Below, in pieces: positions 1 to 64,000 of a DNA stretch of 64,000 nt. A program made the position numbers and the translations under genes. Numbering within the stretch: position 1 is the stretch's first letter; each line of letters begins with the position of its first letter. This stretch comes from an uncultured Anaerolineales bacterium (GTDB lineage: Bacteria; Chloroflexota; Anaerolineae; Anaerolineales; UBA11858). Location: assembly GCA_964629085.1 (NCBI GenBank), contig CAZVPR010000011.1:2776-66775 (forward strand). Reading direction: 5' to 3'. The notes below the pieces were generated by a model. That model was not told the origin of the DNA. It was given only the letters and a program-made list of their open reading frames with translations, and did no database searches.

Positions 1-69
1 CTCGTTTTCAATTTTATTAGACCCAGGGCTGACCCATTAATTAGCCAACGTTTTGGGTGATTCAGTACC

Positions 70-699
70 CTAGGCGTTATTTTGTTCCTCGGCCCAAACT
101 CGTTCGACAGCAGGGGCGGCATCGGCATAATTGAAGCCGCGACGGGCCAGGAATCCCAGTAATTTCTTGCGAAAATCGGGCCACTCAAGTTGCCGATACT
201 TGCGGGCGTTCTTGTGAGCAGCCTGGTAAGCGAGAGCTTCATCATCAATGCTTTGAAGTACCTCGTCGATAATTTCTTGTTCAACGCCTTTCTGGCGTAA
301 TTCACTTGTTAAGGCTCGCCGGCCGCGCGGCCGAAATTCAGAGCGGTTATCGACCCAGGTTTGGGCAAAGTCTAAATCATTAACCAGATGATTACGGCGC
401 AGCCGTTCGAGTACATTTTCGATAACTTCATCCGGCGTTTCGTGTTTATTCAAGTTGCGCCGGATTTCGACCTCGGTGCGGACGCGGTAGCTGAGGAAGT
501 TCAGAGCCCGTTGATAGGCTTTTTCTCCGGCCTCAGCCTCTTGAAGCTGGCGAATCTTTTGCTCATCGAGCTGCTGGCCCACTTGAAGCCAGGCCGCCAC
601 CACGCGGTAAAGCCCAAAAGCATAGTCATTTTCCAGAAACACACTCACGCGATCCGGATTGTTCTTTTGCGCTTTGAGAGCGGTAATTGTCTTCGCCAT
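70..699 (-). CDS. recX: RecX, RecA regulatory protein
   Basis: ORF directly downstream of recA on the same strand. Helical-repeat RecX-like sequence (RALNFLSYRVRTEVEIRRNL, LLGFLARRGF). ATG at 699 (MAKTITALK) preferred over the upstream alternative start at 714. Confidence 0.85.
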   Translation of the reverse strand: MAKTITALKAQKNNPDRVSVFLENDYAFGLYRVVAAWLQVGQQLDEQKIRQLQEAEAGEKAYQRALNFLSYRVRTEVEIRRNLNKHETPDEVIENVLERLRRNHLVNDLDFAQTWVDNRSEFRPRGRRALTSELRQKGVEQEIIDEVLQSIDDEALAYQAAHKNARKYRQLEWPDFRKKLLGFLARRGFNYADAAPAVERVWAEEQNNA

Positions 700-702
700 A
701 TA

Positions 703-744
703 TCCAAATAACAACAGCCGTGACTTATCTCTAAGCCACGGCTG
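703..744 (-). terminator. Hairpin plus T-rich tail between recA and recX (attenuator/terminator-like)
   Basis: cagccgtg (715-722) pairs with cacggctg (737-744). On the minus strand it is followed by ttgttatttgg and ends about 15 nt before the recX ATG. Confidence 0.4.
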
Positions 745-1054
745 CGCGCCTCAATAAACCTGATCTCAGTGTGATGTATGTGCGCTTTTTGCGGTCAGTC
801 GATTAAATTACAACCTATACTGATTTTTGCAGTAAGCTACCCTGTGGTATCCAATTTGCTCAAGAGGGTTCTGTCTCAACTTGAGGGCCAGAATCCATAC
901 GTTATTACAATACTGAGATCTAATTTCAAAGCCATGGCCGCGCGCGAAAAATTTTTATAAAGAATCGCGCGGCGATAAGTGTTCGAATGAGTTCCAGAGG
1001 ATATTTGGAATGAACTCATTCTATGCTGAACCCACAGGTCCAGCGATCCAGGTG

Positions 1055-2065
1055 TCAATGTTCGAGCGGCATCAGCGGAGGCGGGAGCAGTTCACCACGA
1101 ATGGTGGCTTCGATCTCTTCGACCAGGTCCCAATTTTGGCGGAGAAACTCTTTAGCGTTCTCTCGGCCCTGGGCAATATTTTTGTCCCGATACGAATAAT
1201 ACGAGCCCCGTTTGCTGATGATCTCCATATCGGTGGCGATATCAAGAATATCGCCAACTCTGGAGATTCCTTCATTATACATGATATCAAATTCAGCAGC
1301 ACGGAAGGGTGGGGCGACTTTGTTCTTGACGACCCGCACGCGAGTGCGGTTTCCAACCACCTCCGAACCAATTTTGATATTTTGGACCCGGCGGACATCC
1401 AAGCGTACGGATGCATAGAACTTGAGCGCTTGTCCACCGGTGGTGGTCTCCGGGTTGCCGTAGACAACTCCGATCTTCTGGCGAAGCTGGTTGGTGAAGA
1501 TAACAGCAGTGTTGGTCTGTTTGATCGCGCCGGAAAGTTTGCGCAAAGCCTGCGACATCAAACGAGCCATCAACCCCATATGGGAGTCGCCCATATCCCC
1601 TTCTAACTCCGCACGGGGTACCAAAGCTGCCACCGAATCGATCACAACGACGTCGACTGCTCCCGAGCGTACCAAAGCATCGGTGATCTCCAAGGCTTGT
1701 TCGCCCATATCGGGCTGGGAGATGAGCAGATTCTCGACATCTACACCGCATGCTCCAGCATAGACTGGGTCGAGGGCATGCTCCATATCAATAAAAGCTG
1801 CCGTACCGCCCAGTCTTTGGGTTTCAGCAACGATGTGCTGCGTGATCGTCGTTTTGCCAGAAGATTCAGGGCCATAAATTTCCGTCACGCGGCCCCGGGG
1901 TATGCCACCCACACTGAGAGCGATATCTAGGGAAAGGGACCCTGTGGGAATGACGTCGACACTCAAATGACGCGCATCGCCCAACTTCATGATCATCCCC
2001 TCGCCAAACCTTTTGGTGATATCACCTAGAGCATTATCGAGGGCAGCCCGCTTCTCTTCGCTCAC
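1055..2065 (-). CDS. recA: Recombinase RecA
   Basis: 336 aa. N-terminus [21 protein letters not shown], Walker [10 protein letters not shown], typical L1/L2 regions. GTG start preceded by AAGGAG about 9 nt upstream. Confidence 0.97.
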
Positions 2066-2295
2066 GGTGTTGTCTTCTCCTTAAATTCTTAAAGTGTTTA
2101 CAGTTTAACATGGTTGGGTTAATAATGGAAGGTATAGACAATTTGAAAAGCAGATGGAGATATTACCTGGTTTTTAATGAAGAAAAGCTAATAATTGAAG
2201 CAGGAGCAGTAACGAATCTCTGGTTCAGTGTTATAGTTCAGTATTGGAAAAGTTTTATTGGTTTTGATTTTTTTCCTGTTTCGAAGGAGATGAAA

Positions 2296-4557
2296 ATGAG
2301 CAAAATAACTCGTGATGATGCCCTGGAATACCATCGTTTAGACGGCAAACCTGGCAAAATCGCTATCTTACCGACTAAACCTTTAGAGACCCAGCGTGAT
2401 CTCTCTCTGGCTTATTCACCCGGCGTGGCGATTCCAGTCATGGAGATTGCAGGAGACTCCAACCTGGCCTATGAATATACCTCCCGAGGCAATCTGGTGG
2501 CTGTAATTTCCAATGGAACCGCCATCCTTGGTCTGGGGGATCAGGGAGCTTTGGCTTCCAAGCCGGTCATGGAAGGCAAAGGCGTGCTGTTCAAAGCCTT
2601 CTCGGATATTGATGTTTTCGACATCGAGGTGGACACTCACGATCCCGATGAATTGATCCGCGTTGTGGCAGCGATAGCGCCCACCTTTGGCGGTATCAAC
2701 CTGGAAGACATCAAAGCGCCGGAGTGTTTCTATATCGAAGAAACACTGAAGGAAATGTTGGACATCCCCGTTTTCCACGATGACCAACACGGAACGGCGA
2801 TCATTTCTTCGGCTGGGTTGCTGAACTCCCTGGAAGTTGTGGGCAAGGATATCGGCGTGATCAAAATTGCCATTTCGGGGGCTGGTGCTTCGGCGATTTC
2901 CTGCGCAGATTTGGCCGTGCAACTGGGTGTCAAACGGGACAATATCTTGATGGTTGACAGCCGAGGCGTGATTTACAAGGGCCGTGAAGATGGAATGAAC
3001 AAATACAAAGAGCGCTTTGCCCCGGAGACTGATGCTCGCACGCTTGCAGACGCAGTCCGAGGAGCCGACGTTTTTTACGGCCTCTCAGTGGCGGACGTAC
3101 TGACACCTGAGATGGTCAAGACCATGGCTGACCAGCCGATCATCTTTGCGATGGCCAATCCCGACCCGGAGATCAAATACGATTTGGCCAAAGAAGTCCG
3201 CCCGGATGCGATTGTGGCAACAGGGCGTTCGGATTACCCCAATCAGGTCAATAACGTTTTGGGTTTCCCCTTCATTTTCCGCGGGGCTTTGGACGTGCGT
3301 GCCAGCGCGATTAATGACGAAATGAAACTGGCCGCAGCGCATGCTCTTGCGGCCCTGACCAAAGAAGACGTTCCAGATAGCGTATTGCGGGCGTATGGCG
3401 TTGAAAGTATGAAATTGGGGCCCGAATATATTATCCCCAAGCCTCTCGATCCGCGTGTGTTGATCTGGGAAGCCCCAGCCGTTGCTAAAGCAGCCATGGA
3501 GTCAGGGGTGGCTCGGCAAGAAATCGATCTGGATGAGTATCGTGAACAACTGGTCTACCGACAAGGTATGGGCCAGCGCGTGCGCCGTTACATTATGAAT
3601 AAGGCCAAGATGGCGTCTCCTAAGAAACGTGTGGTTTTCGCAGAAGGCGAACAGGATAAGATCATTCGAGCCGCCGCACAGGTTGAAGAGGAAGGAATTG
3701 GTGAACCAATTCTGATAGGTAATCCTGAATACATCAACCAACGGGTTGAAGCCCTTGGGTTGCGATGTTGCCCCAACAATGTTGACCCCGATACTTTCGA
3801 CAAGATCGACGAATATGCCCAGGCTTATTATGAACTACGGCAGCGCAAGGGCATCACCATCCAGGAAGCTCAAGAATTGGTCAAAGAGCCCAATGTATTA
3901 GGCCCCATGATGGTCAAATTGGGTGATGCGGAAGCCTTTGTGTCTGGTCTCACGTATCAATACCCGGAGGTATTGCGCCCCGCTCTCCAAATTCACCATA
4001 CTCGCCCTGGTGCAGATCGCGCCGCCGCAGCCTATATTATGGTGGTAAATCACCGGGTATATATCTTTGCCGATGCTACGGTGAACATCGATCCATCGGC
4101 TGAGGACCTGGCCGAAATTGCAGTTTTGGCGTCTGACTTCGCCAAACAACTTGAAATCGAGCCGCGGGTAGCTTTGCTCTCTTTTTCAAATTTCGGCAGT
4201 ACCAAGCACCCCCATTCGGAGAAGGTGCAAAAAACGTTGCGTTTGATCCGCGAAAAAAACCCCGATCTGGTTGTGGATGGTGAGATGCAGGCCGATACGG
4301 CGGTGGTACCCGAGATTATCGACCAGCGCTTCCCTTTTAGTCAGGTAAAGGATGCCAATGTGCTTATCTTCCCCTCTTTGGAAGCAGCGAATATTGCTTA
4401 CAAGCTGCTCGCTCGGTTGGGTGGGGCGCGGGCGATCGGCCCAATCCTTTTAGGTGTTGGTGCACCGGTGCACGTCTTGCAAACAGGCGATGATGTCAGT
4501 GATATCGTTAATATTGCCGGTGTGGCGGTGATGGATGCCGTCAGCCGTGATGGGTAG
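2296..4557 (+). CDS. maeB: NADP-dependent malic enzyme, MaeB type (malic enzyme fused to a phosphotransacetylase-like domain)
   Basis: Malic enzyme N-terminal and NAD(P)-binding regions ([29 protein letters not shown]) plus a C-terminal PTA/PTB-like domain of about 330 aa. AAGGAG at 2284-2289 lies 6 nt before ATG 2296 (ATG 2290 is also possible). The 60-aa N-terminal extension in the ORF track lies in the AT-rich divergent promoter region. Confidence 0.93.
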
Positions 4558-4580
4558 ATTTTAAAATATTTTCCGAATTA

Positions 4581-4611
4581 GAAGTTCAACTTTTCCAAGA
4601 AGTTGAACTTC
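4581..4611 (+). terminator. Hairpin downstream of maeB (first of two)
   Basis: 11-bp perfect stem gaagttcaact/agttgaacttc with a 9-nt loop. The downstream sequence is only moderately T-rich. Confidence 0.4.
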
Positions 4612-4654
4612 TCGGCTTATTTCTTGCTGGATGTTGCTTAGATTCCATAGATCA

Positions 4655-4693
4655 AAAAGACAGCCGATAGCGAAAGCCGTCGGCTGTCTTTTT
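4655..4693 (+). terminator. Rho-independent terminator of maeB
   Basis: aagacagccga ... tcggctgtctt stem followed by ttttt (4689-4693). Confidence 0.8.
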
Positions 4694-4744
4694 ATGGTAG
4701 GATTGGGGGGAATTTTCAGAAATTTATTAGTATGGAGGTTCGAT

Positions 4745-5236
4745 TTGACAGAACCAACTCGAATTTGTTTTGTCTGTTTGGGGAATATCGTACGCAGCCC
4801 CCTGGCTGAAAGTATGTTCCGGCATCTGGCCGAGCAGGCTGGCCTGTCCCAAAAGTATGCTGTTGATTCAGCGGGTACATCTGGCTGGCATGTGGGAGAA
4901 CAGCCCGACCGGCGTATGCGACGGGTCGCTGCAGGACATGGTTTCCAGTACGATGGCAGCGCGCGCCAGTTCAAACAAAGGGACTTCGATAGTTTTGATT
5001 TCGTGATCGCAATGGATTCAAGCAACCGCTCTGATTTGCAAAGAACGGCCAGAGATGAAGCGCATGTTGCCAAAATTCATCAGATGCGCGAATTTGATCC
5101 CGAAGGCAGCCCCAATGCTCCTGTTCCTGACCCATATTATGGTGGCATCGATGGTTTCGAAGATGTTTTTCAGATTGTCAAGCGATCCTGTCAGGGTTTA
5201 TTGGATGCTTTGGAAGAGGGTAGATTGGAAGATTAG
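4745..5236 (+). CDS. Low-molecular-weight protein tyrosine phosphatase (LMW-PTP/arsenate-reductase fold)
   Basis: CX5R(S/T) P-loop CLGNIVRS close to the N-terminus and catalytic-Asp motif DPYYG. TTG 4745 is preceded by GGAGG (4734-4738). The upstream part of the ORF-track model overlaps the maeB terminator, so it was trimmed. Confidence 0.85.
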   Translation: MTEPTRICFVCLGNIVRSPLAESMFRHLAEQAGLSQKYAVDSAGTSGWHVGEQPDRRMRRVAAGHGFQYDGSARQFKQRDFDSFDFVIAMDSSNRSDLQRTARDEAHVAKIHQMREFDPEGSPNAPVPDPYYGGIDGFEDVFQIVKRSCQGLLDALEEGRLED

Positions 5237-5265
5237 CAAGAATACTTGTCTACTTGCACCAGAGT

Positions 5266-6117
5266 ATGATTCCTCAAGCTGTTCATAACTGGCTGAAAGA
5301 TAATAACTTCGGCACGATCACATCAAAACGCGCCGTTGGGGGTGGTTGCATTAATAATGGTATGATCCTGCAAGCCGAGGCGGGTTCTAGTTTCTTCTTG
5401 AAGACCAATCAATCTGCCCCAGTCGATATGTTTGCCAGGGAGGCAGAAGGTTTAACGGCCTTGCGGGTTAGTGATGGTCCAATTGTTCCCAAGCCTTTCC
5501 TGTTTGGTAAGAATTTCATTCTGATGCAGGATTTGGCCCCTGCAAATCGTAGAAAGGATTTCTGGCCAGAGCTGGGACGGCGCCTGGCGGCACTGCATAA
5601 CTACCCCAATGATCAATTTGGCTTTTCTCATGACAATTACATTGGCAGCACATCCCAGCCAAATCCCTGGACCGATGATGGATATGTATTCTTTGGGGAA
5701 CAGCGACTTTTGTATATTGCCAATCTTGCCCAGCAACGGAATTTATTAGGCGCCTCTGATTACAAAAAAGTAGAAGCCTTGGTTTCTCGTTTGCCTGAAT
5801 TGGTGCCTGTTCAGCCGGCTGCGCTCATTCATGGTGATTTATGGAGTGGCAATATCTCGACCGATGCAAATGGGGATCCAGCAATCATTGACCCGGCCAC
5901 GCATTTTGGCTGGGCTGAGGCTGAACTGGCCATGATGACGCTCTTCGGCTCGTTCCCGGAAGAGTTTATCAACGCATATCAGGAAGTCCGCCCGCTGGAG
6001 CCAGGTTATCGACCCCGCTTCCCGATTTACAATCTCTACCATTTATTGAATCATCTGTACATATTTGGGCGCAGCTATTTGGGTCAGGTGCAATCCATCC
6101 TGCACATATTAAACTAA
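5266..6117 (+). CDS. Fructosamine/ketosamine-3-kinase family protein
   Basis: FN3K-family pattern including HGDLWSGN and FGWAEAELAM, with an aminoglycoside-phosphotransferase-like fold signature. ATG 5266 (MIPQAVHNWL). Confidence 0.85.
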   Translation: MIPQAVHNWLKDNNFGTITSKRAVGGGCINNGMILQAEAGSSFFLKTNQSAPVDMFAREAEGLTALRVSDGPIVPKPFLFGKNFILMQDLAPANRRKDFWPELGRRLAALHNYPNDQFGFSHDNYIGSTSQPNPWTDDGYVFFGEQRLLYIANLAQQRNLLGASDYKKVEALVSRLPELVPVQPAALIHGDLWSGNISTDANGDPAIIDPATHFGWAEAELAMMTLFGSFPEEFINAYQEVRPLEPGYRPRFPIYNLYHLLNHLYIFGRSYLGQVQSILHILN

Positions 6118-6124
6118 AACAGTT

Positions 6125-7312
6125 ATGACGGAAAACGATATTCGCTTTGAACATATTAAAGTTAAAGATTTGCACGATTTTGCTGAACGTGTTTTAAGCG
6201 ATTCACAACCTGGGCAGTTCGTGCCCATCACTATGCAGCGAGCGATTGCCCATGCTAATAATCCCTATGCCGCCAAAGAAGATGTCGGGTTGTTGGTTGC
6301 CATCGATGGAGATGATGAAGTGGTGGGATATTTCGGCATTTTACCGCTGCTTCTCCGCAACGGGGAGGAGTTCTCCAAGGTGAATTGGTTTACCACCTGG
6401 TCCGTTTCGTCGAAGGTGCGCGGTCGCGGGGTGGGGGCGCAGTTGATGGCTGAAGCCTTATGCCTCGATCAGGATTATTTGATCGTGGGCAGCGTACACG
6501 CTCGAAAAGTGTGCCGGAAATATGGATTCTGGGAGCGCCCGCCGCTAATTTATTACTGGTTGGATTCAACAGGCATGGGCAACCTCAACCCGCTGATCTG
6601 GCTGCGCAGAGCTTATCGAAAAGTATTGCATTTGCTGCCCATCGATAAGACCATCAAAATCGAGACAGATCTAACCAAGCGAATTGATGGATTATTTCAA
6701 AAACCCTTGAAGCGCCTTTTTTATAACTTGCTGATTGGCCCTCAAAGGAAAGTTTTAGCAGGAGCCCAAGTTCGGGATGTGGAGCGAATCTCCAAAGAGC
6801 CGACCACCCCTGCCCTGCGTCCGAACGTTGAACTTTATCGCGGTATTGATGCAGTCAACTGGATGATTGAATATCCCTGGGTGATCGAAACTGGTCAATC
6901 TGTAACCGAAGAAATGGATTATTTCTTCAGTGATACTCGTCCCATGTATCGCTTCCTGACACACGAAATCTACTCCCTGGATGATGAATACCTTGGATTT
7001 GTGGTTTATTCCATTTCGCAAAAAGGGGATATGGTTGTACTGAGAACCCTGGATTATTGTTTTACGATTAAGTCTGATCAGCGCTATTTACTGGCATTGG
7101 CCATTGAGCATGGCAAGCAATATCAGGCTGACACAATAGAATTGCCTCAAGAAGCCGTAAATAAATTAAATAGGAGTATTTTAGGAAAGATCCTGTTAAA
7201 CAGAAAAGAGCGCATTTATCAATGTATGCCCAAGAAAGAACCAAGTCCACTAGCTCAGGCTTGGGAACATATTGCACTTCGTTTAGTGGACGGCGACATG
7301 TCTTTTTCCTAA
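6125..7312 (+). CDS. GNAT-like acetyltransferase-domain protein with an uncharacterised C-terminal half (395 aa)
   Basis: N-terminal half carries an acetyl-CoA-binding-type motif (VRGRGVGAQLMAEAL). I cannot assign the C-terminal ~230 aa to a family. Tightly packed between the kinase (7-bp gap) and the deacetylase (17-bp gap). Confidence 0.6.
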   Translation: MTENDIRFEHIKVKDLHDFAERVLSDSQPGQFVPITMQRAIAHANNPYAAKEDVGLLVAIDGDDEVVGYFGILPLLLRNGEEFSKVNWFTTWSVSSKVRGRGVGAQLMAEALCLDQDYLIVGSVHARKVCRKYGFWERPPLIYYWLDSTGMGNLNPLIWLRRAYRKVLHLLPIDKTIKIETDLTKRIDGLFQKPLKRLFYNLLIGPQRKVLAGAQVRDVERISKEPTTPALRPNVELYRGIDAVNWMIEYPWVIETGQSVTEEMDYFFSDTRPMYRFLTHEIYSLDDEYLGFVVYSISQKGDMVVLRTLDYCFTIKSDQRYLLALAIEHGKQYQADTIELPQEAVNKLNRSILGKILLNRKERIYQCMPKKEPSPLAQAWEHIALRLVDGDMSFS

Positions 7313-7329
7313 CCCAAAAAGGGAATGTT

Positions 7330-8364
7330 ATGACCAATATCATTACGAAGCTACTTGAGTTTTTCGCTAGCCTTATCCCCCAGCGTGTATACCCATGGCT
7401 GCTACGACGAAATAATATCGATTTCTTTTATCATGCTGTTTCCAGTGAATTCATGGAGCATGCCAGGCATTTGTATCCCATAGTGCCCGTGGATGATTTT
7501 GAAGGGGCATTGGATTATCTTCAAGAGCACTTTCAGTTTGTATCTTATTCCCAAATCCATGCCAGCCGAACCGGGCAAGATGAATTGCCTCCGAGGGCCA
7601 TTCATCTCTCATTTGATGATGGATTTGTAGAATGTTTTTCAGTGGTTCGGCCGCTATTATTAGATCGGTCTATACCGTGTACTTTTTTTGTTGCAACAGA
7701 CTGGATCGATAATCAGGCCATGTTTTATCGGAATAAAGTTTCATTGTGTATCGACCATCTGCGCGTCCATCCAGAAGATATTTCAAAACTGGATGGAATT
7801 GCTCCAAAAGTGGCTTCACTAGATGAAGTTGTGCCATGGCTCAAAGAATTGCGCTTGCCCGATGAGATTGTAATTGATGATGTTTGCCAGCGAATAGGAG
7901 TCGATTGGCAGACATTTCTTGATGAAAAGAAGCCTTATTTATCGACTGCTCAAATCCAACAAATGCACGCTGAGGGCTTTACTTTTGGCGCGCATACCAA
8001 ATCGCATCGTAAATTGATCGATTTGTCCGAAGCTGAGATCGAAGAGGAAATTGTCGAATCTTGTCGAAAGGTGCAAGAGATTACCGGTCAAGAAATTGTG
8101 CCTTTTTCCTTCCCGAATTCGGCCTTTGGAGTGGATCGTGGACTGCTATTTTCAATCAGAATTCAGAAACCATTTATCGGTCTTTTGTTTGACACCAAGG
8201 GTGTTCGCAAAGATGAGAATTTCATAGTCAATCGTGTTTGGGCTGAGCGGCCATTGACACTTGAACGGCGATTGCACCCATTGCCCGAAGTGCTGCGGTA
8301 TGCTTATCAGGAGGCTTGGGTGGATGGCGTTATGGATACGATGCGCAAATTGAAACCTAGATAA
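7330..8364 (+). CDS. Polysaccharide deacetylase (NodB-homology, CE4-like) family protein
   Basis: NodB motifs HLSFDDGF (motif 1) and HTKSHRKL (HxxxH, motif 2). ATG 7330 (MTNIITKLL). The ORF-track start at 7222 overlaps the previous gene. Confidence 0.8.
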   Translation: MTNIITKLLEFFASLIPQRVYPWLLRRNNIDFFYHAVSSEFMEHARHLYPIVPVDDFEGALDYLQEHFQFVSYSQIHASRTGQDELPPRAIHLSFDDGFVECFSVVRPLLLDRSIPCTFFVATDWIDNQAMFYRNKVSLCIDHLRVHPEDISKLDGIAPKVASLDEVVPWLKELRLPDEIVIDDVCQRIGVDWQTFLDEKKPYLSTAQIQQMHAEGFTFGAHTKSHRKLIDLSEAEIEEEIVESCRKVQEITGQEIVPFSFPNSAFGVDRGLLFSIRIQKPFIGLLFDTKGVRKDENFIVNRVWAERPLTLERRLHPLPEVLRYAYQEAWVDGVMDTMRKLKPR

Positions 8365-8531
8365 GCGGGAAAAGCAGGGTATAAAGGCCCCTATTGGGAC
8401 CATATAAGTCCAAATATGTGAAAAATTTCCTTATCAAGACTTAACTCAAAACTACAAAAAACTACATATCCTTGAACATATTGATTCGGTAGAATGCAAT
8501 CATTATTGGTATTCCGGAGCGCATTCCGCAG

Positions 8532-9536
8532 ATGCAGAATAAAGGTACAGGACAAACTATTTCCCCTCCATCTCATGGCGTTTTATTAATAAATACCGGC
8601 ACCCCGGATGTTCCCACACACTGGGCGGTACGTCGATTCCTGGCACAATTTTTAATGGATCGGCGTGTGATTGATTATCCACGTTGGATATGGATGCCTT
8701 TGTTATACGGGATAATTCTCAACGTGCGTCCTCGGCGTTCGGCGAAGCTTTATCGGCGCATTTGGTCTGAGGATGGATCTCCGATCATCACAATTTCTCA
8801 ACATTTGAAACAAAAGCTCCAGGAAGAATTAGCAGGACGAATTCTGGGGTCTGTTCAAGTTGAAATCGGCATGCGGTATGGCAACCCTTCAATTGCTGCA
8901 GCACTGGCTCAGTTACGGAAATTGAGCGTGAGCCGGATTATCGTATTGCCCTTATTTCCACAATATTCGGGTACAACAACCGGCACAATTTTAGAAGCTG
9001 TTTTTGCCGAATTAAGGGCCTTGCGTTGGTTTCCGTCTATTCAAGTCATTAGTGATTATCATGATCATCCAGCCTATGTCGATGCTTTGGCAGAGAGCAT
9101 ACGCCCTTTGGTGTGTGAGAACGAAAAGTTACTGTTTTCGTTCCATGGAATACCGCACCGATATGTCCGAAATGGTGATCCCTATGAAGAACACTGCAAA
9201 AAAACGGTTGACCTGGTAACTGAACATCTGAACATGGAACCGGAGCGTTGGTCATTGGCTTACCAGTCTCGTTTTGGCCCCGAGGCCTGGCTCCAGCCTT
9301 ATACCGATCAGGTTTTGGAATCGTGGGGTCGAGAAGGACTTGGAAATATTTGCGTAGTTTGCCCAGGGTTTGCTGTGGATTGTCTGGAAACTTTGGAAGA
9401 AATCAAAAACGAGGGACGGCATCTGTTCTTGGAATCGGGTGGCAGGACTTTTAAATATGTCCCTGCTCTAAATGATCGCCAGGAACATGTGAAAGCTTTG
9501 GCAAAAATTATCTCCGAATCAGATATTATTTTATGA
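8532..9536 (+). CDS. hemH: Ferrochelatase (protoporphyrin or coproporphyrin type)
   Basis: 334 aa. Ferrochelatase pattern LLINTGTPD, PLFPQYSGTTTG, LLFSFHGIP, QSRFGPEAWLQPYT. Confidence 0.9.
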   Translation: MQNKGTGQTISPPSHGVLLINTGTPDVPTHWAVRRFLAQFLMDRRVIDYPRWIWMPLLYGIILNVRPRRSAKLYRRIWSEDGSPIITISQHLKQKLQEELAGRILGSVQVEIGMRYGNPSIAAALAQLRKLSVSRIIVLPLFPQYSGTTTGTILEAVFAELRALRWFPSIQVISDYHDHPAYVDALAESIRPLVCENEKLLFSFHGIPHRYVRNGDPYEEHCKKTVDLVTEHLNMEPERWSLAYQSRFGPEAWLQPYTDQVLESWGREGLGNICVVCPGFAVDCLETLEEIKNEGRHLFLESGGRTFKYVPALNDRQEHVKALAKIISESDIIL

Positions 9537-10918
9537 TGGACAAAAAAAACGTTGTTATCGTAGGTGGTGGCATCACAGGGCTGAGTGCAGCCTGGGAGTT
9601 GCAGAAACACGCCCGAGGTAGAGTTAGTTTTTCTCTATTAGAGCGGGAAAATTATTGGGGTGGTAAGGTCGTTACAAAAAGAATCACCACAAAAGAAGGA
9701 GATGCAATCATCATCGATGGTGGTCCTGAATCCTTTGTGACGCGCAAGCCTGATGTGTGGGAATTAGCTCAAGAAGTTGGGGTACAGGATAAAGTGGTGG
9801 ATCCTGGCAGCGAGACTAGTCACATGTTTGTGCTCGATAATGGTCAACCTGTTGCTGTGCCCCTTAGTCCTGTGGCCTTCATTCGATCCCCGTTGATGAG
9901 CGCCCGTGGAAAGCTGCGCATGTTGGCTGAACCCTTAGTCAAACCAAAGCGTGATGATGAAGATGAGTCCCTGGCTGAGTTTGCCAGCCGGCGATTGGGC
10001 GTTGAAGCCATGGAAAAGTTCATTGGGCCCATCCTGGCTGGAATCTACAACACGGATCCTCATCGGCAAAGTATCCTGACAACCTCTCCAATCATGCGCG
10101 AGATGGAGGCCGAATATGGCGGTCTGTTCAAAGGGGCATTGGGGCGCATGCGAGAGGCAAAAAGCCAAAATAGTGTAGAAAAACCACCCCGTTTTATCGC
10201 TTTTGAAAACGGTGCCCAAGATTTGGTTACTGCCATTGCAGATAATTTGAATGGTGATTTACGCTTGAGTGCAGAAGTGCAACTGATTGAAGCTACCAAA
10301 AGTGGATATTGTGTTCAGACCGAAAATGGAGAGATTCCAGCCGATGCATTGATCATAGCGTCCCCGGCCAATTCAGCGGCGCAAATGCTGGCTAACGCCA
10401 GTGTCGAAGTGGCAGGATTGATGTCTCGTATTCGCCATGAAAACATCGGTACGATTTCGTTGGTTTTTCGGGTGCACGATATTTCTATGTCACAGCGCAT
10501 TCATGGCATGATGGTGCCTCGCCGGGAAAATCGGCAGATTGATGCTGTAACCTTTACTTCATTGAAAATGCCAACGCGGGCGCCAGAAGGATACATGGTT
10601 GTGCGGGTGTTTATAGGTGGTGGTGCACCTGAGATTGTCGATTGGAATGATGCTGAGCTTATAAAAATTGTACGACAAGAATTGGCTGACTTGCTAGAAA
10701 TTCGGGCTGAACCCATCGACACGGTGATTTTCCGTTGGCCCAGATCGTTTCCTCAGGCAGATGTTGGTCATCTCGACCTTGTCGCCGAAATTGAAAAGAA
10801 ATTACTTCCTGGGATTTTTCTGGCGGGAAGTTCGTATCGTGGTATTGGTGTTCCTGATTGCATTCGCCAGGGACAAGAAGCAGCCAGAAATGTGTTGAAT
10901 CATCTCGAAACCCTTTGA
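9533..10918 (+). CDS. hemY: Protoporphyrinogen/coproporphyrinogen III oxidase (HemY/CgoX type, FAD-dependent)
   Basis: N-terminal dinucleotide fold VVIVGGGITGLSAAWEL. 461 aa with HemY-like overall pattern and C-terminal GSSYRGIGVPDCI. ATGATG overlap with the hemH stop. Confidence 0.88.
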   Translation: MMDKKNVVIVGGGITGLSAAWELQKHARGRVSFSLLERENYWGGKVVTKRITTKEGDAIIIDGGPESFVTRKPDVWELAQEVGVQDKVVDPGSETSHMFVLDNGQPVAVPLSPVAFIRSPLMSARGKLRMLAEPLVKPKRDDEDESLAEFASRRLGVEAMEKFIGPILAGIYNTDPHRQSILTTSPIMREMEAEYGGLFKGALGRMREAKSQNSVEKPPRFIAFENGAQDLVTAIADNLNGDLRLSAEVQLIEATKSGYCVQTENGEIPADALIIASPANSAAQMLANASVEVAGLMSRIRHENIGTISLVFRVHDISMSQRIHGMMVPRRENRQIDAVTFTSLKMPTRAPEGYMVVRVFIGGGAPEIVDWNDAELIKIVRQELADLLEIRAEPIDTVIFRWPRSFPQADVGHLDLVAEIEKKLLPGIFLAGSSYRGIGVPDCIRQGQEAARNVLNHLETL

Positions 10919-10959
10919 GATGTTTTTGTAAAAATTCACTTTTATGAGAGGAAGAAATT

Positions 10960-12288
10960 ATGAAAACTGTAGGACGTATTCTTAATAATATCCGGCTGGC
11001 TTTCTTTCCGATTGCCTATGGCCTCAGCGGTGCTTTGATCGGTGGTACTTTGAACCGCGTCATGATCGCTGATATGGGCCTTCCCGCCTCCTTGGTCGGG
11101 CTATTCTTTGCCGTGCCATTGCTGGTATCGCCTGTGCGAGTCTGGTTAGGATACCGTTCGGATGGATTCCCCATTTTCGGTCGCCGCCGGGAGCCTTACA
11201 TTGTCCTGGGTGCTCTGATAATTGGACTGGGTATAATTTCGGCAACGATGTTATCGGTCAAAATAGCACAAGCATCCGCGGTACTGATCGTGGGTGGCTT
11301 GGTAGCCTTCATTATATATGGGATTGGTCGCAATTTGGGGCACAATACTTTCCAGGCTTTGTTGTCCGACCGTTTTAGCGGGGATCAAAAAGCTCGCGCT
11401 ATCACCCTTTATGAAGTAGCTACCTTGCTGGGTTTGGTGATGGGTGCAGGCGGTCTGGGTTCTGCTTTTGAAGAATACGATCCAGCTCGCTTGGTAAGCG
11501 TTGCTATTGGGGTTGCTATAATCGTGTTGATTTTAGCGACCTTTGCTGCTCTCTGGCAGGAGCCGCGCGACGAGAAATTGCAAGCCGCGGCCGAAAAAGC
11601 GAAAGAGATTCCTTTCAGCCGGGTTCTCAAGGATTATGTTATTGTTGATCCCCAGGTTCGAACCTTTTTTGTATTGGTTTTCTTTACTTTTGTGGGGACT
11701 CTGGCTCAAGATGTGCTTCTGGAGCCCTATGGCGCTCTCGTGTTAGATATGTCCGTTGGTGATACTACCCGTTTGACAGCCTTTTGGGGGGTGGGTGTGA
11801 TGATTTCAATGCTGCTTTCCGGGGCAATTCTGATCAAAGTGTTGGGTTACATGCGCCTGATGCGGATAGGAATGATTTCCAGCATTGCTGTTTTCATTGG
11901 ATTGATTGTGACAGGGGTGATGGGAAGTCCTGGTATTTTTAGAGCATTGGTCTTTGTTATGGGACTCGGAACAGGGCTGGCTGGAGCTGGAATGCTTACA
12001 GGGGTTATTTCCTTCACTACCGCCATCCGAGCGGGTATGTTGATGGGCGTATGGGGTGTGGCTAATATGGTAGGGCATGCCTTCGGCAGCTTGATGGGTG
12101 GTGGAATTGTCGATTTGGTGCGCGGCGTAACGGGAGGCAATGCTTTTGCAGCCTATGCGACCGTGTTTGCCTTAGAAATTGCTATGCTGGTGATCGCATT
12201 ATATCTCTCTACGAAGCTGGAGGTAAAAGAGTCTCAGGCCTATGTGGAGGAGCAAACCCTGGTTGGTAGCGAGGCCGCAGCAAACTAA
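10960..12288 (+). CDS. MFS transporter of the PucC/LhaA/BCD family
   Basis: 12-TM-like protein. N-terminal signature GGTLNRVMIADMGLPASLVGLFFAVPLLVSPVRVWLGYRSD...GRRREPYI closely resembles the PucC/LhaA family pattern as I recall it. Confidence 0.8.
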   Translation: MKTVGRILNNIRLAFFPIAYGLSGALIGGTLNRVMIADMGLPASLVGLFFAVPLLVSPVRVWLGYRSDGFPIFGRRREPYIVLGALIIGLGIISATMLSVKIAQASAVLIVGGLVAFIIYGIGRNLGHNTFQALLSDRFSGDQKARAITLYEVATLLGLVMGAGGLGSAFEEYDPARLVSVAIGVAIIVLILATFAALWQEPRDEKLQAAAEKAKEIPFSRVLKDYVIVDPQVRTFFVLVFFTFVGTLAQDVLLEPYGALVLDMSVGDTTRLTAFWGVGVMISMLLSGAILIKVLGYMRLMRIGMISSIAVFIGLIVTGVMGSPGIFRALVFVMGLGTGLAGAGMLTGVISFTTAIRAGMLMGVWGVANMVGHAFGSLMGGGIVDLVRGVTGGNAFAAYATVFALEIAMLVIALYLSTKLEVKESQAYVEEQTLVGSEAAAN

Positions 12289-12321
12289 GAAGATTCTTTT
12301 TCAAACAATCGATATTAACGG

Positions 12322-12358
12322 ATGGCTATTTGCGATGAAATCGTGAATAGCCATTTTA
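12322..12358 (+). terminator. Rho-independent terminator after the MFS gene
   Basis: atggctatt (12322-12330) pairs with aatagccat (12346-12354), followed by tttt. Confidence 0.7.
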
Positions 12359-12451
12359 ATTTGACCGTTTTTTATCCAAAATAGGCATAATTAAACACGA
12401 ATTTGTAAAAGAACTGCAAGGAAAAATGCGGGGGAATTCGGACAATTTCAC

Positions 12452-12480
12452 TTGCATTTAAGGGATATTTCGTATATACT
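12452..12480 (+). promoter_or_regulatory. Sigma-70-type promoter of the dcw operon (Pmra)
   Basis: TTGCAT (12452-12457), exact 17-nt spacer, TATACT (12475-12480). Sits 80 nt upstream of mraZ. Confidence 0.6.
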
Positions 12481-12514
12481 GTGTGTGATTGTGGGGAGAA
12501 GTGGTATGAAGTGG
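12481..12514 (+). promoter_or_regulatory. Phased GTG(G/T) direct repeats, candidate MraZ operator
   Basis: Four consecutive 10-bp units each starting with GTGT/GTGG: GTGTGTGATT GTGGGGAGAA GTGGTATGAA GTGGCGCGCC. They lie immediately downstream of the -10 box. This matches the known MraZ operator logic (short G-rich direct repeats with 10-bp periodicity). Confidence 0.6.
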
Positions 12515-12560
12515 CGCGCCGGGAAACCGGCGTGCGGTTGTTAATGGAGTTTTAGAACAA

Positions 12561-12989
12561 ATGTTTTTGGGTCAGTACCGTCATTCGCTCGATGATAAAG
12601 GAAGATTGACAATTCCCGCGAAATACCGGGAAGAGTTGTCGAATGGCGCCTATTTAACTCAGGGTTTTGACCAAAATTTACGATTGTTGACCGAGTTGGC
12701 ATTTCGTTCTGTTTATGACAAGCTTAGTCAGATGAATACTACCGATCCCGCGGCACGCGAACTGCGAAGATTGGTTTTTGCTTCTGCGAGCCAGGTTGCA
12801 TTGGATAGCGTCGGCCGAATTCTGATTCCTCAATTTTTGCGGGATGTGGCTGAATTGGCTAACGAGGTGGTAATAGTTGGTGTGGGAGAGGCGATTGAAA
12901 TTTGGTCGCCCGAAGCTTGGGGTAGTCAGGTTACTCTATTGGGCAACGTAGATGCTAACTCCCTGCGGTTTGTTGACTTAGACCTGTAA
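12561..12989 (+). CDS. mraZ: Transcriptional regulator MraZ
   Basis: 142 aa with two DxxGR-type SpoVT/AbrB-like repeats (LDDKGRLTIP, LDSVGRILIP). First gene of the dcw cluster. Confidence 0.95.
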   Translation: MFLGQYRHSLDDKGRLTIPAKYREELSNGAYLTQGFDQNLRLLTELAFRSVYDKLSQMNTTDPAARELRRLVFASASQVALDSVGRILIPQFLRDVAELANEVVIVGVGEAIEIWSPEAWGSQVTLLGNVDANSLRFVDLDL

Positions 12990-13069
12990 GGCGTGTTTTT
13001 GCTGGGTAGTTGGATAGTTTGGACAGAATCTCTCTCCAGCTATTAAGGCCACTAACAATATAAGATACG

Positions 13070-13981
13070 ATGCATGAACCAGTACTTTACCAAGAAATTA
13101 TACACGCATTGCGGCCTCGCGATGGAGGATTCTATGTGGATGGTACAGTCGGTGCGGGTGGGCATGCAAGAGGATTATTAGAAAGTAGCTCACCAACAGG
13201 GCAGCTATTGGGCTTGGATCTTGACCCCCAGGCATTAGATTTGGCACAAAAAAATCTGACGCCGTTCGGGAGTCGAGTTTCTCTGATCAATGCCTCGTAC
13301 CTTACATTAAAACAGCAACTTGGGCGGCTCAATTGGAAAGAAGTTGATGGTATTGTTCTGGATTTGGGGTTGTCCTCAATGCAGTTGGATACCCCAGAAC
13401 GAGGATTTTCATTTCGTTTTGATGGCCCTTTGGACATGAGGTTTAACCCGGAAAGTGATGTTCATGCGGCAGATATAGTCAATTCTTTGGATGAAAATGA
13501 CCTTGCTGACTTAATTTATCGCTATGGAGAGGAACGGCGTTCTCGCAGGATCGCCAGGGCGATTGTTAAATCTCGACCAATAGAATCTACTCACCAGTTG
13601 GCCGAGATAATTACTAAAGTTATGCCCAAAAGTAAATCGCGGCTTCATCCGGCAACTCGCACTTTCCAAGCGCTTAGAATTGCGACGAACGATGAGCTTG
13701 ATTCTGTGCGAAAGATTCTTCCTACAGCCGTGTCAGCATTAGCCCCGAAGGGCCGGCTTGCTGTAATATCATTCCATTCTTTGGAGGATCGGTTAGTGAA
13801 ACAGTTTTTTCGAAAGGAAAGTCAGGACTGCATCTGCCCACCTGAGAGACCAGTGTGTACTTGTGAACACCGTGCGAGTATCCTGAGAATCACTCGTAAG
13901 CCCATTTTTCCTTATCAGGATGAGATTCTTAAAAACCCTCGGGCGCGTAGTGCTCGATTACGAGTGGTAGAGAAATTGTGA
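13070..13981 (+). CDS. rsmH: 16S rRNA (cytosine1402-N4)-methyltransferase RsmH
   Basis: DGTVGAGGHA SAM motif, DLGLSSMQLD, SFHSLEDR. Canonical position after mraZ. Confidence 0.95.
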   Translation: MHEPVLYQEIIHALRPRDGGFYVDGTVGAGGHARGLLESSSPTGQLLGLDLDPQALDLAQKNLTPFGSRVSLINASYLTLKQQLGRLNWKEVDGIVLDLGLSSMQLDTPERGFSFRFDGPLDMRFNPESDVHAADIVNSLDENDLADLIYRYGEERRSRRIARAIVKSRPIESTHQLAEIITKVMPKSKSRLHPATRTFQALRIATNDELDSVRKILPTAVSALAPKGRLAVISFHSLEDRLVKQFFRKESQDCICPPERPVCTCEHRASILRITRKPIFPYQDEILKNPRARSARLRVVEKL

Positions 13982-14065
13982 CGTGAAACGGGCATGAGAC
14001 TTGCATGCCATCTGTTGATGGAATTTTACTGGATGCTTACCCAAGCAAAGAAGTGATTCGAAAAT

Positions 14066-14545
14066 ATGGACCATCTTCGAAATTTCACGCAAGCCTATTC
14101 ACAAGCTCCCTGGCGAAAACAGCTCCAGATAATTGGTGCTTTTTTATCAATTCTGGTGGTTTTCTTGGTAGCGGCCAGTATTTTTATTAGCGTTACTTCA
14201 CAAACCGCGGCTGTTGGGAAAGAAATACAACGAAATAGATTGCGGGCTGAAGCCTTGGAATTGGAAATTGCCAATATGCGATCGCGGATTGCAACGTTGA
14301 CTTCGGTGGCGACGATGAAGCAAAGAGCAATCGACATGGGTTTCCGGCCAGCAACCAAGGAAGATATCATTTATGTTGAAGTTCCTGGTTATGCCGGGAA
14401 TACAGTAATGGACTTGTTGCCTGCCAGTCAGGCCGTAAATGTAGGCAGGCCTGAGCTTTCTCCTGCATTTACGGAGACCTGGGTAGATTGGTTTTCTAAG
14501 CAATTTCGGAGACCAATAGTATCTTTGGAAAATTCACTGCCATGA
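14066..14545 (+). CDS. FtsL-like cell division protein (bitopic, coiled-coil)
   Basis: Single TM helix (IIGAFLSILVVFLVAASIFISV) followed by a coiled-coil (RLRAEALELEIANMRSRIATL). Positioned between rsmH and ftsI, with an ATGA overlap to ftsI. Call rests on position and architecture, not sequence identity. Confidence 0.6.
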   Translation: MDHLRNFTQAYSQAPWRKQLQIIGAFLSILVVFLVAASIFISVTSQTAAVGKEIQRNRLRAEALELEIANMRSRIATLTSVATMKQRAIDMGFRPATKEDIIYVEVPGYAGNTVMDLLPASQAVNVGRPELSPAFTETWVDWFSKQFRRPIVSLENSLP

Positions 14546-16299
14546 ATCCTAACCTCGGATTTCGCTTTTTGAGTACAGGAATTGCTTTTGCCTTTGTTGG
14601 TTTGGCAATTATTGCGCGTCTGGTTCAGATTCAAGTGGGCCCGCCCAATGAAGTGATTTCGGAAGTTGAAGAGGATGATGGCATTGAGTTGCTTACACTT
14701 GTCCCAGAACGCGGGGATATCTTTGATCGCAAGGGTCGTCTATTGGCAGCCAGCCAACTTATTTATGAAGTGGCGATTGACTTGAACAATGTCAGGAATC
14801 CGGAAACAATAGCTCTGGCTACCAGCGTTGAGCTTGGGTTGGAATATCAAGATGTACTTGAAAAAGCCAGTAGAAATCCGGCAGAAGAAGATCAAAAACA
14901 CATAACCCTGTACTACTTTGTTCCCTATGAGGATGCCCAAAGTCTCCTGGCATTAAAGGAGCATATATCTGATAAACCCGAAGAAGCTGGTGTTAGTACC
15001 AGTGGTTGGCAGCACAGTTTGAGTGGATTAGTAATAACCCCCCGATTAGATCGAAGCTACCCTGAAGGTGATCTTGGCTCAAATTTCCTGGGTTTCGTAA
15101 ACAAGGAAGGGGTCAGTATTCATGGGGTGGAAGAGGAATTACACTGGCTGCTATCTGGCGTAAAAAAGCAAGAGCGAATTCCCACCGATCCTTACCGAGC
15201 ATTAGAACTACCCAATATTCCAGATGGAGCCGATCTGGTTCTTACCATTGATCGCGAAATCCAGGATAGCATGGAAGACCTTCTCGATACACACATTGAG
15301 AAGAGCGGGGCTTTCTCTGGAACGATTATTGTCATGCATCCAAAAACCGGCGAAATCCTTGCAATGGCATCAAACCCGAGGATGGATCTTTTTGGTGATT
15401 GGCAGATTGAAAATACATTCCAGGAAGGTCATGTTTTCAATATGGCATTGGATATCTATGAGCCAGGATCTGTGTTCAAAATCATCACAATGTCGGCTGC
15501 TCTGGATGCTGGTGTAGCCACTCCAGAAACAGGATTTGTTGATGAAGGTGGCTTTCCTATTGATGGATTTGTTATTCGCAATTGGAATAGTGGTGCATGG
15601 GGGCCGCAAACTATGACGACCTGTATGGAGCATTCGTTGAATGTTTGTCTGGCTCATGTCGCTGTAGATTTGTTAGGCCCTACTCGTTTCTATAATTATG
15701 TTAAGGCGTTCCAATTTGGCCAACCAACTGGAATTGAGTTGGCCAGAGAATATTCAGGGCTGTTTCGAACTCCAGGTGATTCCGATTGGCGAGAAATTGA
15801 TCTTGCGACAAATTCTTACGGACAGGGTATTAATGTTACCCCCTTGCAGATGTTGAGAGCTGTTTCGGCTGTTGCTAACGAAGGGAATATGGTAACGCCT
15901 CATATTCTAAAAGCGGTCATCAATCAGGGTCATCATTATACGATTGATCCAGAAATTGCTGGCTCCCCCATCTCAGCTGAAACAGCTCGTACAATGTCGG
16001 AAATGCTGGCAACAATTGTTGAAAGCGAATCCTATACAGAAATGAGTAATGATTATGGAGTTGCTGGAAAGACTGGCACCGGTACGATTTATGATACTCA
16101 TCTTACGAACACATCATTTATTGGATGGGCACCGGTTGATGACCCTCAATTTATGGTTTACATCTGGTTGAATAAGCCTACTGTATCCCCATGGGCTTCC
16201 CTTGTGACAGGACCAATTTTCCGAGATGCAGTGGATCAATTGGTAGTTTTATTAGATATTCCTCCTGATGTAGTGCGTTTGAGCATGGCTGCGGAATAG
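14542..16299 (+). CDS. ftsI: Penicillin-binding protein (class B transpeptidase, FtsI/PBP2-like)
   Basis: N-terminal TM helix plus a transpeptidase domain with SxxK (GSVFK), SxN (HSLN) and KTG (GKTGTG). Confidence 0.9.
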   Translation: MNPNLGFRFLSTGIAFAFVGLAIIARLVQIQVGPPNEVISEVEEDDGIELLTLVPERGDIFDRKGRLLAASQLIYEVAIDLNNVRNPETIALATSVELGLEYQDVLEKASRNPAEEDQKHITLYYFVPYEDAQSLLALKEHISDKPEEAGVSTSGWQHSLSGLVITPRLDRSYPEGDLGSNFLGFVNKEGVSIHGVEEELHWLLSGVKKQERIPTDPYRALELPNIPDGADLVLTIDREIQDSMEDLLDTHIEKSGAFSGTIIVMHPKTGEILAMASNPRMDLFGDWQIENTFQEGHVFNMALDIYEPGSVFKIITMSAALDAGVATPETGFVDEGGFPIDGFVIRNWNSGAWGPQTMTTCMEHSLNVCLAHVAVDLLGPTRFYNYVKAFQFGQPTGIELAREYSGLFRTPGDSDWREIDLATNSYGQGINVTPLQMLRAVSAVANEGNMVTPHILKAVINQGHHYTIDPEIAGSPISAETARTMSEMLATIVESESYTEMSNDYGVAGKTGTGTIYDTHLTNTSFIGWAPVDDPQFMVYIWLNKPTVSPWASLVTGPIFRDAVDQLVVLLDIPPDVVRLSMAAE

Positions 16300-16308
16300 A
16301 TTAGTACT

Positions 16309-17730
16309 ATGCTTACTTTGGTAGATATTCTTTGTGCTCTGGTCGATAAAAGGCCACCTTGGGCAAATCAGGTAATAACTGATGCTGTTATTGACTCGCG
16401 GCAAGTAATTCCTGGTGCACTATTTGTAGCCATGCCCGGAGAAAAAGTTGATGGCCATGATTTTGTGGGTGCTGCCTTTGATCAGGGAGCCAGTATTGCA
16501 TTAGTACAGCGAGATTTGCCAGAAGAGATTTCCGTCCTGGATTTACGCACAGGTCAGAATTCATCATTTGATTCGCCGCATGATGTTCCATTCGCTTTGC
16601 GAGTAGAAGACACGCTCAAAGCATTGCAACAAATTGCTGGATTCTGGCGGGATCAGTATGATATCCGGGTTATAGGAATTACTGGCAGTGTGGGCAAATC
16701 GACGACCAAGGAATTGGTCGCAACAGTATTAGAGCAGCGCTTCAGTACGCTAAAGAATGCAGGCAATCTAAACAACGAAATTGGATTGCCATTGACATTG
16801 TTGCGATTGAGTCCAGGACACCGCCGAGCCGTGTTGGAAATGGGGTTATATGTACCTGGAGAAATTGCCCTCCTTTGTGATCTGGCTAAACCTCAGGTTG
16901 GTGTAATTACAAATGTGGGCACCGTACATGCTGAACGAGCTGGCTCACAGGAGGCCATAGCCAAAGGAAAGGCTGAACTGGTCGAGGCCTTGCCTTCATC
17001 CCCAGATGGAGTGGCCATTTTGAATTTGGATGATCCCTGGGTAAAAGAAATGGCCGAGAAAACCCAGGCCAAGGTTTTCTATTATGGTCTAGACCCACAG
17101 GCTGATCTTTGGGCCGACCAAGTAGAAGGTTTGGGTTTAGATGGAATTCGATTTCGATTGCACTACCGCAGCGAGGTTCTCCATTTGCGTGTGCCATTAA
17201 TCGGACGCCATTCCGTTCACACCGCTTTGCGAGCCACAGCTGTTGGGCTTGTGGAGGGAATGACCTGGCAAGAAATCATCAATGGTTTGCGTTCGGGTCA
17301 TACACAGTTGCGTCTCGTAGCTGTGCGGTCTGACAGTGGGGCATTATTGTTGGACGATACCTATAACGCGTCCCCCCAATCAACATTGGCAGCACTAAAC
17401 ATGCTTTCTGAAATGAAGGGCCGAAAAGTTGCTGTGTTAGGTGATATGCTGGAATTGGGGCCTTATGAATACAGCGGACACTGGAAAGTTGGTATTCGGG
17501 CTGCATCCGTTGCCGATGTATTGATCACCATTGGGGAGAGAAGCCAAACAATTTCCGAAGCTGCTCGTCAGACTGGCTTTCCTCTGAAAAAATTGAATGA
17601 GTTTGAAAATGCTCAACAAGCGGTTGATCATCTGCGCGATATCTTGCGTGATGATGATATCGTCCTGGTCAAAGGGTCGCGAGGCATGCACATGGATCGA
17701 ATTGTGGCTAATTTGGAGGCGCGCCAATGA
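16309..17730 (+). CDS. murF: UDP-N-acetylmuramoyl-tripeptide--D-alanyl-D-alanine ligase MurF
   Basis: DSRQVIPGALFVAMPGEKVDGHDF, P-loop GITGSVGKSTTKE, C-terminal LVKGSRGMHMDRIV. These are MurF-type features, not MurE-type. Confidence 0.92.
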   Translation: MLTLVDILCALVDKRPPWANQVITDAVIDSRQVIPGALFVAMPGEKVDGHDFVGAAFDQGASIALVQRDLPEEISVLDLRTGQNSSFDSPHDVPFALRVEDTLKALQQIAGFWRDQYDIRVIGITGSVGKSTTKELVATVLEQRFSTLKNAGNLNNEIGLPLTLLRLSPGHRRAVLEMGLYVPGEIALLCDLAKPQVGVITNVGTVHAERAGSQEAIAKGKAELVEALPSSPDGVAILNLDDPWVKEMAEKTQAKVFYYGLDPQADLWADQVEGLGLDGIRFRLHYRSEVLHLRVPLIGRHSVHTALRATAVGLVEGMTWQEIINGLRSGHTQLRLVAVRSDSGALLLDDTYNASPQSTLAALNMLSEMKGRKVAVLGDMLELGPYEYSGHWKVGIRAASVADVLITIGERSQTISEAARQTGFPLKKLNEFENAQQAVDHLRDILRDDDIVLVKGSRGMHMDRIVANLEARQ

Positions 17731-18737
17731 ACTCAACCACCGTTTCACTGGCGCTGGCAGGGTTCAGTTTTTTGCTGACTGTCATTTGGGGAAGTCCGTT
17801 GTTGCGCATATTAAGGAATTTCAAGGTGGGCGAAACAATTCGCATGGATGGACCCGAGAGACATTTCTCCAAGATTGGGACCCCAACGATGGGCGGCGTC
17901 ATGGTGGTCTTGCCTGTTGCTTTGATCACAATTTTGCTCAATGCGGCTTCTTTGATCGGCCCTACAGAATTCTTAGGAAATTCTGTCTTACTGCCATTAG
18001 GCGTAATGATTTCATATGCCATTCTCGGCGCTGTGGATGATTGGGCAGGATTACGTGGGAAACGGCGTGGTGAGGGGATGCGTGCACGAACAAAATTCAT
18101 TGTCCAGGTTTTGATTTCATTTTGGGCTTCTTACGCTTTGTATCAGCTTTTGGATGCGCCGCATCTTTATTTACCTGGTTTCCATATTGAATTCAAGGTA
18201 GGCCTTTGGTATATCCCCATCGCTATGTTCATCATTGTGGGATTTTCTAACGCTGTGAATTTGACGGATGGCCTGGATGGGTTGTCTGGATTGATTGCTG
18301 CAACAGCTTTCGTTGCCTATGGTGGCATAGCCATCTTGCAAGGACAGATCTTTGTAGCAAGATTCTGCTTTACGCTGGTCGGAGCCCTTTTTGGATTTCT
18401 TTGGTTCAATGTTCATCCGGCTGAATTGTTCATGGGTGATACCGGCTCGCTTAGCCTTGGTGCTACGCTAGCCGTGGTGGCTTTGATGACAGGTCAATGG
18501 GCGGTATTGCCAATCATCGCCATTATTCCTGTCAGCATAACGTTGAGTTCGATGATCCAGGTTGGATATTTCAAGCTTACGAAACGACTGTTTGGGGAAG
18601 GGCGACGATTTTTCAAAATGGCTCCTTTGCACCACCATTTCGAGTTGTCTGGTTGGAGCGAGACTCAGGTGGTTCAACGTTTTTGGTTGATTAGCTTAAT
18701 TGCTGCAATGATAGGCGTGGCTTTGGCGGTGGCATAA
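17727..18737 (+). CDS. mraY: Phospho-N-acetylmuramoyl-pentapeptide transferase MraY
   Basis: Polytopic membrane protein with NAVNLTDGLDGL and MGDTGSLSLG motifs. ATGA overlap with the murF stop. Confidence 0.95.
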   Translation: MNSTTVSLALAGFSFLLTVIWGSPLLRILRNFKVGETIRMDGPERHFSKIGTPTMGGVMVVLPVALITILLNAASLIGPTEFLGNSVLLPLGVMISYAILGAVDDWAGLRGKRRGEGMRARTKFIVQVLISFWASYALYQLLDAPHLYLPGFHIEFKVGLWYIPIAMFIIVGFSNAVNLTDGLDGLSGLIAATAFVAYGGIAILQGQIFVARFCFTLVGALFGFLWFNVHPAELFMGDTGSLSLGATLAVVALMTGQWAVLPIIAIIPVSITLSSMIQVGYFKLTKRLFGEGRRFFKMAPLHHHFELSGWSETQVVQRFWLISLIAAMIGVALAVA

Positions 18738-18740
18738 GGT

Positions 18741-20132
18741 ATGATGGATTGGAAAGGTAGACGGGTGCTGATTGTTGGCGTTGCACGCCAGGGGACAGCT
18801 TTAGCGCGCTACCTGATGAATCAGGGTGCTACTGTTGTGCTCAACGATCTGCGAACTTCCGATGAGCTTTCCGAAATCAAGCAACAGTTGAAAGACCTGG
18901 CCGTGGAATGGGTATTGGGTGACCATCCTTTGGATATATTGAATGGTATGGATCTGGTCTGTATTTCGGGTGGTGTGCCCATTACTCTACCTTTGGTGGT
19001 GGCAGCACAATCTCGAGAGATACCCATCTCCAATGATTCGCAAATTTTTATGGAAGTCGTTCCGTGCCCTGTGATTGGCATCACCGGTTCTGCGGGGAAG
19101 ACGACCACAACATCGCTGATAGGCAAAATGGCTGCCGTAGCGGCCGATGAATCTAGAGAGATGACCCGTGTTTGGGTTGGCGGCAATATCGGCAATCCCT
19201 TAATATCGCATGTTGATGAGATGGGCGCCAATGACCTGGTTGTCATGGAATTGTCAAGTTTTCAGTTGGAACAAATGACGCTGTCTCCTCAAATAGCCGC
19301 AGTCCTGAACATTACTCCAAACCATCTCGATCGGCATGGCACAATGGATGCTTATACAGCAGCAAAAACGCGCATTCTTGATTTTCAGGCTTATGCCGAT
19401 ACGGCTGTTTTAGATCGGGATGATCCTGGGGCCTGGAGCTTGGTGGAATCTGTTCGAGGTGAATTGATTTCCTTTGGAATGTCGCGCCCCCCCGAAGGTC
19501 AGCGTGGAATTTTCCTGGAAGATGGCTGGATCAAGCTCTGGGATCGATCATCAGCTCAAGAAATTCTTCATCAAGATGGTATAAATTTGCGAGGCGAGCA
19601 CAACCAGAAAAATGTTTTGGCAGCTTGTGCGATTGCTGCAGCGGCCTCTTTTTCTATCGAATCAATGCAAAAGGGGGTTGAAGAATTTCATGGAGTCCCT
19701 CATCGGTTGGAATTGGTCCGCTCTTGGAAAGGGATCGATTGGTACAACGATTCTATTGCTACTGCACCTGAACGTGCTGTAGCCGCGATCAGGTCATTCG
19801 ATGAGCCGTTAGTGCTATTAGTTGGTGGTCGTGATAAGAACCTGCCCTGGGAAGAATTGGCTGCGTTGGTTGTACAGCGTGTTGATCATCTGGTTATCTT
19901 CGGTGAAGCGACAGACTTGATTGAACGAGCAATTAAGGGTGCGAATCCTGCTGGACGACCCTATTCTATGGCGGTTTGTCGAGGTTTACGAGAAGCTGTA
20001 GGTAAAGCGGCCGAAGTGGCCGAGCCAGGGAGTATAGTATTACTTGCCCCGGGCGGAACAAGTTTTGACGAGTTTGTAGATTTTGCCGAACGAGGAGAAT
20101 GGTTTCGAAAATGGGTCAACGAACTAAGCTGA
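18741..20132 (+). CDS. murD: UDP-N-acetylmuramoylalanine--D-glutamate ligase MurD
   Basis: N-terminal Rossmann-like VLIVGVARQG, P-loop GITGSAGKTTTT, Mur ligase central and C-terminal domains. Confidence 0.93.
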   Translation: MMDWKGRRVLIVGVARQGTALARYLMNQGATVVLNDLRTSDELSEIKQQLKDLAVEWVLGDHPLDILNGMDLVCISGGVPITLPLVVAAQSREIPISNDSQIFMEVVPCPVIGITGSAGKTTTTSLIGKMAAVAADESREMTRVWVGGNIGNPLISHVDEMGANDLVVMELSSFQLEQMTLSPQIAAVLNITPNHLDRHGTMDAYTAAKTRILDFQAYADTAVLDRDDPGAWSLVESVRGELISFGMSRPPEGQRGIFLEDGWIKLWDRSSAQEILHQDGINLRGEHNQKNVLAACAIAAAASFSIESMQKGVEEFHGVPHRLELVRSWKGIDWYNDSIATAPERAVAAIRSFDEPLVLLVGGRDKNLPWEELAALVVQRVDHLVIFGEATDLIERAIKGANPAGRPYSMAVCRGLREAVGKAAEVAEPGSIVLLAPGGTSFDEFVDFAERGEWFRKWVNELS

Positions 20133-21370
20133 CCAAACGAAAATCACGGGGCAGTCGGTCATCCCGTATGAGCTTCGATGTAATCTTGATCCTAGTGACG
20201 ATTACCTTGATTGGTTTTGGATTGGTGATGATGCATTCGGCCAGTTGGGATGCCTCGCTTGAATTGACTGAAGCGGATGAAAATTTGGAACGCTCGCCAA
20301 CCTATTTGTTTTATCGGCAATTACGATGGTTGGGGTTGGGATTTGTTGCGTTGGTTTTTTGTGCCTTTATGGATTATCACAGATGGCATATCCTTTCGAT
20401 TCTGGCGATGGTCTTTTCGATAGGTATGTTGCTGGCCGTATTGATCATTGGTGAAGAATTTGAAGGGGTTACGCGCAGCTTCTTGAACGGGTCCGTCCAG
20501 CCCTCGGAGTTAGCAAAATTTGTCGTTGTTGTATATCTTGCGGTCTGGTTGTATGCCAAGCGAGATCAGTTGGGAAACATTGGATTTGGATTGATTCCCT
20601 TAGGTGCTATCGTTGGAATTATGGGTGGTCTTATTTTACGACAGCCAGATTTGAGTGCTGCGGGAATGGTTTTTATTCTGGGCGGATTGATGTATTACTT
20701 GGCCGGAAGCGACGCTATCGAGACGGCGATTTTATTCGTTATCGCTGGTGTGTTGGGTTTCATCATCCTGCGCTTCAATCCGATCGATAATGATCGAGTG
20801 AAGTTTTTTATCGAGGGCTGGAATGATATTTTGGCTTCATCAGATCATGTTATGCATTCGCTCGTCGCCTTTGTGAGAGGAAGTTGGCTGGGCGCAGGCG
20901 TTGGTCGTGGGATCACGAAACTGACCACGCTGCCATTTGCTCATACAGACAGTGTTTTTGCGGTCGTTGGCGAAGAGACAGGTGTTTTTGGTGCTTCAAT
21001 ATTAGTTATCTTATATGCAGCTTTGTTCTGGCGTGGATTGGTAATTGCCAGGCAAGCGCCAGATGGTCTTGGAGCGCTTTTAGCGGCCGGGTTGACCATG
21101 TGGATCACATTGGAAGCCTATATGAATATGGCTTCGTTGTTGGGGTTGATGCCTTTTGCTGGAAATACGCTGCCATTTTTTAGTATTGGTGGATCCAGCC
21201 TGCTAATGTCAATGGCTGCCCTCGGTATTGTGTTGAATGTATCTAGAATGTCGGAAACCAAGCAAGTAGAAGAATCACGGAGGTCTTTCGGTGCGATTGT
21301 TAGTTTGCGCAGGCGGGACTGGCGGAGGCGTGTACCCCGCTCTCGCCGCTCTCGAACAGCTACTCGTTGA
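20111..21370 (+). CDS. ftsW: Peptidoglycan glycosyltransferase FtsW (SEDS family)
   Basis: SEDS pattern (LVMMHSAS, PSELAKF, FAHTDSVFAVVGEETG). The start is ambiguous (ATG 20099, 20111 or 20168). The 3' end overlaps murG by 80 nt in another frame. Confidence 0.88.
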   Translation: MGQRTKLTKRKSRGSRSSRMSFDVILILVTITLIGFGLVMMHSASWDASLELTEADENLERSPTYLFYRQLRWLGLGFVALVFCAFMDYHRWHILSILAMVFSIGMLLAVLIIGEEFEGVTRSFLNGSVQPSELAKFVVVVYLAVWLYAKRDQLGNIGFGLIPLGAIVGIMGGLILRQPDLSAAGMVFILGGLMYYLAGSDAIETAILFVIAGVLGFIILRFNPIDNDRVKFFIEGWNDILASSDHVMHSLVAFVRGSWLGAGVGRGITKLTTLPFAHTDSVFAVVGEETGVFGASILVILYAALFWRGLVIARQAPDGLGALLAAGLTMWITLEAYMNMASLLGLMPFAGNTLPFFSIGGSSLLMSMAALGIVLNVSRMSETKQVEESRRSFGAIVSLRRRDWRRRVPRSRRSRTATR

Positions 21371-22406
21371 TCAATCAGATGTCGAGATTTTGTGGGTTGG
21401 TGGAGAAGGTGGCATGGAAACAGGTTTGATTTCCCAGGCTGGTCTGGAATTCAAGGCTATTCCGGCTGCTGGTGTTCATGGTGTTAGTTTGCGCGCATTG
21501 CCGGGTAATTTGATCAAGTTGCTGCAAGGGTTTTTCGCCGCTAGAAATATCCTTCGCCAGTTTCGACCTGATGTGATGTTTTTTACTGGCGGCTATGTAT
21601 CTGTCCCTGTGGCATTAGCTGGTATGAAGATTCCTGTCGCTCTTTTCGTGCCGGATATTGAACCTGGGTTAGCCTTAAAAACATTGACTCACTTCGCGGA
21701 TCGTATAACGGTGAGTGCGAAAGACTCACTGGCATTCTATTCAAGGCAGCGCAATGTGGTTGTGACAGGCTACCCCACTCGAAAGGAGCTCCAGAATTGG
21801 GATCGTACGCAAGCGCAAAAAGCTCTTGGTTTAGATCCGGAATTAGTGACATTGTTGGTTTTTGGTGGCAGTAAAGGGGCTCGTTCTATCAACAGGGCCT
21901 TATTCTCCGCTTTGCCTCAATTGTTGCCCGAGATGCAAATAGTACATGTAACTGGAGAATTAAATTGGCCTGAAGTTGAACCAGTGCATAAGAGTTTAGC
22001 TGGTGAAGTGGCAGAGCGTTACTATCCATATCCATATCTTCACGCAGAAATGGGTGCGGCTTTCAAGGTTGCGGACCTGGTGTTATCTAGAGCAGGTGCA
22101 TCATGCCTGGGTGAATTTCCACTTTTTGGCTTGCCAGCCATATTGGTTCCATATCCGCATGCCTGGCGATATCAGAAAGTAAATGCTGATTACATGATCC
22201 GTCAAAATGCAGCTGTTCTTTTGCAGGATGCTGATCTTACGGGCAAATTTAGCAAAGTTGTGTTGGATTTAGTGCGCGATGAAAAAAGAAGAGCAACGAT
22301 GAGCGCTGCTATGGCATCGTTAGCGCGCCCCGAAGCCGCTTCATCCATAGCTAACATTCTGATTGATTTGGCAAATAATGGCAGTGAACAAGGAAAATCT
22401 TCATGA
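21291..22406 (+). CDS. murG: UDP-GlcNAc:lipid I N-acetylglucosaminyltransferase MurG
   Basis: G-loop GGTGGGVYPALA seven residues from the N-terminus, GGSKGARSIN. GTG 21291 with GGAGG 8 nt upstream. Confidence 0.92.
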   Translation: MRLLVCAGGTGGGVYPALAALEQLLVDQSDVEILWVGGEGGMETGLISQAGLEFKAIPAAGVHGVSLRALPGNLIKLLQGFFAARNILRQFRPDVMFFTGGYVSVPVALAGMKIPVALFVPDIEPGLALKTLTHFADRITVSAKDSLAFYSRQRNVVVTGYPTRKELQNWDRTQAQKALGLDPELVTLLVFGGSKGARSINRALFSALPQLLPEMQIVHVTGELNWPEVEPVHKSLAGEVAERYYPYPYLHAEMGAAFKVADLVLSRAGASCLGEFPLFGLPAILVPYPHAWRYQKVNADYMIRQNAAVLLQDADLTGKFSKVVLDLVRDEKRRATMSAAMASLARPEAASSIANILIDLANNGSEQGKSS

Positions 22407-23053
22407 TTAGTCTGGCCGTTGTATTCTATATTTTCATCTTTTTCTTTGCACTCATTGGTGGTTTACGGGGTTGGGCCAAAGAATTGATTGTCGTATTTAG
22501 CGTTGTGCTTTCTCTATTTGTAATTTGGGTATTGGAATCCTATATCGGGGTTGTTGCAACACCATATATTGAATTAGATAAAAAATATGGCTATGTTGCC
22601 CAAGAAGAACAGGCCGATATCATTGTAATTGAGCCGGAGAACTTGGTGAAATTCAACGGCCTCCCTAATGATCAAGCCCGGAGCGAATATCGCACGCAGT
22701 TTTGGCTGCGAACGACCATCTTAATCATTGTCGTCTTTTTTGGCTATCAAACCCCAATTGTTTTAGCACGGTTAGGAAGGTCTGCCGGAAGGGAGAAGAT
22801 TCAGGATTTTCTCCTGGGTTTGGTGCTAGGGGGTGTGAATGGATATCTCATCATGGGTACCTTATGGTCATATATGCATTCATCCCATTATTTGTTTGAA
22901 CCTTTCATTATTGCTCCTACGGGTGAAGATCCCTTGGTTGAAGCAGCGAAGTCGGTAATCTCGCTATTGCCGCCTGCCTGGCTGAGCACAACGCCGATTA
23001 TCTTTATCGCAATTTGTTTGGCATTTCTATTTGTATTGGTGGTGTTTATCTAA
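22403..23053 (+). CDS. Integral membrane protein, weakly CvpA-like, embedded in the dcw operon
   Basis: 216 aa with about 4-5 TM helices. The N-terminus FFFALIGGLRGWAKELIVVFSVVLSLFV resembles the CvpA-family GxxRGxxxE start at motif level only. ATGA overlap with the murG stop and TAATG overlap with the murC start. Confidence 0.55.
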   Translation: MISLAVVFYIFIFFFALIGGLRGWAKELIVVFSVVLSLFVIWVLESYIGVVATPYIELDKKYGYVAQEEQADIIVIEPENLVKFNGLPNDQARSEYRTQFWLRTTILIIVVFFGYQTPIVLARLGRSAGREKIQDFLLGLVLGGVNGYLIMGTLWSYMHSSHYLFEPFIIAPTGEDPLVEAAKSVISLLPPAWLSTTPIIFIAICLAFLFVLVVFI

Positions 23054-24438
23054 TGAAAAACGTGCACTTCATTGGCATTGGTGGTACTGGTCTATCGGCT
23101 ATTGCTCGCGTGCTGCTCGAAAGCGGCTACGCAGTCACTGGTTCCGATCTGAAACTCTCACCCCTGGCGCTTGATATACAGGCTGCAGGGGCTGAAGTAT
23201 TTGAAGGCCATCATGCCAATAATGTACGCAACCCAGAAATTGTCATTCGTTCTTCGGCAATCCCGGAAGATAACCCGGAAATTGTGGCAGCCAAAGCAAA
23301 GGGCATCCCAGTGCTGAAACGTGCAGATTTCTTGGGTCAATTGTTGGAAAACCGAGTTGGGATCGCAGTGGCGGGATCTCATGGCAAAACAACCACTACG
23401 GCAATGTTAGCCTGGGTGTTAACAGCCCTCGGTCGAGATCCCTCTTTCATTGTTGGAGGTGTGGTCACAAATCTGGGTGTGAACGCTAGCGCTGGCCTGG
23501 GTGACGCATTCGTTATCGAGGCAGATGAGTACGATTACATGTTTTTGGGATTAAAACCCAAAATTGCCGTGATCACGAACGTGGAACATGACCATCCCGA
23601 CATTTTCCCGACCCAGGAAATTTTCCGCAAAGCTTTTCAGGATTTTGTGGGGAATCTGCCACCTCAAGGTGCGCTTTTGGTTTGTGGTGATGACCCAGGA
23701 GTAATAGATACAATTACTGATTTGTCTCTGGATGAAATCATCCTTAGAAAATATGGGATTAGCTCAAATGCATTTGACTATTATGCCAGCAGCCTCATGG
23801 CCAATGACGTTGGTGGTGCAAGTTTCGATTTCTATGCTCATGGTCAATTGATGTCTCATGTGAGTTTGCAGCTTCCGGGTGAGCACAATGTTCAAAATGC
23901 TTTGGCGGTTATGGCAGTAATTGAGTGGATGGAATTATCGGTTGTAGAAGCCTCCCAGGCTCTTGGCGAATTCACTGGCACGGGGCGAAGATTTCAACTT
24001 TCAGGCGAAGTTGCCGGAGTAACGGTCATCGATGATTATGCCCACCACCCCACCGAAATTCGCGCTACCCTGGCTGCTGCCCGCTCTCGATATTCTGAAC
24101 ATCGCATATGGGCCATCTGGCAACCACACACGTACTCCCGTACGAAATTGTTCTTTAACGAGTTCGCAATAGCATTTAATGATGCTGATCGTGTTTTGGT
24201 AACAGAAGTTTATCGTTCACGGGAACCTTTAGATGCAGATTTCTCATCCAGCCAGCTTGTTGATGCTATGCAGCACCAACAAGCGAAGTATACTGGTTCA
24301 CTAGAAAACACCGTCGACACATTTTTGGCTGAAGTTCAGCAGGGCGATATTGTGTTAGTTTTGTCCGCCGGTGATGCAACCTGGATAAGTGAACGTGTAA
24401 TGGAAGAATTAACCAAAGTAGAGATCAAGACGGAGTGA
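23053..24438 (+). CDS. murC: UDP-N-acetylmuramate--L-alanine ligase MurC
   Basis: MKNVHFIGIGGTGLSAIA N-terminus, P-loop VAGSHGKTTTTAM, Mur ligase domains. Start at the TAATG junction. Confidence 0.93.
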   Translation: MKNVHFIGIGGTGLSAIARVLLESGYAVTGSDLKLSPLALDIQAAGAEVFEGHHANNVRNPEIVIRSSAIPEDNPEIVAAKAKGIPVLKRADFLGQLLENRVGIAVAGSHGKTTTTAMLAWVLTALGRDPSFIVGGVVTNLGVNASAGLGDAFVIEADEYDYMFLGLKPKIAVITNVEHDHPDIFPTQEIFRKAFQDFVGNLPPQGALLVCGDDPGVIDTITDLSLDEIILRKYGISSNAFDYYASSLMANDVGGASFDFYAHGQLMSHVSLQLPGEHNVQNALAVMAVIEWMELSVVEASQALGEFTGTGRRFQLSGEVAGVTVIDDYAHHPTEIRATLAAARSRYSEHRIWAIWQPHTYSRTKLFFNEFAIAFNDADRVLVTEVYRSREPLDADFSSSQLVDAMQHQQAKYTGSLENTVDTFLAEVQQGDIVLVLSAGDATWISERVMEELTKVEIKTE

Positions 24439-24442
24439 TTGT

Positions 24443-24625
24443 ATGGATAACCAGAAGCGGATTTTTGAATCTGAGAGCTTAGTTATGCCTTCATTTTCTC
24501 TCCGATCAACACAAACGTTGGAAGAAAAACTTGATGCCGAGGATGTGCAAAAAGCTGAGAAGGTGTTCAACATTCTTTCTGAAGAATTAATTGCAGAAAT
24601 TATTGAACGGATTAAATCACTGTAG
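24443..24625 (+). CDS. Small acidic hypothetical protein (60 aa) between murC and murB
   Basis: The ORF exactly fills the only sizeable gap in the operon (murC stop 24438, murB start 24630). GGAG (24432-24435) lies 7-8 nt upstream of the ATG. C-terminal half predicted helical (EEKLDAEDVQKAEKVFNILSEELIAEIIERIKSL). No family recognised. Confidence 0.4.
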   Translation: MDNQKRIFESESLVMPSFSLRSTQTLEEKLDAEDVQKAEKVFNILSEELIAEIIERIKSL

Positions 24626-24629
24626 AAGT

Positions 24630-25568
24630 ATGAGTATGATGGTCGCTGAAACTTCAATTCCCTATCTGCGCTCCGTTTTTGGAGGAAAGCTAAAAACGGA
24701 TGTTTCGCTGGCACGTTACACGGCATCTCGTGTTGGTGGCTTGGCGCGGGCAATGGTAGTTGTAGATTCAGTAGATGATTTGGCAATTGCAGCCGATGAG
24801 TTATGGGCATCAGATACGCCTTTCGTGGTACTTGGAGGCGGCTCAAATATTTTAGTGAGCGATGCCGGTGTACTCGAGGTTGTTGTGCTGAATCGGGCAC
24901 GAGATATTCAATTTTCCGAAGACATGCAGTCACCTTCGGTTTGGGCGGGTTCAGGCGCCAATTTTGGCAGTATTGCCCGTAGAGCAGCCTCTCATGGGCT
25001 GTCTGGTTTGGAATGGGCTGCAGGCATTCCCGGGACGATTGGGGGCGCAGTTTTTGGCAATGCCGGTGCTCATGGAGACGATGTGGCCGGATGTTTACAA
25101 ATGGCAGATATCTTGCACCGAGATGGACGCAGGCTGCAATACTCGGCTCCAGAATTACAATTTTCCTATCGGTCAAGCCTGTTGAAGCGGGAGAAAATTG
25201 ATGCGATAGTTTTATCTGCTTCTTTCGGTTTGGCTTCTGCGTCTCCCCAGAGCGTGCAGCAAAAAATGGATGAATTTACAGAATTCCGCCGTCGAACCCA
25301 GCCGCCAGGCGCTAGTATGGGCTCGATGTTCAAGAACCCCCCTGATGATTTTGCTGGACGTTTGATCGAGCAGGCGGGATTGAAAGGAACTCAAGTCGGT
25401 GACGCTCAAATTAGCGATTTGCACGCGAATTTCTTTATTAATAGAGGTAATGCCACGGCAGACGACATTCTCTATTTGATTGAGTTAGCTCAGAGAACGG
25501 TAAAAACGAAGTTTGGCGTGATACTGGATTTAGAGATTGAACTAGTTGGAGACTGGTCAAATGTCTAA
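24630..25568 (+). CDS. murB: UDP-N-acetylenolpyruvoylglucosamine reductase MurB
   Basis: FAD-binding domain (VLGGGSNILVSD), GAGANFG-like segment, C-terminal MurB domain (GSMFKNP, GDAQISDLHANFFIN). Confidence 0.92.
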   Translation: MSMMVAETSIPYLRSVFGGKLKTDVSLARYTASRVGGLARAMVVVDSVDDLAIAADELWASDTPFVVLGGGSNILVSDAGVLEVVVLNRARDIQFSEDMQSPSVWAGSGANFGSIARRAASHGLSGLEWAAGIPGTIGGAVFGNAGAHGDDVAGCLQMADILHRDGRRLQYSAPELQFSYRSSLLKREKIDAIVLSASFGLASASPQSVQQKMDEFTEFRRRTQPPGASMGSMFKNPPDDFAGRLIEQAGLKGTQVGDAQISDLHANFFINRGNATADDILYLIELAQRTVKTKFGVILDLEIELVGDWSNV

Positions 25569-26682
25569 TGACAAACTAAAAGTTGGCGTAATTTTTGGTG
25601 GCCGATCTGGCGAACATGAGGTTTCTTTAATGTCGGCGCGTTCGGTCTTGAACGCCATGGATCGTCAGAAATACGACGTCACTGAGATTGGTATCACACA
25701 TGATGGAGTCTGGTTGGTTGGTGAAAACGTACTTGAGAGTTTCTTGAATGGTGATTTGTCTCGTTTAGTGCCGGCCACTTTGTTGCCAGACCCAACCCGA
25801 CCTGGACTGTATGAAATCTCAGATTCAAAAAATGACTCAACCTTCGCTTATCGGCAGGAATTTGATGTTCTGGTTCCGATTTTACACGGCACTTTCGGGG
25901 AAGACGGAACACTTCAAGGCTTGTTTGAAATGGCAAATATTGCCTACGTCGGTGCGGGTGTCTTGGGAGCGTCCGTGGGGATGGATAAAGGCGTTTTCAA
26001 GTCTGTCATGATTGCCAATGACATTCCGGTTGTCGAAGGAGTCATTATTTTGCGCAGTGATATGGCAGAAGATATGGATGCCCCGTTGGATCATATTGAG
26101 GCTATGACGAATTATCCAGTATTTGTGAAACCAGCTAATATGGGCTCCTCAGTAGGCGTAAGTAAGTGCTACAACCGTTCCGATTTATTGGAAGGATTGA
26201 TGGAGGCAGCACGCTTTGATCGCCGAGTGTTGGTTGAGAAAGGTGTAAATGCCCGAGAAATCGAAATCAGCGTTTTGGGTAACGATAACCCCCAAGCCTC
26301 TGTAGCTGGCGAAATTCGCCCGGTGGCTGATTTCTATTCCTACGAGGCAAAATACCACGATGACCGGTCAGAAGCTTTTATTCCGGCAGATATACCAGAA
26401 ATTACATCCAAAGAAATGAGAGAAATGGCGGTTCGTGCGTATAAAGCCATCGATTGTGCGGGAATGGCCAGAGTTGATTTCTTGCTGGATAAAGATACTG
26501 GTAATTTCTTTATTAATGAGGTCAACACGATTCCTGGTTTCACCAACATTAGTATGTATCCGAAGCTTTGGGAAGCCAGTGGTTTGCCCTATCCACAATT
26601 AGTAGATAAGCTCATTGATTTGGCAATTGAGCGCCGTGCCCAGCGAGATCGCACGGAGTGGCGATATAGTAGAGATGACTAA
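25561..26682 (+). CDS. ddl: D-alanine--D-alanine ligase
   Basis: VGVIFGGRSGEHEVSLMSA, HGTFGEDGTLQGLFE, ATP-grasp C-terminal region (FINEVNTIPGFT). 8-nt overlap with murB. Confidence 0.93.
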   Translation: MSNDKLKVGVIFGGRSGEHEVSLMSARSVLNAMDRQKYDVTEIGITHDGVWLVGENVLESFLNGDLSRLVPATLLPDPTRPGLYEISDSKNDSTFAYRQEFDVLVPILHGTFGEDGTLQGLFEMANIAYVGAGVLGASVGMDKGVFKSVMIANDIPVVEGVIILRSDMAEDMDAPLDHIEAMTNYPVFVKPANMGSSVGVSKCYNRSDLLEGLMEAARFDRRVLVEKGVNAREIEISVLGNDNPQASVAGEIRPVADFYSYEAKYHDDRSEAFIPADIPEITSKEMREMAVRAYKAIDCAGMARVDFLLDKDTGNFFINEVNTIPGFTNISMYPKLWEASGLPYPQLVDKLIDLAIERRAQRDRTEWRYSRDD

Positions 26683-26700
26683 ATAAGATTAAAAAGTTAA

Positions 26701-27714
26701 ATGACACAAAAGCAGAACGCTCCCTCTCGGGCTGAGAAAATCCGAGAAAGACGCCAAAAAAGCCATCAGAATCCAAGGCGAAGTAAACGTGCCAAGCAAA
26801 GCCTTTCGCTATCGGATAGTGCTCCTGTTATGGTGCGGAGATCACCACGCTCAGATGCAAAAAATAATCGGCGCAAAAAACGTATCAAGCGCCGGTATGA
26901 TATCTCGTTGCCATCCCCTGGTGTGGAAATGAGGCTGCCATCCGTACCCTCGTTGAAAATTGGTTGGCGGTTATTCTCTCTCCTGCTTTTGATTGGGTTG
27001 TCATACGCTCTTTACTTTATTTGGAGTTCTCCAGCATTTTTGGTTCAAGATGTACAGGTAGAAGGCACGGTTCAATATACACCAGATCATATTACTCGTA
27101 GTCTGCTTGTCTATCAAAAGCCAGTATTTCTCCTTGAACCAGAAAAAGTTGAGCAGCAATTAATTGATCAAATCCCGGGATTGAAGGCAGCCAATGTGAA
27201 GGTGGAATTTCCGGCAACTGTGTCGATCATGGTAGAAGAAAGGATTCCCCTGATTTTATGGGAGCAGGGCGACATTAGTCTATGGGTTGATTCCCAGGGA
27301 ATTGCTTTCGAACCGCCAGGACTAGCTTTAGGGGTAGTCCATGTTCAGGCATCAATCGACCCTCCAGCGCCAATATCCTCTGATTTTGAATTGCCTGATG
27401 AAAACGAATCTCCTCTGAATTCCGAATTAGTAAATGCCGCAAAGGTGTTTATGACCCCCGCGATGGTCTCGGCAATTCTTTCTTTAGGAAATCATCTGCC
27501 GGAAGGGGCGGCGTTACTTTATGATGGAGAACATGGATTTGGTTGGCGCGATCCCAGCGGATGGGATGTATATTTTGGATTGAGTGATGAAGATATGACC
27601 ATGAAACTGAAGGTCTATGCTTCAGTTATCAATAAGTTACAGGCGGATGGAATTCATCCTGCGATTGTCAGTGTTGAATTTCTACACGCCCCATTTTATC
27701 GAACGGAACGCTAA
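26701..27714 (+). CDS. ftsQ: Cell division protein FtsQ/DivIB (POTRA domain) with a basic N-terminal tail
   Basis: Lys/Arg-rich cytoplasmic N-terminus, one TM helix (LFSLLLLIGLSYALYFIW), then a POTRA-like VQDVQVEGT segment. Canonical position before ftsA. Confidence 0.8.
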   Translation: MTQKQNAPSRAEKIRERRQKSHQNPRRSKRAKQSLSLSDSAPVMVRRSPRSDAKNNRRKKRIKRRYDISLPSPGVEMRLPSVPSLKIGWRLFSLLLLIGLSYALYFIWSSPAFLVQDVQVEGTVQYTPDHITRSLLVYQKPVFLLEPEKVEQQLIDQIPGLKAANVKVEFPATVSIMVEERIPLILWEQGDISLWVDSQGIAFEPPGLALGVVHVQASIDPPAPISSDFELPDENESPLNSELVNAAKVFMTPAMVSAILSLGNHLPEGAALLYDGEHGFGWRDPSGWDVYFGLSDEDMTMKLKVYASVINKLQADGIHPAIVSVEFLHAPFYRTER

Positions 27715-27719
27715 ATTCT

Positions 27720-28961
27720 ATGGATGCGCCGGTTATTGTTGGAATAGATGTAGGAACGACGAAAGTGTGCACACTGGTTGCGCGCATTGAGGCTGACAAG
27801 AAGTTGCGCATCCTCGGTGTTGGCATCGAGCCATCAAAAGGTATGCAGAAAGGCTCGGTGGTGGATATGAACGCGGCAAGTCAGGCTATCGCTCGTTCAA
27901 TAGAAAAAGCAGAGCGCACTTCTGGACTTGAGATCGAGTCGGCCTTAGTAAGTATGGCTGGATCGCATGTTTCATCTGAAAACAGTAGAGGTGTTGTTGG
28001 TGTGACTGGGAAAACAATCGACGATGATGATGTTTACCGGGCTGTGGAAGCGGCGCGTGCGATCACTATTCCTCATAATCGTGAATTGATCCACGTAATT
28101 CAACGGGGTTTCATTGTTGATGGTCAAGGCGGCATTCGCATGCCTGTTGGAATGCATGGATATCGTCTGGAGGTTGAGACGCATGTGATAACAGCCGCTG
28201 CTGCGACAGTTGAAAACCTTAGGCAAGCCGTTGAATCAGCAGGAACGCGCGCCTCACAATTTGTTCTCAATCCATTGGCTTCTGCAGAAGTTGTTTTATC
28301 GGAAACTGAACGTGAAATGGGTGTTGTAGTTTGTGATATTGGTGGCGGCACCACAGATATGGCAATTTATATCGATGGCGATGTCTGGCATACGATGGTT
28401 TTAGGTATTGGCGGTAATCATATTACCTCAGATATTGCCCATGGTTTGCATTTGCCGGTTTCGAAAGCCGAAGAGATCAAGCTTCAACATGGACATGCTT
28501 TGCAAATGGAAGTAGATCCCGAAGAGGCATTTTATATCCACCCCTTTGGTGAGGAAAACCCTGTAACTATAAACCGGCAGGAGTTAAGCCTTATTATCGA
28601 GGCCCGTGTGGAAGAAATTTTCAGCCTTGTTCTCCAGGAAATAAAACGATCCGGATACGATGGATTATTGCCCGCCGGAATGGTATTGACAGGTGGAGCT
28701 AGCGCATTATCAGGAATTCGAAGATTGGCAAAACGAGTCTTGAATATGCCTGTCCAGGTAGCCCAACCCGATGGCTTGTTAGGGATGATTGATCAGCTAG
28801 ACTCCCCGGCATATTCCACAAGTGTGGGTTTATTGCGTTGGGCGATATTGATGAGTGAATATATTGGAGCCTATCCTGTTCCAAATCGCCGACCCAAGCG
28901 GTCAGCGGAGCCAGTTGATTGGAGCAAGATGAAAGGTATCTTAAGGAGATTATTGCCTTAA
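27720..28961 (+). CDS. ftsA: Cell division protein FtsA
   Basis: Actin-fold motifs (VGIDVGTTKVC, DIGGGTTDMAIY), 413 aa. Confidence 0.93.
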   Translation: MDAPVIVGIDVGTTKVCTLVARIEADKKLRILGVGIEPSKGMQKGSVVDMNAASQAIARSIEKAERTSGLEIESALVSMAGSHVSSENSRGVVGVTGKTIDDDDVYRAVEAARAITIPHNRELIHVIQRGFIVDGQGGIRMPVGMHGYRLEVETHVITAAAATVENLRQAVESAGTRASQFVLNPLASAEVVLSETEREMGVVVCDIGGGTTDMAIYIDGDVWHTMVLGIGGNHITSDIAHGLHLPVSKAEEIKLQHGHALQMEVDPEEAFYIHPFGEENPVTINRQELSLIIEARVEEIFSLVLQEIKRSGYDGLLPAGMVLTGGASALSGIRRLAKRVLNMPVQVAQPDGLLGMIDQLDSPAYSTSVGLLRWAILMSEYIGAYPVPNRRPKRSAEPVDWSKMKGILRRLLP

Positions 28962-29105
28962 CTAATTTTAAGGTAATTGGTAACAGAAATTGGACGACCT
29001 TTGGTAAAATCAATGAATCCTTCAAAAATGAACCTTAATGACATTGATGTGCAAAATAAAAACCGGGAGTCCATTTTTGATGGATCCAACGAGGAGGAAT
29101 TCAAA

Positions 29106-30203
29106 ATGCAAACATTGAATCAACCCGAATCATTTGCAAGAATAAAAGTGGTTGGTGTTGGCGGCGGTGGTTGTAATGCTGTTGACCGCATGATCGACGA
29201 GGGTCTGCAAGGTGTTGAGTTTATTGCCGTCAACACAGACGCGCAGGCTTTGGCACTTTCGCGCGCCACTACACGGGTAAGGATAGGTGATAAGCTAACG
29301 CGTGGCCTTGGATCAGGTGGCGATCCTGAAGTAGGACGCAAAGCTGCTGAAGAATCTGCTGAAGAACTTTACAATGTTCTGAAGGGCTCTGATATGGTAT
29401 TTGTAACCGCCGGCATTGGAGGTGGTACAGGCACCGGAGCATCTCCGGTGATTGCACAAATTTCAAAAGAAATCGGTGCTCTTACCATCGGTGTTGTCAC
29501 CCGACCATTCACCTTCGAAGGTGCACGCCGAATTAAATCTGCCGAAGCCGGGATTTCCGGCCTCAAAGAACAGGCAGATACATTGATCGTAATTCCCAAT
29601 GATCGCCTGCTTCAAATTGTGGACAAACGATCTTCATTACAAGAAGCCTTCAAGGTTGCCGATGATGTGCTGCGCCAGGGCATCCAGGGTATTTCAGAAC
29701 TGATAACCATTCCTGGTTTGATCAATCTTGACTTTGCGGATGTCAGGACGATTATGTCCGAAGGTGGCGCAGCTTTGATGGCAGTTGGGATGGCGACGGG
29801 CGATGATCGCGCTCGAGATGCTGCTGAACAGGCAATTTCGAGCCAACTATTAGATATCACTATCGACGGTGCTCGGGGCATTCTATTCAATGTTACTGGT
29901 GGGCCTGGGCTGACCCTCTTCGAAGTCAACCAGGCTGCAGCCATAATCAAAGAAACTGCCCATCCAGATGTCAACTTAATCTTTGGAGCGGTAATTGACC
30001 CTGATATGGGAGAAAACCTGCGCATTACAGTTATTGCAACAGGATTTGAAACCTCTGGTATCCCTCGGAGCATAATGGAACGAGCTGCTCGTCATCGCGA
30101 GCCAGTGGAATTGCAACCAGAAAAAGAAGAATTCAAACCGCGCACATTGAATACTGAAGATTTGGATATTCCCACATTTTTGCGGAATCGTGTGCGATCT
30201 TAA
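29106..30203 (+). CDS. ftsZ: Cell division GTPase FtsZ
   Basis: Tubulin signature [27 protein letters not shown]-terminal DIPTFLR peptide. ATG 29106 preceded by GGAGG (29093-29097). The ORF-track start at 28977 adds 43 unconserved residues. Confidence 0.95.
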
Positions 30204-30294
30204 TGGTGCAAGCCTAATCGGGAAAGAGACACTCTAGCAAATAGAAGAGAACTGGCCCTCCTCCCAGTATATCTCTTTAGTCTGTTTACCCCTG

Positions 30295-30330
30295 ACTCCC
30301 CGCCGATGCTTTCGGGCGGGGAGTTTGGGT
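30295..30330 (+). terminator. Terminator of the dcw operon after ftsZ
   Basis: 10-bp GC-rich stem actccccgcc/ggcggggagt (30295-30304 / 30315-30324) followed by tttgggtt. Confidence 0.6.
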
Positions 30331-30392
30331 TAAAGCCAGATTCCCTAACCTTAAAAAACTGTTTATTTTAAGGTAAATAGTACTGGGAACGG

Positions 30393-30421
30393 TTGATATT
30401 GTAGCTCAAACGTGCTAGAAT
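30393..30421 (+). promoter_or_regulatory. Sigma-70-type promoter of nrdR-nrdJ
   Basis: TTGATA (30393-30398), exact 17-nt spacer, TAGAAT (30416-30421). Confidence 0.6.
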
Positions 30422-30431
30422 GTCTCCTGTT

Positions 30432-30449
30432 CAACCATTATATGTGCTG
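30432..30449 (+). promoter_or_regulatory. NrdR-box-like site 1
   Basis: caaccatTATATGTGctg shares the core TATATGTG with site 2. It resembles the NrdR box consensus acaCwAtATaTwGtgt and lies just downstream of the -10 box. Confidence 0.55.
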
Positions 30450-30463
30450 CTAATTTCGATGTT

Positions 30464-30481
30464 TCCCCCTATATGTGGGGG
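30464..30481 (+). promoter_or_regulatory. NrdR-box-like site 2
   Basis: tccccCTATATGTGGggg, a 16-bp imperfect palindrome matching about 11/16 consensus positions. It is centred 32 bp from site 1, the typical tandem NrdR-box phasing. Confidence 0.55.
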
Positions 30482-30500
30482 TATCTTTAGGGTGCTCTTT

Positions 30501-30953
30501 ATGTTATGTCCATATTGCCAGAATGGCCGATCACATGTTGTTGACACAACCAAGGATAAACGCGGCGGTGTTCGTCGGCGTCGTGAATGCCTGGGTTGCG
30601 GCCAGCGTTTTAGTACCTATGAACGCCCCATTTTGGCAACTCCTTTACTTGTAAAAGAAGATGGTACTAGAGAGGAATTTGATCGGGAAAAATTAATTCG
30701 TGGAATTCGAATTTCATGTGCAAAGCGCCCTGTTACCGCATCCGATTTACAGCGTCTCACCGGAGAAATTGAGGCTTCATTACAAGCAATGGGTAAAGCT
30801 GAGGTTTCCTCGCGTGTGGTCGGTGATATGGTTATCTCGGGGCTAAAAGAGTTAGATCATATTGCTTACGTACGTTATGCAATTGTCTATTTGGGGTTAG
30901 ACGATTTGGAATCTATTCGAACAGAGATCGACCGTTTACTGGAAACAAACTAG
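30501..30953 (+). CDS. nrdR: Transcriptional repressor NrdR (zinc ribbon + ATP-cone)
   Basis: MLCPYCQNGRSHVVDT...CLGCGQRFSTYE zinc ribbon followed by an ATP-cone. The ORF-track start at 30420 lies inside the promoter/operator, so it was trimmed to ATG 30501. Confidence 0.93.
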   Translation: MLCPYCQNGRSHVVDTTKDKRGGVRRRRECLGCGQRFSTYERPILATPLLVKEDGTREEFDREKLIRGIRISCAKRPVTASDLQRLTGEIEASLQAMGKAEVSSRVVGDMVISGLKELDHIAYVRYAIVYLGLDDLESIRTEIDRLLETN

Positions 30954-30977
30954 TCGATCGAAATACTCAGGGGAATG

Positions 30978-30993
30978 TCACTCTATGTGATTC
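30978..30993 (+). promoter_or_regulatory. Possible third, single NrdR-like half-conserved box upstream of nrdJ
   Basis: tcacTCTATGTGattc shares TMTATGTG with sites 1 and 2 and lies 23 nt before the nrdJ ATG. Weak. Confidence 0.3.
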
Positions 30994-31015
30994 ATTATTG
31001 TTAGAGGAGCGATGA

Positions 31016-33616
31016 ATGAATTTGAAAGCTGTTGATTCACAAGTTTACGAAAACACCGGGATTGAGACCCCGCCCTTTCCTGATGAATTACGTCAGGTCA
31101 ATTTGTCAGATAATGCATATCAGGTATTTAAGCGACGATACATGCGTCGTGATGAGAGTGGGGAACCCGTTGAAAATGTAGAGGGGACTTTTTGGCGAGT
31201 AGCCTATCAGATTGCATCCGTCGAATCACAGTGGGGAGGAGATACCTCTCAGGTGGCGCGACAGTTTTATGATTTGCTTGCCGAAAAGCGATTTCTGCCA
31301 AATTCGCCAACCTTTACGGGTGCTGGTACGCCCTTAGGTCAATTGGCCGCCTGTTTTGTACTCCCTTTGAGTGATGATATGGGCCGTTGGCATGATGGAA
31401 TCTTTCAAACCTTACGAAACGCGGCCTTGATTCAACAAACTGGTGGCGGAAATGGTTTTTCATTTTCGCGGCTTCGACCAGCCGGTTCGTTAATCAAAAC
31501 TTCATCTGGACAGGCAACAGGCCCCGTTGGATTCTTGAGTGTCTATGACAAAGCGTTTGGTGAAATTGCGCAGGGCGGAACACGGCGAGGTGCTAATATG
31601 GCAGTTCTGCGCGTAGACCACCCGGATATCGAAGATTTCATCACTTGCAAGATTGACGAAAACGCGATCACCAATTTCAACATCTCTGTTGGGATCACAG
31701 ATGCTTTCATGCAAGCGGTTGAGAACGATGATATGTGGTCATTGCGGTTTCCTGACGTTGATCATCCCGATTACCGAAAGTTTTCTGGTTCTTTGGATCA
31801 AGCTGAAGCAAATGGAATTCCCATCAAAACGTACAAACAGGTGCGCGCTCGCGATCTTTTTGAAAAGATTGTGAACCATGCTCACCACAATGGAGAGCCT
31901 GGAGTACTCTTTTTAGATGCTGCTAATCGTGGAAACCCTGTGCCACACCTCTATGAACTTGAAGCAACAAATCCTTGCGGAGAACAATTTTTGGGCCCGT
32001 ATGAAAATTGTTGTTTGGGATCCATTAATCTTGCCCAACATTTAGGGATGGATTGTGGGGTCGATTGGGATAAACTTCAGCAATCCGTTGAAGTTGCCAC
32101 GCGGTTTTTAGATAATGTTGTTGATGTCAATGCCTACGTGCCTTCTGTTCCGGAGCTGAGGGAAGCGGCGCTCCGCGCCCGCCGAATTGGACTTGGGATC
32201 ATGGGGTTGGCGGACTTGATGTACCACGTTGGTGTCAGATACGGTTCACCTGAAGGCCAAAAATTTGCGGCTCAAGTGATGGAATTTGTTCGTTACTATT
32301 CTATGCAGACAAGTATTGACTTGGCTAAAGAAAAAGGCCCATTCTCGGCCATCAAGGGAAGCATTTATGATCCTGATAATCTTGAGTGGGAACCTCCCAG
32401 CGAAAGCAAGCACGATGTTTCTTCTTGGAATAGACCGAATATCGAGTGGAAAAACATCGTTAGGGGCATTAAAAAACATGGAATTCGCAATGCAGCTCAA
32501 ACAACAATCGCACCGACGGGAACAATTGCAACTGTTGCTGGGTGTGAAGGTTATGGTTGTGAGCCAGTTTTTGCTTTGGCTTATATCCGACATGTTAACG
32601 ACAATGGCAAGGATTTGCAATTGTCCTATACCAGCCCATTTTTTGAAAAAGCTCTGATAGATGAAGGTTTAGAAGAAGATGTTCGTCAGAGCATAATTGA
32701 AGCGGTGATGCAAGCAGGTTCATGCCAGCATATTGAGGAATTGCCTGAACAATTGCGAGAAATTTTTGTTGTCTCACAGGATATTACTGCGACTGAACAT
32801 GTATTGATGCAATCTGCTTTGCAAGCATATGTTGATAATAGCCTTTCCAAAACGATCAATTTTCCCGCGGATGCGTTAGAAGAGGATGTTGCTACGGCAT
32901 ATCAACTAGCTTGGGAGGCTGGCTGCAAGGGAATAACTGTATATGTAACAGGATCACGCCAAAAGGTGGTTCTTGAGACTCAAAAAACAGCAGAACAAAA
33001 ATCTGAAGGTCAAGTATCAAAGGAATTAACGCAAAGTGACCGTTTGACGATCTGGCATAAAACTAAGAAACCACGCCCTCGCCGTTTACGAGGGTTTACC
33101 TATAATGTAAATACTCCCCTAGGGAAGGCATTCATTACCGTCAATGAGAATGGTGGTGAACAACCTTTCGAGGTCTTTATTAATACTGCAAAAGCTGGAT
33201 CAGATACCGCAGCAGTATCTGAAGCTATCGGGCGATTGTTATCCTATACGCTAAGGATAGCCTCGCCGATTGAGCCGCGAGAACGTCTCCATGAAATCGT
33301 TCATCAACTTTCGGGGATCGGAGGGGGACGTTCGTTAGGATTTGGCCCTAATCGAGTTCGTTCTCTTCCTGATGGAATATCGCAGGCATTGCGTGAATAC
33401 TTGCAATATTCACTTGATGAATTTGCCTGGCGCGAAGTTGATCGGGACAATGGCCACGATGCGGGCGAAACAACGAGGCTGATCAACACTTTATCCGATG
33501 ATGACCGATCATCACCTCCCAAAATTGGCGACCTTTGTCCAGATTGCGGTCAGGCTGCCTTGGTGAACGAAGAAGGATGTCGAAAATGTTATGCTTGTGG
33601 GTATAGTGAATGTTAG
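31016..33616 (+). CDS. nrdJ: Adenosylcobalamin-dependent ribonucleotide reductase, class II
   Basis: 866 aa. Motifs ATNPCGEQ and [11 protein letters not shown], plus a C-terminal Cys-rich zinc-ribbon tail CPDCG...[12 protein letters not shown]. No intein-like insertion seen. Confidence 0.93.
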
Positions 33617-33673
33617 CAAAATAATTGCAGCAATAATTCACTATCAGCAAAAAAATAAGGTATTGAAGTGCAC

Positions 33674-33707
33674 AAATGGGTGAGATTGCCTCACCCATTT
33701 TCCTTTG
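33674..33707 (+). terminator. Rho-independent terminator of nrdJ
   Basis: aaatgggtgag / ctcacccattt 11-bp stem, 5-nt loop, T-rich tail. Confidence 0.8.
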
Positions 33708-33906
33708 ATTGCAGGTAACTATTTTAGCACTGAGAAGGTTCCTGATGTACTTGAATGAAAGTAGATTTTTGTAATCCCTGGTAGAATTAAGTAAGGAATA
33801 TTTTATTTTTAGAATGAAATTATAATATTCATGTCTATTTATGGCAGAAAATTAATTGCTATTCAACTGGAAATTATCAGAGTTTTGTGCCTGCGGTGTG
33901 GAATTG

Positions 33907-35721
33907 ATGAATAAGGTTGAAATAGCATTTTTTGCGCCGATAGCATTATCATTGGCATTATCTTTGGGGGTTTGGTTATATTCATGGAAACGAAGGGCCG
34001 TAATTGGTGCTAGTGCATTTTCATGGTTTGTGTTGACGCAGATTATTTATACATCTACTTATATTCTTGAATTACTCACCCAATCCAATGATGGAAAGGT
34101 ATTTTGGGGAAATGTCAAGTATTTTGTTGTCGCGTTTGGCCCGTTTTCAATCTTATACTTTTCATTAAAATTTACTCGACGACATTTCAAAAATCCGTTA
34201 AGAACATGGACGTTGCTCATGATTTTGCCGACCATGTTCATGGTGCTATTATTGACGGATGGATATCATCATTTGATTCGAGAAAATATTCAGCTTACTC
34301 CACTAGGTCCTTTCTTTATTGTGGGAAATGGACTATCAAATATTTATTGGTTGATAAGTTATTATAGTTTTGGTGTAGCGCTTTTTGGGATTTCATTGAT
34401 AGTAGCGAGGTATTTCGACGCGCAACCCTTATTCCGTCCCCAGATTCTTTCAGTTTTAATAGGCATTATCTTTCCTTTGGCAGGAGTGGTTTTTTCATTA
34501 GTGGGCAGTCACCTAATTTATGATATTGACCTTGCCCATATCGCTTCGTCAATTGGGAATCTGGTAATTGCGTGGAGTCTTTTCCAATATAGGTTGTTTG
34601 ATATTGTGCCGGTAGCAAGGGATCGATTGGTTGAGTACTTGCAGGATACAGTGATTATTCTGGATAAACAAGATCGAATAGTGGATGTAAATCACGCGTC
34701 AATAGAGTTTATCGATCAACCCGCGAATTCGATTAGCGGAAAAAAAGCATTTGATGTAATTCCATTTTGGAATGAGCTCATTAAGCAAATTCAAGATACG
34801 AAAGATCAGCCTGTTGAAATGGTATTTGGTGATGGAGAAAATGAAAAGATACTGTCATTCCATTTCTCTGAGTTACAAACATCCGTTGGAGATGCAGGGG
34901 GGAGAATGATAATCGTTCATGACATTACTGAATTGAAAAAAGCTGAAAGGGAAATTAAGGAAAAAAATCGTAAACTTGAGATTTTGAATGATGATCTTGC
35001 TGAAGCCAACGAACAACATAAAAAGTTGGGGGAGGTAAAGGATAAGTTTGTAGCAAATGTGTCGCATGAATTACGGACGCCCCTAACCAATATCAAACTT
35101 TATCATGAGTTGGCTAACCTACAGCCAGATAGAATAAGTGAATTTCTGGTGATTTTATCAAGGGAGACCGACCGCTTGACCGACCTCATTGAAGATTTGC
35201 TGGCGTTGTCACGTTTTGATCAAGGAGTTGTGCGTTTAAACAAATCATCGTTTGACTTGAATGAGTTGATTAGTGAATTAGGAGAAGACCGAGAAAGTCT
35301 GGCCGTATCAAAAGGATTATTACTGAAAATAAATCCAAAGGAAGGTATTCCACTCGTTTTTGCGGATCGAAATTTAATTGGTCAGATTTTGAGCATTTTA
35401 CTCACAAATGCTTTTAACTATACTCCAGAAAAAGGAACTGTAAGTGTTAGTACTTGCGAAAGAGAGCAGGATAATCGCAAATGGGTAGGATTTGTCGTGC
35501 GAGATACAGGCATGGGAATAGACCCGGAAGAATTGAAAACACTATTTACACGGTTCTACAGGGGTAAAGTTGGGAGAAAATCTGGCGTGTCTGGAACCGG
35601 ATTAGGGTTATCAATTGCCAAGGAAATTGTTGAACGTCATCAAGGGGAAATCGAGGTTGAAAGCAATGGTGTGCCAGGGGAAGGAACTACTTTCAAAGTT
35701 TGGTTTGTTGTTGAAAACTAA
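33907..35721 (+). CDS. Sensor histidine kinase with N-terminal ~7-TM sensor region, PAS, HisKA, HATPase
   Basis: Multi-TM N-terminus (about 230 aa), PAS-like region, coiled-coil, H-box SHELRTPLTNI, G-boxes DTGMGI and GTGLGLSIAKEIV. ATG 33907. No response regulator gene is adjacent. Confidence 0.85.
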   Translation: MNKVEIAFFAPIALSLALSLGVWLYSWKRRAVIGASAFSWFVLTQIIYTSTYILELLTQSNDGKVFWGNVKYFVVAFGPFSILYFSLKFTRRHFKNPLRTWTLLMILPTMFMVLLLTDGYHHLIRENIQLTPLGPFFIVGNGLSNIYWLISYYSFGVALFGISLIVARYFDAQPLFRPQILSVLIGIIFPLAGVVFSLVGSHLIYDIDLAHIASSIGNLVIAWSLFQYRLFDIVPVARDRLVEYLQDTVIILDKQDRIVDVNHASIEFIDQPANSISGKKAFDVIPFWNELIKQIQDTKDQPVEMVFGDGENEKILSFHFSELQTSVGDAGGRMIIVHDITELKKAEREIKEKNRKLEILNDDLAEANEQHKKLGEVKDKFVANVSHELRTPLTNIKLYHELANLQPDRISEFLVILSRETDRLTDLIEDLLALSRFDQGVVRLNKSSFDLNELISELGEDRESLAVSKGLLLKINPKEGIPLVFADRNLIGQILSILLTNAFNYTPEKGTVSVSTCEREQDNRKWVGFVVRDTGMGIDPEELKTLFTRFYRGKVGRKSGVSGTGLGLSIAKEIVERHQGEIEVESNGVPGEGTTFKVWFVVEN

Positions 35722-35834
35722 TACTATCTAATACAATTCCTAACTAAAATGTAACGAAGATTATAGTGGCAAATGGGAGTTTGTAGGTAAACTAAGATTA
35801 CTCTATAAAAAATTTGACACGGAGGATTTTAGCA

Positions 35835-36263
35835 ATGATTCAAGAAACATATTTGTCCGTAGAGATGCTCCAAAGGGGCGGAGGATTACCCACTTGGGTT
35901 TGGCTCTTAATTTTATTAGTCATTATTCTGATCGTAGTATTTGCTTTGAATTGGAATACACGTAAAAGTGGCGAAGATGTTGCTGCCCATCATGAACCAG
36001 CTGCTGATGCAGAGCCCGATGATCTGACAATGATTGAAGGTATTGGTCCTAAGATCGCCAGTGTATTTCAAAGTGCAGGTATATCGACCTTTGCTAAACT
36101 TGCCGAATCAGAGGTCAGTGAACTACAGAAAGCGTTGGATGATGCCAGCATTCGATTAGGTAATCCTGAAACTTGGCCGCAGCAGGCTAAACTGGCAGCT
36201 GCCGGCGAATGGGAAGCACTAGAAAAACTGCAGGATGAGCTTCAAGGAGGGCGCGCCGCCTGA
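35835..36263 (+). CDS. Membrane-anchored helix-hairpin-helix (DUF4332-like) protein
   Basis: One TM helix (WVWLLILLVIILIVVFAL), then DDLTMIEGIGPKIASVFQSAGISTFAKLA, an HhH-type motif common in small Chloroflexi/cyanobacterial proteins. GGAGG lies 9 nt before ATG 35835. Confidence 0.6.
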   Translation: MIQETYLSVEMLQRGGGLPTWVWLLILLVIILIVVFALNWNTRKSGEDVAAHHEPAADAEPDDLTMIEGIGPKIASVFQSAGISTFAKLAESEVSELQKALDDASIRLGNPETWPQQAKLAAAGEWEALEKLQDELQGGRAA

Positions 36264-36287
36264 GAATTTCCATAAAGTGAAGATAAG

Positions 36288-36319
36288 AAGACCGGTTTTC
36301 ATTGAGCCGGTCTTTTTTG
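36288..36319 (+). terminator. Rho-independent terminator
   Basis: aagaccgg / ccggtctt stem followed by tttttt. Confidence 0.8.
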
Positions 36320-36371
36320 TTTGCGCGCGAGGGTATAATGCTCTTGTTAGCGAAAAAACTTAGGAGGCAAT

Positions 36372-37133
36372 ATGACTAATTCAACCATTCAGCTTATCCA
36401 CGAGCATCGTTCAGTCCGAAATTATAAGCCAGATCTGGTGCCCAAGAAAATGATCGAGACCATTGTTGCCGCGGGGCAACGCGCTTCTACTTCATCAAAT
36501 TTACAAATGTTTAGTGTAGTAGTTGCCACGGATGAAACTCAGCGGGCCCAATTAATGGAATTGTGTGGGTCTCAAAACCACATCCGACAAGCACCCGTGT
36601 TTATGGCCTGGTGTGCTGATCTAAGCCGCCTGGATCGAGTCTGTAAAATGCAGGGATATAAACAAGAAGCTGGAAACATGGAAAACTTATTGCTGGCGGT
36701 AGTAGATGCGGCTATTGCCATGCAGAATGCTGCCCTGGCTGCCGAATCTTTGGGATTGGGCATGTGTTATATCGGCGGGATTCGCAATAATCCTCAAGAA
36801 GTCATTGATCTGTTTCAATTACCCAAATTGGTTTTTCCAGTTAGCGGCATGACCTTGGGTTGGCCGGAGAAAACTCAACGCATAAAGCCGAGACTTGATT
36901 TGAAATCTGTCCTTCATTGGGATAGCTATACTGAAGATGATGAAGTGTATTTACGTGCATACGATACTGAAATGATCGCGTCTGGAATCTATTCTGGGCG
37001 ACAAGTATTAGGTCGAGATGAAATCTCTGAGCACGATTATGGTTGGATGGAACATTCCGCACGGAGAGTTGCGCAGTCTCAACGCCCTCATTTACGCCAG
37101 GCATTGTTGAATGCTGGGTTTGAAATGAAATAA
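36372..37133 (+). CDS. NfsA-like oxygen-insensitive NAD(P)H nitroreductase
   Basis: HRSVRNYKPD, GQRASTSSNLQMFSVV, GLGMCYIGGIRN. About 250 aa, NfsA/FRP family pattern. Confidence 0.85.
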   Translation: MTNSTIQLIHEHRSVRNYKPDLVPKKMIETIVAAGQRASTSSNLQMFSVVVATDETQRAQLMELCGSQNHIRQAPVFMAWCADLSRLDRVCKMQGYKQEAGNMENLLLAVVDAAIAMQNAALAAESLGLGMCYIGGIRNNPQEVIDLFQLPKLVFPVSGMTLGWPEKTQRIKPRLDLKSVLHWDSYTEDDEVYLRAYDTEMIASGIYSGRQVLGRDEISEHDYGWMEHSARRVAQSQRPHLRQALLNAGFEMK

Positions 37134-37900
37134 TGAATCCCGAAATCATCCGCCTTATTGAAGAAGCCTCATTGAATGCCTGGCCTTCGTTGCAGCAACA
37201 TCTCTATGATGGCTGGGTCTTACGCTTTTCCAATGGTTATACCAAACGCGCCAATTCAATCAATCCATTGTATGAGGGGAAACTGGATTTGGAGAAAAAA
37301 ATTGAGCATTGTGAAGACATTTATGGCCTTCGATCTTTGCCGCCTATTTTTCGTCTGACAACTCCTTTTGCTCCGCACACGTTAGATACAATTTTGACAC
37401 AACGCGGTTATCAGAAAATCGATCCCACCTGGGTGATGGTCATGGATTTGGCGACGTGGCAGCCCGGATTTTCTTCAGTTTCTATCGAGCGGTTGGATAT
37501 CGATGATTGGATGGATCTCTTCATAACTTTCAGTGGATACAACCCCGAGAAGCAATCCATTCACCAGAAGATGTTAGGGCAGATTCAAAACCCCGTTTTT
37601 GCAGTATCACGCCTAACTACAGGTGAACCGGTTTCTTGTGGTTTGGGAGTTTTGCAGGGGAGATTGTTTGGTATGTTTGATATTGTTACCAACTCAAATC
37701 ACCGAAACCGCGGCTATGGTCAAAAGTTGGTTGCCGGGTTGCTGCGCGAGGCTCAAAATCAAGGGGCAGATATCTCCTATCTTCAAGTTATGGAAATAAA
37801 TTCACCGGCGCGTTACCTTTATTCGAAAATAGGCTATCAAGATGTTTATCATTATTGGTATCGGGTGCCGAGAGAAGGAAAAAAAGGTTTGGCAATTTGA
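37133..37900 (+). CDS. GNAT family N-acetyltransferase
   Basis: N-terminal WPSLQQHLYDGWVLRFSNGYTKRANSINP module plus a C-terminal GNAT motif (HRNRGYGQKLVAGLL). TAATG overlap with the nitroreductase stop. Confidence 0.75.
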   Translation: MNPEIIRLIEEASLNAWPSLQQHLYDGWVLRFSNGYTKRANSINPLYEGKLDLEKKIEHCEDIYGLRSLPPIFRLTTPFAPHTLDTILTQRGYQKIDPTWVMVMDLATWQPGFSSVSIERLDIDDWMDLFITFSGYNPEKQSIHQKMLGQIQNPVFAVSRLTTGEPVSCGLGVLQGRLFGMFDIVTNSNHRNRGYGQKLVAGLLREAQNQGADISYLQVMEINSPARYLYSKIGYQDVYHYWYRVPREGKKGLAI

Positions 37901-37962
37901 GATGCTATAATCTTGCTTGATCAAATTGTTTATCATTGAAAACAGATTCCAGGAGCAAAAAA

Positions 37963-38613
37963 ATGTCAAAACGATTGATTCTAGTTGCCGGGAATATTGG
38001 CGCTGGCAAAACATCCCTGACAGAACGAATTGGTGAACGCCTGGGTTGGCGCACGGCCTTCGAGTCGGTTTCAGATAACCCATATCTGTCAGATTTTTAT
38101 GGCGATATGCAGAAATGGTCCTTCCATTTGCAAGTGTTCTTCCTCGGACATCGCGCCGAACAGCATCTGGAATTGGCCAACAGCCCTCAATCTGCCATTG
38201 CCGACCGCAGCATCTATGAAGACGCTTATATTTTCGCCAGAGCGTTGCACCATCTCGGAAACCTCACTGAGAGGGATTACCTGGCATATCGGCGTGTCTT
38301 CGAATTTACTACCAAAGGGCTGCCTTCTCCGGACCTGTTGATCTATTTGAAAGCTCCCGTTTCTGTTTTGTTGCAGCGGATCAATCGGCGCGGTAGAGAG
38401 ATGGAAAGTGGTATTACGGATGATTATCTTTCTTTGTTGGAGTCATTTTATGATGATTGGATCAACAGCTTCGATATTTGTCCGGTTTTGACGATCAGTT
38501 CTGGCGATTTGGATTTTGTCCACAAGAAAGGTCATTTGGATATAGTAGTACAGCGTATCCAGGATAAATTGGCTGGCAAAGAAGAAATTGTTTTTCCAGC
38601 TAATGGTGAGTAA
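37963..38613 (+). CDS. Deoxynucleoside kinase (dAK/dGK/dCK family)
   Basis: P-loop GNIGAGKTSL, ERS-type motif ADRSIYED, LID region RINRRGREME. AGGAG lies 8 nt before ATG 37963. Confidence 0.85.
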   Translation: MSKRLILVAGNIGAGKTSLTERIGERLGWRTAFESVSDNPYLSDFYGDMQKWSFHLQVFFLGHRAEQHLELANSPQSAIADRSIYEDAYIFARALHHLGNLTERDYLAYRRVFEFTTKGLPSPDLLIYLKAPVSVLLQRINRRGREMESGITDDYLSLLESFYDDWINSFDICPVLTISSGDLDFVHKKGHLDIVVQRIQDKLAGKEEIVFPANGE

Positions 38614-38644
38614 TCTGTAGTTTGGCCTGCTGCACATATTGAAG

Positions 38645-38671
38645 AACCTCCCGCACCCACGGGAGGTTTTT
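38645..38671 (+). terminator. Rho-independent terminator
   Basis: aacctcccg / cgggaggtt stem followed by ttttt. Confidence 0.8.
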
Positions 38672-38752
38672 ACTTAGATTTTACACCCCGTTTTACCTTC
38701 GATGATCTTGGGCGCTTATCCTATAGGCGTACAAACGATATGGAGGTTTACC

Positions 38753-39826
38753 ATGATTACCAAAACAATTTTTCCTTTCTCTCTTGCCCTGATTTGTTTT
38801 CTCATTTTTAACGGAGTGGCGCTGGCGGGTGAAGGTTCACCTCAAAGAGATGCCCAGGCTGTTTATGGCGAGATTGTCGCTATGGGCATTGGAGATTTTA
38901 CGGTACAAAACTCCGAGGGTGAGCAGATTGTTTACCTGGTTGACGATAGCACTCGTTTTCGTTCCGTCACTCTCGAAGCTCCAGGTTTCGATGATTTACA
39001 AGAGGAATCAAAAGTAGCCATTTTTACTCGGCAAGGTGATGGAACCAATTTGATCGCCAGAATGGTCATATTGCTCCCCGATGAATTTGATCCTGACCAA
39101 TGGGCCTCAATCCGTGTTCGGGGCGAGATCACAAATGTAGACACCGTTGCAAGTAGTTTTTCGGTGCAAACCCAGGATGGCGAAGAAACCACATTTTTTG
39201 CTGACGAGCATACACGCTTCTTAGGACAGGTTTCAAATTTGAGTGATCTTCAAATGGGTTGGAAAGTTGCGGTAGGTGGTACAGAGAATGATGATGGAAG
39301 CTTTTTGGCGAAGCTGGTTGGAAGAGCTGAGCTTGAAAACAACGACTCGAAAGCAGGCACCATTAGTGAAGTGAATCTTACTCAAGGGACCTTTTCGTTG
39401 AGTACCCGTCAGGATGAAGATGTGAATGTCACCGTGGATGAAAATACCAAATTCCGCAGTCGGGACCAACAAATCCAGGGCCTCGTTGATATTGAGCCAA
39501 ATATGGTAGCCGTTGTGATTGGTGAATACCAGGAAGACGGTTCATTCCTTGCCACTCAGGTCGCTGCTGGGAACGAAGATGACTTGCCCAATTTCGATGT
39601 CAAAATTGGTGGCACAGTTGACACTATTGCCGGCGATTCACTTACAATACAATCCCGCTCTGGCGAAGAAATCACTTTTTTGATTGATGATGAGACAAAA
39701 TTCCAGGGTCGGGGTGGAGTATCCAGTCTAGAAGACTTGGAATCCGGGATGACAGTGCTGGTGGGCGGATTTGAAAACGAAGATGGATTACCTCTGGCTA
39801 AACTTGTTTTTTGCTGGAAAGAATAA
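38753..39826 (+). CDS. Secreted protein with four tandem ~75-85-aa beta-rich repeats (possibly DUF5666-type)
   Basis: Signal peptide MITKTIFPFSLALICFLIFNGVALA. Four repeats each contain GxI/V...F.V/L.....E....V/F.DD/E.T+F......L.DL..G..V.V.G....DGS.LA..V (DDSTRFRS, DEHTRFLG, DENTKFRS, DDETKFQG). GGAGG lies before ATG 38753. Confidence 0.7.
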   Translation: MITKTIFPFSLALICFLIFNGVALAGEGSPQRDAQAVYGEIVAMGIGDFTVQNSEGEQIVYLVDDSTRFRSVTLEAPGFDDLQEESKVAIFTRQGDGTNLIARMVILLPDEFDPDQWASIRVRGEITNVDTVASSFSVQTQDGEETTFFADEHTRFLGQVSNLSDLQMGWKVAVGGTENDDGSFLAKLVGRAELENNDSKAGTISEVNLTQGTFSLSTRQDEDVNVTVDENTKFRSRDQQIQGLVDIEPNMVAVVIGEYQEDGSFLATQVAAGNEDDLPNFDVKIGGTVDTIAGDSLTIQSRSGEEITFLIDDETKFQGRGGVSSLEDLESGMTVLVGGFENEDGLPLAKLVFCWKE

Positions 39827-39865
39827 AGATTGAGTCCGCCCCCATTGTATAAAACACAACTGATC

Positions 39866-39903
39866 AAAAATCCCAGGTGTAGTTAAAATAGCCTGGGATT
39901 TTT
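39866..39903. terminator. Bidirectional terminator between convergent genes
   Basis: aaaaatcccagg ... cctgggattttt. Perfect 7-bp GC core with an A-run and a T-run on either side. Confidence 0.75.
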
Positions 39904-39925
39904 ACTTTATGTAATTTAAAATCAA

Positions 39926-40924
39926 TTAGAGCACAAAATTCTTCAATATCGTATCCACGATCAAACCCAACAAAAACCAGCCCCCAAAACGACGGTTGTG
40001 TTGAAAAGCGGCAGCCACGAAATAATTCGGCCACACATCGGGATAATTTTCTGGTTTTTCATCGGGCTTGGGGGTCTGGAACATGGGCCAGATTTGGCGG
40101 AAAACAGGAAGGGCCAGAATGACAATGAGCAGAACCGGGGTGAAAAATCCAGTAATGATCAGGAATAGCGTGAAAAAATACTGCAGAATTAACATGCCAA
40201 TTACTGTGTACCGCGAAAGTTTTTCACCCAGGAGTACTGGCAACGTGTAAATTTTCTTGGCTTTGTCGACCTCGAATTTGTCGATGTGTTTTCCAAAGAT
40301 CACGCCCGTCACGCCTAAAGCATAGGGCAAGCTAGCGATGACCACATTCCAATCCCAAAAACCAGTTATTTCGTAGAAGCCTCCACCGATTATCAGGGGG
40401 CCCCAGACGATCAGCACGGCAATTTCACCCAGAGCAATGTATTTCAGCGGCCAGGTGTAAAACAAAACGAAGAAGGCTCCCAAGACCATCAAAGTAAGCG
40501 TGAAACCTCCTCGCATGAAAACTAGAGCGATCCCTCAAGCGGCTGCCAAAAACCCGGTAACAATAGCATAGGTGAGCATTTGCCGTTTATTCAGCAGGCC
40601 ATGAACCAGGGGTTGAGGGCCATATTGTGAACGATAATAATTGTCCTGATCTACTCCGCGGGAATAATCGGTGTAATCATTGAGCAGGTTATTGGTGGCA
40701 TGCGCCAGAATCAACCCCAAGGTAACCAGAATCCAGGAGAGCCAGTCGAAACTTCCAGCTCTAAAAGCAAAGATTCCAGCCAGCGCGGCAGAGAGAAAGG
40801 TCATTACCAAAACCGCTGCGCGGGTTGCTATCAACCATTTTGAGATGATATCCAGGACATCCCATTCATCTTTACTTATGCGTGGAATGACTTGTAAGGC
40901 TTTTCGCCACATGGCGACGTTCAT
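39926..40924 (-). pseudogene. UbiA/MenA-family polyprenyltransferase interrupted by a single in-frame TGA (40535-40537)
   Basis: Two ORFs (40535-40924 and 39926-40516) are in the same frame. The N-terminal part carries the NxxxDxxxD-type motif NNLLNDYTDYSRGVD. Reading through gives a continuous TM helix ...VTGFLAAA-[TGA]-GIALVFMRGGFTL. There is no SD before the downstream ATG 40516. Confidence 0.7.
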
Positions 40925-40959
40925 TATATTTCCTCCAATAAATCGGATATTTCAAGTCA

Positions 40960-41000
40960 AATTATAATAATGAACCCGCCTCGAGTCATGAAGCGGGTTC
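40960..41000 (-). terminator. Terminator-like hairpin after the aminotransferase gene
   Basis: gaacccgc / gcgggttc 8-bp stem (40972-40979 / 40993-41000). On the minus strand it is followed by A/T-rich attattataattt. Confidence 0.5.
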
Positions 41001-41018
41001 CTCAGAATTATTCTAGGA

Positions 41019-42227
41019 TTATTGGCAATCTTGGAGCACTTTCTTTAGGGAATTTGCCACGATCTCTACCTGTTCCTCGGTCATGACGCCCGAAAATGGG
41101 ATTGCCAAACCGCGCTTTCCTAAATCTTCCGTGATTGGGTAATCTCCCTCTTTATACCCAAATCGTTCGACCATATAGGGTTGCAGGTGGATAGGAATAA
41201 AATAGGGTCGGTTGGGAATTCCGCAGGCTGTAAGCTCTCTAGCAACCACATCTCGATCGATATGTGGTTTGAATCGAATCACGTAAACAAACCAGCTCAT
41301 GCGAGTAGTTTCGGACAAAATGGTTGGAATTTCGATTCCAGGGATTTCTGTTAACCTGTCCTGATACCAATCGGCAACTTGCTGACGCTTGGAGAGTAAC
41401 TCTTCCAGGCGTTCCATTTGCACCCGACCGACTGCCGCACTCATCTCATTCATGCGATAGTTATATCCCAAAAAAGTATGTTGCAGCCAGGTATCTCCCG
41501 GGGAACGGCCTTGGTTGCGCATGGCGCAGATCATATCTGCGGCCTGGTCGTTGTCAGTGATGATTACTGCCCCCTCTCCGGTTGTGATTTGTTTGTTGGG
41601 ATAAAATGCGAAAACGCCAAAGTCTCCCAATGTGCCAGCATGACGGTTCTTATATTTTGCACCCAGTGCTTCACAAGAATCTTCGATTACGGGCAGTTGG
41701 AATTGATACGCGGTTTTTTGGATAGCATCCATGTCCGCTGGTTGACCGAAAACGTCCACGGGGAGGATTCCCTTCAAGGGAGCATGGTTTTCAACACCCT
41801 TGCGTGGCAGCCATTTTTTAGCTGCTGCTCCGCCCTGGGTTAAATCTTCGGCTGCTTGTTGGACTTTCACAGGATCGATATTTCCGGTCAGTGGATCGAT
41901 ATCTACAAATATTGGTACAGCCCGTTCAAAAAGCAGCACGTTGGAAGATGCCACGAAGGAGAATGGTGTAGTAATAACCAGATCTCCATCACTGATCCCG
42001 GTGGCCCTTACACATAGATGTAAACCGGATGTCCCGGAACTGACCGCAATGGCATGGTTGCTGCCTGAATATTCGACGATCGTCTCTTCAAATGCAGTAA
42101 TTTCAGGTCCCATGCTGAGCCATTTCGTCTCCAATACCCTGGCAACGGCGTCTCTTTCGGTCGCGCTAATATCGGGGGAAGACATGGGAACTAGGGGCTT
42201 CGATGATTTCGTATTTGTGTTGTTCAA
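41019..42227 (-). CDS. DegT/DnrJ/EryC1/StrS-family PLP-dependent sugar aminotransferase
   Basis: Family pattern SSGTSGLHL, IEDSCEALGAKY, and the PLP-lysine region FAFYPNKQITTGEGA. The start could also be the internal M at 42185. Confidence 0.88.
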   Translation of the reverse strand: MNNTNTKSSKPLVPMSSPDISATERDAVARVLETKWLSMGPEITAFEETIVEYSGSNHAIAVSSGTSGLHLCVRATGISDGDLVITTPFSFVASSNVLLFERAVPIFVDIDPLTGNIDPVKVQQAAEDLTQGGAAAKKWLPRKGVENHAPLKGILPVDVFGQPADMDAIQKTAYQFQLPVIEDSCEALGAKYKNRHAGTLGDFGVFAFYPNKQITTGEGAVIITDNDQAADMICAMRNQGRSPGDTWLQHTFLGYNYRMNEMSAAVGRVQMERLEELLSKRQQVADWYQDRLTEIPGIEIPTILSETTRMSWFVYVIRFKPHIDRDVVARELTACGIPNRPYFIPIHLQPYMVERFGYKEGDYPITEDLGKRGLAIPFSGVMTEEQVEIVANSLKKVLQDCQ

Positions 42228-42332
42228 TGTTACACCTGGTAATGTTTTTATTTGCGCAAACCAAAATCATTTTCCAGACTCAATTTGCGGAAATGAATCT
42301 TACCATACCTGTCTCTATGATAAAATCACGCC

Positions 42333-42962
42333 ATGTTCTTTCCCCAAGGTATACCGATTTCCAAACGGATTTTTGACCTAGTGTTGACCATTCCGGGGCT
42401 GATTCTGATATCACCGATTTTGCTAATCGTCATGGTCTTGGTGCGAATATTTCACGGCAGCCCAATATTGTTTAGCCAGGTTCGGCCAGGATATCGGGGG
42501 GACCTGTTTACTGTCTATAAGTTTCGCACGATGACGGATCAGCGTGATGCTTCAGGTAATTTGCTGCCTGATGAAAAGCGCCTGACAGGCTTAGGACGTT
42601 TCCTGCGCGCAACCAGCCTGGATGAATTGCCCGAACTCTTGCTAGTTATGCGCGGTCAGATGAGCCTGGTAGGGCCGCGACCGCTGCTGGTTCAATATCT
42701 TGAGCGCTACTCGAGCGAGCAGGCCCGTCGTCACGATGTCTTGCCTGGCATAACCGGTTGGGCTCAGATCAATGGGCGCAATGCTCTTACCTGGGAGGAT
42801 AAATTTCATTTGGATGTATGGTATGTGGATACCTGGTCGCTTTGGCTGGACATCAAAATCCTGGTGCTAACCCTTTGGAAGGTGATCAAGCGCGAGGGCA
42901 TCAGCCAGCCAGGCCATGCTACAGCTGAAGAGTTTATGGGAAATCAGGCAGCTGACAACTAA
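42333..42962 (+). CDS. Small monotopic polyprenyl-phosphate sugar-phosphate transferase (PglC/WbaP C-terminal 'bacterial sugar transferase' family)
   Basis: KRIFDLVLTIPGLILISPILL re-entrant helix, KFRTM, LDELPELLLVMRGQMSLVGPRPL. Confidence 0.88.
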   Translation: MFFPQGIPISKRIFDLVLTIPGLILISPILLIVMVLVRIFHGSPILFSQVRPGYRGDLFTVYKFRTMTDQRDASGNLLPDEKRLTGLGRFLRATSLDELPELLLVMRGQMSLVGPRPLLVQYLERYSSEQARRHDVLPGITGWAQINGRNALTWEDKFHLDVWYVDTWSLWLDIKILVLTLWKVIKREGISQPGHATAEEFMGNQAADN

Positions 42963-42983
42963 CAAACTGGATATTTCGAATCA

Positions 42984-43880
42984 ATGAACTATACTGGCGA
43001 GATTGCCGCGCTGGCCACATCGGTGGCCTTTTCTTTTGGGTCGACGTTTTTGACCATTGCCGGGCGACGCGTCGGCTCAATGGTGCTCAATCGCACCCGT
43101 TTAGTGCTTTCAATCGTATTTTTGGTTTTCACACATTGGATCGTGTTGGGAATCCCATTCCCTTTCCAGGCGGGTTCAGATCGCTGGCTTTGGTTAGGGT
43201 TATCGGGAATTGTAGGTTTGGTGATCGGTGATTTCTTTCTCTTTCAGGCGTTTGTCTGGATAGGGCCGCGATTGTCGATGTTGATGATGAGCCTGGCCCC
43301 GGTGATCGCTGCTTTTCAGGCTTGGATTTTCCTCGAGGAGACCATTTCATTAATGCAAATGGGAGCAATTCTGCTAACCTTGGGCGGGGTAGCCTGGGTC
43401 GTGATGGGGCGCAACCCCAGTGGAAACAACACGGACCGAAATTATGCCCGGGGTATTCTCTTTGGTCTGGTAGGCGCTATAGGTCAGGCAACTGGTTTGG
43501 TATTAGCAAAAAATGGCTTGGGCGGTGATTTCTCCCCAATTTCAGCAAACCTGATCCGCATGGTTGCTGCAGCGATCGTGCTGTGGCTAATTACATTCAT
43601 ACAAGGGGAAGCCAAAGCCACCGTTCAAGCTCTTATCGAAAACCGGCGCGGGGTGTTATTCGTCTTGCTAGGGACCTTTACCGGCCCATTTCTGGGGGTA
43701 TCATTTTCGCTTTTGGCCATTCAGCACGCCGAAGTTGGCATTGCCAGCACATTGATGGCCCTTCCGCCTGTATTATTGTTGCCGATAAGCTTTGTTGTAT
43801 TTAAAGAGCGATATAGTTGGGGTGCAGTTGTTGGAACCCTCCTTGCCATTGCTGGAGTTGCGCTCTTATTCCTGGTTTGA
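42984..43880 (+). CDS. EamA/DMT-superfamily transporter
   Basis: 298 aa, about 10 TM helices in two EamA-like halves. Confidence 0.82.
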   Translation: MNYTGEIAALATSVAFSFGSTFLTIAGRRVGSMVLNRTRLVLSIVFLVFTHWIVLGIPFPFQAGSDRWLWLGLSGIVGLVIGDFFLFQAFVWIGPRLSMLMMSLAPVIAAFQAWIFLEETISLMQMGAILLTLGGVAWVVMGRNPSGNNTDRNYARGILFGLVGAIGQATGLVLAKNGLGGDFSPISANLIRMVAAAIVLWLITFIQGEAKATVQALIENRRGVLFVLLGTFTGPFLGVSFSLLAIQHAEVGIASTLMALPPVLLLPISFVVFKERYSWGAVVGTLLAIAGVALLFLV

Positions 43881-43932
43881 TTTCAATAACTGGTAGAATA
43901 AACTGAATACTGTGCATTGATTGGAGGGAATC

Positions 43933-46542
43933 ATGCCTGGAACAAAAATCACCGTTTTGATTAGCCTGTTTCTGGTGGGGATTTTGGCCTGCAATTTGCC
44001 CGGACGATCGGATACGATAGACGAATCCGAAGTTCAAGTTTTACCCCAAGGAGGCGTGGAACAACCTCAGGAGAATCAGCAGCCCGCCCAAACTGAGTCA
44101 GATGTTTCTCCATCGAGCGTGCCGCCATCATTGGGGGCAGTCATCATGCCAGAAGATTTGGAGTACCTGGGGGCTTTCCGTCTGCCCGATGATCCTAACT
44201 GGGAATACAGTGGCCACGGGTTGACCTACTATCCCGAAGGCGATCTTAATGGCTCGGATGATGGTTATCCCGGCTCCCTTTTCGGTGTGGGACACGATCA
44301 GACATTATTGGTCTCGGAGATTAGTATTCCTCAGCCGGTAGTTTCAAAAAACCTAGATGATCTCAATACTGCCCAAGCCCTGCAACCGTTTGCCGATATC
44401 ACGGGGGGAGCCATTACGGAAGACTTGGCTCTGCCACGGCTTGGTATCGCTTATGAAAGCACGACAGACAAGCTGCATTTTGCTTGGGGTCAGCACATTC
44501 AAGATTTTGAGCCGTCGCATGGCTGGGCTTCATTGGATCTCTCGAACCCACAGACGGCCGGGACGTGGATTTTTGACGGCTACAGCAATTACATTACTAA
44601 TGATTACCTGTTTGAAATCCCACGTAGTTGGGCCGATGTTTATACTCCGGGTCAATACCTGGCTACTGGACGCACCCGTGAAGGCCCCTGGAGTGGAACT
44701 GGGCCAGCCCTGTTTGCGTACGGACCGTGGAACGATGGCAACCCACCAGCTTCCGGTGCAACCCTGACCAGCCTGACCACATTGCTGCTCTACGGTTCGC
44801 AGGAGCCCGGTGTATCGGAAATTGTGCGTGATGAAAGTATGGCGGTCAACGGCCGCTTGAATGCTGACCATTGGTGGGGCGCAGAATGGCTGACATCTGG
44901 CGATCGAGGCGCAGTGATCTTTGTCGGTACTAAGGCATCGGGGAATGATTGGTATGGCTATGCCAATGGGGTAGTATCGCCACAGGGTTGTGCAGAAACC
45001 AATACCTGCCCGGATGTGCCTGAATGGCCTTATGATGACCGCGGTTTTTGGGCCGATGAATTCCAATCCCAGATCATATTTTATGATCCCGCCGATCTGG
45101 CTGCCGTGGCGCGCGGCGAGATGGAAACCTGGCAGCCGCAGCCTTACGCCAGCCTGAATTTGGATGAAAATCTCTTTGATCCCAATCTACACGTTGAGGA
45201 TTACAAGCGTGATCTGGTCGGGGCGGCGGCCTTTGACCGGGAGCATGGATACTTGTTCATTTTCGAGCGCCTGGCCGATGATTACAGGTCAGTGATCCAT
45301 GTTTGGCGAGTTGTTGCAGGAGAATCGTCTTCGAGGCAAAGTGCCCCCAAGGCGGCTTCTTTGGCGGCTGAACCGGTGGATAAGTGGTCACTATGGACCA
45401 ACGGAACACAGCTGCGCGGCGCCAATGTGCACCAGTGGCGCGTGTATCCGGAGTTGGTCGGCACCGAGGTAATCGGCCCTGGCCCGGTGGGGCCACCCCT
45501 TACCCAGGCCGATTTCGATCAAATGGCGGCCATGGGGGCCAATTATGTCAACCTCTCCATTCCGGGCATCTACACTATCAAACCGCCGTTTGAACTTGAC
45601 CAGGGGGTTTTGGACAATATGGATCATGTGCTCGAAATGGTTGCCAATGCCCACATGTACGCGGTGATCAGCTACCGCACTGGCCCGGGCCGCACAGAGT
45701 TTACCTTCTTCTGGGACGAAGTCGACGATTGGTTTGGGCGCGAATATCTTAATGATACGATCTGGTGCGATCAGGCCGCTCAGGATGCCTGGGTGGCCAT
45801 GTGGCGTGATACCGCTGAGCATTACCAAGACCATCCGATCATCGTCGGGTACGATCTGATGGTGGAGCCCAACGCCAATGAAGTGGGTTGTGATGCCCTG
45901 AAAGATAACCTGGATATGTGGGAGCCCGACGAATTTCTGGCTGAGTACGGGGGCTCGCTCTATGATTGGGGTCAGTTGTATCCCAGGATCTCTGCTGCCA
46001 TCCGTGAGGTGGATTCTGAGACGCCGATCATCATTGGGGGGATGGGTTACAGCGCGGTGGATTGGCTGCCTTATTTGGTACCGACTGGTGATCCGCGCAC
46101 GGTCTATGCGGCGCACCAATATATGCCCTATGTCTACACCCATCAAAATCCTGACGATCCCCAGGATTACCCCGGAGTTTACGACCTTGGTTGGGATGGT
46201 GAAGAAGACCAATTCAATCGTGTCTGGCTGGATGACTGGCTATCAACAGTGGATGTGTATCGAGATGAATACGGAGTGCCAGTGGTGATCAATGAGTTTG
46301 GCGGCACGCGCTACAACCCCAATCTGGCTCAATTCATGGATGACCAGATGAGCCTGTTCGAAGAGCGGGGCCTAAACTATGCTTTTTGGGAATGGCCTTC
46401 GTCTTGGGAACCCTTCGTTTCTGATGTGAATGCTTTCAACTTTTTGTTTGGTCCCGACCCGGGAAACAACCAACCCGCTGAGACCAGCGAACTCATCGAG
46501 GTGATCCGCAAGTATTGGGGGAGAAATACGCTCAGGCCTTGA
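43933..46542 (+). CDS. Secreted/lipoprotein glycoside hydrolase: unassigned ~450-aa N-terminal module + C-terminal GH5 (clan GH-A) domain
   Basis: Signal peptide with a possible lipobox (LFLVGILAC). The C-terminal half has GH5-like strands: IVGYDLMVEPN (acid/base region) and VVINEFGG (nucleophile region), plus HQY and FWEW. GGAGGG lies before ATG 43933. Confidence 0.75.
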   Translation: MPGTKITVLISLFLVGILACNLPGRSDTIDESEVQVLPQGGVEQPQENQQPAQTESDVSPSSVPPSLGAVIMPEDLEYLGAFRLPDDPNWEYSGHGLTYYPEGDLNGSDDGYPGSLFGVGHDQTLLVSEISIPQPVVSKNLDDLNTAQALQPFADITGGAITEDLALPRLGIAYESTTDKLHFAWGQHIQDFEPSHGWASLDLSNPQTAGTWIFDGYSNYITNDYLFEIPRSWADVYTPGQYLATGRTREGPWSGTGPALFAYGPWNDGNPPASGATLTSLTTLLLYGSQEPGVSEIVRDESMAVNGRLNADHWWGAEWLTSGDRGAVIFVGTKASGNDWYGYANGVVSPQGCAETNTCPDVPEWPYDDRGFWADEFQSQIIFYDPADLAAVARGEMETWQPQPYASLNLDENLFDPNLHVEDYKRDLVGAAAFDREHGYLFIFERLADDYRSVIHVWRVVAGESSSRQSAPKAASLAAEPVDKWSLWTNGTQLRGANVHQWRVYPELVGTEVIGPGPVGPPLTQADFDQMAAMGANYVNLSIPGIYTIKPPFELDQGVLDNMDHVLEMVANAHMYAVISYRTGPGRTEFTFFWDEVDDWFGREYLNDTIWCDQAAQDAWVAMWRDTAEHYQDHPIIVGYDLMVEPNANEVGCDALKDNLDMWEPDEFLAEYGGSLYDWGQLYPRISAAIREVDSETPIIIGGMGYSAVDWLPYLVPTGDPRTVYAAHQYMPYVYTHQNPDDPQDYPGVYDLGWDGEEDQFNRVWLDDWLSTVDVYRDEYGVPVVINEFGGTRYNPNLAQFMDDQMSLFEERGLNYAFWEWPSSWEPFVSDVNAFNFLFGPDPGNNQPAETSELIEVIRKYWGRNTLRP

Positions 46543-46551
46543 TGTTTTTCG

Positions 46552-46582
46552 AGAAACTCGGATTTTGTCAAAACCGAGTTTC
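46552..46582 (+). terminator. Hairpin just after the GH5 gene
   Basis: gaaactcgg / ccgagtttc 9-bp stem with a 13-nt loop. The T tract is weak. Confidence 0.4.
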
Positions 46583-46701
46583 AAGTCTGAAAATGATTAT
46601 TCCTGGTGCTGTTGCGAAACACATATTTGGGAAATCCCGAAAATCTATCAAGAAATGCACGAGCAAGAATCAACGCCTTGTTTTGCAAAAACAAACCAGT
46701 T

Positions 46702-46792
46702 CATTTTAAAAGTCAACCGGTTGAGTCGCGCGACTCAACCGGTTGACTTGTTTGACTCAAGGGGTCTATTTTAAAAATCAACCTCTTGAGTT
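46702..46792. repeat. Pair of 25-nt direct repeats (46702-46726 and 46768-46792, 22/25 identical), each forming one arm of a hairpin
   Basis: cattttaaaagtcaaccggttgagt versus tattttaaaaatcaacctcttgagt. The complementary arms lie between them (46730-46749 and 46751-46764). Confidence 0.8.
46710..46749. repeat. 40-bp perfect palindrome containing two copies of the 10-bp palindrome CAACCGGTTG
   Basis: aagtcaaccggttgagtcgc|gcgactcaaccggttgactt is a perfect inverted repeat about the 46729/46730 axis. CAACCGGTTG sits at 46714-46723 and 46736-46745. Confidence 0.9.
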
Positions 46793-46902
46793 TGAAAATG
46801 AAGTAGTGGGTGATTGGTTAATGACAACACATACATTCTGTCACCCTGAGATTCCACAGGCGAAGCGTTTATTCAACTCCGAATATGTCTTTCGTTTATA
46901 CA

Positions 46903-48774
46903 CTAGGCAGGTACAGCAACGCCAGATATAGTTTTCTTGGCTGCTTTATTGAGCCGTCCACGTTCGTGGGCTGAAAGCACGCGCTTGCGAATACGGAAAT
47001 TAAGCGGGGTAACTTCAAGGAGTTCATCATCGGACAGATATTCGATGGCTTCATCGAGGCTCATACGCCTGGGCGGAGTTAGGCGGACTTCGATGTCGGC
47101 GCTAGCGGCGCGCATATTGGTGAGGTGTTTCTTTTTACAAACATTGACATCTAAATCGCCTGAGCGTTGATGTTCGCCGACTACCATCCCGGCATATACT
47201 TCCCGGCCCGGCTCACAGAATAAAGCGCCGCGTTCCTCGGCATTCTTCAAGCCAAATGTAGTCGTAACGCCAGTTTCCCAGGAGACTAAAGACCCTGATG
47301 AACGTCCGTGGATTTCGCCCGCCATTGGCCGGTAGCCATGGAACAGGGTATGCATCACACCCGCACCGCGCGTGGCGGTCAAGAAATGGGCGCGAAATCC
47401 AAGCAAACCACGCGTGGGCACCAGGAATTCCAGACGAACGCTATTCTCCTGTGTGTTAATCATGTTCTGCATAATGCCGCGCCGCGAGCCTAACATTTCA
47501 ACGACTGCACCAACCGTATCCGGATTGGTTTCGATAAAAACATCTTCAAAGGGCTCCAGGATTTTCCCTTGATCATCTTGCTTCAGGATCACATCGGGTC
47601 GGGATACCTGAAATTCATAGCCTTCGCGGCGCATGGTCTCGATCAGGATTGCCAGATGCAACTCTCCACGACCGGAGACGTGAAAGGTATCTGGACTATT
47701 CGTTTCAGTCACCCGCAGGGCGACATTGGCGCGTAATTCGTCAAAGAGACGCTCACGCAGTTTCCGAGAAGTGCTCCAGCGGCCCTCGCGTCCGGCAAAT
47801 GGGGATGTGTTAACCCCAAAGGTCATGTGAACGGTGGGTTCCTCGACCTGGATAGTAGGTAGAGCGTAGGGATGTTCTGGATCCGACAGGGTTTCGCCAA
47901 TTGTGATGCCTTCTAGGCCAGCCAATGCAATGATCTCTCCTGCCTGAGCAGCCTCGACCTCGATTTGTTCTAACCCTTTGTGGATGTATAAATAGCGGGC
48001 GCGTTCAGGTAATATTTGGCCATCCGTACAGATGCGCGCCAAATCCTGCCCAACTTCAATTTGCCCAGAGAATATGCGGCCTATGGCCATAATGCCGCGG
48101 TATTCATCATATCCCAAAGTTGTGACTAGCATTTGTAAGGGCGCGTTGGGATCAACGTGGGGCGCGGGAATATGTTCCAAAATGGTATCGAAGAGTGGTT
48201 GCAGATCAGGACCCAAGATCGGGCTGAGGCCGGCCTGGGCGGTAACTGCATTGGCATAGATGACGGGAAATTCTGCCTGTTCATCGCTGGCACCCAACTC
48301 GATGAATAAATCGAAAGTCTGGTTGAGAACTCGCTCTGGGTCAGCACCAGTGCGATCTACCTTGTTGATCACTACGATGGCGCGGTGTCCCATCTCGAGG
48401 GCTTTTTTGAGCACAAAGCGGGTTTGCGGCATAGGCCCTTCAGCGGCATCCACCAAGAGCAGCACACCGTCGACCATATTCATGACTCGTTCTACCTCGC
48501 CGCCGAAATCGGCATGGCCGGGCGTATCGACGATATTGATTTTTACCAGCTCATTTGTGGCCTGATTCTCAATCTCGATGGCTGTGTTTTTGGCGAGGAT
48601 GGTAATGCCGCGCTCACGTTCTAAATCATTTGAATCCATAACTCGCTCGGCGACCTGTTGGTTCTTACGAAAAACACGGGCTTGTTTCAATAGACCGTCT
48701 ACCAGCGTAGTTTTGCCGTGGTCCACGTGGGCGATAATGGCGATATTGCGAAGATCTGTTCGTTCTGTAAACAT
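46903..48774 (-). CDS. typA: Translational GTPase TypA/BipA
   Basis: [35 protein letters not shown]-like domains plus the TypA C-terminal domain. ATG 48774 ([10 protein letters not shown]). Confidence 0.95.
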
Positions 48775-48813
48775 ACGTATAAAATCCAATCAATTCGATG
48801 GTTGTTGATGCAT

Positions 48814-48841
48814 ACAAAAACCCCGGCCAATCAGGCCGGGG
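48814..48841 (-). terminator. Rho-independent terminator of purH
   Basis: Minus strand reads ccccggcc tgatt ggccgggg followed by ttttt. Confidence 0.8.
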
Positions 48842-48927
48842 TCGTCCTGCAAGCGCTCAATCATATCAATAAGTGTTGGATTTGAAAAGAGACAGTTTGA
48901 TTGATGAATTCAAAGACAGAATTATCC

Positions 48928-50430
48928 TCAATGTCGGAAGTGGCGCACTCCGGTGAAGACCATTGCCATGCCGTGTTTGTTGCAGGCTTCAATGGATAAA
49001 TCATCGCGAAGCGAACCGCCAGGCTGGATGATGGCTGAAATGCCGTGGGAAGCAGCGGCCTCGACGGCGTCTGGGAAGGGGAAGAAGGCATCCGAGGCCA
49101 TCGTAGCGCCTTTAGATTTTTCTCCGGCGCGCTGGGCGGCAATGGCCACACAATCGACGCGGTTGGGTTGCCCTCCACCGATCCCAACCGTGGCTTCACC
49201 CTTTGCAAAAACAATCGCATTTGATTTGACGTGCTGGCAGGCTCTCCAGCCGAATTCCAAGGCCTTCACCTCTAGCTCGGCAGGTTGACGTTCAGTGACG
49301 ACTTTCCATTCGGCGCCTTTGGGGTCACCGATATCTAGTGATTGACGCAGCATCCCTCCAACGACCGATCGAAATTCGAACAATGGATCAATGTTGGTGT
49401 GGGGCATGTCCAGCAAACGCAAATTGCTTTTCTTAGACAGAATGTCCATGGCTTCTGGGGTGAAGCCGGGCGCGGAGATGCATTCCACGAAAAGATCACC
49501 CAGTTCTGTCGCAATACCCTCATCGAAGGGCTGGTTGACAGCGATCACGCTGCCAAAGGCCGAGACGGGATCGCTGTCAAGGGCCGGGGTGTAGGCTTCT
49601 GCCAGTGAATCAGCCGAGGCCACACCACAAGGTGAAAGGTGTTTTACGATAACAACTGTGGGGCGCTGATAGGAAACCGCCGCCCGCCAGGCGGCATCCA
49701 GATCGAGCATGTTGTTGTAGGAGACGGGTTTGCCCTGCAAGAGTTCTCCCCCCATAGGGCCTGCTCCAGGGGAATAGCTGTACAGGCTGGCTTCCTGATG
49801 CCAGTTTTCGCCATAGCGCAAAGTTTGGATGGGGTGTAGATTGATGTTGAGCTTACCTTCAGGACTCAAGTAGGCTGCGATGGCGGTGTCATAATCACGG
49901 GTATGAGCGAAGGCTTTTTCGGCCAGATACCGACGGGTTTGGATGGATGTGCTGCCCTGTTCCTGGAGTTCTTTGATGATTCGATTGTAATCGGCGATAT
50001 CCGTCAGCACGGTTACCCGTTTGAAATTCTTTGCGGCCGCCCGGATCAACGTCACTCCGCCAATGTCGATATTCTCGATTGCATCTTCCATTTCGATATC
50101 CGGCTTGGTGATGGTTTCCTGGAAAGGGTACAAATTGCAAGCTACCAGGTCGATGGCTTGAGCGTTGATCTGCTCTAGGTCGGCGGCATCCGCTTGCGTG
50201 TCGCGCGCCAGCAAACCGCCAGCCACAGCCGGGTGAAGGGTTTTTACTCTTCCCTCCAAAATTTCGGGAGAATTGGTATATTGGGCAACGTCGGTCACTG
50301 GGATGTCAGCATCTCTAAGGGCACGCGCGGTGCCTCCACTGGCTAAGAAATCCCAGCCCATGCTTTCGAGCTGGCGGGCAAAATCTATCAGATGGGTTTT
50401 GTCAGAGAGAGAGAATAAGGCTTTGGGCAT
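48928..50430 (-). CDS. purH: Bifunctional AICAR transformylase / IMP cyclohydrolase PurH
   Basis: ALFSLSDKT, ASGGTARAL, RVKTLHP, C-terminal VFTGVRHFRH. Confidence 0.95.
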   Translation of the reverse strand: MPKALFSLSDKTHLIDFARQLESMGWDFLASGGTARALRDADIPVTDVAQYTNSPEILEGRVKTLHPAVAGGLLARDTQADAADLEQINAQAIDLVACNLYPFQETITKPDIEMEDAIENIDIGGVTLIRAAAKNFKRVTVLTDIADYNRIIKELQEQGSTSIQTRRYLAEKAFAHTRDYDTAIAAYLSPEGKLNINLHPIQTLRYGENWHQEASLYSYSPGAGPMGGELLQGKPVSYNNMLDLDAAWRAAVSYQRPTVVIVKHLSPCGVASADSLAEAYTPALDSDPVSAFGSVIAVNQPFDEGIATELGDLFVECISAPGFTPEAMDILSKKSNLRLLDMPHTNIDPLFEFRSVVGGMLRQSLDIGDPKGAEWKVVTERQPAELEVKALEFGWRACQHVKSNAIVFAKGEATVGIGGGQPNRVDCVAIAAQRAGEKSKGATMASDAFFPFPDAVEAAASHGISAIIQPGGSLRDDLSIEACNKHGMAMVFTGVRHFRH

Positions 50431-50589
50431 AGTACACTTTTCTAGAACTGGATCACCTGATCCTGAGTCATCGCCAATTCTATCAGGTCCCGCAATTTCA
50501 TAATATGATCCAATATAAAAATCGAGTAAGAAATCTATAACGTTAATACTCTAAATAGAAAAGAATATTTTTTACTGGAGTTTACTGGT

Positions 50590-51459
50590 ATGTTCAAATC
50601 CCCTCGAACGCTAAAAACAATTATCGAACCCCAAATGGTGATCGAAGGCGCAGGTGTCCGTTTGCTGCGTTCATTTGGCCCCAACCGAACCAATCTATAC
50701 GACCCATTCCTGCTCTTTGACCACTTTGCCTTCAATGATCCTGTTGAAGGGCCACCGGTTGGTTTCCCCACTCATCCTCACCGTGGTATCGAAACCGTGA
50801 CCTATATGCTGGAAGGCAATGTTCGTCATCGGGACAGCCTGGGTAATATGGGTATCATCGGCCCTGGAGATGTGCAGTGGATGACCAGTGGAGGTGGTAT
50901 TATGCATGAAGAGATGCCCCAGCGCGGCCCCAGCGGTGTGATTGATGGTTTTCAACTATGGGTCAACCTGCCGGCCGCAGAGAAAATGAGCCGCCCGCGT
51001 TATCAAGAGGTGGTTGCAGACACGATCCCGCGTGTAGAAAAGAATAATGTCCACGTGCGGGTGGTGGCCGGTGAGTACGAAGGGGTTTGTGGCCCCGTGA
51101 CCGAAATTGCGGCCCAGCCTTTATATATGGATGTGACCCTAAACCCGGAAGCGGGTTTTACGTTGGCCATTCCAAAAGGACACTCGGCAGTGGCTTATGT
51201 GTTCGAAGGCGAAGGATATTTTGGCCTGGATGATGACGGGCAAGGGGAGTTGATCCAGGCCCTGAAAATGCTGGTGTTTGAGGATGGCGACCATCTCAGC
51301 GTGCAAACTCCAACGGAAACAGGGGTCCGATTCATGTTGATGGCTGGTGCACTCTTCAATGAACCGATTGTGCCCTATGGCCCGTTTGTAATGAATACCC
51401 AGGAAGAGATCCAGCAGGCCTTTGAGGATTTGCGCAACGGTACGTTTGTGCGGGAGTAA
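50590..51459 (+). CDS. Pirin family protein (bicupin)
   Basis: HPHRGIETVTYMLEGNVRHRDSLG metal-binding cupin motif, 289 aa. Confidence 0.9.
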   Translation: MFKSPRTLKTIIEPQMVIEGAGVRLLRSFGPNRTNLYDPFLLFDHFAFNDPVEGPPVGFPTHPHRGIETVTYMLEGNVRHRDSLGNMGIIGPGDVQWMTSGGGIMHEEMPQRGPSGVIDGFQLWVNLPAAEKMSRPRYQEVVADTIPRVEKNNVHVRVVAGEYEGVCGPVTEIAAQPLYMDVTLNPEAGFTLAIPKGHSAVAYVFEGEGYFGLDDDGQGELIQALKMLVFEDGDHLSVQTPTETGVRFMLMAGALFNEPIVPYGPFVMNTQEEIQQAFEDLRNGTFVRE

Positions 51460-51513
51460 TCCTGAACACAATATTCTCCGTTTTCCATTTTGACTCACTG
51501 GTAATTAGTTTTT

Positions 51514-51547
51514 AGTAGAGACGCATCGGCGATGCGTCTCTACTTTT
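51514..51547 (+). terminator. Rho-independent terminator of the pirin gene
   Basis: agtagagacgcatc ggc gatgcgtctctact. 14-bp perfect stem followed by tttt. Confidence 0.85.
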
Positions 51548-51782
51548 CATATATCCATCATATTGGGTTGAGGATATAAAATTGGCGAAAAATTGCGGTA
51601 TGATCATTTTACAGGTTTGTAAGTCGTCACAAGTAAGAACTCCTTAGGGCCTAGAATCAAAAACAACACAAGTGTGATGATGTGTTTATTATTTGGTAAG
51701 AAATTTCTGGTAATGTTAATTGAAGATCTGTTGTACCTCTCTGCGAAGCAAATCCGGCGATAGATTTTTGAGTGAGCATCCC

Positions 51783-54700
51783 ATGAATACTGAAAAATCC
51801 GTAATCCGTCTCATCAAACCCCGAAATTGGTCGCTGACCATGCGCACCAAATTGATCACCACTTTTGTGCTGGTAGCGCTGATCCCCATGGCGATTCTGG
51901 CAATTTTGAATGGGCGCAATGCCCAAAACGCGCTGATCGAAGATGCCAACCAGGCGCTCTTCGCGGTTGCATCTCAGACCGCAGCCAGTATGGATACGTT
52001 CATCGACACCAACTTGAAGGGCATTGCCACCGAAGCACAGTTGCCTGTGCTGGTGGATTATTTGATCCTGCAGCACGACGATCGAGAGGGCAGCATGCCT
52101 GAAGAGGGGGTATTGTCTTTGTTGAGGGCAATCAAGAACAAAGACCCATATATCTCATCGTATGCCATCATCAACGCGGATGGCAAAGTGGTCATTGATA
52201 CACTGATGGGGGATATGGGGGTCTATAAGTCGGACCGGGAATATTTTCGCGTCTTCGATGATGGCCCTACCATCTCTAATGCCTATGTCTCGCCGGTGAT
52301 TTTTCACCCGGATAGCGGGGAGCCATATATTTATTTTAGCAGCCCAATCCTCTCTGAGCAGGGTGAATTCCTGGGTGTATTACGGGTGCGTTATCAAGCT
52401 GATGTTTTGCAGAATCTAATCGAAGACAAGAACGATCTGGCAGGCTCAGGCTCGTTTGGCGTTCTCTTTGACGAGAATCATCTTCACTTGGCGCATGGTA
52501 CTGCCTCGGATGTAAATTTTATCCCTATCATCGAATTGTCAGTTGATAAAGTGGAGCAACTCCGAGCAGTGAATCGCCTGCCGCATTTGACGGAAGATGA
52601 GTTATTCATTATGCAATTGGACGATCTAGAAGAGCATCTATCTAACCCCGAGACTCAGCGCTTCTTCGAGGCCGAAGATGTCGCCACGGGAGCGCTGGTC
52701 AATCAGGTGGCCATCGCCCAATTAAAAACCCAACCTTGGTTGGTGACCTTTTTCCAACCACAGGAAATATTTTTGGCCCCTGTAGAAGCTCAGACCCGCA
52801 CAACACTTTTCGTGGCAGCTTTCATTTCGGCCGGAGCCATTCTGGCCGCATTTGTGGTTGGTCAGGCCTTGGGGCGCCCAATTTTGCGTCTGACCAATAC
52901 GGTGACCCGATTCACAGGCGGAGATTTGGATGCGCGTACACGCATCGATTCTAAAGATGAAATCGGAATCCTGGCATCCAGTTTCAACATATTGGCACAA
53001 CAGGTTGGTACACTTTTGCGTGGGTTGGAAGAGCGAACTGCCGAATTGGAGGTAGAAGTTTTAGAACGTAGACGAGCTGAGGATGCGGCCAAAGCCAGCG
53101 AAGCCCAGTTTCGGGGCGTATTGGCAACTGCGCCGAATGCGATTGTAATTTCTGATCATGAGGGGAGAATATTGCTGGTCAATGAGCAGGTTGAGGAAGT
53201 TTTCGGTTATTCTCGGGAAGAGTTGATCGGACAACCTGTGGAGATACTACTCCCAGAGAGTCTCACGGGATTACATGCCAGTCATCGTGCCCAATATCTG
53301 GCGAAACCCTATACCCGGGCCATGGGTTACGGCCAGGATTTGCAGGGAAAACGCAAAGATGGCAGCACCTTCCCAGTGGATATCAGTCTTAGCCCAATGG
53401 AAACCAGCGATGGAACTTTGGTTACTAGCATTATTCGTGATATCACCGAGTATAAAAAATTTGAGGAAGCGCTGCAAGAAAGTGAGGAGCGCTATCGTTC
53501 GACTTCAGAATTGACATCAGATTATATTTACAGTGTGAATTTCTCTCCAGAAGGGGCCAGTGAACTCGATTGGGCTACCGAAGCATTTATCCCACTGACA
53601 GGTTTTTCCCCGGAAGAATTGGCCCAAAGAGGGGGATGGCCCAGCATTGTACACCCCGAAGATGTTAATAAGTATCATCAACAACGGGATTTATTGATAA
53701 ACACGGGCGGTTCAGATGTTGCAATTTATCGCATCGTTACCAAAGAGGGTGAGATCCGCTGGCTAGAAGATCACCGCAGCGTCGCCTGTGATGAAAAGAC
53801 TGGTCACATTCACCGAATGTTGGGAGCTGCCAAAGATATCACCGAGCGCGTAACCTCGGAACAGGCCTTACAACAAGCAAAAGATGAGGCCGAGGCAGCA
53901 AATCGTGCCAAAAGTGCCTTTCTGGCGAATATGAGTCACGAATTGCGCACTCCCTTGAATGCGATTTTAGGCTTTACCCAGTTGATGAACCGTGATCAGT
54001 CTCTGAACGCAAAACAGCGAGACCAAATCGATATTATCAGCCGCAGTGGAGAACACTTGCTGGCTTTGATCAATGATGTCCTTGCAATGTCGAAGATTGA
54101 AGCGGGGCGCATGATTTTGGAAGAATACAGCTTTGACTTACATGCACTTTTGGATGATTTGGTTGACATGCTGGCACTTCGAGCAACCGATAAACGAATT
54201 ACCATCAAAGTGGAAATGTCTGAAAACCTGCCAAAATTTGTCCATGCGGATGAAGGCAAACTGCGGCAAGTGTTGATCAATTTGCTGAGTAACGCGGTCA
54301 AGTTCACGGATCGGGGTGGGATTGTTCTGCGGGTTAGTCAGCCTCTTCGGGCTTCCCAGAATCATCTGCGGTTCGAGGTTCAGGACTCAGGCCGGGGAAT
54401 TCCTCCTGACAAGCTGGATTCGATATTCGATGCTTTTGTGCAGGTTGTTTTAGGCCAACAAGCCACCGAGGGGACCGGTTTAGGATTGGCTCTAAGCCGA
54501 CAATTTGTCAATCTGATGGGCGGCGATATCCACGTAACCAGTGACCTCAACGTAGGCTCGGTTTTTAGTTTTGAAATCCCGGTGATTTTTTCTGCTGAGA
54601 GTGAAATAGACTTTGATTTTTCTAAGCGACGTATTGTGGGCATCAACAGCGACCACGATTATCGCATTTTGATCGCCGAAGATCATCAAGAGAGCCGACA

Positions 54701-55298
54701 GTTGTTGGTTGAGTTATTGAAACCCAATGATTTTCAAATTCGAGAAGCATCAAATGGCCTCGAAGCTATTGACCAGTGGAAATCCTGGCAGCCTGACCTG
54801 ATTTTGATGGATATGCAAATGCCTGTGATGGATGGATATGCGGCTATTCGCCACATTAAAAGATCACCGGGAGGAGAAAAAACGGTCATAATCGCCATCA
54901 CAGCCAGCGCTTTCGAGGAAGACCGTGAGCATATTTTTGTCGAAGGAGCTGATGATTTTGTGCGTAAGCCATTTCGGGATGAGACCATATACGAAAAACT
55001 GGCAGACCATTTGAATGTCGATTTGCTATATGAGTCCGTTGAGCCTGATTCTGTTTCTCAACCATCAGCCAATCTCGATGGATTGCTCGCTCCTACTTTT
55101 TTGAATGAAATCCCGGAGCATTTGTTGCTGGATTTGAAACGGGCCGCCATTCTGGCCGATATGATCAAAGTAGAGACACTGATCGAAGAGATTAGATTGC
55201 ATAATGATGAGATTGCCGCTGCATTAGGCAAGTACGCTGAGGATTTCAAATATAATAAGATAATCGAGGTTATCCAATCTTCGGGAGTTACACAATGA
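51783..55298 (+). CDS. Hybrid sensor histidine kinase (periplasmic Cache-like sensor, HAMP, 2x PAS, HisKA, HATPase, REC, C-terminal helical tail)
   Basis: TM1 (LITTFVLVALIPMAILAIL), ~270-aa extracytoplasmic region, TM2, HAMP (FTGGDLDARTRIDSKDEIGILASSFN), PAS repeats, H-box SHELRTPLNAILGF, GTGLGLALSRQFV, receiver domain (ILIAEDHQ...LMDMQMPVMDG...KPF). The start is uncertain (ATG 51783 or 51840). Confidence 0.88.
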   Translation: MNTEKSVIRLIKPRNWSLTMRTKLITTFVLVALIPMAILAILNGRNAQNALIEDANQALFAVASQTAASMDTFIDTNLKGIATEAQLPVLVDYLILQHDDREGSMPEEGVLSLLRAIKNKDPYISSYAIINADGKVVIDTLMGDMGVYKSDREYFRVFDDGPTISNAYVSPVIFHPDSGEPYIYFSSPILSEQGEFLGVLRVRYQADVLQNLIEDKNDLAGSGSFGVLFDENHLHLAHGTASDVNFIPIIELSVDKVEQLRAVNRLPHLTEDELFIMQLDDLEEHLSNPETQRFFEAEDVATGALVNQVAIAQLKTQPWLVTFFQPQEIFLAPVEAQTRTTLFVAAFISAGAILAAFVVGQALGRPILRLTNTVTRFTGGDLDARTRIDSKDEIGILASSFNILAQQVGTLLRGLEERTAELEVEVLERRRAEDAAKASEAQFRGVLATAPNAIVISDHEGRILLVNEQVEEVFGYSREELIGQPVEILLPESLTGLHASHRAQYLAKPYTRAMGYGQDLQGKRKDGSTFPVDISLSPMETSDGTLVTSIIRDITEYKKFEEALQESEERYRSTSELTSDYIYSVNFSPEGASELDWATEAFIPLTGFSPEELAQRGGWPSIVHPEDVNKYHQQRDLLINTGGSDVAIYRIVTKEGEIRWLEDHRSVACDEKTGHIHRMLGAAKDITERVTSEQALQQAKDEAEAANRAKSAFLANMSHELRTPLNAILGFTQLMNRDQSLNAKQRDQIDIISRSGEHLLALINDVLAMSKIEAGRMILEEYSFDLHALLDDLVDMLALRATDKRITIKVEMSENLPKFVHADEGKLRQVLINLLSNAVKFTDRGGIVLRVSQPLRASQNHLRFEVQDSGRGIPPDKLDSIFDAFVQVVLGQQATEGTGLGLALSRQFVNLMGGDIHVTSDLNVGSVFSFEIPVIFSAESEIDFDFSKRRIVGINSDHDYRILIAEDHQESRQLLVELLKPNDFQIREASNGLEAIDQWKSWQPDLILMDMQMPVMDGYAAIRHIKRSPGGEKTVIIAITASAFEEDREHIFVEGADDFVRKPFRDETIYEKLADHLNVDLLYESVEPDSVSQPSANLDGLLAPTFLNEIPEHLLLDLKRAAILADMIKVETLIEEIRLHNDEIAAALGKYAEDFKYNKIIEVIQSSGVTQ

Positions 55299-56626
55299 GC
55301 GTTACAACGACAAAAGGCGAGATCTTGATTGTTGATGATACCCCGGCGAATCTGCGATTGTTAGCAGGAATGCTCTCTGAGCAGCATTTTCGTGTGCGCC
55401 CTGTCTCGGATGGGGAATCGGCATTGAAGGCTGTGCAAGCCTCGGCGCCAGATTTAATTTTATTAGATATCAGCATGCCGGGGATGAACGGGTATGAGAT
55501 TGCGCAACAATTGAAATCTGACAAAACTACCCGTGACATCCCAATTATTTTTATCAGTGCACTAAACGAAGTATTGGATAAAGTCAAAGCCTTCGAAGTC
55601 GGTGGTGTTGATTACATCACGAAACCGTTCCACTTCGAAGAAGTATTGGCACGGGTAGAAACACATCTAACGTTGCGAGAATTGCAACGCCAGTTGGAAG
55701 ATGCCAACGCGATGCTTGATGCTCGTGTTCAAGAACGTACCCAGGACTTAGTCGATCTCAATCGATCAGCATATCGATTTGTCCCGCACGTTTTGCTGGA
55801 GCATCTAAACAAAGATAGCCTTGTCGATGTTGAATTAGGAGATCAGGTGCAAGGAGAGATGTCCGTCATGTTCGCGGATATTCGCGGCTTTACTGCTCTT
55901 GCTGAGCCCTTGACGCCGCAAGAGAGTTTCGGCTATCTTAACAATTATCTTGGAAAGGTTGGGCCTATCATTCGAGAAAATCGTGGTTTTGTGGATAAAT
56001 ATTTAGGCGATGGATTGATGGCTGTATTCCCTAAAGGACCTGATGATGCCGTCAAGGCTTCCGTGGCAATTCAATCAACATTAGAGGTATATAACAGGCG
56101 TTTGAGCGAGCAAAATTTGAATCCAATACAGGTGGGAATTGGCATCAACACGGGCAAGGTCATGCTGGGAATCCTTGGTGAGCAAGAACGTCTACAGGGA
56201 ACCGTAATCTCAGATGCCGTCAATGTTGCTTCACGCTTGGAAGGCCTGACCAAACTATACGATATTAAAATCGCCGTTTGCCAAGGAACGATGAAAGCAA
56301 TCCAAAATTCCGCGAATCATAATTTTCGTTTCATGGATCGGGTGCAAGCCCAAGGCCGTTTGGGAACAATGAATGTGTATGAATTGTTTGATAGCGATCC
56401 GTTAGAAATTCGGGAATTAAAAACGAATACAAAACCGGAATTCGAATGTGGTCTGGAATTGTATTATCAAGGACAATTTGCGGAGGCGGGGGTTGAGCTT
56501 GGCAAAGTATTGAAGTTGAATCCCGATGATAAAGTAGCTCAAATTCACATGAAAAGAGCAGGACATTACATGGCCAGCGGTGTCCCTGACAATTGGACAG
56601 GAGTCGAACCTTTAGAATTTAAATAG
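55295..56626 (+). CDS. Response regulator with class III adenylate/guanylate cyclase output and a C-terminal TPR-like tail
   Basis: REC (ILIVDDTPANLRLL, DLILLDISMPGMNG, KPF) plus a cyclase domain (SVMFADIRGFTAL, GDGLMAVF, IGINTGKVMLGILG, VNVASRLE). ATGA overlap with the kinase stop. Confidence 0.9.
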   Translation: MSVTTTKGEILIVDDTPANLRLLAGMLSEQHFRVRPVSDGESALKAVQASAPDLILLDISMPGMNGYEIAQQLKSDKTTRDIPIIFISALNEVLDKVKAFEVGGVDYITKPFHFEEVLARVETHLTLRELQRQLEDANAMLDARVQERTQDLVDLNRSAYRFVPHVLLEHLNKDSLVDVELGDQVQGEMSVMFADIRGFTALAEPLTPQESFGYLNNYLGKVGPIIRENRGFVDKYLGDGLMAVFPKGPDDAVKASVAIQSTLEVYNRRLSEQNLNPIQVGIGINTGKVMLGILGEQERLQGTVISDAVNVASRLEGLTKLYDIKIAVCQGTMKAIQNSANHNFRFMDRVQAQGRLGTMNVYELFDSDPLEIRELKTNTKPEFECGLELYYQGQFAEAGVELGKVLKLNPDDKVAQIHMKRAGHYMASGVPDNWTGVEPLEFK

Positions 56627-56631
56627 TTTCT

Positions 56632-57360
56632 TTATGCTTTTTCCCAAACCTGATATAAACCAAGATTCCCTTCCTGGCCATCGGAATAAAATGATTTTGT
56701 AATAATGAAATTTGACTCTTGGGCTAGTGTGTTTAATTCATCCTCGCTGAAATGATGGACATAGCGCAGTCCATAACCGCCGCGTCGCCAATCCAAAAGA
56801 TAATCACCCGAATCAACTTGATCAACGATTAGTCCAATTTTTTCCCATGGTTGGATTCTGGTTTTCAATCGCGGGCTGTTGAGAAATTGCCAGTTTGAGT
56901 GAATAAAGCGACCCGCTGGAGTTAACACCGTATGGATATTTCGGAGAGTTTTTAGATGCAGCTCACGGCTGGGCAAATGATGTAAAGCAGCAAAGGCCAG
57001 GATAATGTCGAATTGTGATTTTTGGATTGTAAATGGTGAAATCCAATCGGGAATTGAGAGATCTGCCCTAACGAAGGAGACGTTCGGGGAGTTTGCGCTT
57101 CCTGCGTTGGCTACCTCCAGCAGTTCGGCGCTGAAGTCAACGCCGATATACTGCCCTTCGTGGTCGCGCTCCACAAGGTTTTGGGATAGTTCTCCGTTGC
57201 CGCAGCCTAAATCCAGGATGTTTGCCTTGGGTGGGATGCTCTCTAAAACTTGCGCTACCCCAGGTTGCAGACGTTCACGCGTCGCTGAAAATTGTAAAGC
57301 GAAGGTCTGGTAAAATTGCTGGTTGAGTTCGATCAATTTTTTAACAATTTCCAAATGCAT
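56632..57360 (-). CDS. Class I SAM-dependent methyltransferase, Trm9/ALKBH8-methyltransferase-like
   Basis: FSATRERLQPGV...ILDLGCGNG (motif I), FDIILAFAALHHLPSRE, C-terminal LRYVHHFSEDEL...SFYSDGQEGNLGLYQVWEKA. ATG 57360 (MHLEIVKKL). The 64-aa Arg/Ser-rich extension in the ORF track overlaps the Elp3 5' end and was rejected. Confidence 0.75.
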   Translation of the reverse strand: MHLEIVKKLIELNQQFYQTFALQFSATRERLQPGVAQVLESIPPKANILDLGCGNGELSQNLVERDHEGQYIGVDFSAELLEVANAGSANSPNVSFVRADLSIPDWISPFTIQKSQFDIILAFAALHHLPSRELHLKTLRNIHTVLTPAGRFIHSNWQFLNSPRLKTRIQPWEKIGLIVDQVDSGDYLLDWRRGGYGLRYVHHFSEDELNTLAQESNFIITKSFYSDGQEGNLGLYQVWEKA

Positions 57361-57388
57361 GGGAGCATTATAGCAGTCTAGTGATGTG

Positions 57389-58987
57389 ATGAGTAGAGAA
57401 GAACAAGCCTGGCTAGAGGCCCGTGAAATAACTCCCCAAAAACGTGATCTGGCTCGGCGCGCCTTGGAGGATATTCGAGGTGGGCGCGAAGTTTTCGCTT
57501 CCTTGCGCCGTAATCCCTTGCCGGGTGGAGAGGGATTTTTGAATAAGGCCACGTTGGTGGCAGTTTATCGCGAGTTGGTTGCTGAGGGCATATGGGAAGA
57601 AGATCAGGCTTTGATGAACAAAATCCGGCTCAAACCCACCCGCACACTTTCAGGGGTTACAACTGTTACGGTATTGACAAAACCCTATCCTTGTCCGGGA
57701 AAGTGTATATTTTGCCCCACAGATGTGCGCATGCCCAAGAGCTATTTACCAGATGAGCCTGGGGCCATGCGGGCTTTACATCATGAGTTCGACCCCTTTG
57801 CGCAGGTAGAAGCGCGCATTGATGCGTTACATGCGGTTGGACACCCAACAGATAAGGTCGAGTTGTTGGTGCTTGGGGGAACCTGGAGCGCATACCGCAA
57901 GGATTACCAGGAGTGGTTTTTGAAGCGTTGTTTCGATGCCATGAATGGCGTTGAATTAAAAACTTTGGCTGAAGCCCAAACATATAATGAAAAAGCAGCT
58001 CATCGCAATGTGGGCTTGGTGGTTGAAACCCGGCCAGATCATGTCAATCAGCAGGAAATTGCTTGGATGAGAAAGCTGGGGGTTACCAAAGTTCAAATTG
58101 GTGCTCAAAGTCTGGATGATCGTATTTTAGAATTAAATAAGCGCGGCCACACGGTTGATGATCTTCGTGCTGCACTGGCATTGTTGCGTGCTGCTGGTTT
58201 CAAGGTGGTTTTGCACTGGATGCCTAATCTGCTTGGCGCGAGTTTGGAGTCTGACCGTGAGGATTTTGGACGCCTATGGCAGGGCCTGGCTCCTGACGAG
58301 CTGAAAATATACCCAACCCAACTATTGGCCAATGCTGATTTATATGCTTATTGGGCGAGAGGGGAATATCAACCCTATGAGACCGATGAATTAGTACAGT
58401 TGATTGCTGATATCAAAACTACCATACCACGCTATTGCCGAGTCAATCGGGTTATTCGAGATATTCCATCAACGAACGTTGTCGAAGGGAATAAACGCAC
58501 CAGTTTACGACAAGATGTACATCTGGAACTGGCCCAACGTGGGCAGCGTTGCCAGTGTATTCGCTGCCGTGAGGTACGTGGTCAAGAACTCAAGTCAGAG
58601 TTACTAGTGTTCGATGATTTAGTATACAATGCAGATTTTGCAGAAGAGCATTTTCTATCCTATGGCACCCCGGATGACAAATTAGCTGGATTTTTGCGTT
58701 TATCATTACCTCAGCCAGAAGCGCCTGAAACTGGTTTAGCCGATATTGATCAGGCTGCCATAATTCGTGAAGTGCATGTTTACGGGCAATCCTTAGGGGT
58801 GGGACAGGAGAGTGATGGAGCAGCACAACACTCGGGGTTGGGAACTAAATTGCTCCACCAAGCCGCTGAGATATCTCGAGAGCGAGGATTTAAAAAACTA
58901 GTGGTTATCTCTGCTGTGGGAACACGTGAATATTATTTAGAGCGTGGGTTTGAACGCGGGTTATTGTATTTGATCCAGGAATTGTGA
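57389..58987 (+). CDS. elp3: Elp3 homologue (radical SAM + GNAT; tRNA uridine(34) carboxymethyl-forming enzyme family)
   Basis: KPTRTLSGVTTVTVLTKPYPCPGKCIFCP radical-SAM cluster motif. Elp3-type central region (VETRPDHV, KVQIGAQSLDD). C-terminal GNAT IREVHVYGQSLGVG...QHSGLGTKLL...VISAVGTREYYLERGF. Confidence 0.88.
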   Translation: MSREEQAWLEAREITPQKRDLARRALEDIRGGREVFASLRRNPLPGGEGFLNKATLVAVYRELVAEGIWEEDQALMNKIRLKPTRTLSGVTTVTVLTKPYPCPGKCIFCPTDVRMPKSYLPDEPGAMRALHHEFDPFAQVEARIDALHAVGHPTDKVELLVLGGTWSAYRKDYQEWFLKRCFDAMNGVELKTLAEAQTYNEKAAHRNVGLVVETRPDHVNQQEIAWMRKLGVTKVQIGAQSLDDRILELNKRGHTVDDLRAALALLRAAGFKVVLHWMPNLLGASLESDREDFGRLWQGLAPDELKIYPTQLLANADLYAYWARGEYQPYETDELVQLIADIKTTIPRYCRVNRVIRDIPSTNVVEGNKRTSLRQDVHLELAQRGQRCQCIRCREVRGQELKSELLVFDDLVYNADFAEEHFLSYGTPDDKLAGFLRLSLPQPEAPETGLADIDQAAIIREVHVYGQSLGVGQESDGAAQHSGLGTKLLHQAAEISRERGFKKLVVISAVGTREYYLERGFERGLLYLIQEL

Positions 58988-59058
58988 ACTTCGAAGTATT
59001 TGTGATAATGACCCAGGAATCAAGACAGTAATCGGTGAGGAAAAATAGAAATGAATTG

Positions 59059-59274
59059 TTATTTGGTTGGGAAATTCTGACGAACGGATTTCCCAGGCTG
59101 GAACCATATCACTAAGAATGGTCCCAAAATCGGAAGTACTAGCGCAAATAACCCCCAGGCAGTGAAAGCCAAAAGGGAGAGTTCCCTGCGGCGAAGATAA
59201 AATGCCGCCAGCAAATTCATGCTAAGTGCACACCCAAAGAGCAATATTTGCATTAGGTCTGGCGCGATTGGCAT
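59059..59274 (-). CDS. Small two-TM membrane protein (PLDc_N-like tail motif)
   Basis: 71 aa, two hydrophobic helices. LVLPILGPFLVIWF resembles the PLD N-terminal small-protein family motif. No clear SD. Confidence 0.4.
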   Translation of the reverse strand: MPIAPDLMQILLFGCALSMNLLAAFYLRRRELSLLAFTAWGLFALVLPILGPFLVIWFQPGKSVRQNFPTK

Positions 59275-59418
59275 AAAGGTTTAGAGTCCCTGAAATTCGG
59301 CTTGGTTGACAGACTTAATTTTATTAGATATTTGAAATTAGCGCAACTGTTCTAAATATAAAAGTGACGCAGAAAACCAGGCGTCGCTTCCTTTTTCGAA
59401 TTTGATGATCTCCCTTTT

Positions 59419-60702
59419 TTAAAGCCAACCCCTCAATTCCATAGCTTTGACAACCTTTTCGATGGCTACCATGTAAGCCGCATCGCGCATATAAACATCT
59501 TCGCGTTCAGACATTTCTAGCACATCATGAAAGGCTTTGGTCATCTTGTCATCCAGTCGATTCAGTACTTCCTCGTGGCTCCAATAAAAATTCATATCGT
59601 TCTGAACGCCCTCGAAGTAAGATACGGTGACTCCACCAGCATTGCACAAAAAATCAGGAATGTTGAACACGCCTTTTTTAATTAAAACCGCGTCTGCCTC
59701 CGGCGTCGTCGGGCCATTGGCTCCCTCGGCAACGATCTTCACACGCGGACTTAAATTCTGCACGGTCTCTGCATTTATCTGTCCTTCGAGCGCAGAGGGA
59801 ATCAGGATATCGGCTTCCTTGGTGATCCAAACTTCATCATCTTCGATAACGTATCCTGAATCGCGGGCTTTATCTTTATCAATAGTACCGTAGACGTCAG
59901 TAATCGATTGCAGGAAAAGAGGATCGATACCCTCATCTCGGCTCACAGTGTAGGGTTTTTGATCATCTCGGTCCCAATAGGATACACAGATGACACTACC
60001 CCCCATGTCGACGAACTCCATGGCTGCATATTGGGCCACGTTGCCAAAACCCTGAATGGCGGCAATAGCATTTTCTGGTGCAATATCCAGGTGATTCATA
60101 GCTTCGCGGATCGTGTAAATTACGCCAAATCCCGTGGCCTCGGTTCGTCCCAGGGATCCGCCGCCGTCGACGGGCTTGCCCGTGATCACACCCGGTGTAT
60201 ATTGACCGATTAATTTGGAATATTCGTCCATCATCCAGCCCATCATGCGTGGATTTGTACCCACGTCTGGGGCTGGGACATCCTGGCGGGGTCCAATGTT
60301 TCGGTAGACTTGCTGAATCCATCCGCGGCAAAGACGCTCTTGCTCATTGATCGAAAGTGAAGCTGAGTCGACCGCAACGCCCCCTTTACCCCCTCCCAGG
60401 GGGATATCAGCTACGGCAGTTTTCCATGTCATCCACATGGCCAGAGCCCTCACAGTATCCAATGTTTCGGAAGGGTGAAAACGAATACCGCCCTTGGATG
60501 GTCCCCGCACGTCATTGTGTTGCACTCGGTAACCAAAAAATACCCTGATCGAGCCGTCATCCATCTTGACCGGAATCTGGAAGCGGAACTCACGCGTTGG
60601 CCAGCGCAGCATGGCAGCTGCCTGTGGATCCAAATTGAGCATCTCGGCAACGTTATCGAATTGGGCCTGGGCCATCTCGAAAGCATTGATTTGGTCGGTC
60701 AT
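59419..60702 (-). CDS. gdhA: Glutamate dehydrogenase (Glu/Leu/Phe/Val dehydrogenase family)
   Basis: PSKGGIRFHP, catalytic-Lys region IPLGGGKGG, NAD(P)-binding GFGNVAQYAA. 427 aa. Confidence 0.95.
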   Translation of the reverse strand: MTDQINAFEMAQAQFDNVAEMLNLDPQAAAMLRWPTREFRFQIPVKMDDGSIRVFFGYRVQHNDVRGPSKGGIRFHPSETLDTVRALAMWMTWKTAVADIPLGGGKGGVAVDSASLSINEQERLCRGWIQQVYRNIGPRQDVPAPDVGTNPRMMGWMMDEYSKLIGQYTPGVITGKPVDGGGSLGRTEATGFGVIYTIREAMNHLDIAPENAIAAIQGFGNVAQYAAMEFVDMGGSVICVSYWDRDDQKPYTVSRDEGIDPLFLQSITDVYGTIDKDKARDSGYVIEDDEVWITKEADILIPSALEGQINAETVQNLSPRVKIVAEGANGPTTPEADAVLIKKGVFNIPDFLCNAGGVTVSYFEGVQNDMNFYWSHEEVLNRLDDKMTKAFHDVLEMSEREDVYMRDAAYMVAIEKVVKAMELRGWL

Positions 60703-60744
60703 TCTAAAGAATCTCCTGATAGTTTAGGTTTTTAAGATGATTCA

Positions 60745-60764
60745 CGGGCACCAGACGGTGCCCG
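60745..60764 (-). other. GC-rich stem-loop in the gdhA leader
   Basis: cgggcacc agac ggtgcccg. 8-bp stem with a tetraloop, 42 nt upstream of the gdhA ATG. No U-tract on the minus strand, so it is not a typical intrinsic terminator. Confidence 0.5.
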
Positions 60765-60874
60765 CGGCAAGAACTTCAGTTGGGATATATGACTTGAAGA
60801 TCCATAATTTTGTCTATCCGCCCAAAGCGTAGCAGAACCGGGAAAGAGCGTCAAGTGACATAATACTTAACGGA

Positions 60875-60890
60875 TGTGAATTAATTCACA
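60875..60890. promoter_or_regulatory. Perfect CRP-type palindrome TGTGAATTAATTCACA upstream of gdhA
   Basis: Exact match to TGTGA-N6-TCACA and fully self-complementary over 16 bp. Centred about 180 bp upstream of the gdhA ATG and 30 bp downstream of the gatB stop. A TTGACG-N17-TACGCT element follows on the minus strand about 28 nt from the site centre. Confidence 0.55.
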
Positions 60891-60919
60891 CGCAATGATG
60901 CTCTTATCATTTTTATCAC

Positions 60920-62398
60920 TCACCGGCTTTTTAATTGTTTTTCTAGCTCCTCTTTTACAACTTGGGGATTGGCCTGTCCTTTTGTTTCTCGCATGATTTG
61001 CCCGAAGAACCAGTTTGCCAGGCTCTCCTTGCCTTCCCGATATTGATTGACTTCATCGGGCTGATTGGCCAAAAGGCTTGCTATCGTGTCGGCGATTTGT
61101 TGGTTGTCCGAGATTTGCGCCAGGCCTTTGGCTTTGACAATGTTTTGTGCAGATTCTCCACTCTCGAACATCTCGGCTAAGACAGATTTTGCAGTGGTGG
61201 CGTTGATTTTTCCCTCATTGAGCAGGGTGAGCAAATCACCCAAAGACTTGGAATCTACCTTCAGGTGGCTGAGGCCAAGTCCAGCCTGATTCATCAATCC
61301 AAAGAGTTCGCCTGTAACCCAATTAGCGACTAATTTTGGATCAACTTCTGCTGAAGACCCTATCACCGCCTCGAAATATTCTGCAACGGCTTTGTCGTTC
61401 ACCAGTACGTCAGCATCATATACGCTCAAACCATAAACTTCCATGAAACGTTGAAACTTCGCCTGCGGAAGTTCCGGTAAAACTGCACGGATTTCAGCGA
61501 CCCATTCTTTTTCCACAACAAGAGGAGGTAGATCCGGCTCTGGGAAATAGCGATAATCGTCTTCTTCTTCTTTGCTGCGCTGCGTGACCGTGACCTGGCG
61601 GGATTCATCCCAACCCATGGTTTGCTGAATGACCTTTTCACCGTTGTCCAGCAATTTTCCCTGGCGTTGAATTTCAAAGGCCATAGAGCGATCCAGAGCA
61701 CGAAAGCTGTTCAGGTTTTTGATTTCTGTGCGAGTGCCAAATTTGTCTTCGCCAACAGGTCTCACGGAAACATTAGCTTCGAAACGCAGCACGCCCTTTT
61801 CCATATTGCCAGAATTAACTTCCAGGTAGCGCAGCAAATTTCGCAGCGATTCCCCATAGGCGCGCGCCTCTTCAACAGAACGCATATCGGGTTCAGAAAC
61901 AATCTCCAAAAGCGGCACCCCCGCGCGGTTCAGGTCAACCAGGCTGTGCGCATCGGCGCCAGCTTCTCTGGATTCCACATGCGTGAGCTTGCCGGTATCT
62001 TCCTCCAAATGAACCCGCCGCACTCTGATCTCGCGTTCTCCCAGCGAGGTGCGGATTGTCAGAATGCCGTTACGAGCCAAAGGCTGTTTGTATTGTGAAA
62101 TCTGATAGCCTTTGGGTAGGTCGGGATAAAAATAATTTTTACGAGCAAAGATGCTGACCGGTGCAATCTCACAACCCAAGGCTAATGCCACGCGCAAACC
62201 AAGCTCAACAGCCCGGCGGTTGACGACAGGCAAGGTGCCCGGCATTCCCGAACAAACCGGACAGACGGCACTGTTAGGGTCAGCCTGGGTCAGATCAACA
62301 ACCGGACATGCACAGAACATCTTCGATTGGGTGGCGACTTCGGCGTGGACTTCGAGTCCGATGATGGGTTCGTATTTCATTTGTTGTTGATTGTCCAT
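60920..62398 (-). CDS. gatB: Asp-tRNA(Asn)/Glu-tRNA(Gln) amidotransferase subunit B
   Basis: YEPIIGLEVHAEV, FCACP...CPVCSGMPGTLPV, NRAGVPLLEIVSEPD, C-terminal YqeY-like domain. The start may be ATG 62398 or 62380. Confidence 0.95.
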   Translation of the reverse strand: MDNQQQMKYEPIIGLEVHAEVATQSKMFCACPVVDLTQADPNSAVCPVCSGMPGTLPVVNRRAVELGLRVALALGCEIAPVSIFARKNYFYPDLPKGYQISQYKQPLARNGILTIRTSLGEREIRVRRVHLEEDTGKLTHVESREAGADAHSLVDLNRAGVPLLEIVSEPDMRSVEEARAYGESLRNLLRYLEVNSGNMEKGVLRFEANVSVRPVGEDKFGTRTEIKNLNSFRALDRSMAFEIQRQGKLLDNGEKVIQQTMGWDESRQVTVTQRSKEEEDDYRYFPEPDLPPLVVEKEWVAEIRAVLPELPQAKFQRFMEVYGLSVYDADVLVNDKAVAEYFEAVIGSSAEVDPKLVANWVTGELFGLMNQAGLGLSHLKVDSKSLGDLLTLLNEGKINATTAKSVLAEMFESGESAQNIVKAKGLAQISDNQQIADTIASLLANQPDEVNQYREGKESLANWFFGQIMRETKGQANPQVVKEELEKQLKSR

Positions 62399-62449
62399 TC
62401 GTCTTCTGATTCGTTATAGATAAGCTCGAAAATTAGTTGGTTCACAGTG

Positions 62450-62479
62450 AATACCCGAAAACTCTTGCCGTTTGGCAAG
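62450..62479 (-). terminator. Weak terminator after the nucleotidyltransferase gene
   Basis: Minus strand reads cttgcc aaac ggcaag followed by agttttcgg. The stem is short (6 bp). Confidence 0.35.
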
Positions 62480-62579
62480 CGCGCTGATGCGATTATCTCT
62501 TCGACTTCCAACCTTTGGTTTTGCCAAGTAAAAGCTACTGGTCGTTGGGCATATTCGTGCTCCGAGCGGCATTCAACGT

Positions 62580-63590
62580 TCAGAGCTTGACCTCAGAGTT
62601 GTCACCGATGTTCAGATTTTTGGGACCACCATCCACGACGGAGTTTTCTCCAATGAGGGAATATTCCAGATTGACCCCTCTAAGTTGGCTGCCTTTTTCG
62701 ATGATTGTGTCTCGGATCACGCTGTGATTGATTTCGCAGTTAGCCCCGATAGAGGCGTAAGGGCCGATAACAGAAGCCTCTACTTTTGCGCTGGGGTGAA
62801 TGAATACCGGTGGGAGAATCGTCAACCCCTCCCTTTGCGCCACCTCAGTTGAATTATCGTGTCCATTTTTGAGCAAGTAGCGGTTGGTTTCAAGAACTGC
62901 TTCCGCCGTGCCGGCGTCTAGCCAAACTTGTACCCGCTCGGTGCGCATTTTTGCGCCCTTATCGAGCATAATGTTGACAGCGTCGGCTAAATAAAATTCG
63001 CCTTTTAGCTGCTGGCCGCCCTCGAGCTGCTCTTCGATAGCTTTTATCAGGGCATCCGAATCTTTGAAGTAGTAAAAACCCACCACGGCCAGATTGTTGG
63101 TCATGTCCCTGGGTTTTTCGATAATGCGTTTTACCCAGCCATCCTCATCGACTACAGTGACACCGAATCGGCGTGGATCGGGAACAGGTTTCACCCAGGC
63201 CACAACGTCGGATTCTTCATTTTTAAGGAAGGAGAGATCGGTCTCGATCAGCGTGTCGGCGAAGACCATCAGCATGGGGCCACTGAGATATTCTTTGGTC
63301 AGATAGATGGCGTGGGATTGGCCACGCATTTCAGCCTGTACCACGTAAGTGACTTTTACATCGGGGTGGTATTCGTTCATATAGGCTTCAACTTTGTCCC
63401 CCAGGTAGCCCACTATAAAAATAAACTCCACGTTTTTTGGGTCTGTCAGCGTGGAAAACATGTCGATCACATGAGCCAGTACGCACTTTTCGGCCAGGGT
63501 GACCAACTGCTTTGGGCGGCTCCATGTGTGAGGTCGCAACCGAGTTCCGAGCCCTGCCATAGGGATGACAACTTTCAAGGTTTCCGACAT
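62580..63590 (-). CDS. Sugar-1-phosphate nucleotidyltransferase with a C-terminal left-handed beta-helix domain
   Basis: G-loop VIPMAGLGTRLRP, NTP_transferase fold, C-terminal hexapeptide-repeat region (IGPYASIGANCEI...IGENSVV). ATG 63590 (MSETLKVV). Confidence 0.85.
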   Translation of the reverse strand: MSETLKVVIPMAGLGTRLRPHTWSRPKQLVTLAEKCVLAHVIDMFSTLTDPKNVEFIFIVGYLGDKVEAYMNEYHPDVKVTYVVQAEMRGQSHAIYLTKEYLSGPMLMVFADTLIETDLSFLKNEESDVVAWVKPVPDPRRFGVTVVDEDGWVKRIIEKPRDMTNNLAVVGFYYFKDSDALIKAIEEQLEGGQQLKGEFYLADAVNIMLDKGAKMRTERVQVWLDAGTAEAVLETNRYLLKNGHDNSTEVAQREGLTILPPVFIHPSAKVEASVIGPYASIGANCEINHSVIRDTIIEKGSQLRGVNLEYSLIGENSVVDGGPKNLNIGDNSEVKL

Positions 63591-63650
63591 TGTTGAATGT
63601 TTCTCCTTTTGTTCTGGTAGGGCTATTATACCTTTGATGGAGAGATTTGT

Positions 63651-63701
63651 AGAAAAAGAATACACTCCTTGAGGTGATCGTCACCTCAAGGAGTGTGTTT
63701 T
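63651..63701. terminator. Strong bidirectional terminator
   Basis: 16-bp perfect stem acactccttgaggtga tcg tcacctcaaggagtgt (63662-63696), flanked by aaaaag on the left and gttttt on the right. Confidence 0.75.
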
Positions 63702-63743
63702 TCCGTCGACGTTTTGGAAGTTTTATCGAGTTCGGATAGTTTG

Positions 63744-64000
63744 CTAACTCTGTTTTACGCTGGCATAAATTGCGCCACCGATGGCGCCCAAAATTGCGGC
63801 AAAGACGATGCCGCCCAGGCAGCACATCGAGCCGCAAACTGCTGCTCCGCCAAGGGCAGCCGCGCCGCCCCCAGCTCCGGTGAGCATTTCAGGGGTTATA
63901 CCCAGGTCCCGCAGTCCCTGGATAGCATCAGGAGGCAATTGCCGTAACACTTCGTCCAATTGAAAGGCCCCAGTGGCACTCCCTTGGAAAAGGCCAATGA
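63744..64000 (-). CDS. 3' part of an ORF with a Gly/Ala/Cys-rich hydrophobic C-terminus (5' end probably outside the window)
   Basis: The reading frame stays open from 63959 to the window edge (…IGLFQGSATGAFQ-LDEVLRQ…). The ORF-track M is a TTG, so the protein may be longer. The C-terminus GAGGGAAALGGAAVCGSMCCLGGIVFAAILGAIGGAIYASVKQS looks like a TM segment. Confidence 0.35.
   Translation of the reverse strand, partial: IGLFQGSATGAFQLDEVLRQLPPDAIQGLRDLGITPEMLTGAGGGAAALGGAAVCGSMCCLGGIVFAAILGAIGGAIYASVKQS

Follow-up and report, generated by a model that had tools for sequence, protein, structure and literature searches.

What do an Elp3 protein and a class I SAM-dependent methyltransferase (MTase) do together when their genes stand back to back in a bacterial genome? 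The question is raised by two divergent genes in the window, i.e. the whole stretch of 64,000 nucleotides of DNA from an uncultured Anaerolineales bacterium that was analysed. The modified nucleoside mcm5U34 is commonly assigned to eukaryotes and archaea, and Elp3 and Trm9 are the enzymes with which eukaryotes and some archaea make it; the canonical bacterial route to xm5U34 is that of MnmE/MnmG, which leads to cmnm5U or nm5U. Neither MnmE nor MnmG is encoded within the 64-kb window. We consider it probable that the pair forms a self-contained two-gene module for the tRNA wobble uridine, in which Elp3 would produce cm5U34 and the MTase would convert it to mcm5U34.

The locus and its Elp3 gene

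The Elp3 gene lies at 57389-58987 on the plus strand and encodes 532 amino acids, with an in-frame GTG at 57386 (+) as an alternative start. The gene at 56632-57360 on the minus strand encodes a Trm9-like class I SAM-dependent MTase of 242 amino acids, a predicted tRNA cm5U34 carboxyl O-methyltransferase. Its ATG start at 57360 is backed by 27 homologues, all of which begin at the same Met; a longer GTG open reading frame (ORF) extending to 57552 on this strand was rejected as an artefact of the ORF listing. From start codon to start codon the divergent spacer (57361-57388) measures exactly 28 bp. Positions, orientation and gap agree with what an earlier note on this DNA had claimed, and the motifs quoted there are all found in the translations: KPYPCPGKCIFCP, IREVHVYGQSLGVG, QHSGLGTKLL and VISAVGTREYYLERGF in Elp3, and FSATRERLQPGV, LDLGCGNG, FDIILAFAALHHLPSRE, RYVHHFSEDEL and SFYSDGQEGNLGLYQVWEKA in the MTase. 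No sigma-70-like promoter match was found in the spacer, and in relatives the gap between the two genes varies from -21 to more than 200 bp around a median of 66 bp, i.e. its length is not conserved. The pair may be co-regulated through the shared upstream region, as the earlier note supposed from the 28-bp gap, together with overlapping promoters.

The window Elp3 matches the model TIGR01211 with 496.4 bits (E=8e-149; the curated cutoff is 350 bits) over residues 70-529 of 532, and Pfam detects Radical_SAM, Radical_SAM_C and Acetyltransf_1 (GNAT) in that order. Its closest solved relatives are bacterial and archaeal Elp3 structures, the top PDB match being the Elp3 of Dehalococcoides mccartyi (DmcElp3, 5L7J; E=2e-116). 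The radical-SAM [4Fe-4S] motif CPGKCIFC (CX3CX2C; 57692-57715, +) and the GNAT acetyl-CoA-binding motif QHSGLG (Q480-G485; 58826-58843, +) were verified in the translation. C102, C106 and C109 of the former, which correspond to DmcElp3 C23, C27 and C30, and Q480, H481 and G485 of the latter are invariant in an alignment of 16 diverse Elp3 sequences, as are K156, K272, E461 and Y515. These four are the equivalents of DmcElp3 K77, K193, E386 and Y441, functionally important residues that were defined in DmcElp3 and yeast and tested by mutation in the Dehalococcoides protein. Judged by its sequence, 57389-58987 (+) is confirmed to encode a complete Elp3, with an identity far beyond chance. A full-length Elp3, as the earlier note had it, is thus borne out by a curated model above its cutoff and by the kept catalytic residues. 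The view expressed there that bacterial Elp3 is a rarity does not really hold for current databases, where the Dehalococcoides protein has at least 7,996 relatives at E<=1e-30. The NCBI product name for Elp3 refers to cmnm5 chemistry.

The window protein also has an N-terminal extension of approximately 80 amino acids (57389-57631, +), the alignments starting at residue 82 against 5L7J and at residue 62 against the Elp3 of M. infernus (6IAZ). This extension is present in archaeal and eukaryotic Elp3 and absent from DmcElp3, and the N-terminal region of Elp3 has been tied to tRNA binding (Lin 2019). Acetyl-CoA hydrolysis by DmcElp3 is triggered by tRNA, and archaeal Elp3 by itself forms cm5U in vitro. 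These features bear on the idea that the pair acts off tRNA U34, on another RNA, a protein lysine or a small molecule, so that its likeness to Elongator would be merely ancestral. On the one hand, bacteria have MnmE/MnmG as their canonical xm5U route, and DmcElp3 is weakly active and has a reduced tRNA affinity in vitro. No bacterial xcm5U has been demonstrated, and a 2020 review by Elp3 specialists describes direct evidence for xcm5U34 in bacteria as lacking. On the other hand, the catalytic and tRNA-linked residues of Elp3 are all kept, the window Elp3 has the extension associated with tRNA binding, and in the MTase the residues by which Trm9 contacts the modified uridine are retained. A target other than U34 is therefore regarded as highly improbable.

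Conservation of the divergent pair

The association of the two genes was followed in both directions. In 69 of 80 MTase-centred genome loci, or approximately 93% of the 74 informative ones, Elp3 lies directly upstream on the opposite strand; conversely, 54 of 67 informative Elp3-centred metagenome loci (approximately 81%) carry the MTase. Since the same divergent pair recurs in both sets, the adjacency of Elp3 and the MTase is not due to chance. The earlier note had proposed to abandon its reading if no conserved linkage appeared in related genomes, and such linkage was found from either gene. Five members of the MTase family have no Elp3 within 10 kb. No third gene is consistently linked to the pair, as the other neighbours all vary.

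The pair is distributed over Chloroflexota (Anaerolineae, Dehalococcoidia and Limnocylindria), Patescibacteria, Acidobacteriota, Myxococcota and Fermentibacteria, and it is also present in one metagenome-assembled genome labelled Gammaproteobacteria; D. mccartyi itself carries it. The divergences of Elp3 and the MTase are correlated (r=0.94; Mantel 0/999). That the loci are near-identical copies of one mobile element is excluded by identities that go down to 28% for the MTase and 41% for Elp3.

Relation of the methyltransferase to Trm9

Searches with the single window MTase are of little help in naming its function. Pfam and NCBIfam gave generic class I MTase models only, with no NCBIfam model reaching its cutoff, and in the PDB Trm9 appeared at rank 41 or so, which is not Trm9-specific. 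The AlphaFold2 (AF2) model of the protein has a pLDDT of 91.4, and with Foldseek the Trm9 chain 5CM2_Z came fifth (TM-score 0.75, target-normalised); the fold search did not set Trm9 apart from other class I MTases. These results would suit an unrelated generic enzyme that stands beside Elp3 by chance or by genomic hitch-hiking, and so would the divergent arrangement, because of which the two genes are not co-transcribed. Against this stand the adjacency and orientation kept in most informative loci of both sets and in at least five phyla while other neighbours change, the correlated divergences of the two genes, and the specific kinship of the MTase to Trm9 that is described below. The probability of a chance neighbour is practically negligible, and this explanation is already effectively refuted.

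Kinship to Trm9 emerges when authentic Trm9 or family profiles are used. With Trm9 of Y. lipolytica (YlTrm9) as the phmmer query against 5,348 ORFs from the window and 80 loci, 78 matches were obtained, every one of them an Elp3-adjacent MTase, and at least 10 other MTase ORFs with motif I in the same set remained unmatched. The direct match between the window MTase and YlTrm9 is weak (E=1e-4), and the identity to YlTrm9 is only about 24%. In profile-profile comparison (hhalign), Trm9 scored 142-161, about double the values of E. coli CmoM (80-87) and of control MTases (67-76). In the comparison of the family with Trm9, the score was 142 (E=1.5e-22, probability 99.5%) and the 178 aligned columns took in the C-terminal lid; the corresponding scores were 80 for CmoM and 70-74 for the controls. 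In the PDB, the profile of the Patescibacteria type (A2) found Trm9 (5CM2) at rank 2 over its full length (E=3e-26), and that of the window's own clade (A1) found it at rank 14. Among characterised relatives, the top scores went to carboxyl O-methyltransferases: Trm9, juvenile hormone acid MTase, BioC and Tam. A specific relationship to CmoM was considered and rejected, given hhalign scores at the generic level (80 and 87) and an alignment confined to the Rossmann core against the full family profile; phmmer gave no match between CmoM and the MTase family. The databases name these proteins 'class I SAM-dependent methyltransferase', and the JGI pipeline labels relatives of the window MTase 'TRM9', the label it also gives to real fungal Trm9.

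A neighbour-joining (NJ) tree with 200 bootstraps, a simple distance method in which authentic Trm9 was represented by fungal sequences only (no archaeal Trm9 and no ALKBH8), leads in the same direction. Fungal Trm9 is nested inside the bacterial MTase family, within clade B, and the window MTase belongs to the sister clade A (89-92% bootstrap). The family together with Trm9 is separated from seven characterised E. coli MTases in 82.5% of replicates, with one rogue control removed, and the same split reaches 98% when this control is allowed inside the clade or not; a bacterial family excluding Trm9 occurs in at most 1.5% of replicates. Placement with Trm9 and apart from the other characterised MTases, on which the earlier note had staked its proposal, is what this NJ tree gives, with fungal Trm9 as its authentic sample.

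The residues of the active site were counted in a 67-member family alignment, in 15 fungal Trm9 and in 10 outgroup MTases. The SAM-binding motif I, LDLGCGNG (residues 49-56; 57193-57216, -), was verified and is invariant in the family, and D75, equivalent to the acidic SAM-binding D72 of ScTrm9, is kept in 67/67; neither the fold nor motif I is specific to Trm9. The FSATR motif (57277-57291, -) contains R28, which corresponds to ScTrm9 R29, and upstream of it Y17 corresponds to Y18. R28 is kept in all 67 family members and all 15 fungal Trm9, and the R29A mutation leaves ScTrm9 with approximately 5% of its activity. The HH pair H127 and H128 (56977-56982, -) is equivalent to ScTrm9 H115 and H116, and H116A is inactive; H127 is present in 65 and H128 in all 67 of the family, and both in 15/15 Trm9. 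The lid β-hairpin, which runs from DYLLDW to RYVHHF (residues 186-204; 56749-56805, -), is supported by the alignments and by the AF2 model, where residues 186-191 and 197-202 form its strands. It carries W191 (ScTrm9 W168), R199 (R241), Y200 (Y242) and H202 (H244), with V201 at the position of Y243. Within the family W157 (ScTrm9 W145), R199 and Y17 are each kept in 66/67 and W191 in 64/67, and equivalents of R28, H127, H128, W157, W191, R199 and Y17 are all found in the 15 fungal Trm9. All 10 outgroup MTases lack both a His at the first HH position and an equivalent of Trp157. Six of the eight ScTrm9 residues that are essential by mutation are kept in at least 64 of the 67 family members.

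Two positions differ. The position of Tyr243, occupied by V201 in the window MTase, holds mostly Val, Ala or Cys in the 67-member alignment; in the alignment used for the tree, clade A has Val ten times, Cys nine times and Ala once, and Tyr is found in 10/18 bacterial sequences of clade B and in 15/15 Trm9. In a docking model of Trm9, Asn271 reads O2 and N3 of uracil. In the corresponding region of the window MTase, N232 immediately precedes the last strand, in a column that contains 19 Asn and 21 Arg in the Chloroflexota type, the alignment of the C-terminal strand being ambiguous. Clade A moreover possesses invariant features of its own without counterpart in Trm9, i.e. RIQPW, the SDG motif and the YQVW C-terminus.

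Such differences might mean that the MTase is coupled to Elp3 but performs a reaction other than that of Trm9, either on another atom of the Elp3 product or anticodon loop, or on a bacteria-specific cm5-derived intermediate, or through a shift of specificity in clade A relative to clade B and Trm9. This would be compatible with Val or Cys in place of Tyr243, with Asn or Arg at the likely uracil-reading position, with the clade-A invariants missing from Trm9, and with the low similarity between the window MTase and Trm9 (E=1e-4). However, the residues proposed for carboxylate binding and base stacking (Y17, R28, H127/H128, W157, W191 and R199) are invariant in clade A, both clades keep the divergent Elp3 partner, and the best-scoring characterised relatives are carboxyl O-methyltransferases, so that a different reaction is considered unlikely. 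The sequence comparisons support that the window MTase is specifically related to Trm9 and not generic. The Trm9-type assignment of the earlier note is accordingly upheld for the family by the reciprocal YlTrm9 search, hhalign, the active-site residues, rank 2 in the PDB (Patescibacteria-type profile) and the NJ tree; it needs qualification for the window MTase itself, which lies in sister clade A and has Val at the Tyr243 position.

Eukaryotic Trm9 requires Trm112. With E. coli YcaR (PF03966) as the query, no significant match was found among 25,249 ORFs of approximately 2 Mb, comprising the window and the loci (best E=0.027), and no Trm112-like gene is linked to the pair in the sampled loci. 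The bacterial MTase may be independent of a Trm112 partner, or it may use an unlinked one encoded elsewhere in the genome.

The proposed pathway and known systems

In the two-gene module proposed here, Elp3 would bind tRNA and cleave SAM at its [4Fe-4S] cluster, giving a 5'-deoxyadenosyl radical, and an acetyl unit from acetyl-CoA held by the GNAT domain would be joined to C5 of U34 to form 5-carboxymethyluridine (cm5U34). The Trm9-like MTase would then use SAM to methyl-esterify the cm5 carboxylate, yielding mcm5U34, with carboxylate and uracil ring presumably held by Tyr17, Arg28, His127/His128, Trp157, Trp191 and Arg199. We infer this chemistry, with cm5U as substrate and mcm5U as product.

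The conserved pair across several phyla points to a bacterial version of the mcm5U pathway that may so far have escaped description. The earlier note knew of no described, linked Elp3-Trm9 module. This stands for bacteria, insofar as no paper describing a bacterial pair of Elp3 and a Trm9-like MTase was found in the literature; it has to be set against the 'TRM9' label of the JGI pipeline and the clustering of Elp3 and Trm9 genes in Sulfolobus solfataricus, which was noted in 2008. Until recently Elp3 specialists treated bacterial Elp3 as a Dehalococcoides curiosity. A Trm9-like partner beside Elp3 in at least five phyla, D. mccartyi included, provides genomic evidence that bacterial Elp3 belongs to a tRNA pathway, and the same linkage suggests that this pathway probably ends at the methyl ester mcm5U and not at free cm5U. 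The bacterial MTase is probably a stand-alone Trm9 that would serve mechanistic and structural work without Trm112, and with two small soluble genes the question is now directly testable. The database names of both proteins would be corrected, and the results bear on the evolution of the Elongator/Trm9 pathway across the three domains. A wider reading, that a minimal Trm112-independent two-gene Elongator pathway makes mcm5U34 in many bacterial phyla and that the bacterial radiation was also ancestral to Trm9, can be offered only tentatively and is rather doubtful. As part of it, the nesting of fungal Trm9 in bacterial clade B would imply either that eukaryotic Trm9 came from the bacterial family or that the module was transferred whole from one domain to another.

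Among known systems, MnmE/MnmG share the target of the proposed module, C5 of U34, but are unrelated in enzymes and chemistry (GTPase and FAD/folate). E. coli CmoM (SmtA), likewise a bacterial class I SAM MTase, converts cmo5U34 to mcmo5U34, an analogous carboxyl methyl esterification on the side chain of a wobble uridine; however, it acts after CmoA and CmoB and not after Elp3, does not show the HH and Trp signature, and is placed with the outgroups in the NJ tree.

Trm9-Trm112 (ALKBH8-TRMT112 in animals; PDB 5CM2) shares with the bacterial MTase the class I SAM MTase fold, the N-terminal helix, the two-strand lid hairpin and a signature of Tyr, Thr-Arg, His-His, Trp, D..W and R-Y-x-H, most of which is essential in ScTrm9. 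Trm9 is the best characterised PDB relative of the bacterial family in profile searches, and like the bacterial MTase it is partnered with a cm5U synthase of the Elp3 type. The window clade differs from it in Val/Cys at Tyr243, an ambiguous equivalent of Asn271, the extra RIQPW segment and another C-terminus, and the bacterial pair differs in having no detectable Trm112-like gene in the approximately 2 Mb sampled.

DmcElp3 (5L7J) serves as the structural model for bacterial Elp3 and has the same catalytic residues as the window Elp3, whereas it is a short form of 459 amino acids without the N-terminal extension. The D. mccartyi MTase (L081 5283-5957, -) is likewise Trm9-like and divergent, 43 bp upstream of Elp3, and its match to the family HMM reaches 94 bits, that to YlTrm9 E=9e-15; with 224 amino acids it belongs to the Trm9-proximal clade B, in contrast to the window MTase of clade A. 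Archaeal Trm9, reported only from Sulfolobales and Halobacteriales, works with Trm112. In Haloferax volcanii (HVO_2888 and HVO_1032), for which mcm5U34 is documented, and in S. solfataricus, Elp3 and Trm9 offer the parallel of an Elp3 that likewise occurs without Elp1, 2, 4, 5 and 6 and has a Trm9-type MTase alongside.

Elp3 and the start of its divergent neighbour

The methyltransferase (MTase) is encoded at 56632-57360(-) (242 aa) and Elp3 at 57389-58987(+) (532 aa; a GTG at 57386, in the same frame, could also serve as its start), and the spacer that separates their start codons (57361-57388) is exactly 28 bp long. The earlier note had placed both ORFs and the gap precisely there, and all of the peptide motifs quoted in it were found in the two translations, with the sub-feature coordinates verified. 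A longer version of the MTase ORF, 56632-57552(-), opens with GTG and would share about 165 bp with the beginning of Elp3; it is regarded as a listing artefact, the homologue alignment favouring the ATG at 57360. The same Met opens 27 homologues in that alignment, and the ATG at 57360 is therefore taken as the true start of the MTase.

It is practically certain that the ORF at 57389-58987 is Elp3. It scores 496 bits on the NCBIfam model TIGR01211 (cutoff 350), its Pfam domains follow the order Radical_SAM, Radical_SAM_C, GNAT, and the nearest solved structures are Elp3 of D. mccartyi (5L7J, E=2e-116), Elp3 of M. infernus and the Elp3 subunits of eukaryotic Elongator. In an alignment of 16 sequences from several phyla the Fe-S cysteines C102, C106 and C109 are invariant, as are K156, K272, E461 and Y515, which correspond to K77, K193, E386 and Y441 of D. 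mccartyi Elp3. With the model score above its cutoff and the catalytic residues conserved, the proposal of a full-length Elp3 stands, and the enzyme looks catalytically complete. Its N-terminus is extended by about 80 aa (57389-57631(+)), a region that is absent from D. mccartyi Elp3 and present in archaeal and eukaryotic Elp3, where it has been associated with tRNA binding (Lin et al. 2019). Both the long (~535 aa) and the short (~460 aa) bacterial forms of Elp3 keep the MTase partner. The NCBI product name of the protein, 'tRNA uridine(34) 5-carboxymethylaminomethyl modification radical SAM/GNAT enzyme', fits cmnm5 chemistry of the MnmEG type, not cm5U made by Elp3; the partner MTases carry only the database name 'class I SAM-dependent methyltransferase'.

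Kinship of the methyltransferase with Trm9

Pfam and NCBIfam return only generic class I models for the MTase, with no NCBIfam model above its cutoff; these libraries hold no Trm9-specific model and are therefore unable to decide between a generic enzyme and Trm9. A single-sequence search of the PDB places Trm9 (5CM2_Z) at about rank 41 with E=0.002, which is too weak alone. In a Foldseek search with the confident AlphaFold2 model (pLDDT 91.4), Trm9 ranks fifth, yet its E-value is equalled by numerous unrelated class I MTases, and the fold is not discriminating.

More specific comparisons are informative. Authentic Y. lipolytica Trm9, rebuilt from PDB alignments and confirmed as P0241 (100% identity), was used as a phmmer query against the window and 80 related genome loci, which together yield 5,348 ORFs of 80 aa or more; all 78 matches are the Elp3-adjacent MTase, and the ORFs left unmatched include at least ten others with class I motif I as well as three genuine MTases seen by the family HMM. 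Patescibacteria members match Trm9 with E=4e-19 to 1e-13 and the window MTase with E=1e-4, and the former therefore bridge the window's clade to Trm9. In hhalign, the profile of 67 Elp3-linked MTases aligns with Trm9 over 178 columns, including the C-terminal lid (99.5% probability, E=1.5e-22, score 142), and the Patescibacteria-type profile scores 161, while the family profiles score 80-87 against E. coli CmoM and 67-76 against control MTases. The possibility that the MTase is a CmoM-type enzyme was rejected on these generic-level scores and on the outgroup position of CmoM in the tree described below. When the Patescibacteria-type profile is searched against the PDB, Trm9 is second-best over its full length (E=3e-26), and only 1VE3 (98.9 bits), the uncharacterised archaeal MTase PH0226 of P. 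horikoshii, ranks above it; PH0226 may be an archaeal relative of the family whose structure has already been solved.

The active-site residues point in the same direction. Yeast Trm9 requires R29, D72, H116, W145, W168, R241, Y243 and N271 (Létoquart et al. 2015). Each of the family equivalents R28, D75, H128 (with H127), W157, W191 and R199 is kept in 64-67 of 67 sequences, and Y17, which corresponds to Y18 of yeast Trm9, in 66 of 67. The same active-site residues occur in 15 full-length fungal Trm9 proteins, and ten outgroup MTases are without the first-HH His, the Trp after strand 5 and the lid Asp. Two positions deviate from this pattern. The position of Tyr243 is occupied by Val in the window and by Val or Cys in clade A, the part of the family tree that contains the window MTase, and by Tyr in many bacterial members of its sister, clade B. 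The equivalent of Asn271, where the alignment is ambiguous, is Asn in the window and Asn or Arg across clade A. With Val in place of Tyr243 and an Asn271 equivalent that is uncertain, the specificity of clade A may be altered relative to Trm9.

A neighbour-joining tree was built from 66 sequences (229 columns, 200 bootstraps), with authentic Trm9 represented by fungal sequences only and with E. coli CmoM, BioC, Tam, CmoA, CmoB, UbiG and UbiE and three control MTases from the loci as outgroups. Fungal Trm9 is monophyletic (100%) and nested within the bacterial family, which appears without Trm9 in at most 1.5% of the bootstrap replicates. The family together with Trm9 is separated from all outgroups in 82.5% of replicates after one long-branch control is dropped, and in 98% with that control allowed on either side. 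The window MTase falls into clade A (89-92%), which unites the Chloroflexota type with Acidobacteriota, Myxococcota and a few Patescibacteria members; its sister (84%) is clade B, consisting of most Patescibacteria-type members, the Dehalococcoidia type and true Trm9. One Longilinea locus contains, besides the pair, a further MTase (L037:14566-15378(-)), which aligns with the family over 188 columns, scores 70 in hhalign and behaves as a long-branch rogue beside the Dehalococcoidia sequences.

The JGI pipeline, finally, gives many family proteins and genuine fungal Trm9 one and the same label, "tRNA (uracil-5-)-methyltransferase TRM9". The reciprocal search, the profiles, the active-site residues, the tree and this label together place the MTase in the Trm9-containing family, in a divergent sister clade. 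The earlier suggestion of a Trm9-type rather than generic MTase is thus borne out, with the qualification that the window's own clade is divergent.

Conservation of the divergent arrangement

The earlier note had named linkage in related genomes beforehand as one test of its idea, and such linkage was found from both sides. A genome scan with the MTase profile gave 80 loci. In 69 of them the next gene upstream, on the opposite strand, is Elp3; among the remaining 11, six offer under 1 kb of sequence on that side, which leaves about 69 of 74 informative loci (93%). Metagenomes scanned with an alignment of diverse Elp3 sequences also gave 80 loci; 67 of these extend 800 bp or more upstream, and 54 of the 67 (~81%; one is doubtful) carry a family MTase, always divergent. 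The two start codons are separated by a median of 66 bp, and by at most 150 bp in 49 of 68 loci; the length of this gap varies, and the divergent orientation is the only conserved feature of the arrangement.

The pair is spread over Chloroflexota (Anaerolineae, Limnocylindria, Dehalococcoidia) and many Patescibacteria lineages, and is also present in Acidobacteriota (Ca. Multivorans), Myxococcota, Fermentibacteria and one MAG labelled Gammaproteobacteria, with identities across taxa down to 28% for the MTase and 41% for Elp3. In D. mccartyi (CP019867.1), Elp3 (P0121; L081:6001-7380(+)) has a divergent MTase of 224 aa 43 bp upstream (L081:5283-5957(-)), which reaches 94 bits with the family HMM and E=9e-15 in the comparison with Trm9, and in which the HH, VW, VPW and RYY.LY motifs align. 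This Elp3 is the bacterial one that has been studied structurally. The arrangement recurs in a second Dehalococcoidia genome, while a third is without it. Three genes away from the D. mccartyi pair lie a GNAT acetyltransferase and QueH, an epoxyqueuosine reductase that also acts in tRNA modification.

Pairwise divergence in Elp3 correlates with that in the MTase (overall r=0.94; r=0.80 and r=0.91 in subgroups; Mantel 0/999). This is consistent with joint inheritance, although some correlation is expected between any two genes that are inherited vertically. We consider it very probable that the two proteins are functionally coupled.

Neighbour clustering over the loci found no other gene family consistently near the pair and no third conserved gene. 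A gene for a CysH-type reductase, an SDR or a secreted protein is inserted between the two in 11 loci, and these were rejected as partners. The CysH-type APS/PAPS reductase (~250 aa; ECGLH and CC...CxxC) lies on the Elp3 strand in five Anaerolineales loci (L016:9213-9971(-), L025:2103-2846(-), L026:1879-2691(-), L028:9126-9968(-) and L031:6114-6866(-)) and probably belongs to unrelated sulfate assimilation. The neighbours of the pair in the window are likewise unrelated (BipA, PurH, pirin, a hybrid histidine kinase, a response-regulator cyclase, glutamate dehydrogenase and GatB). The kinase (51720-55298(+); dCache, HAMP, two PAS, HisKA, HATPase and receiver domains) shares 4 bp with the next gene (55295-56626(+)), which encodes a fusion of a response regulator with an adenylate/guanylate cyclase domain, and 51720-56626(+) is likely to be a two-component-to-cyclic-nucleotide signalling operon that ends 5 bp from the MTase stop codon. 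Directly 3' of Elp3, a hydrophobic ORF of 71 aa (59059-59274(-)) has no Pfam match, is not Trm112-like and is not kept beside the pair in other loci.

The MTase family comprises 984 clusters at 50% identity (E<=1e-30) among 1.84 billion representatives. Members in five loci (L024, L055, L060, L061 and L075) have no Elp3 within 2.7-10 kb upstream or elsewhere in the locus, and those of L055 and L061, despite about 200 bits with the family HMM, are unmatched by authentic Trm9; these members may be split pairs or a paralogous offshoot.

Proposed pathway and known systems

The demonstrated identities, intact catalytic residues, specific kinship with Trm9 and conserved pairing are best read as the known two-step pathway, of which we infer the substrate and the product. 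Elp3 would form cm5U34 from acetyl-CoA by radical-SAM chemistry, and the Trm9-like MTase would then methyl-esterify cm5U34 to mcm5U34, which we regard as the fairly likely product of the pair. No significant Trm112 homologue was detected in about 2 Mb with pattern and phmmer probes, including authentic E. coli YcaR; the MTase is probably independent of Trm112, although an unlinked copy could lie elsewhere in the genome. The 64-kb window contains no tRNA genes, and mnmE, mnmG and thiolation genes are not among the annotated neighbours in it. A scan for sigma-70 promoters gave no match within the 28-bp spacer, which cannot hold two complete promoters. The overlapping promoters proposed in the earlier note are putative, and Elp3 and the MTase may be co-regulated.

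In eukaryotes the pathway is well established, with Elongator followed by Trm9-Trm112 or ALKBH8. In archaea, stand-alone Elp3 makes cm5U in vitro, H. volcanii has Trm9-Trm112 and documented mcm5U34, and the Elp3 and Trm9 genes of S. solfataricus are clustered. A 2017 review of Trm112 listed Trm9 orthologues in two archaeal orders only, a 2020 review by Elp3 specialists confined bacterial Elp3 to Dehalococcoides and stated that direct evidence of xcm5U34 was lacking, and a 2026 paper describes Elp3 alone as conserved in "numerous bacteria". A full-text literature search of incomplete coverage found no description of a bacterial Trm9 homologue or of a bacterial Elp3-Trm9 pair; the automatic TRM9 label of JGI shows that the similarity is already detectable by pipelines.

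The overall interpretation of the earlier note is supported and we consider the finding real; for specialists in tRNA modification it would be a moderate surprise. The pair makes two questions directly testable: do bacteria contain xcm5U derivatives, and what role does bacterial Elp3 perform? The breadth and conserved architecture of the bacterial pair appear to be undescribed, while the predicted chemistry itself is not new; as far as can be read from the genes, the pair is probably a bacterial, Trm112-independent instance of the Elp3/Trm9 pathway.
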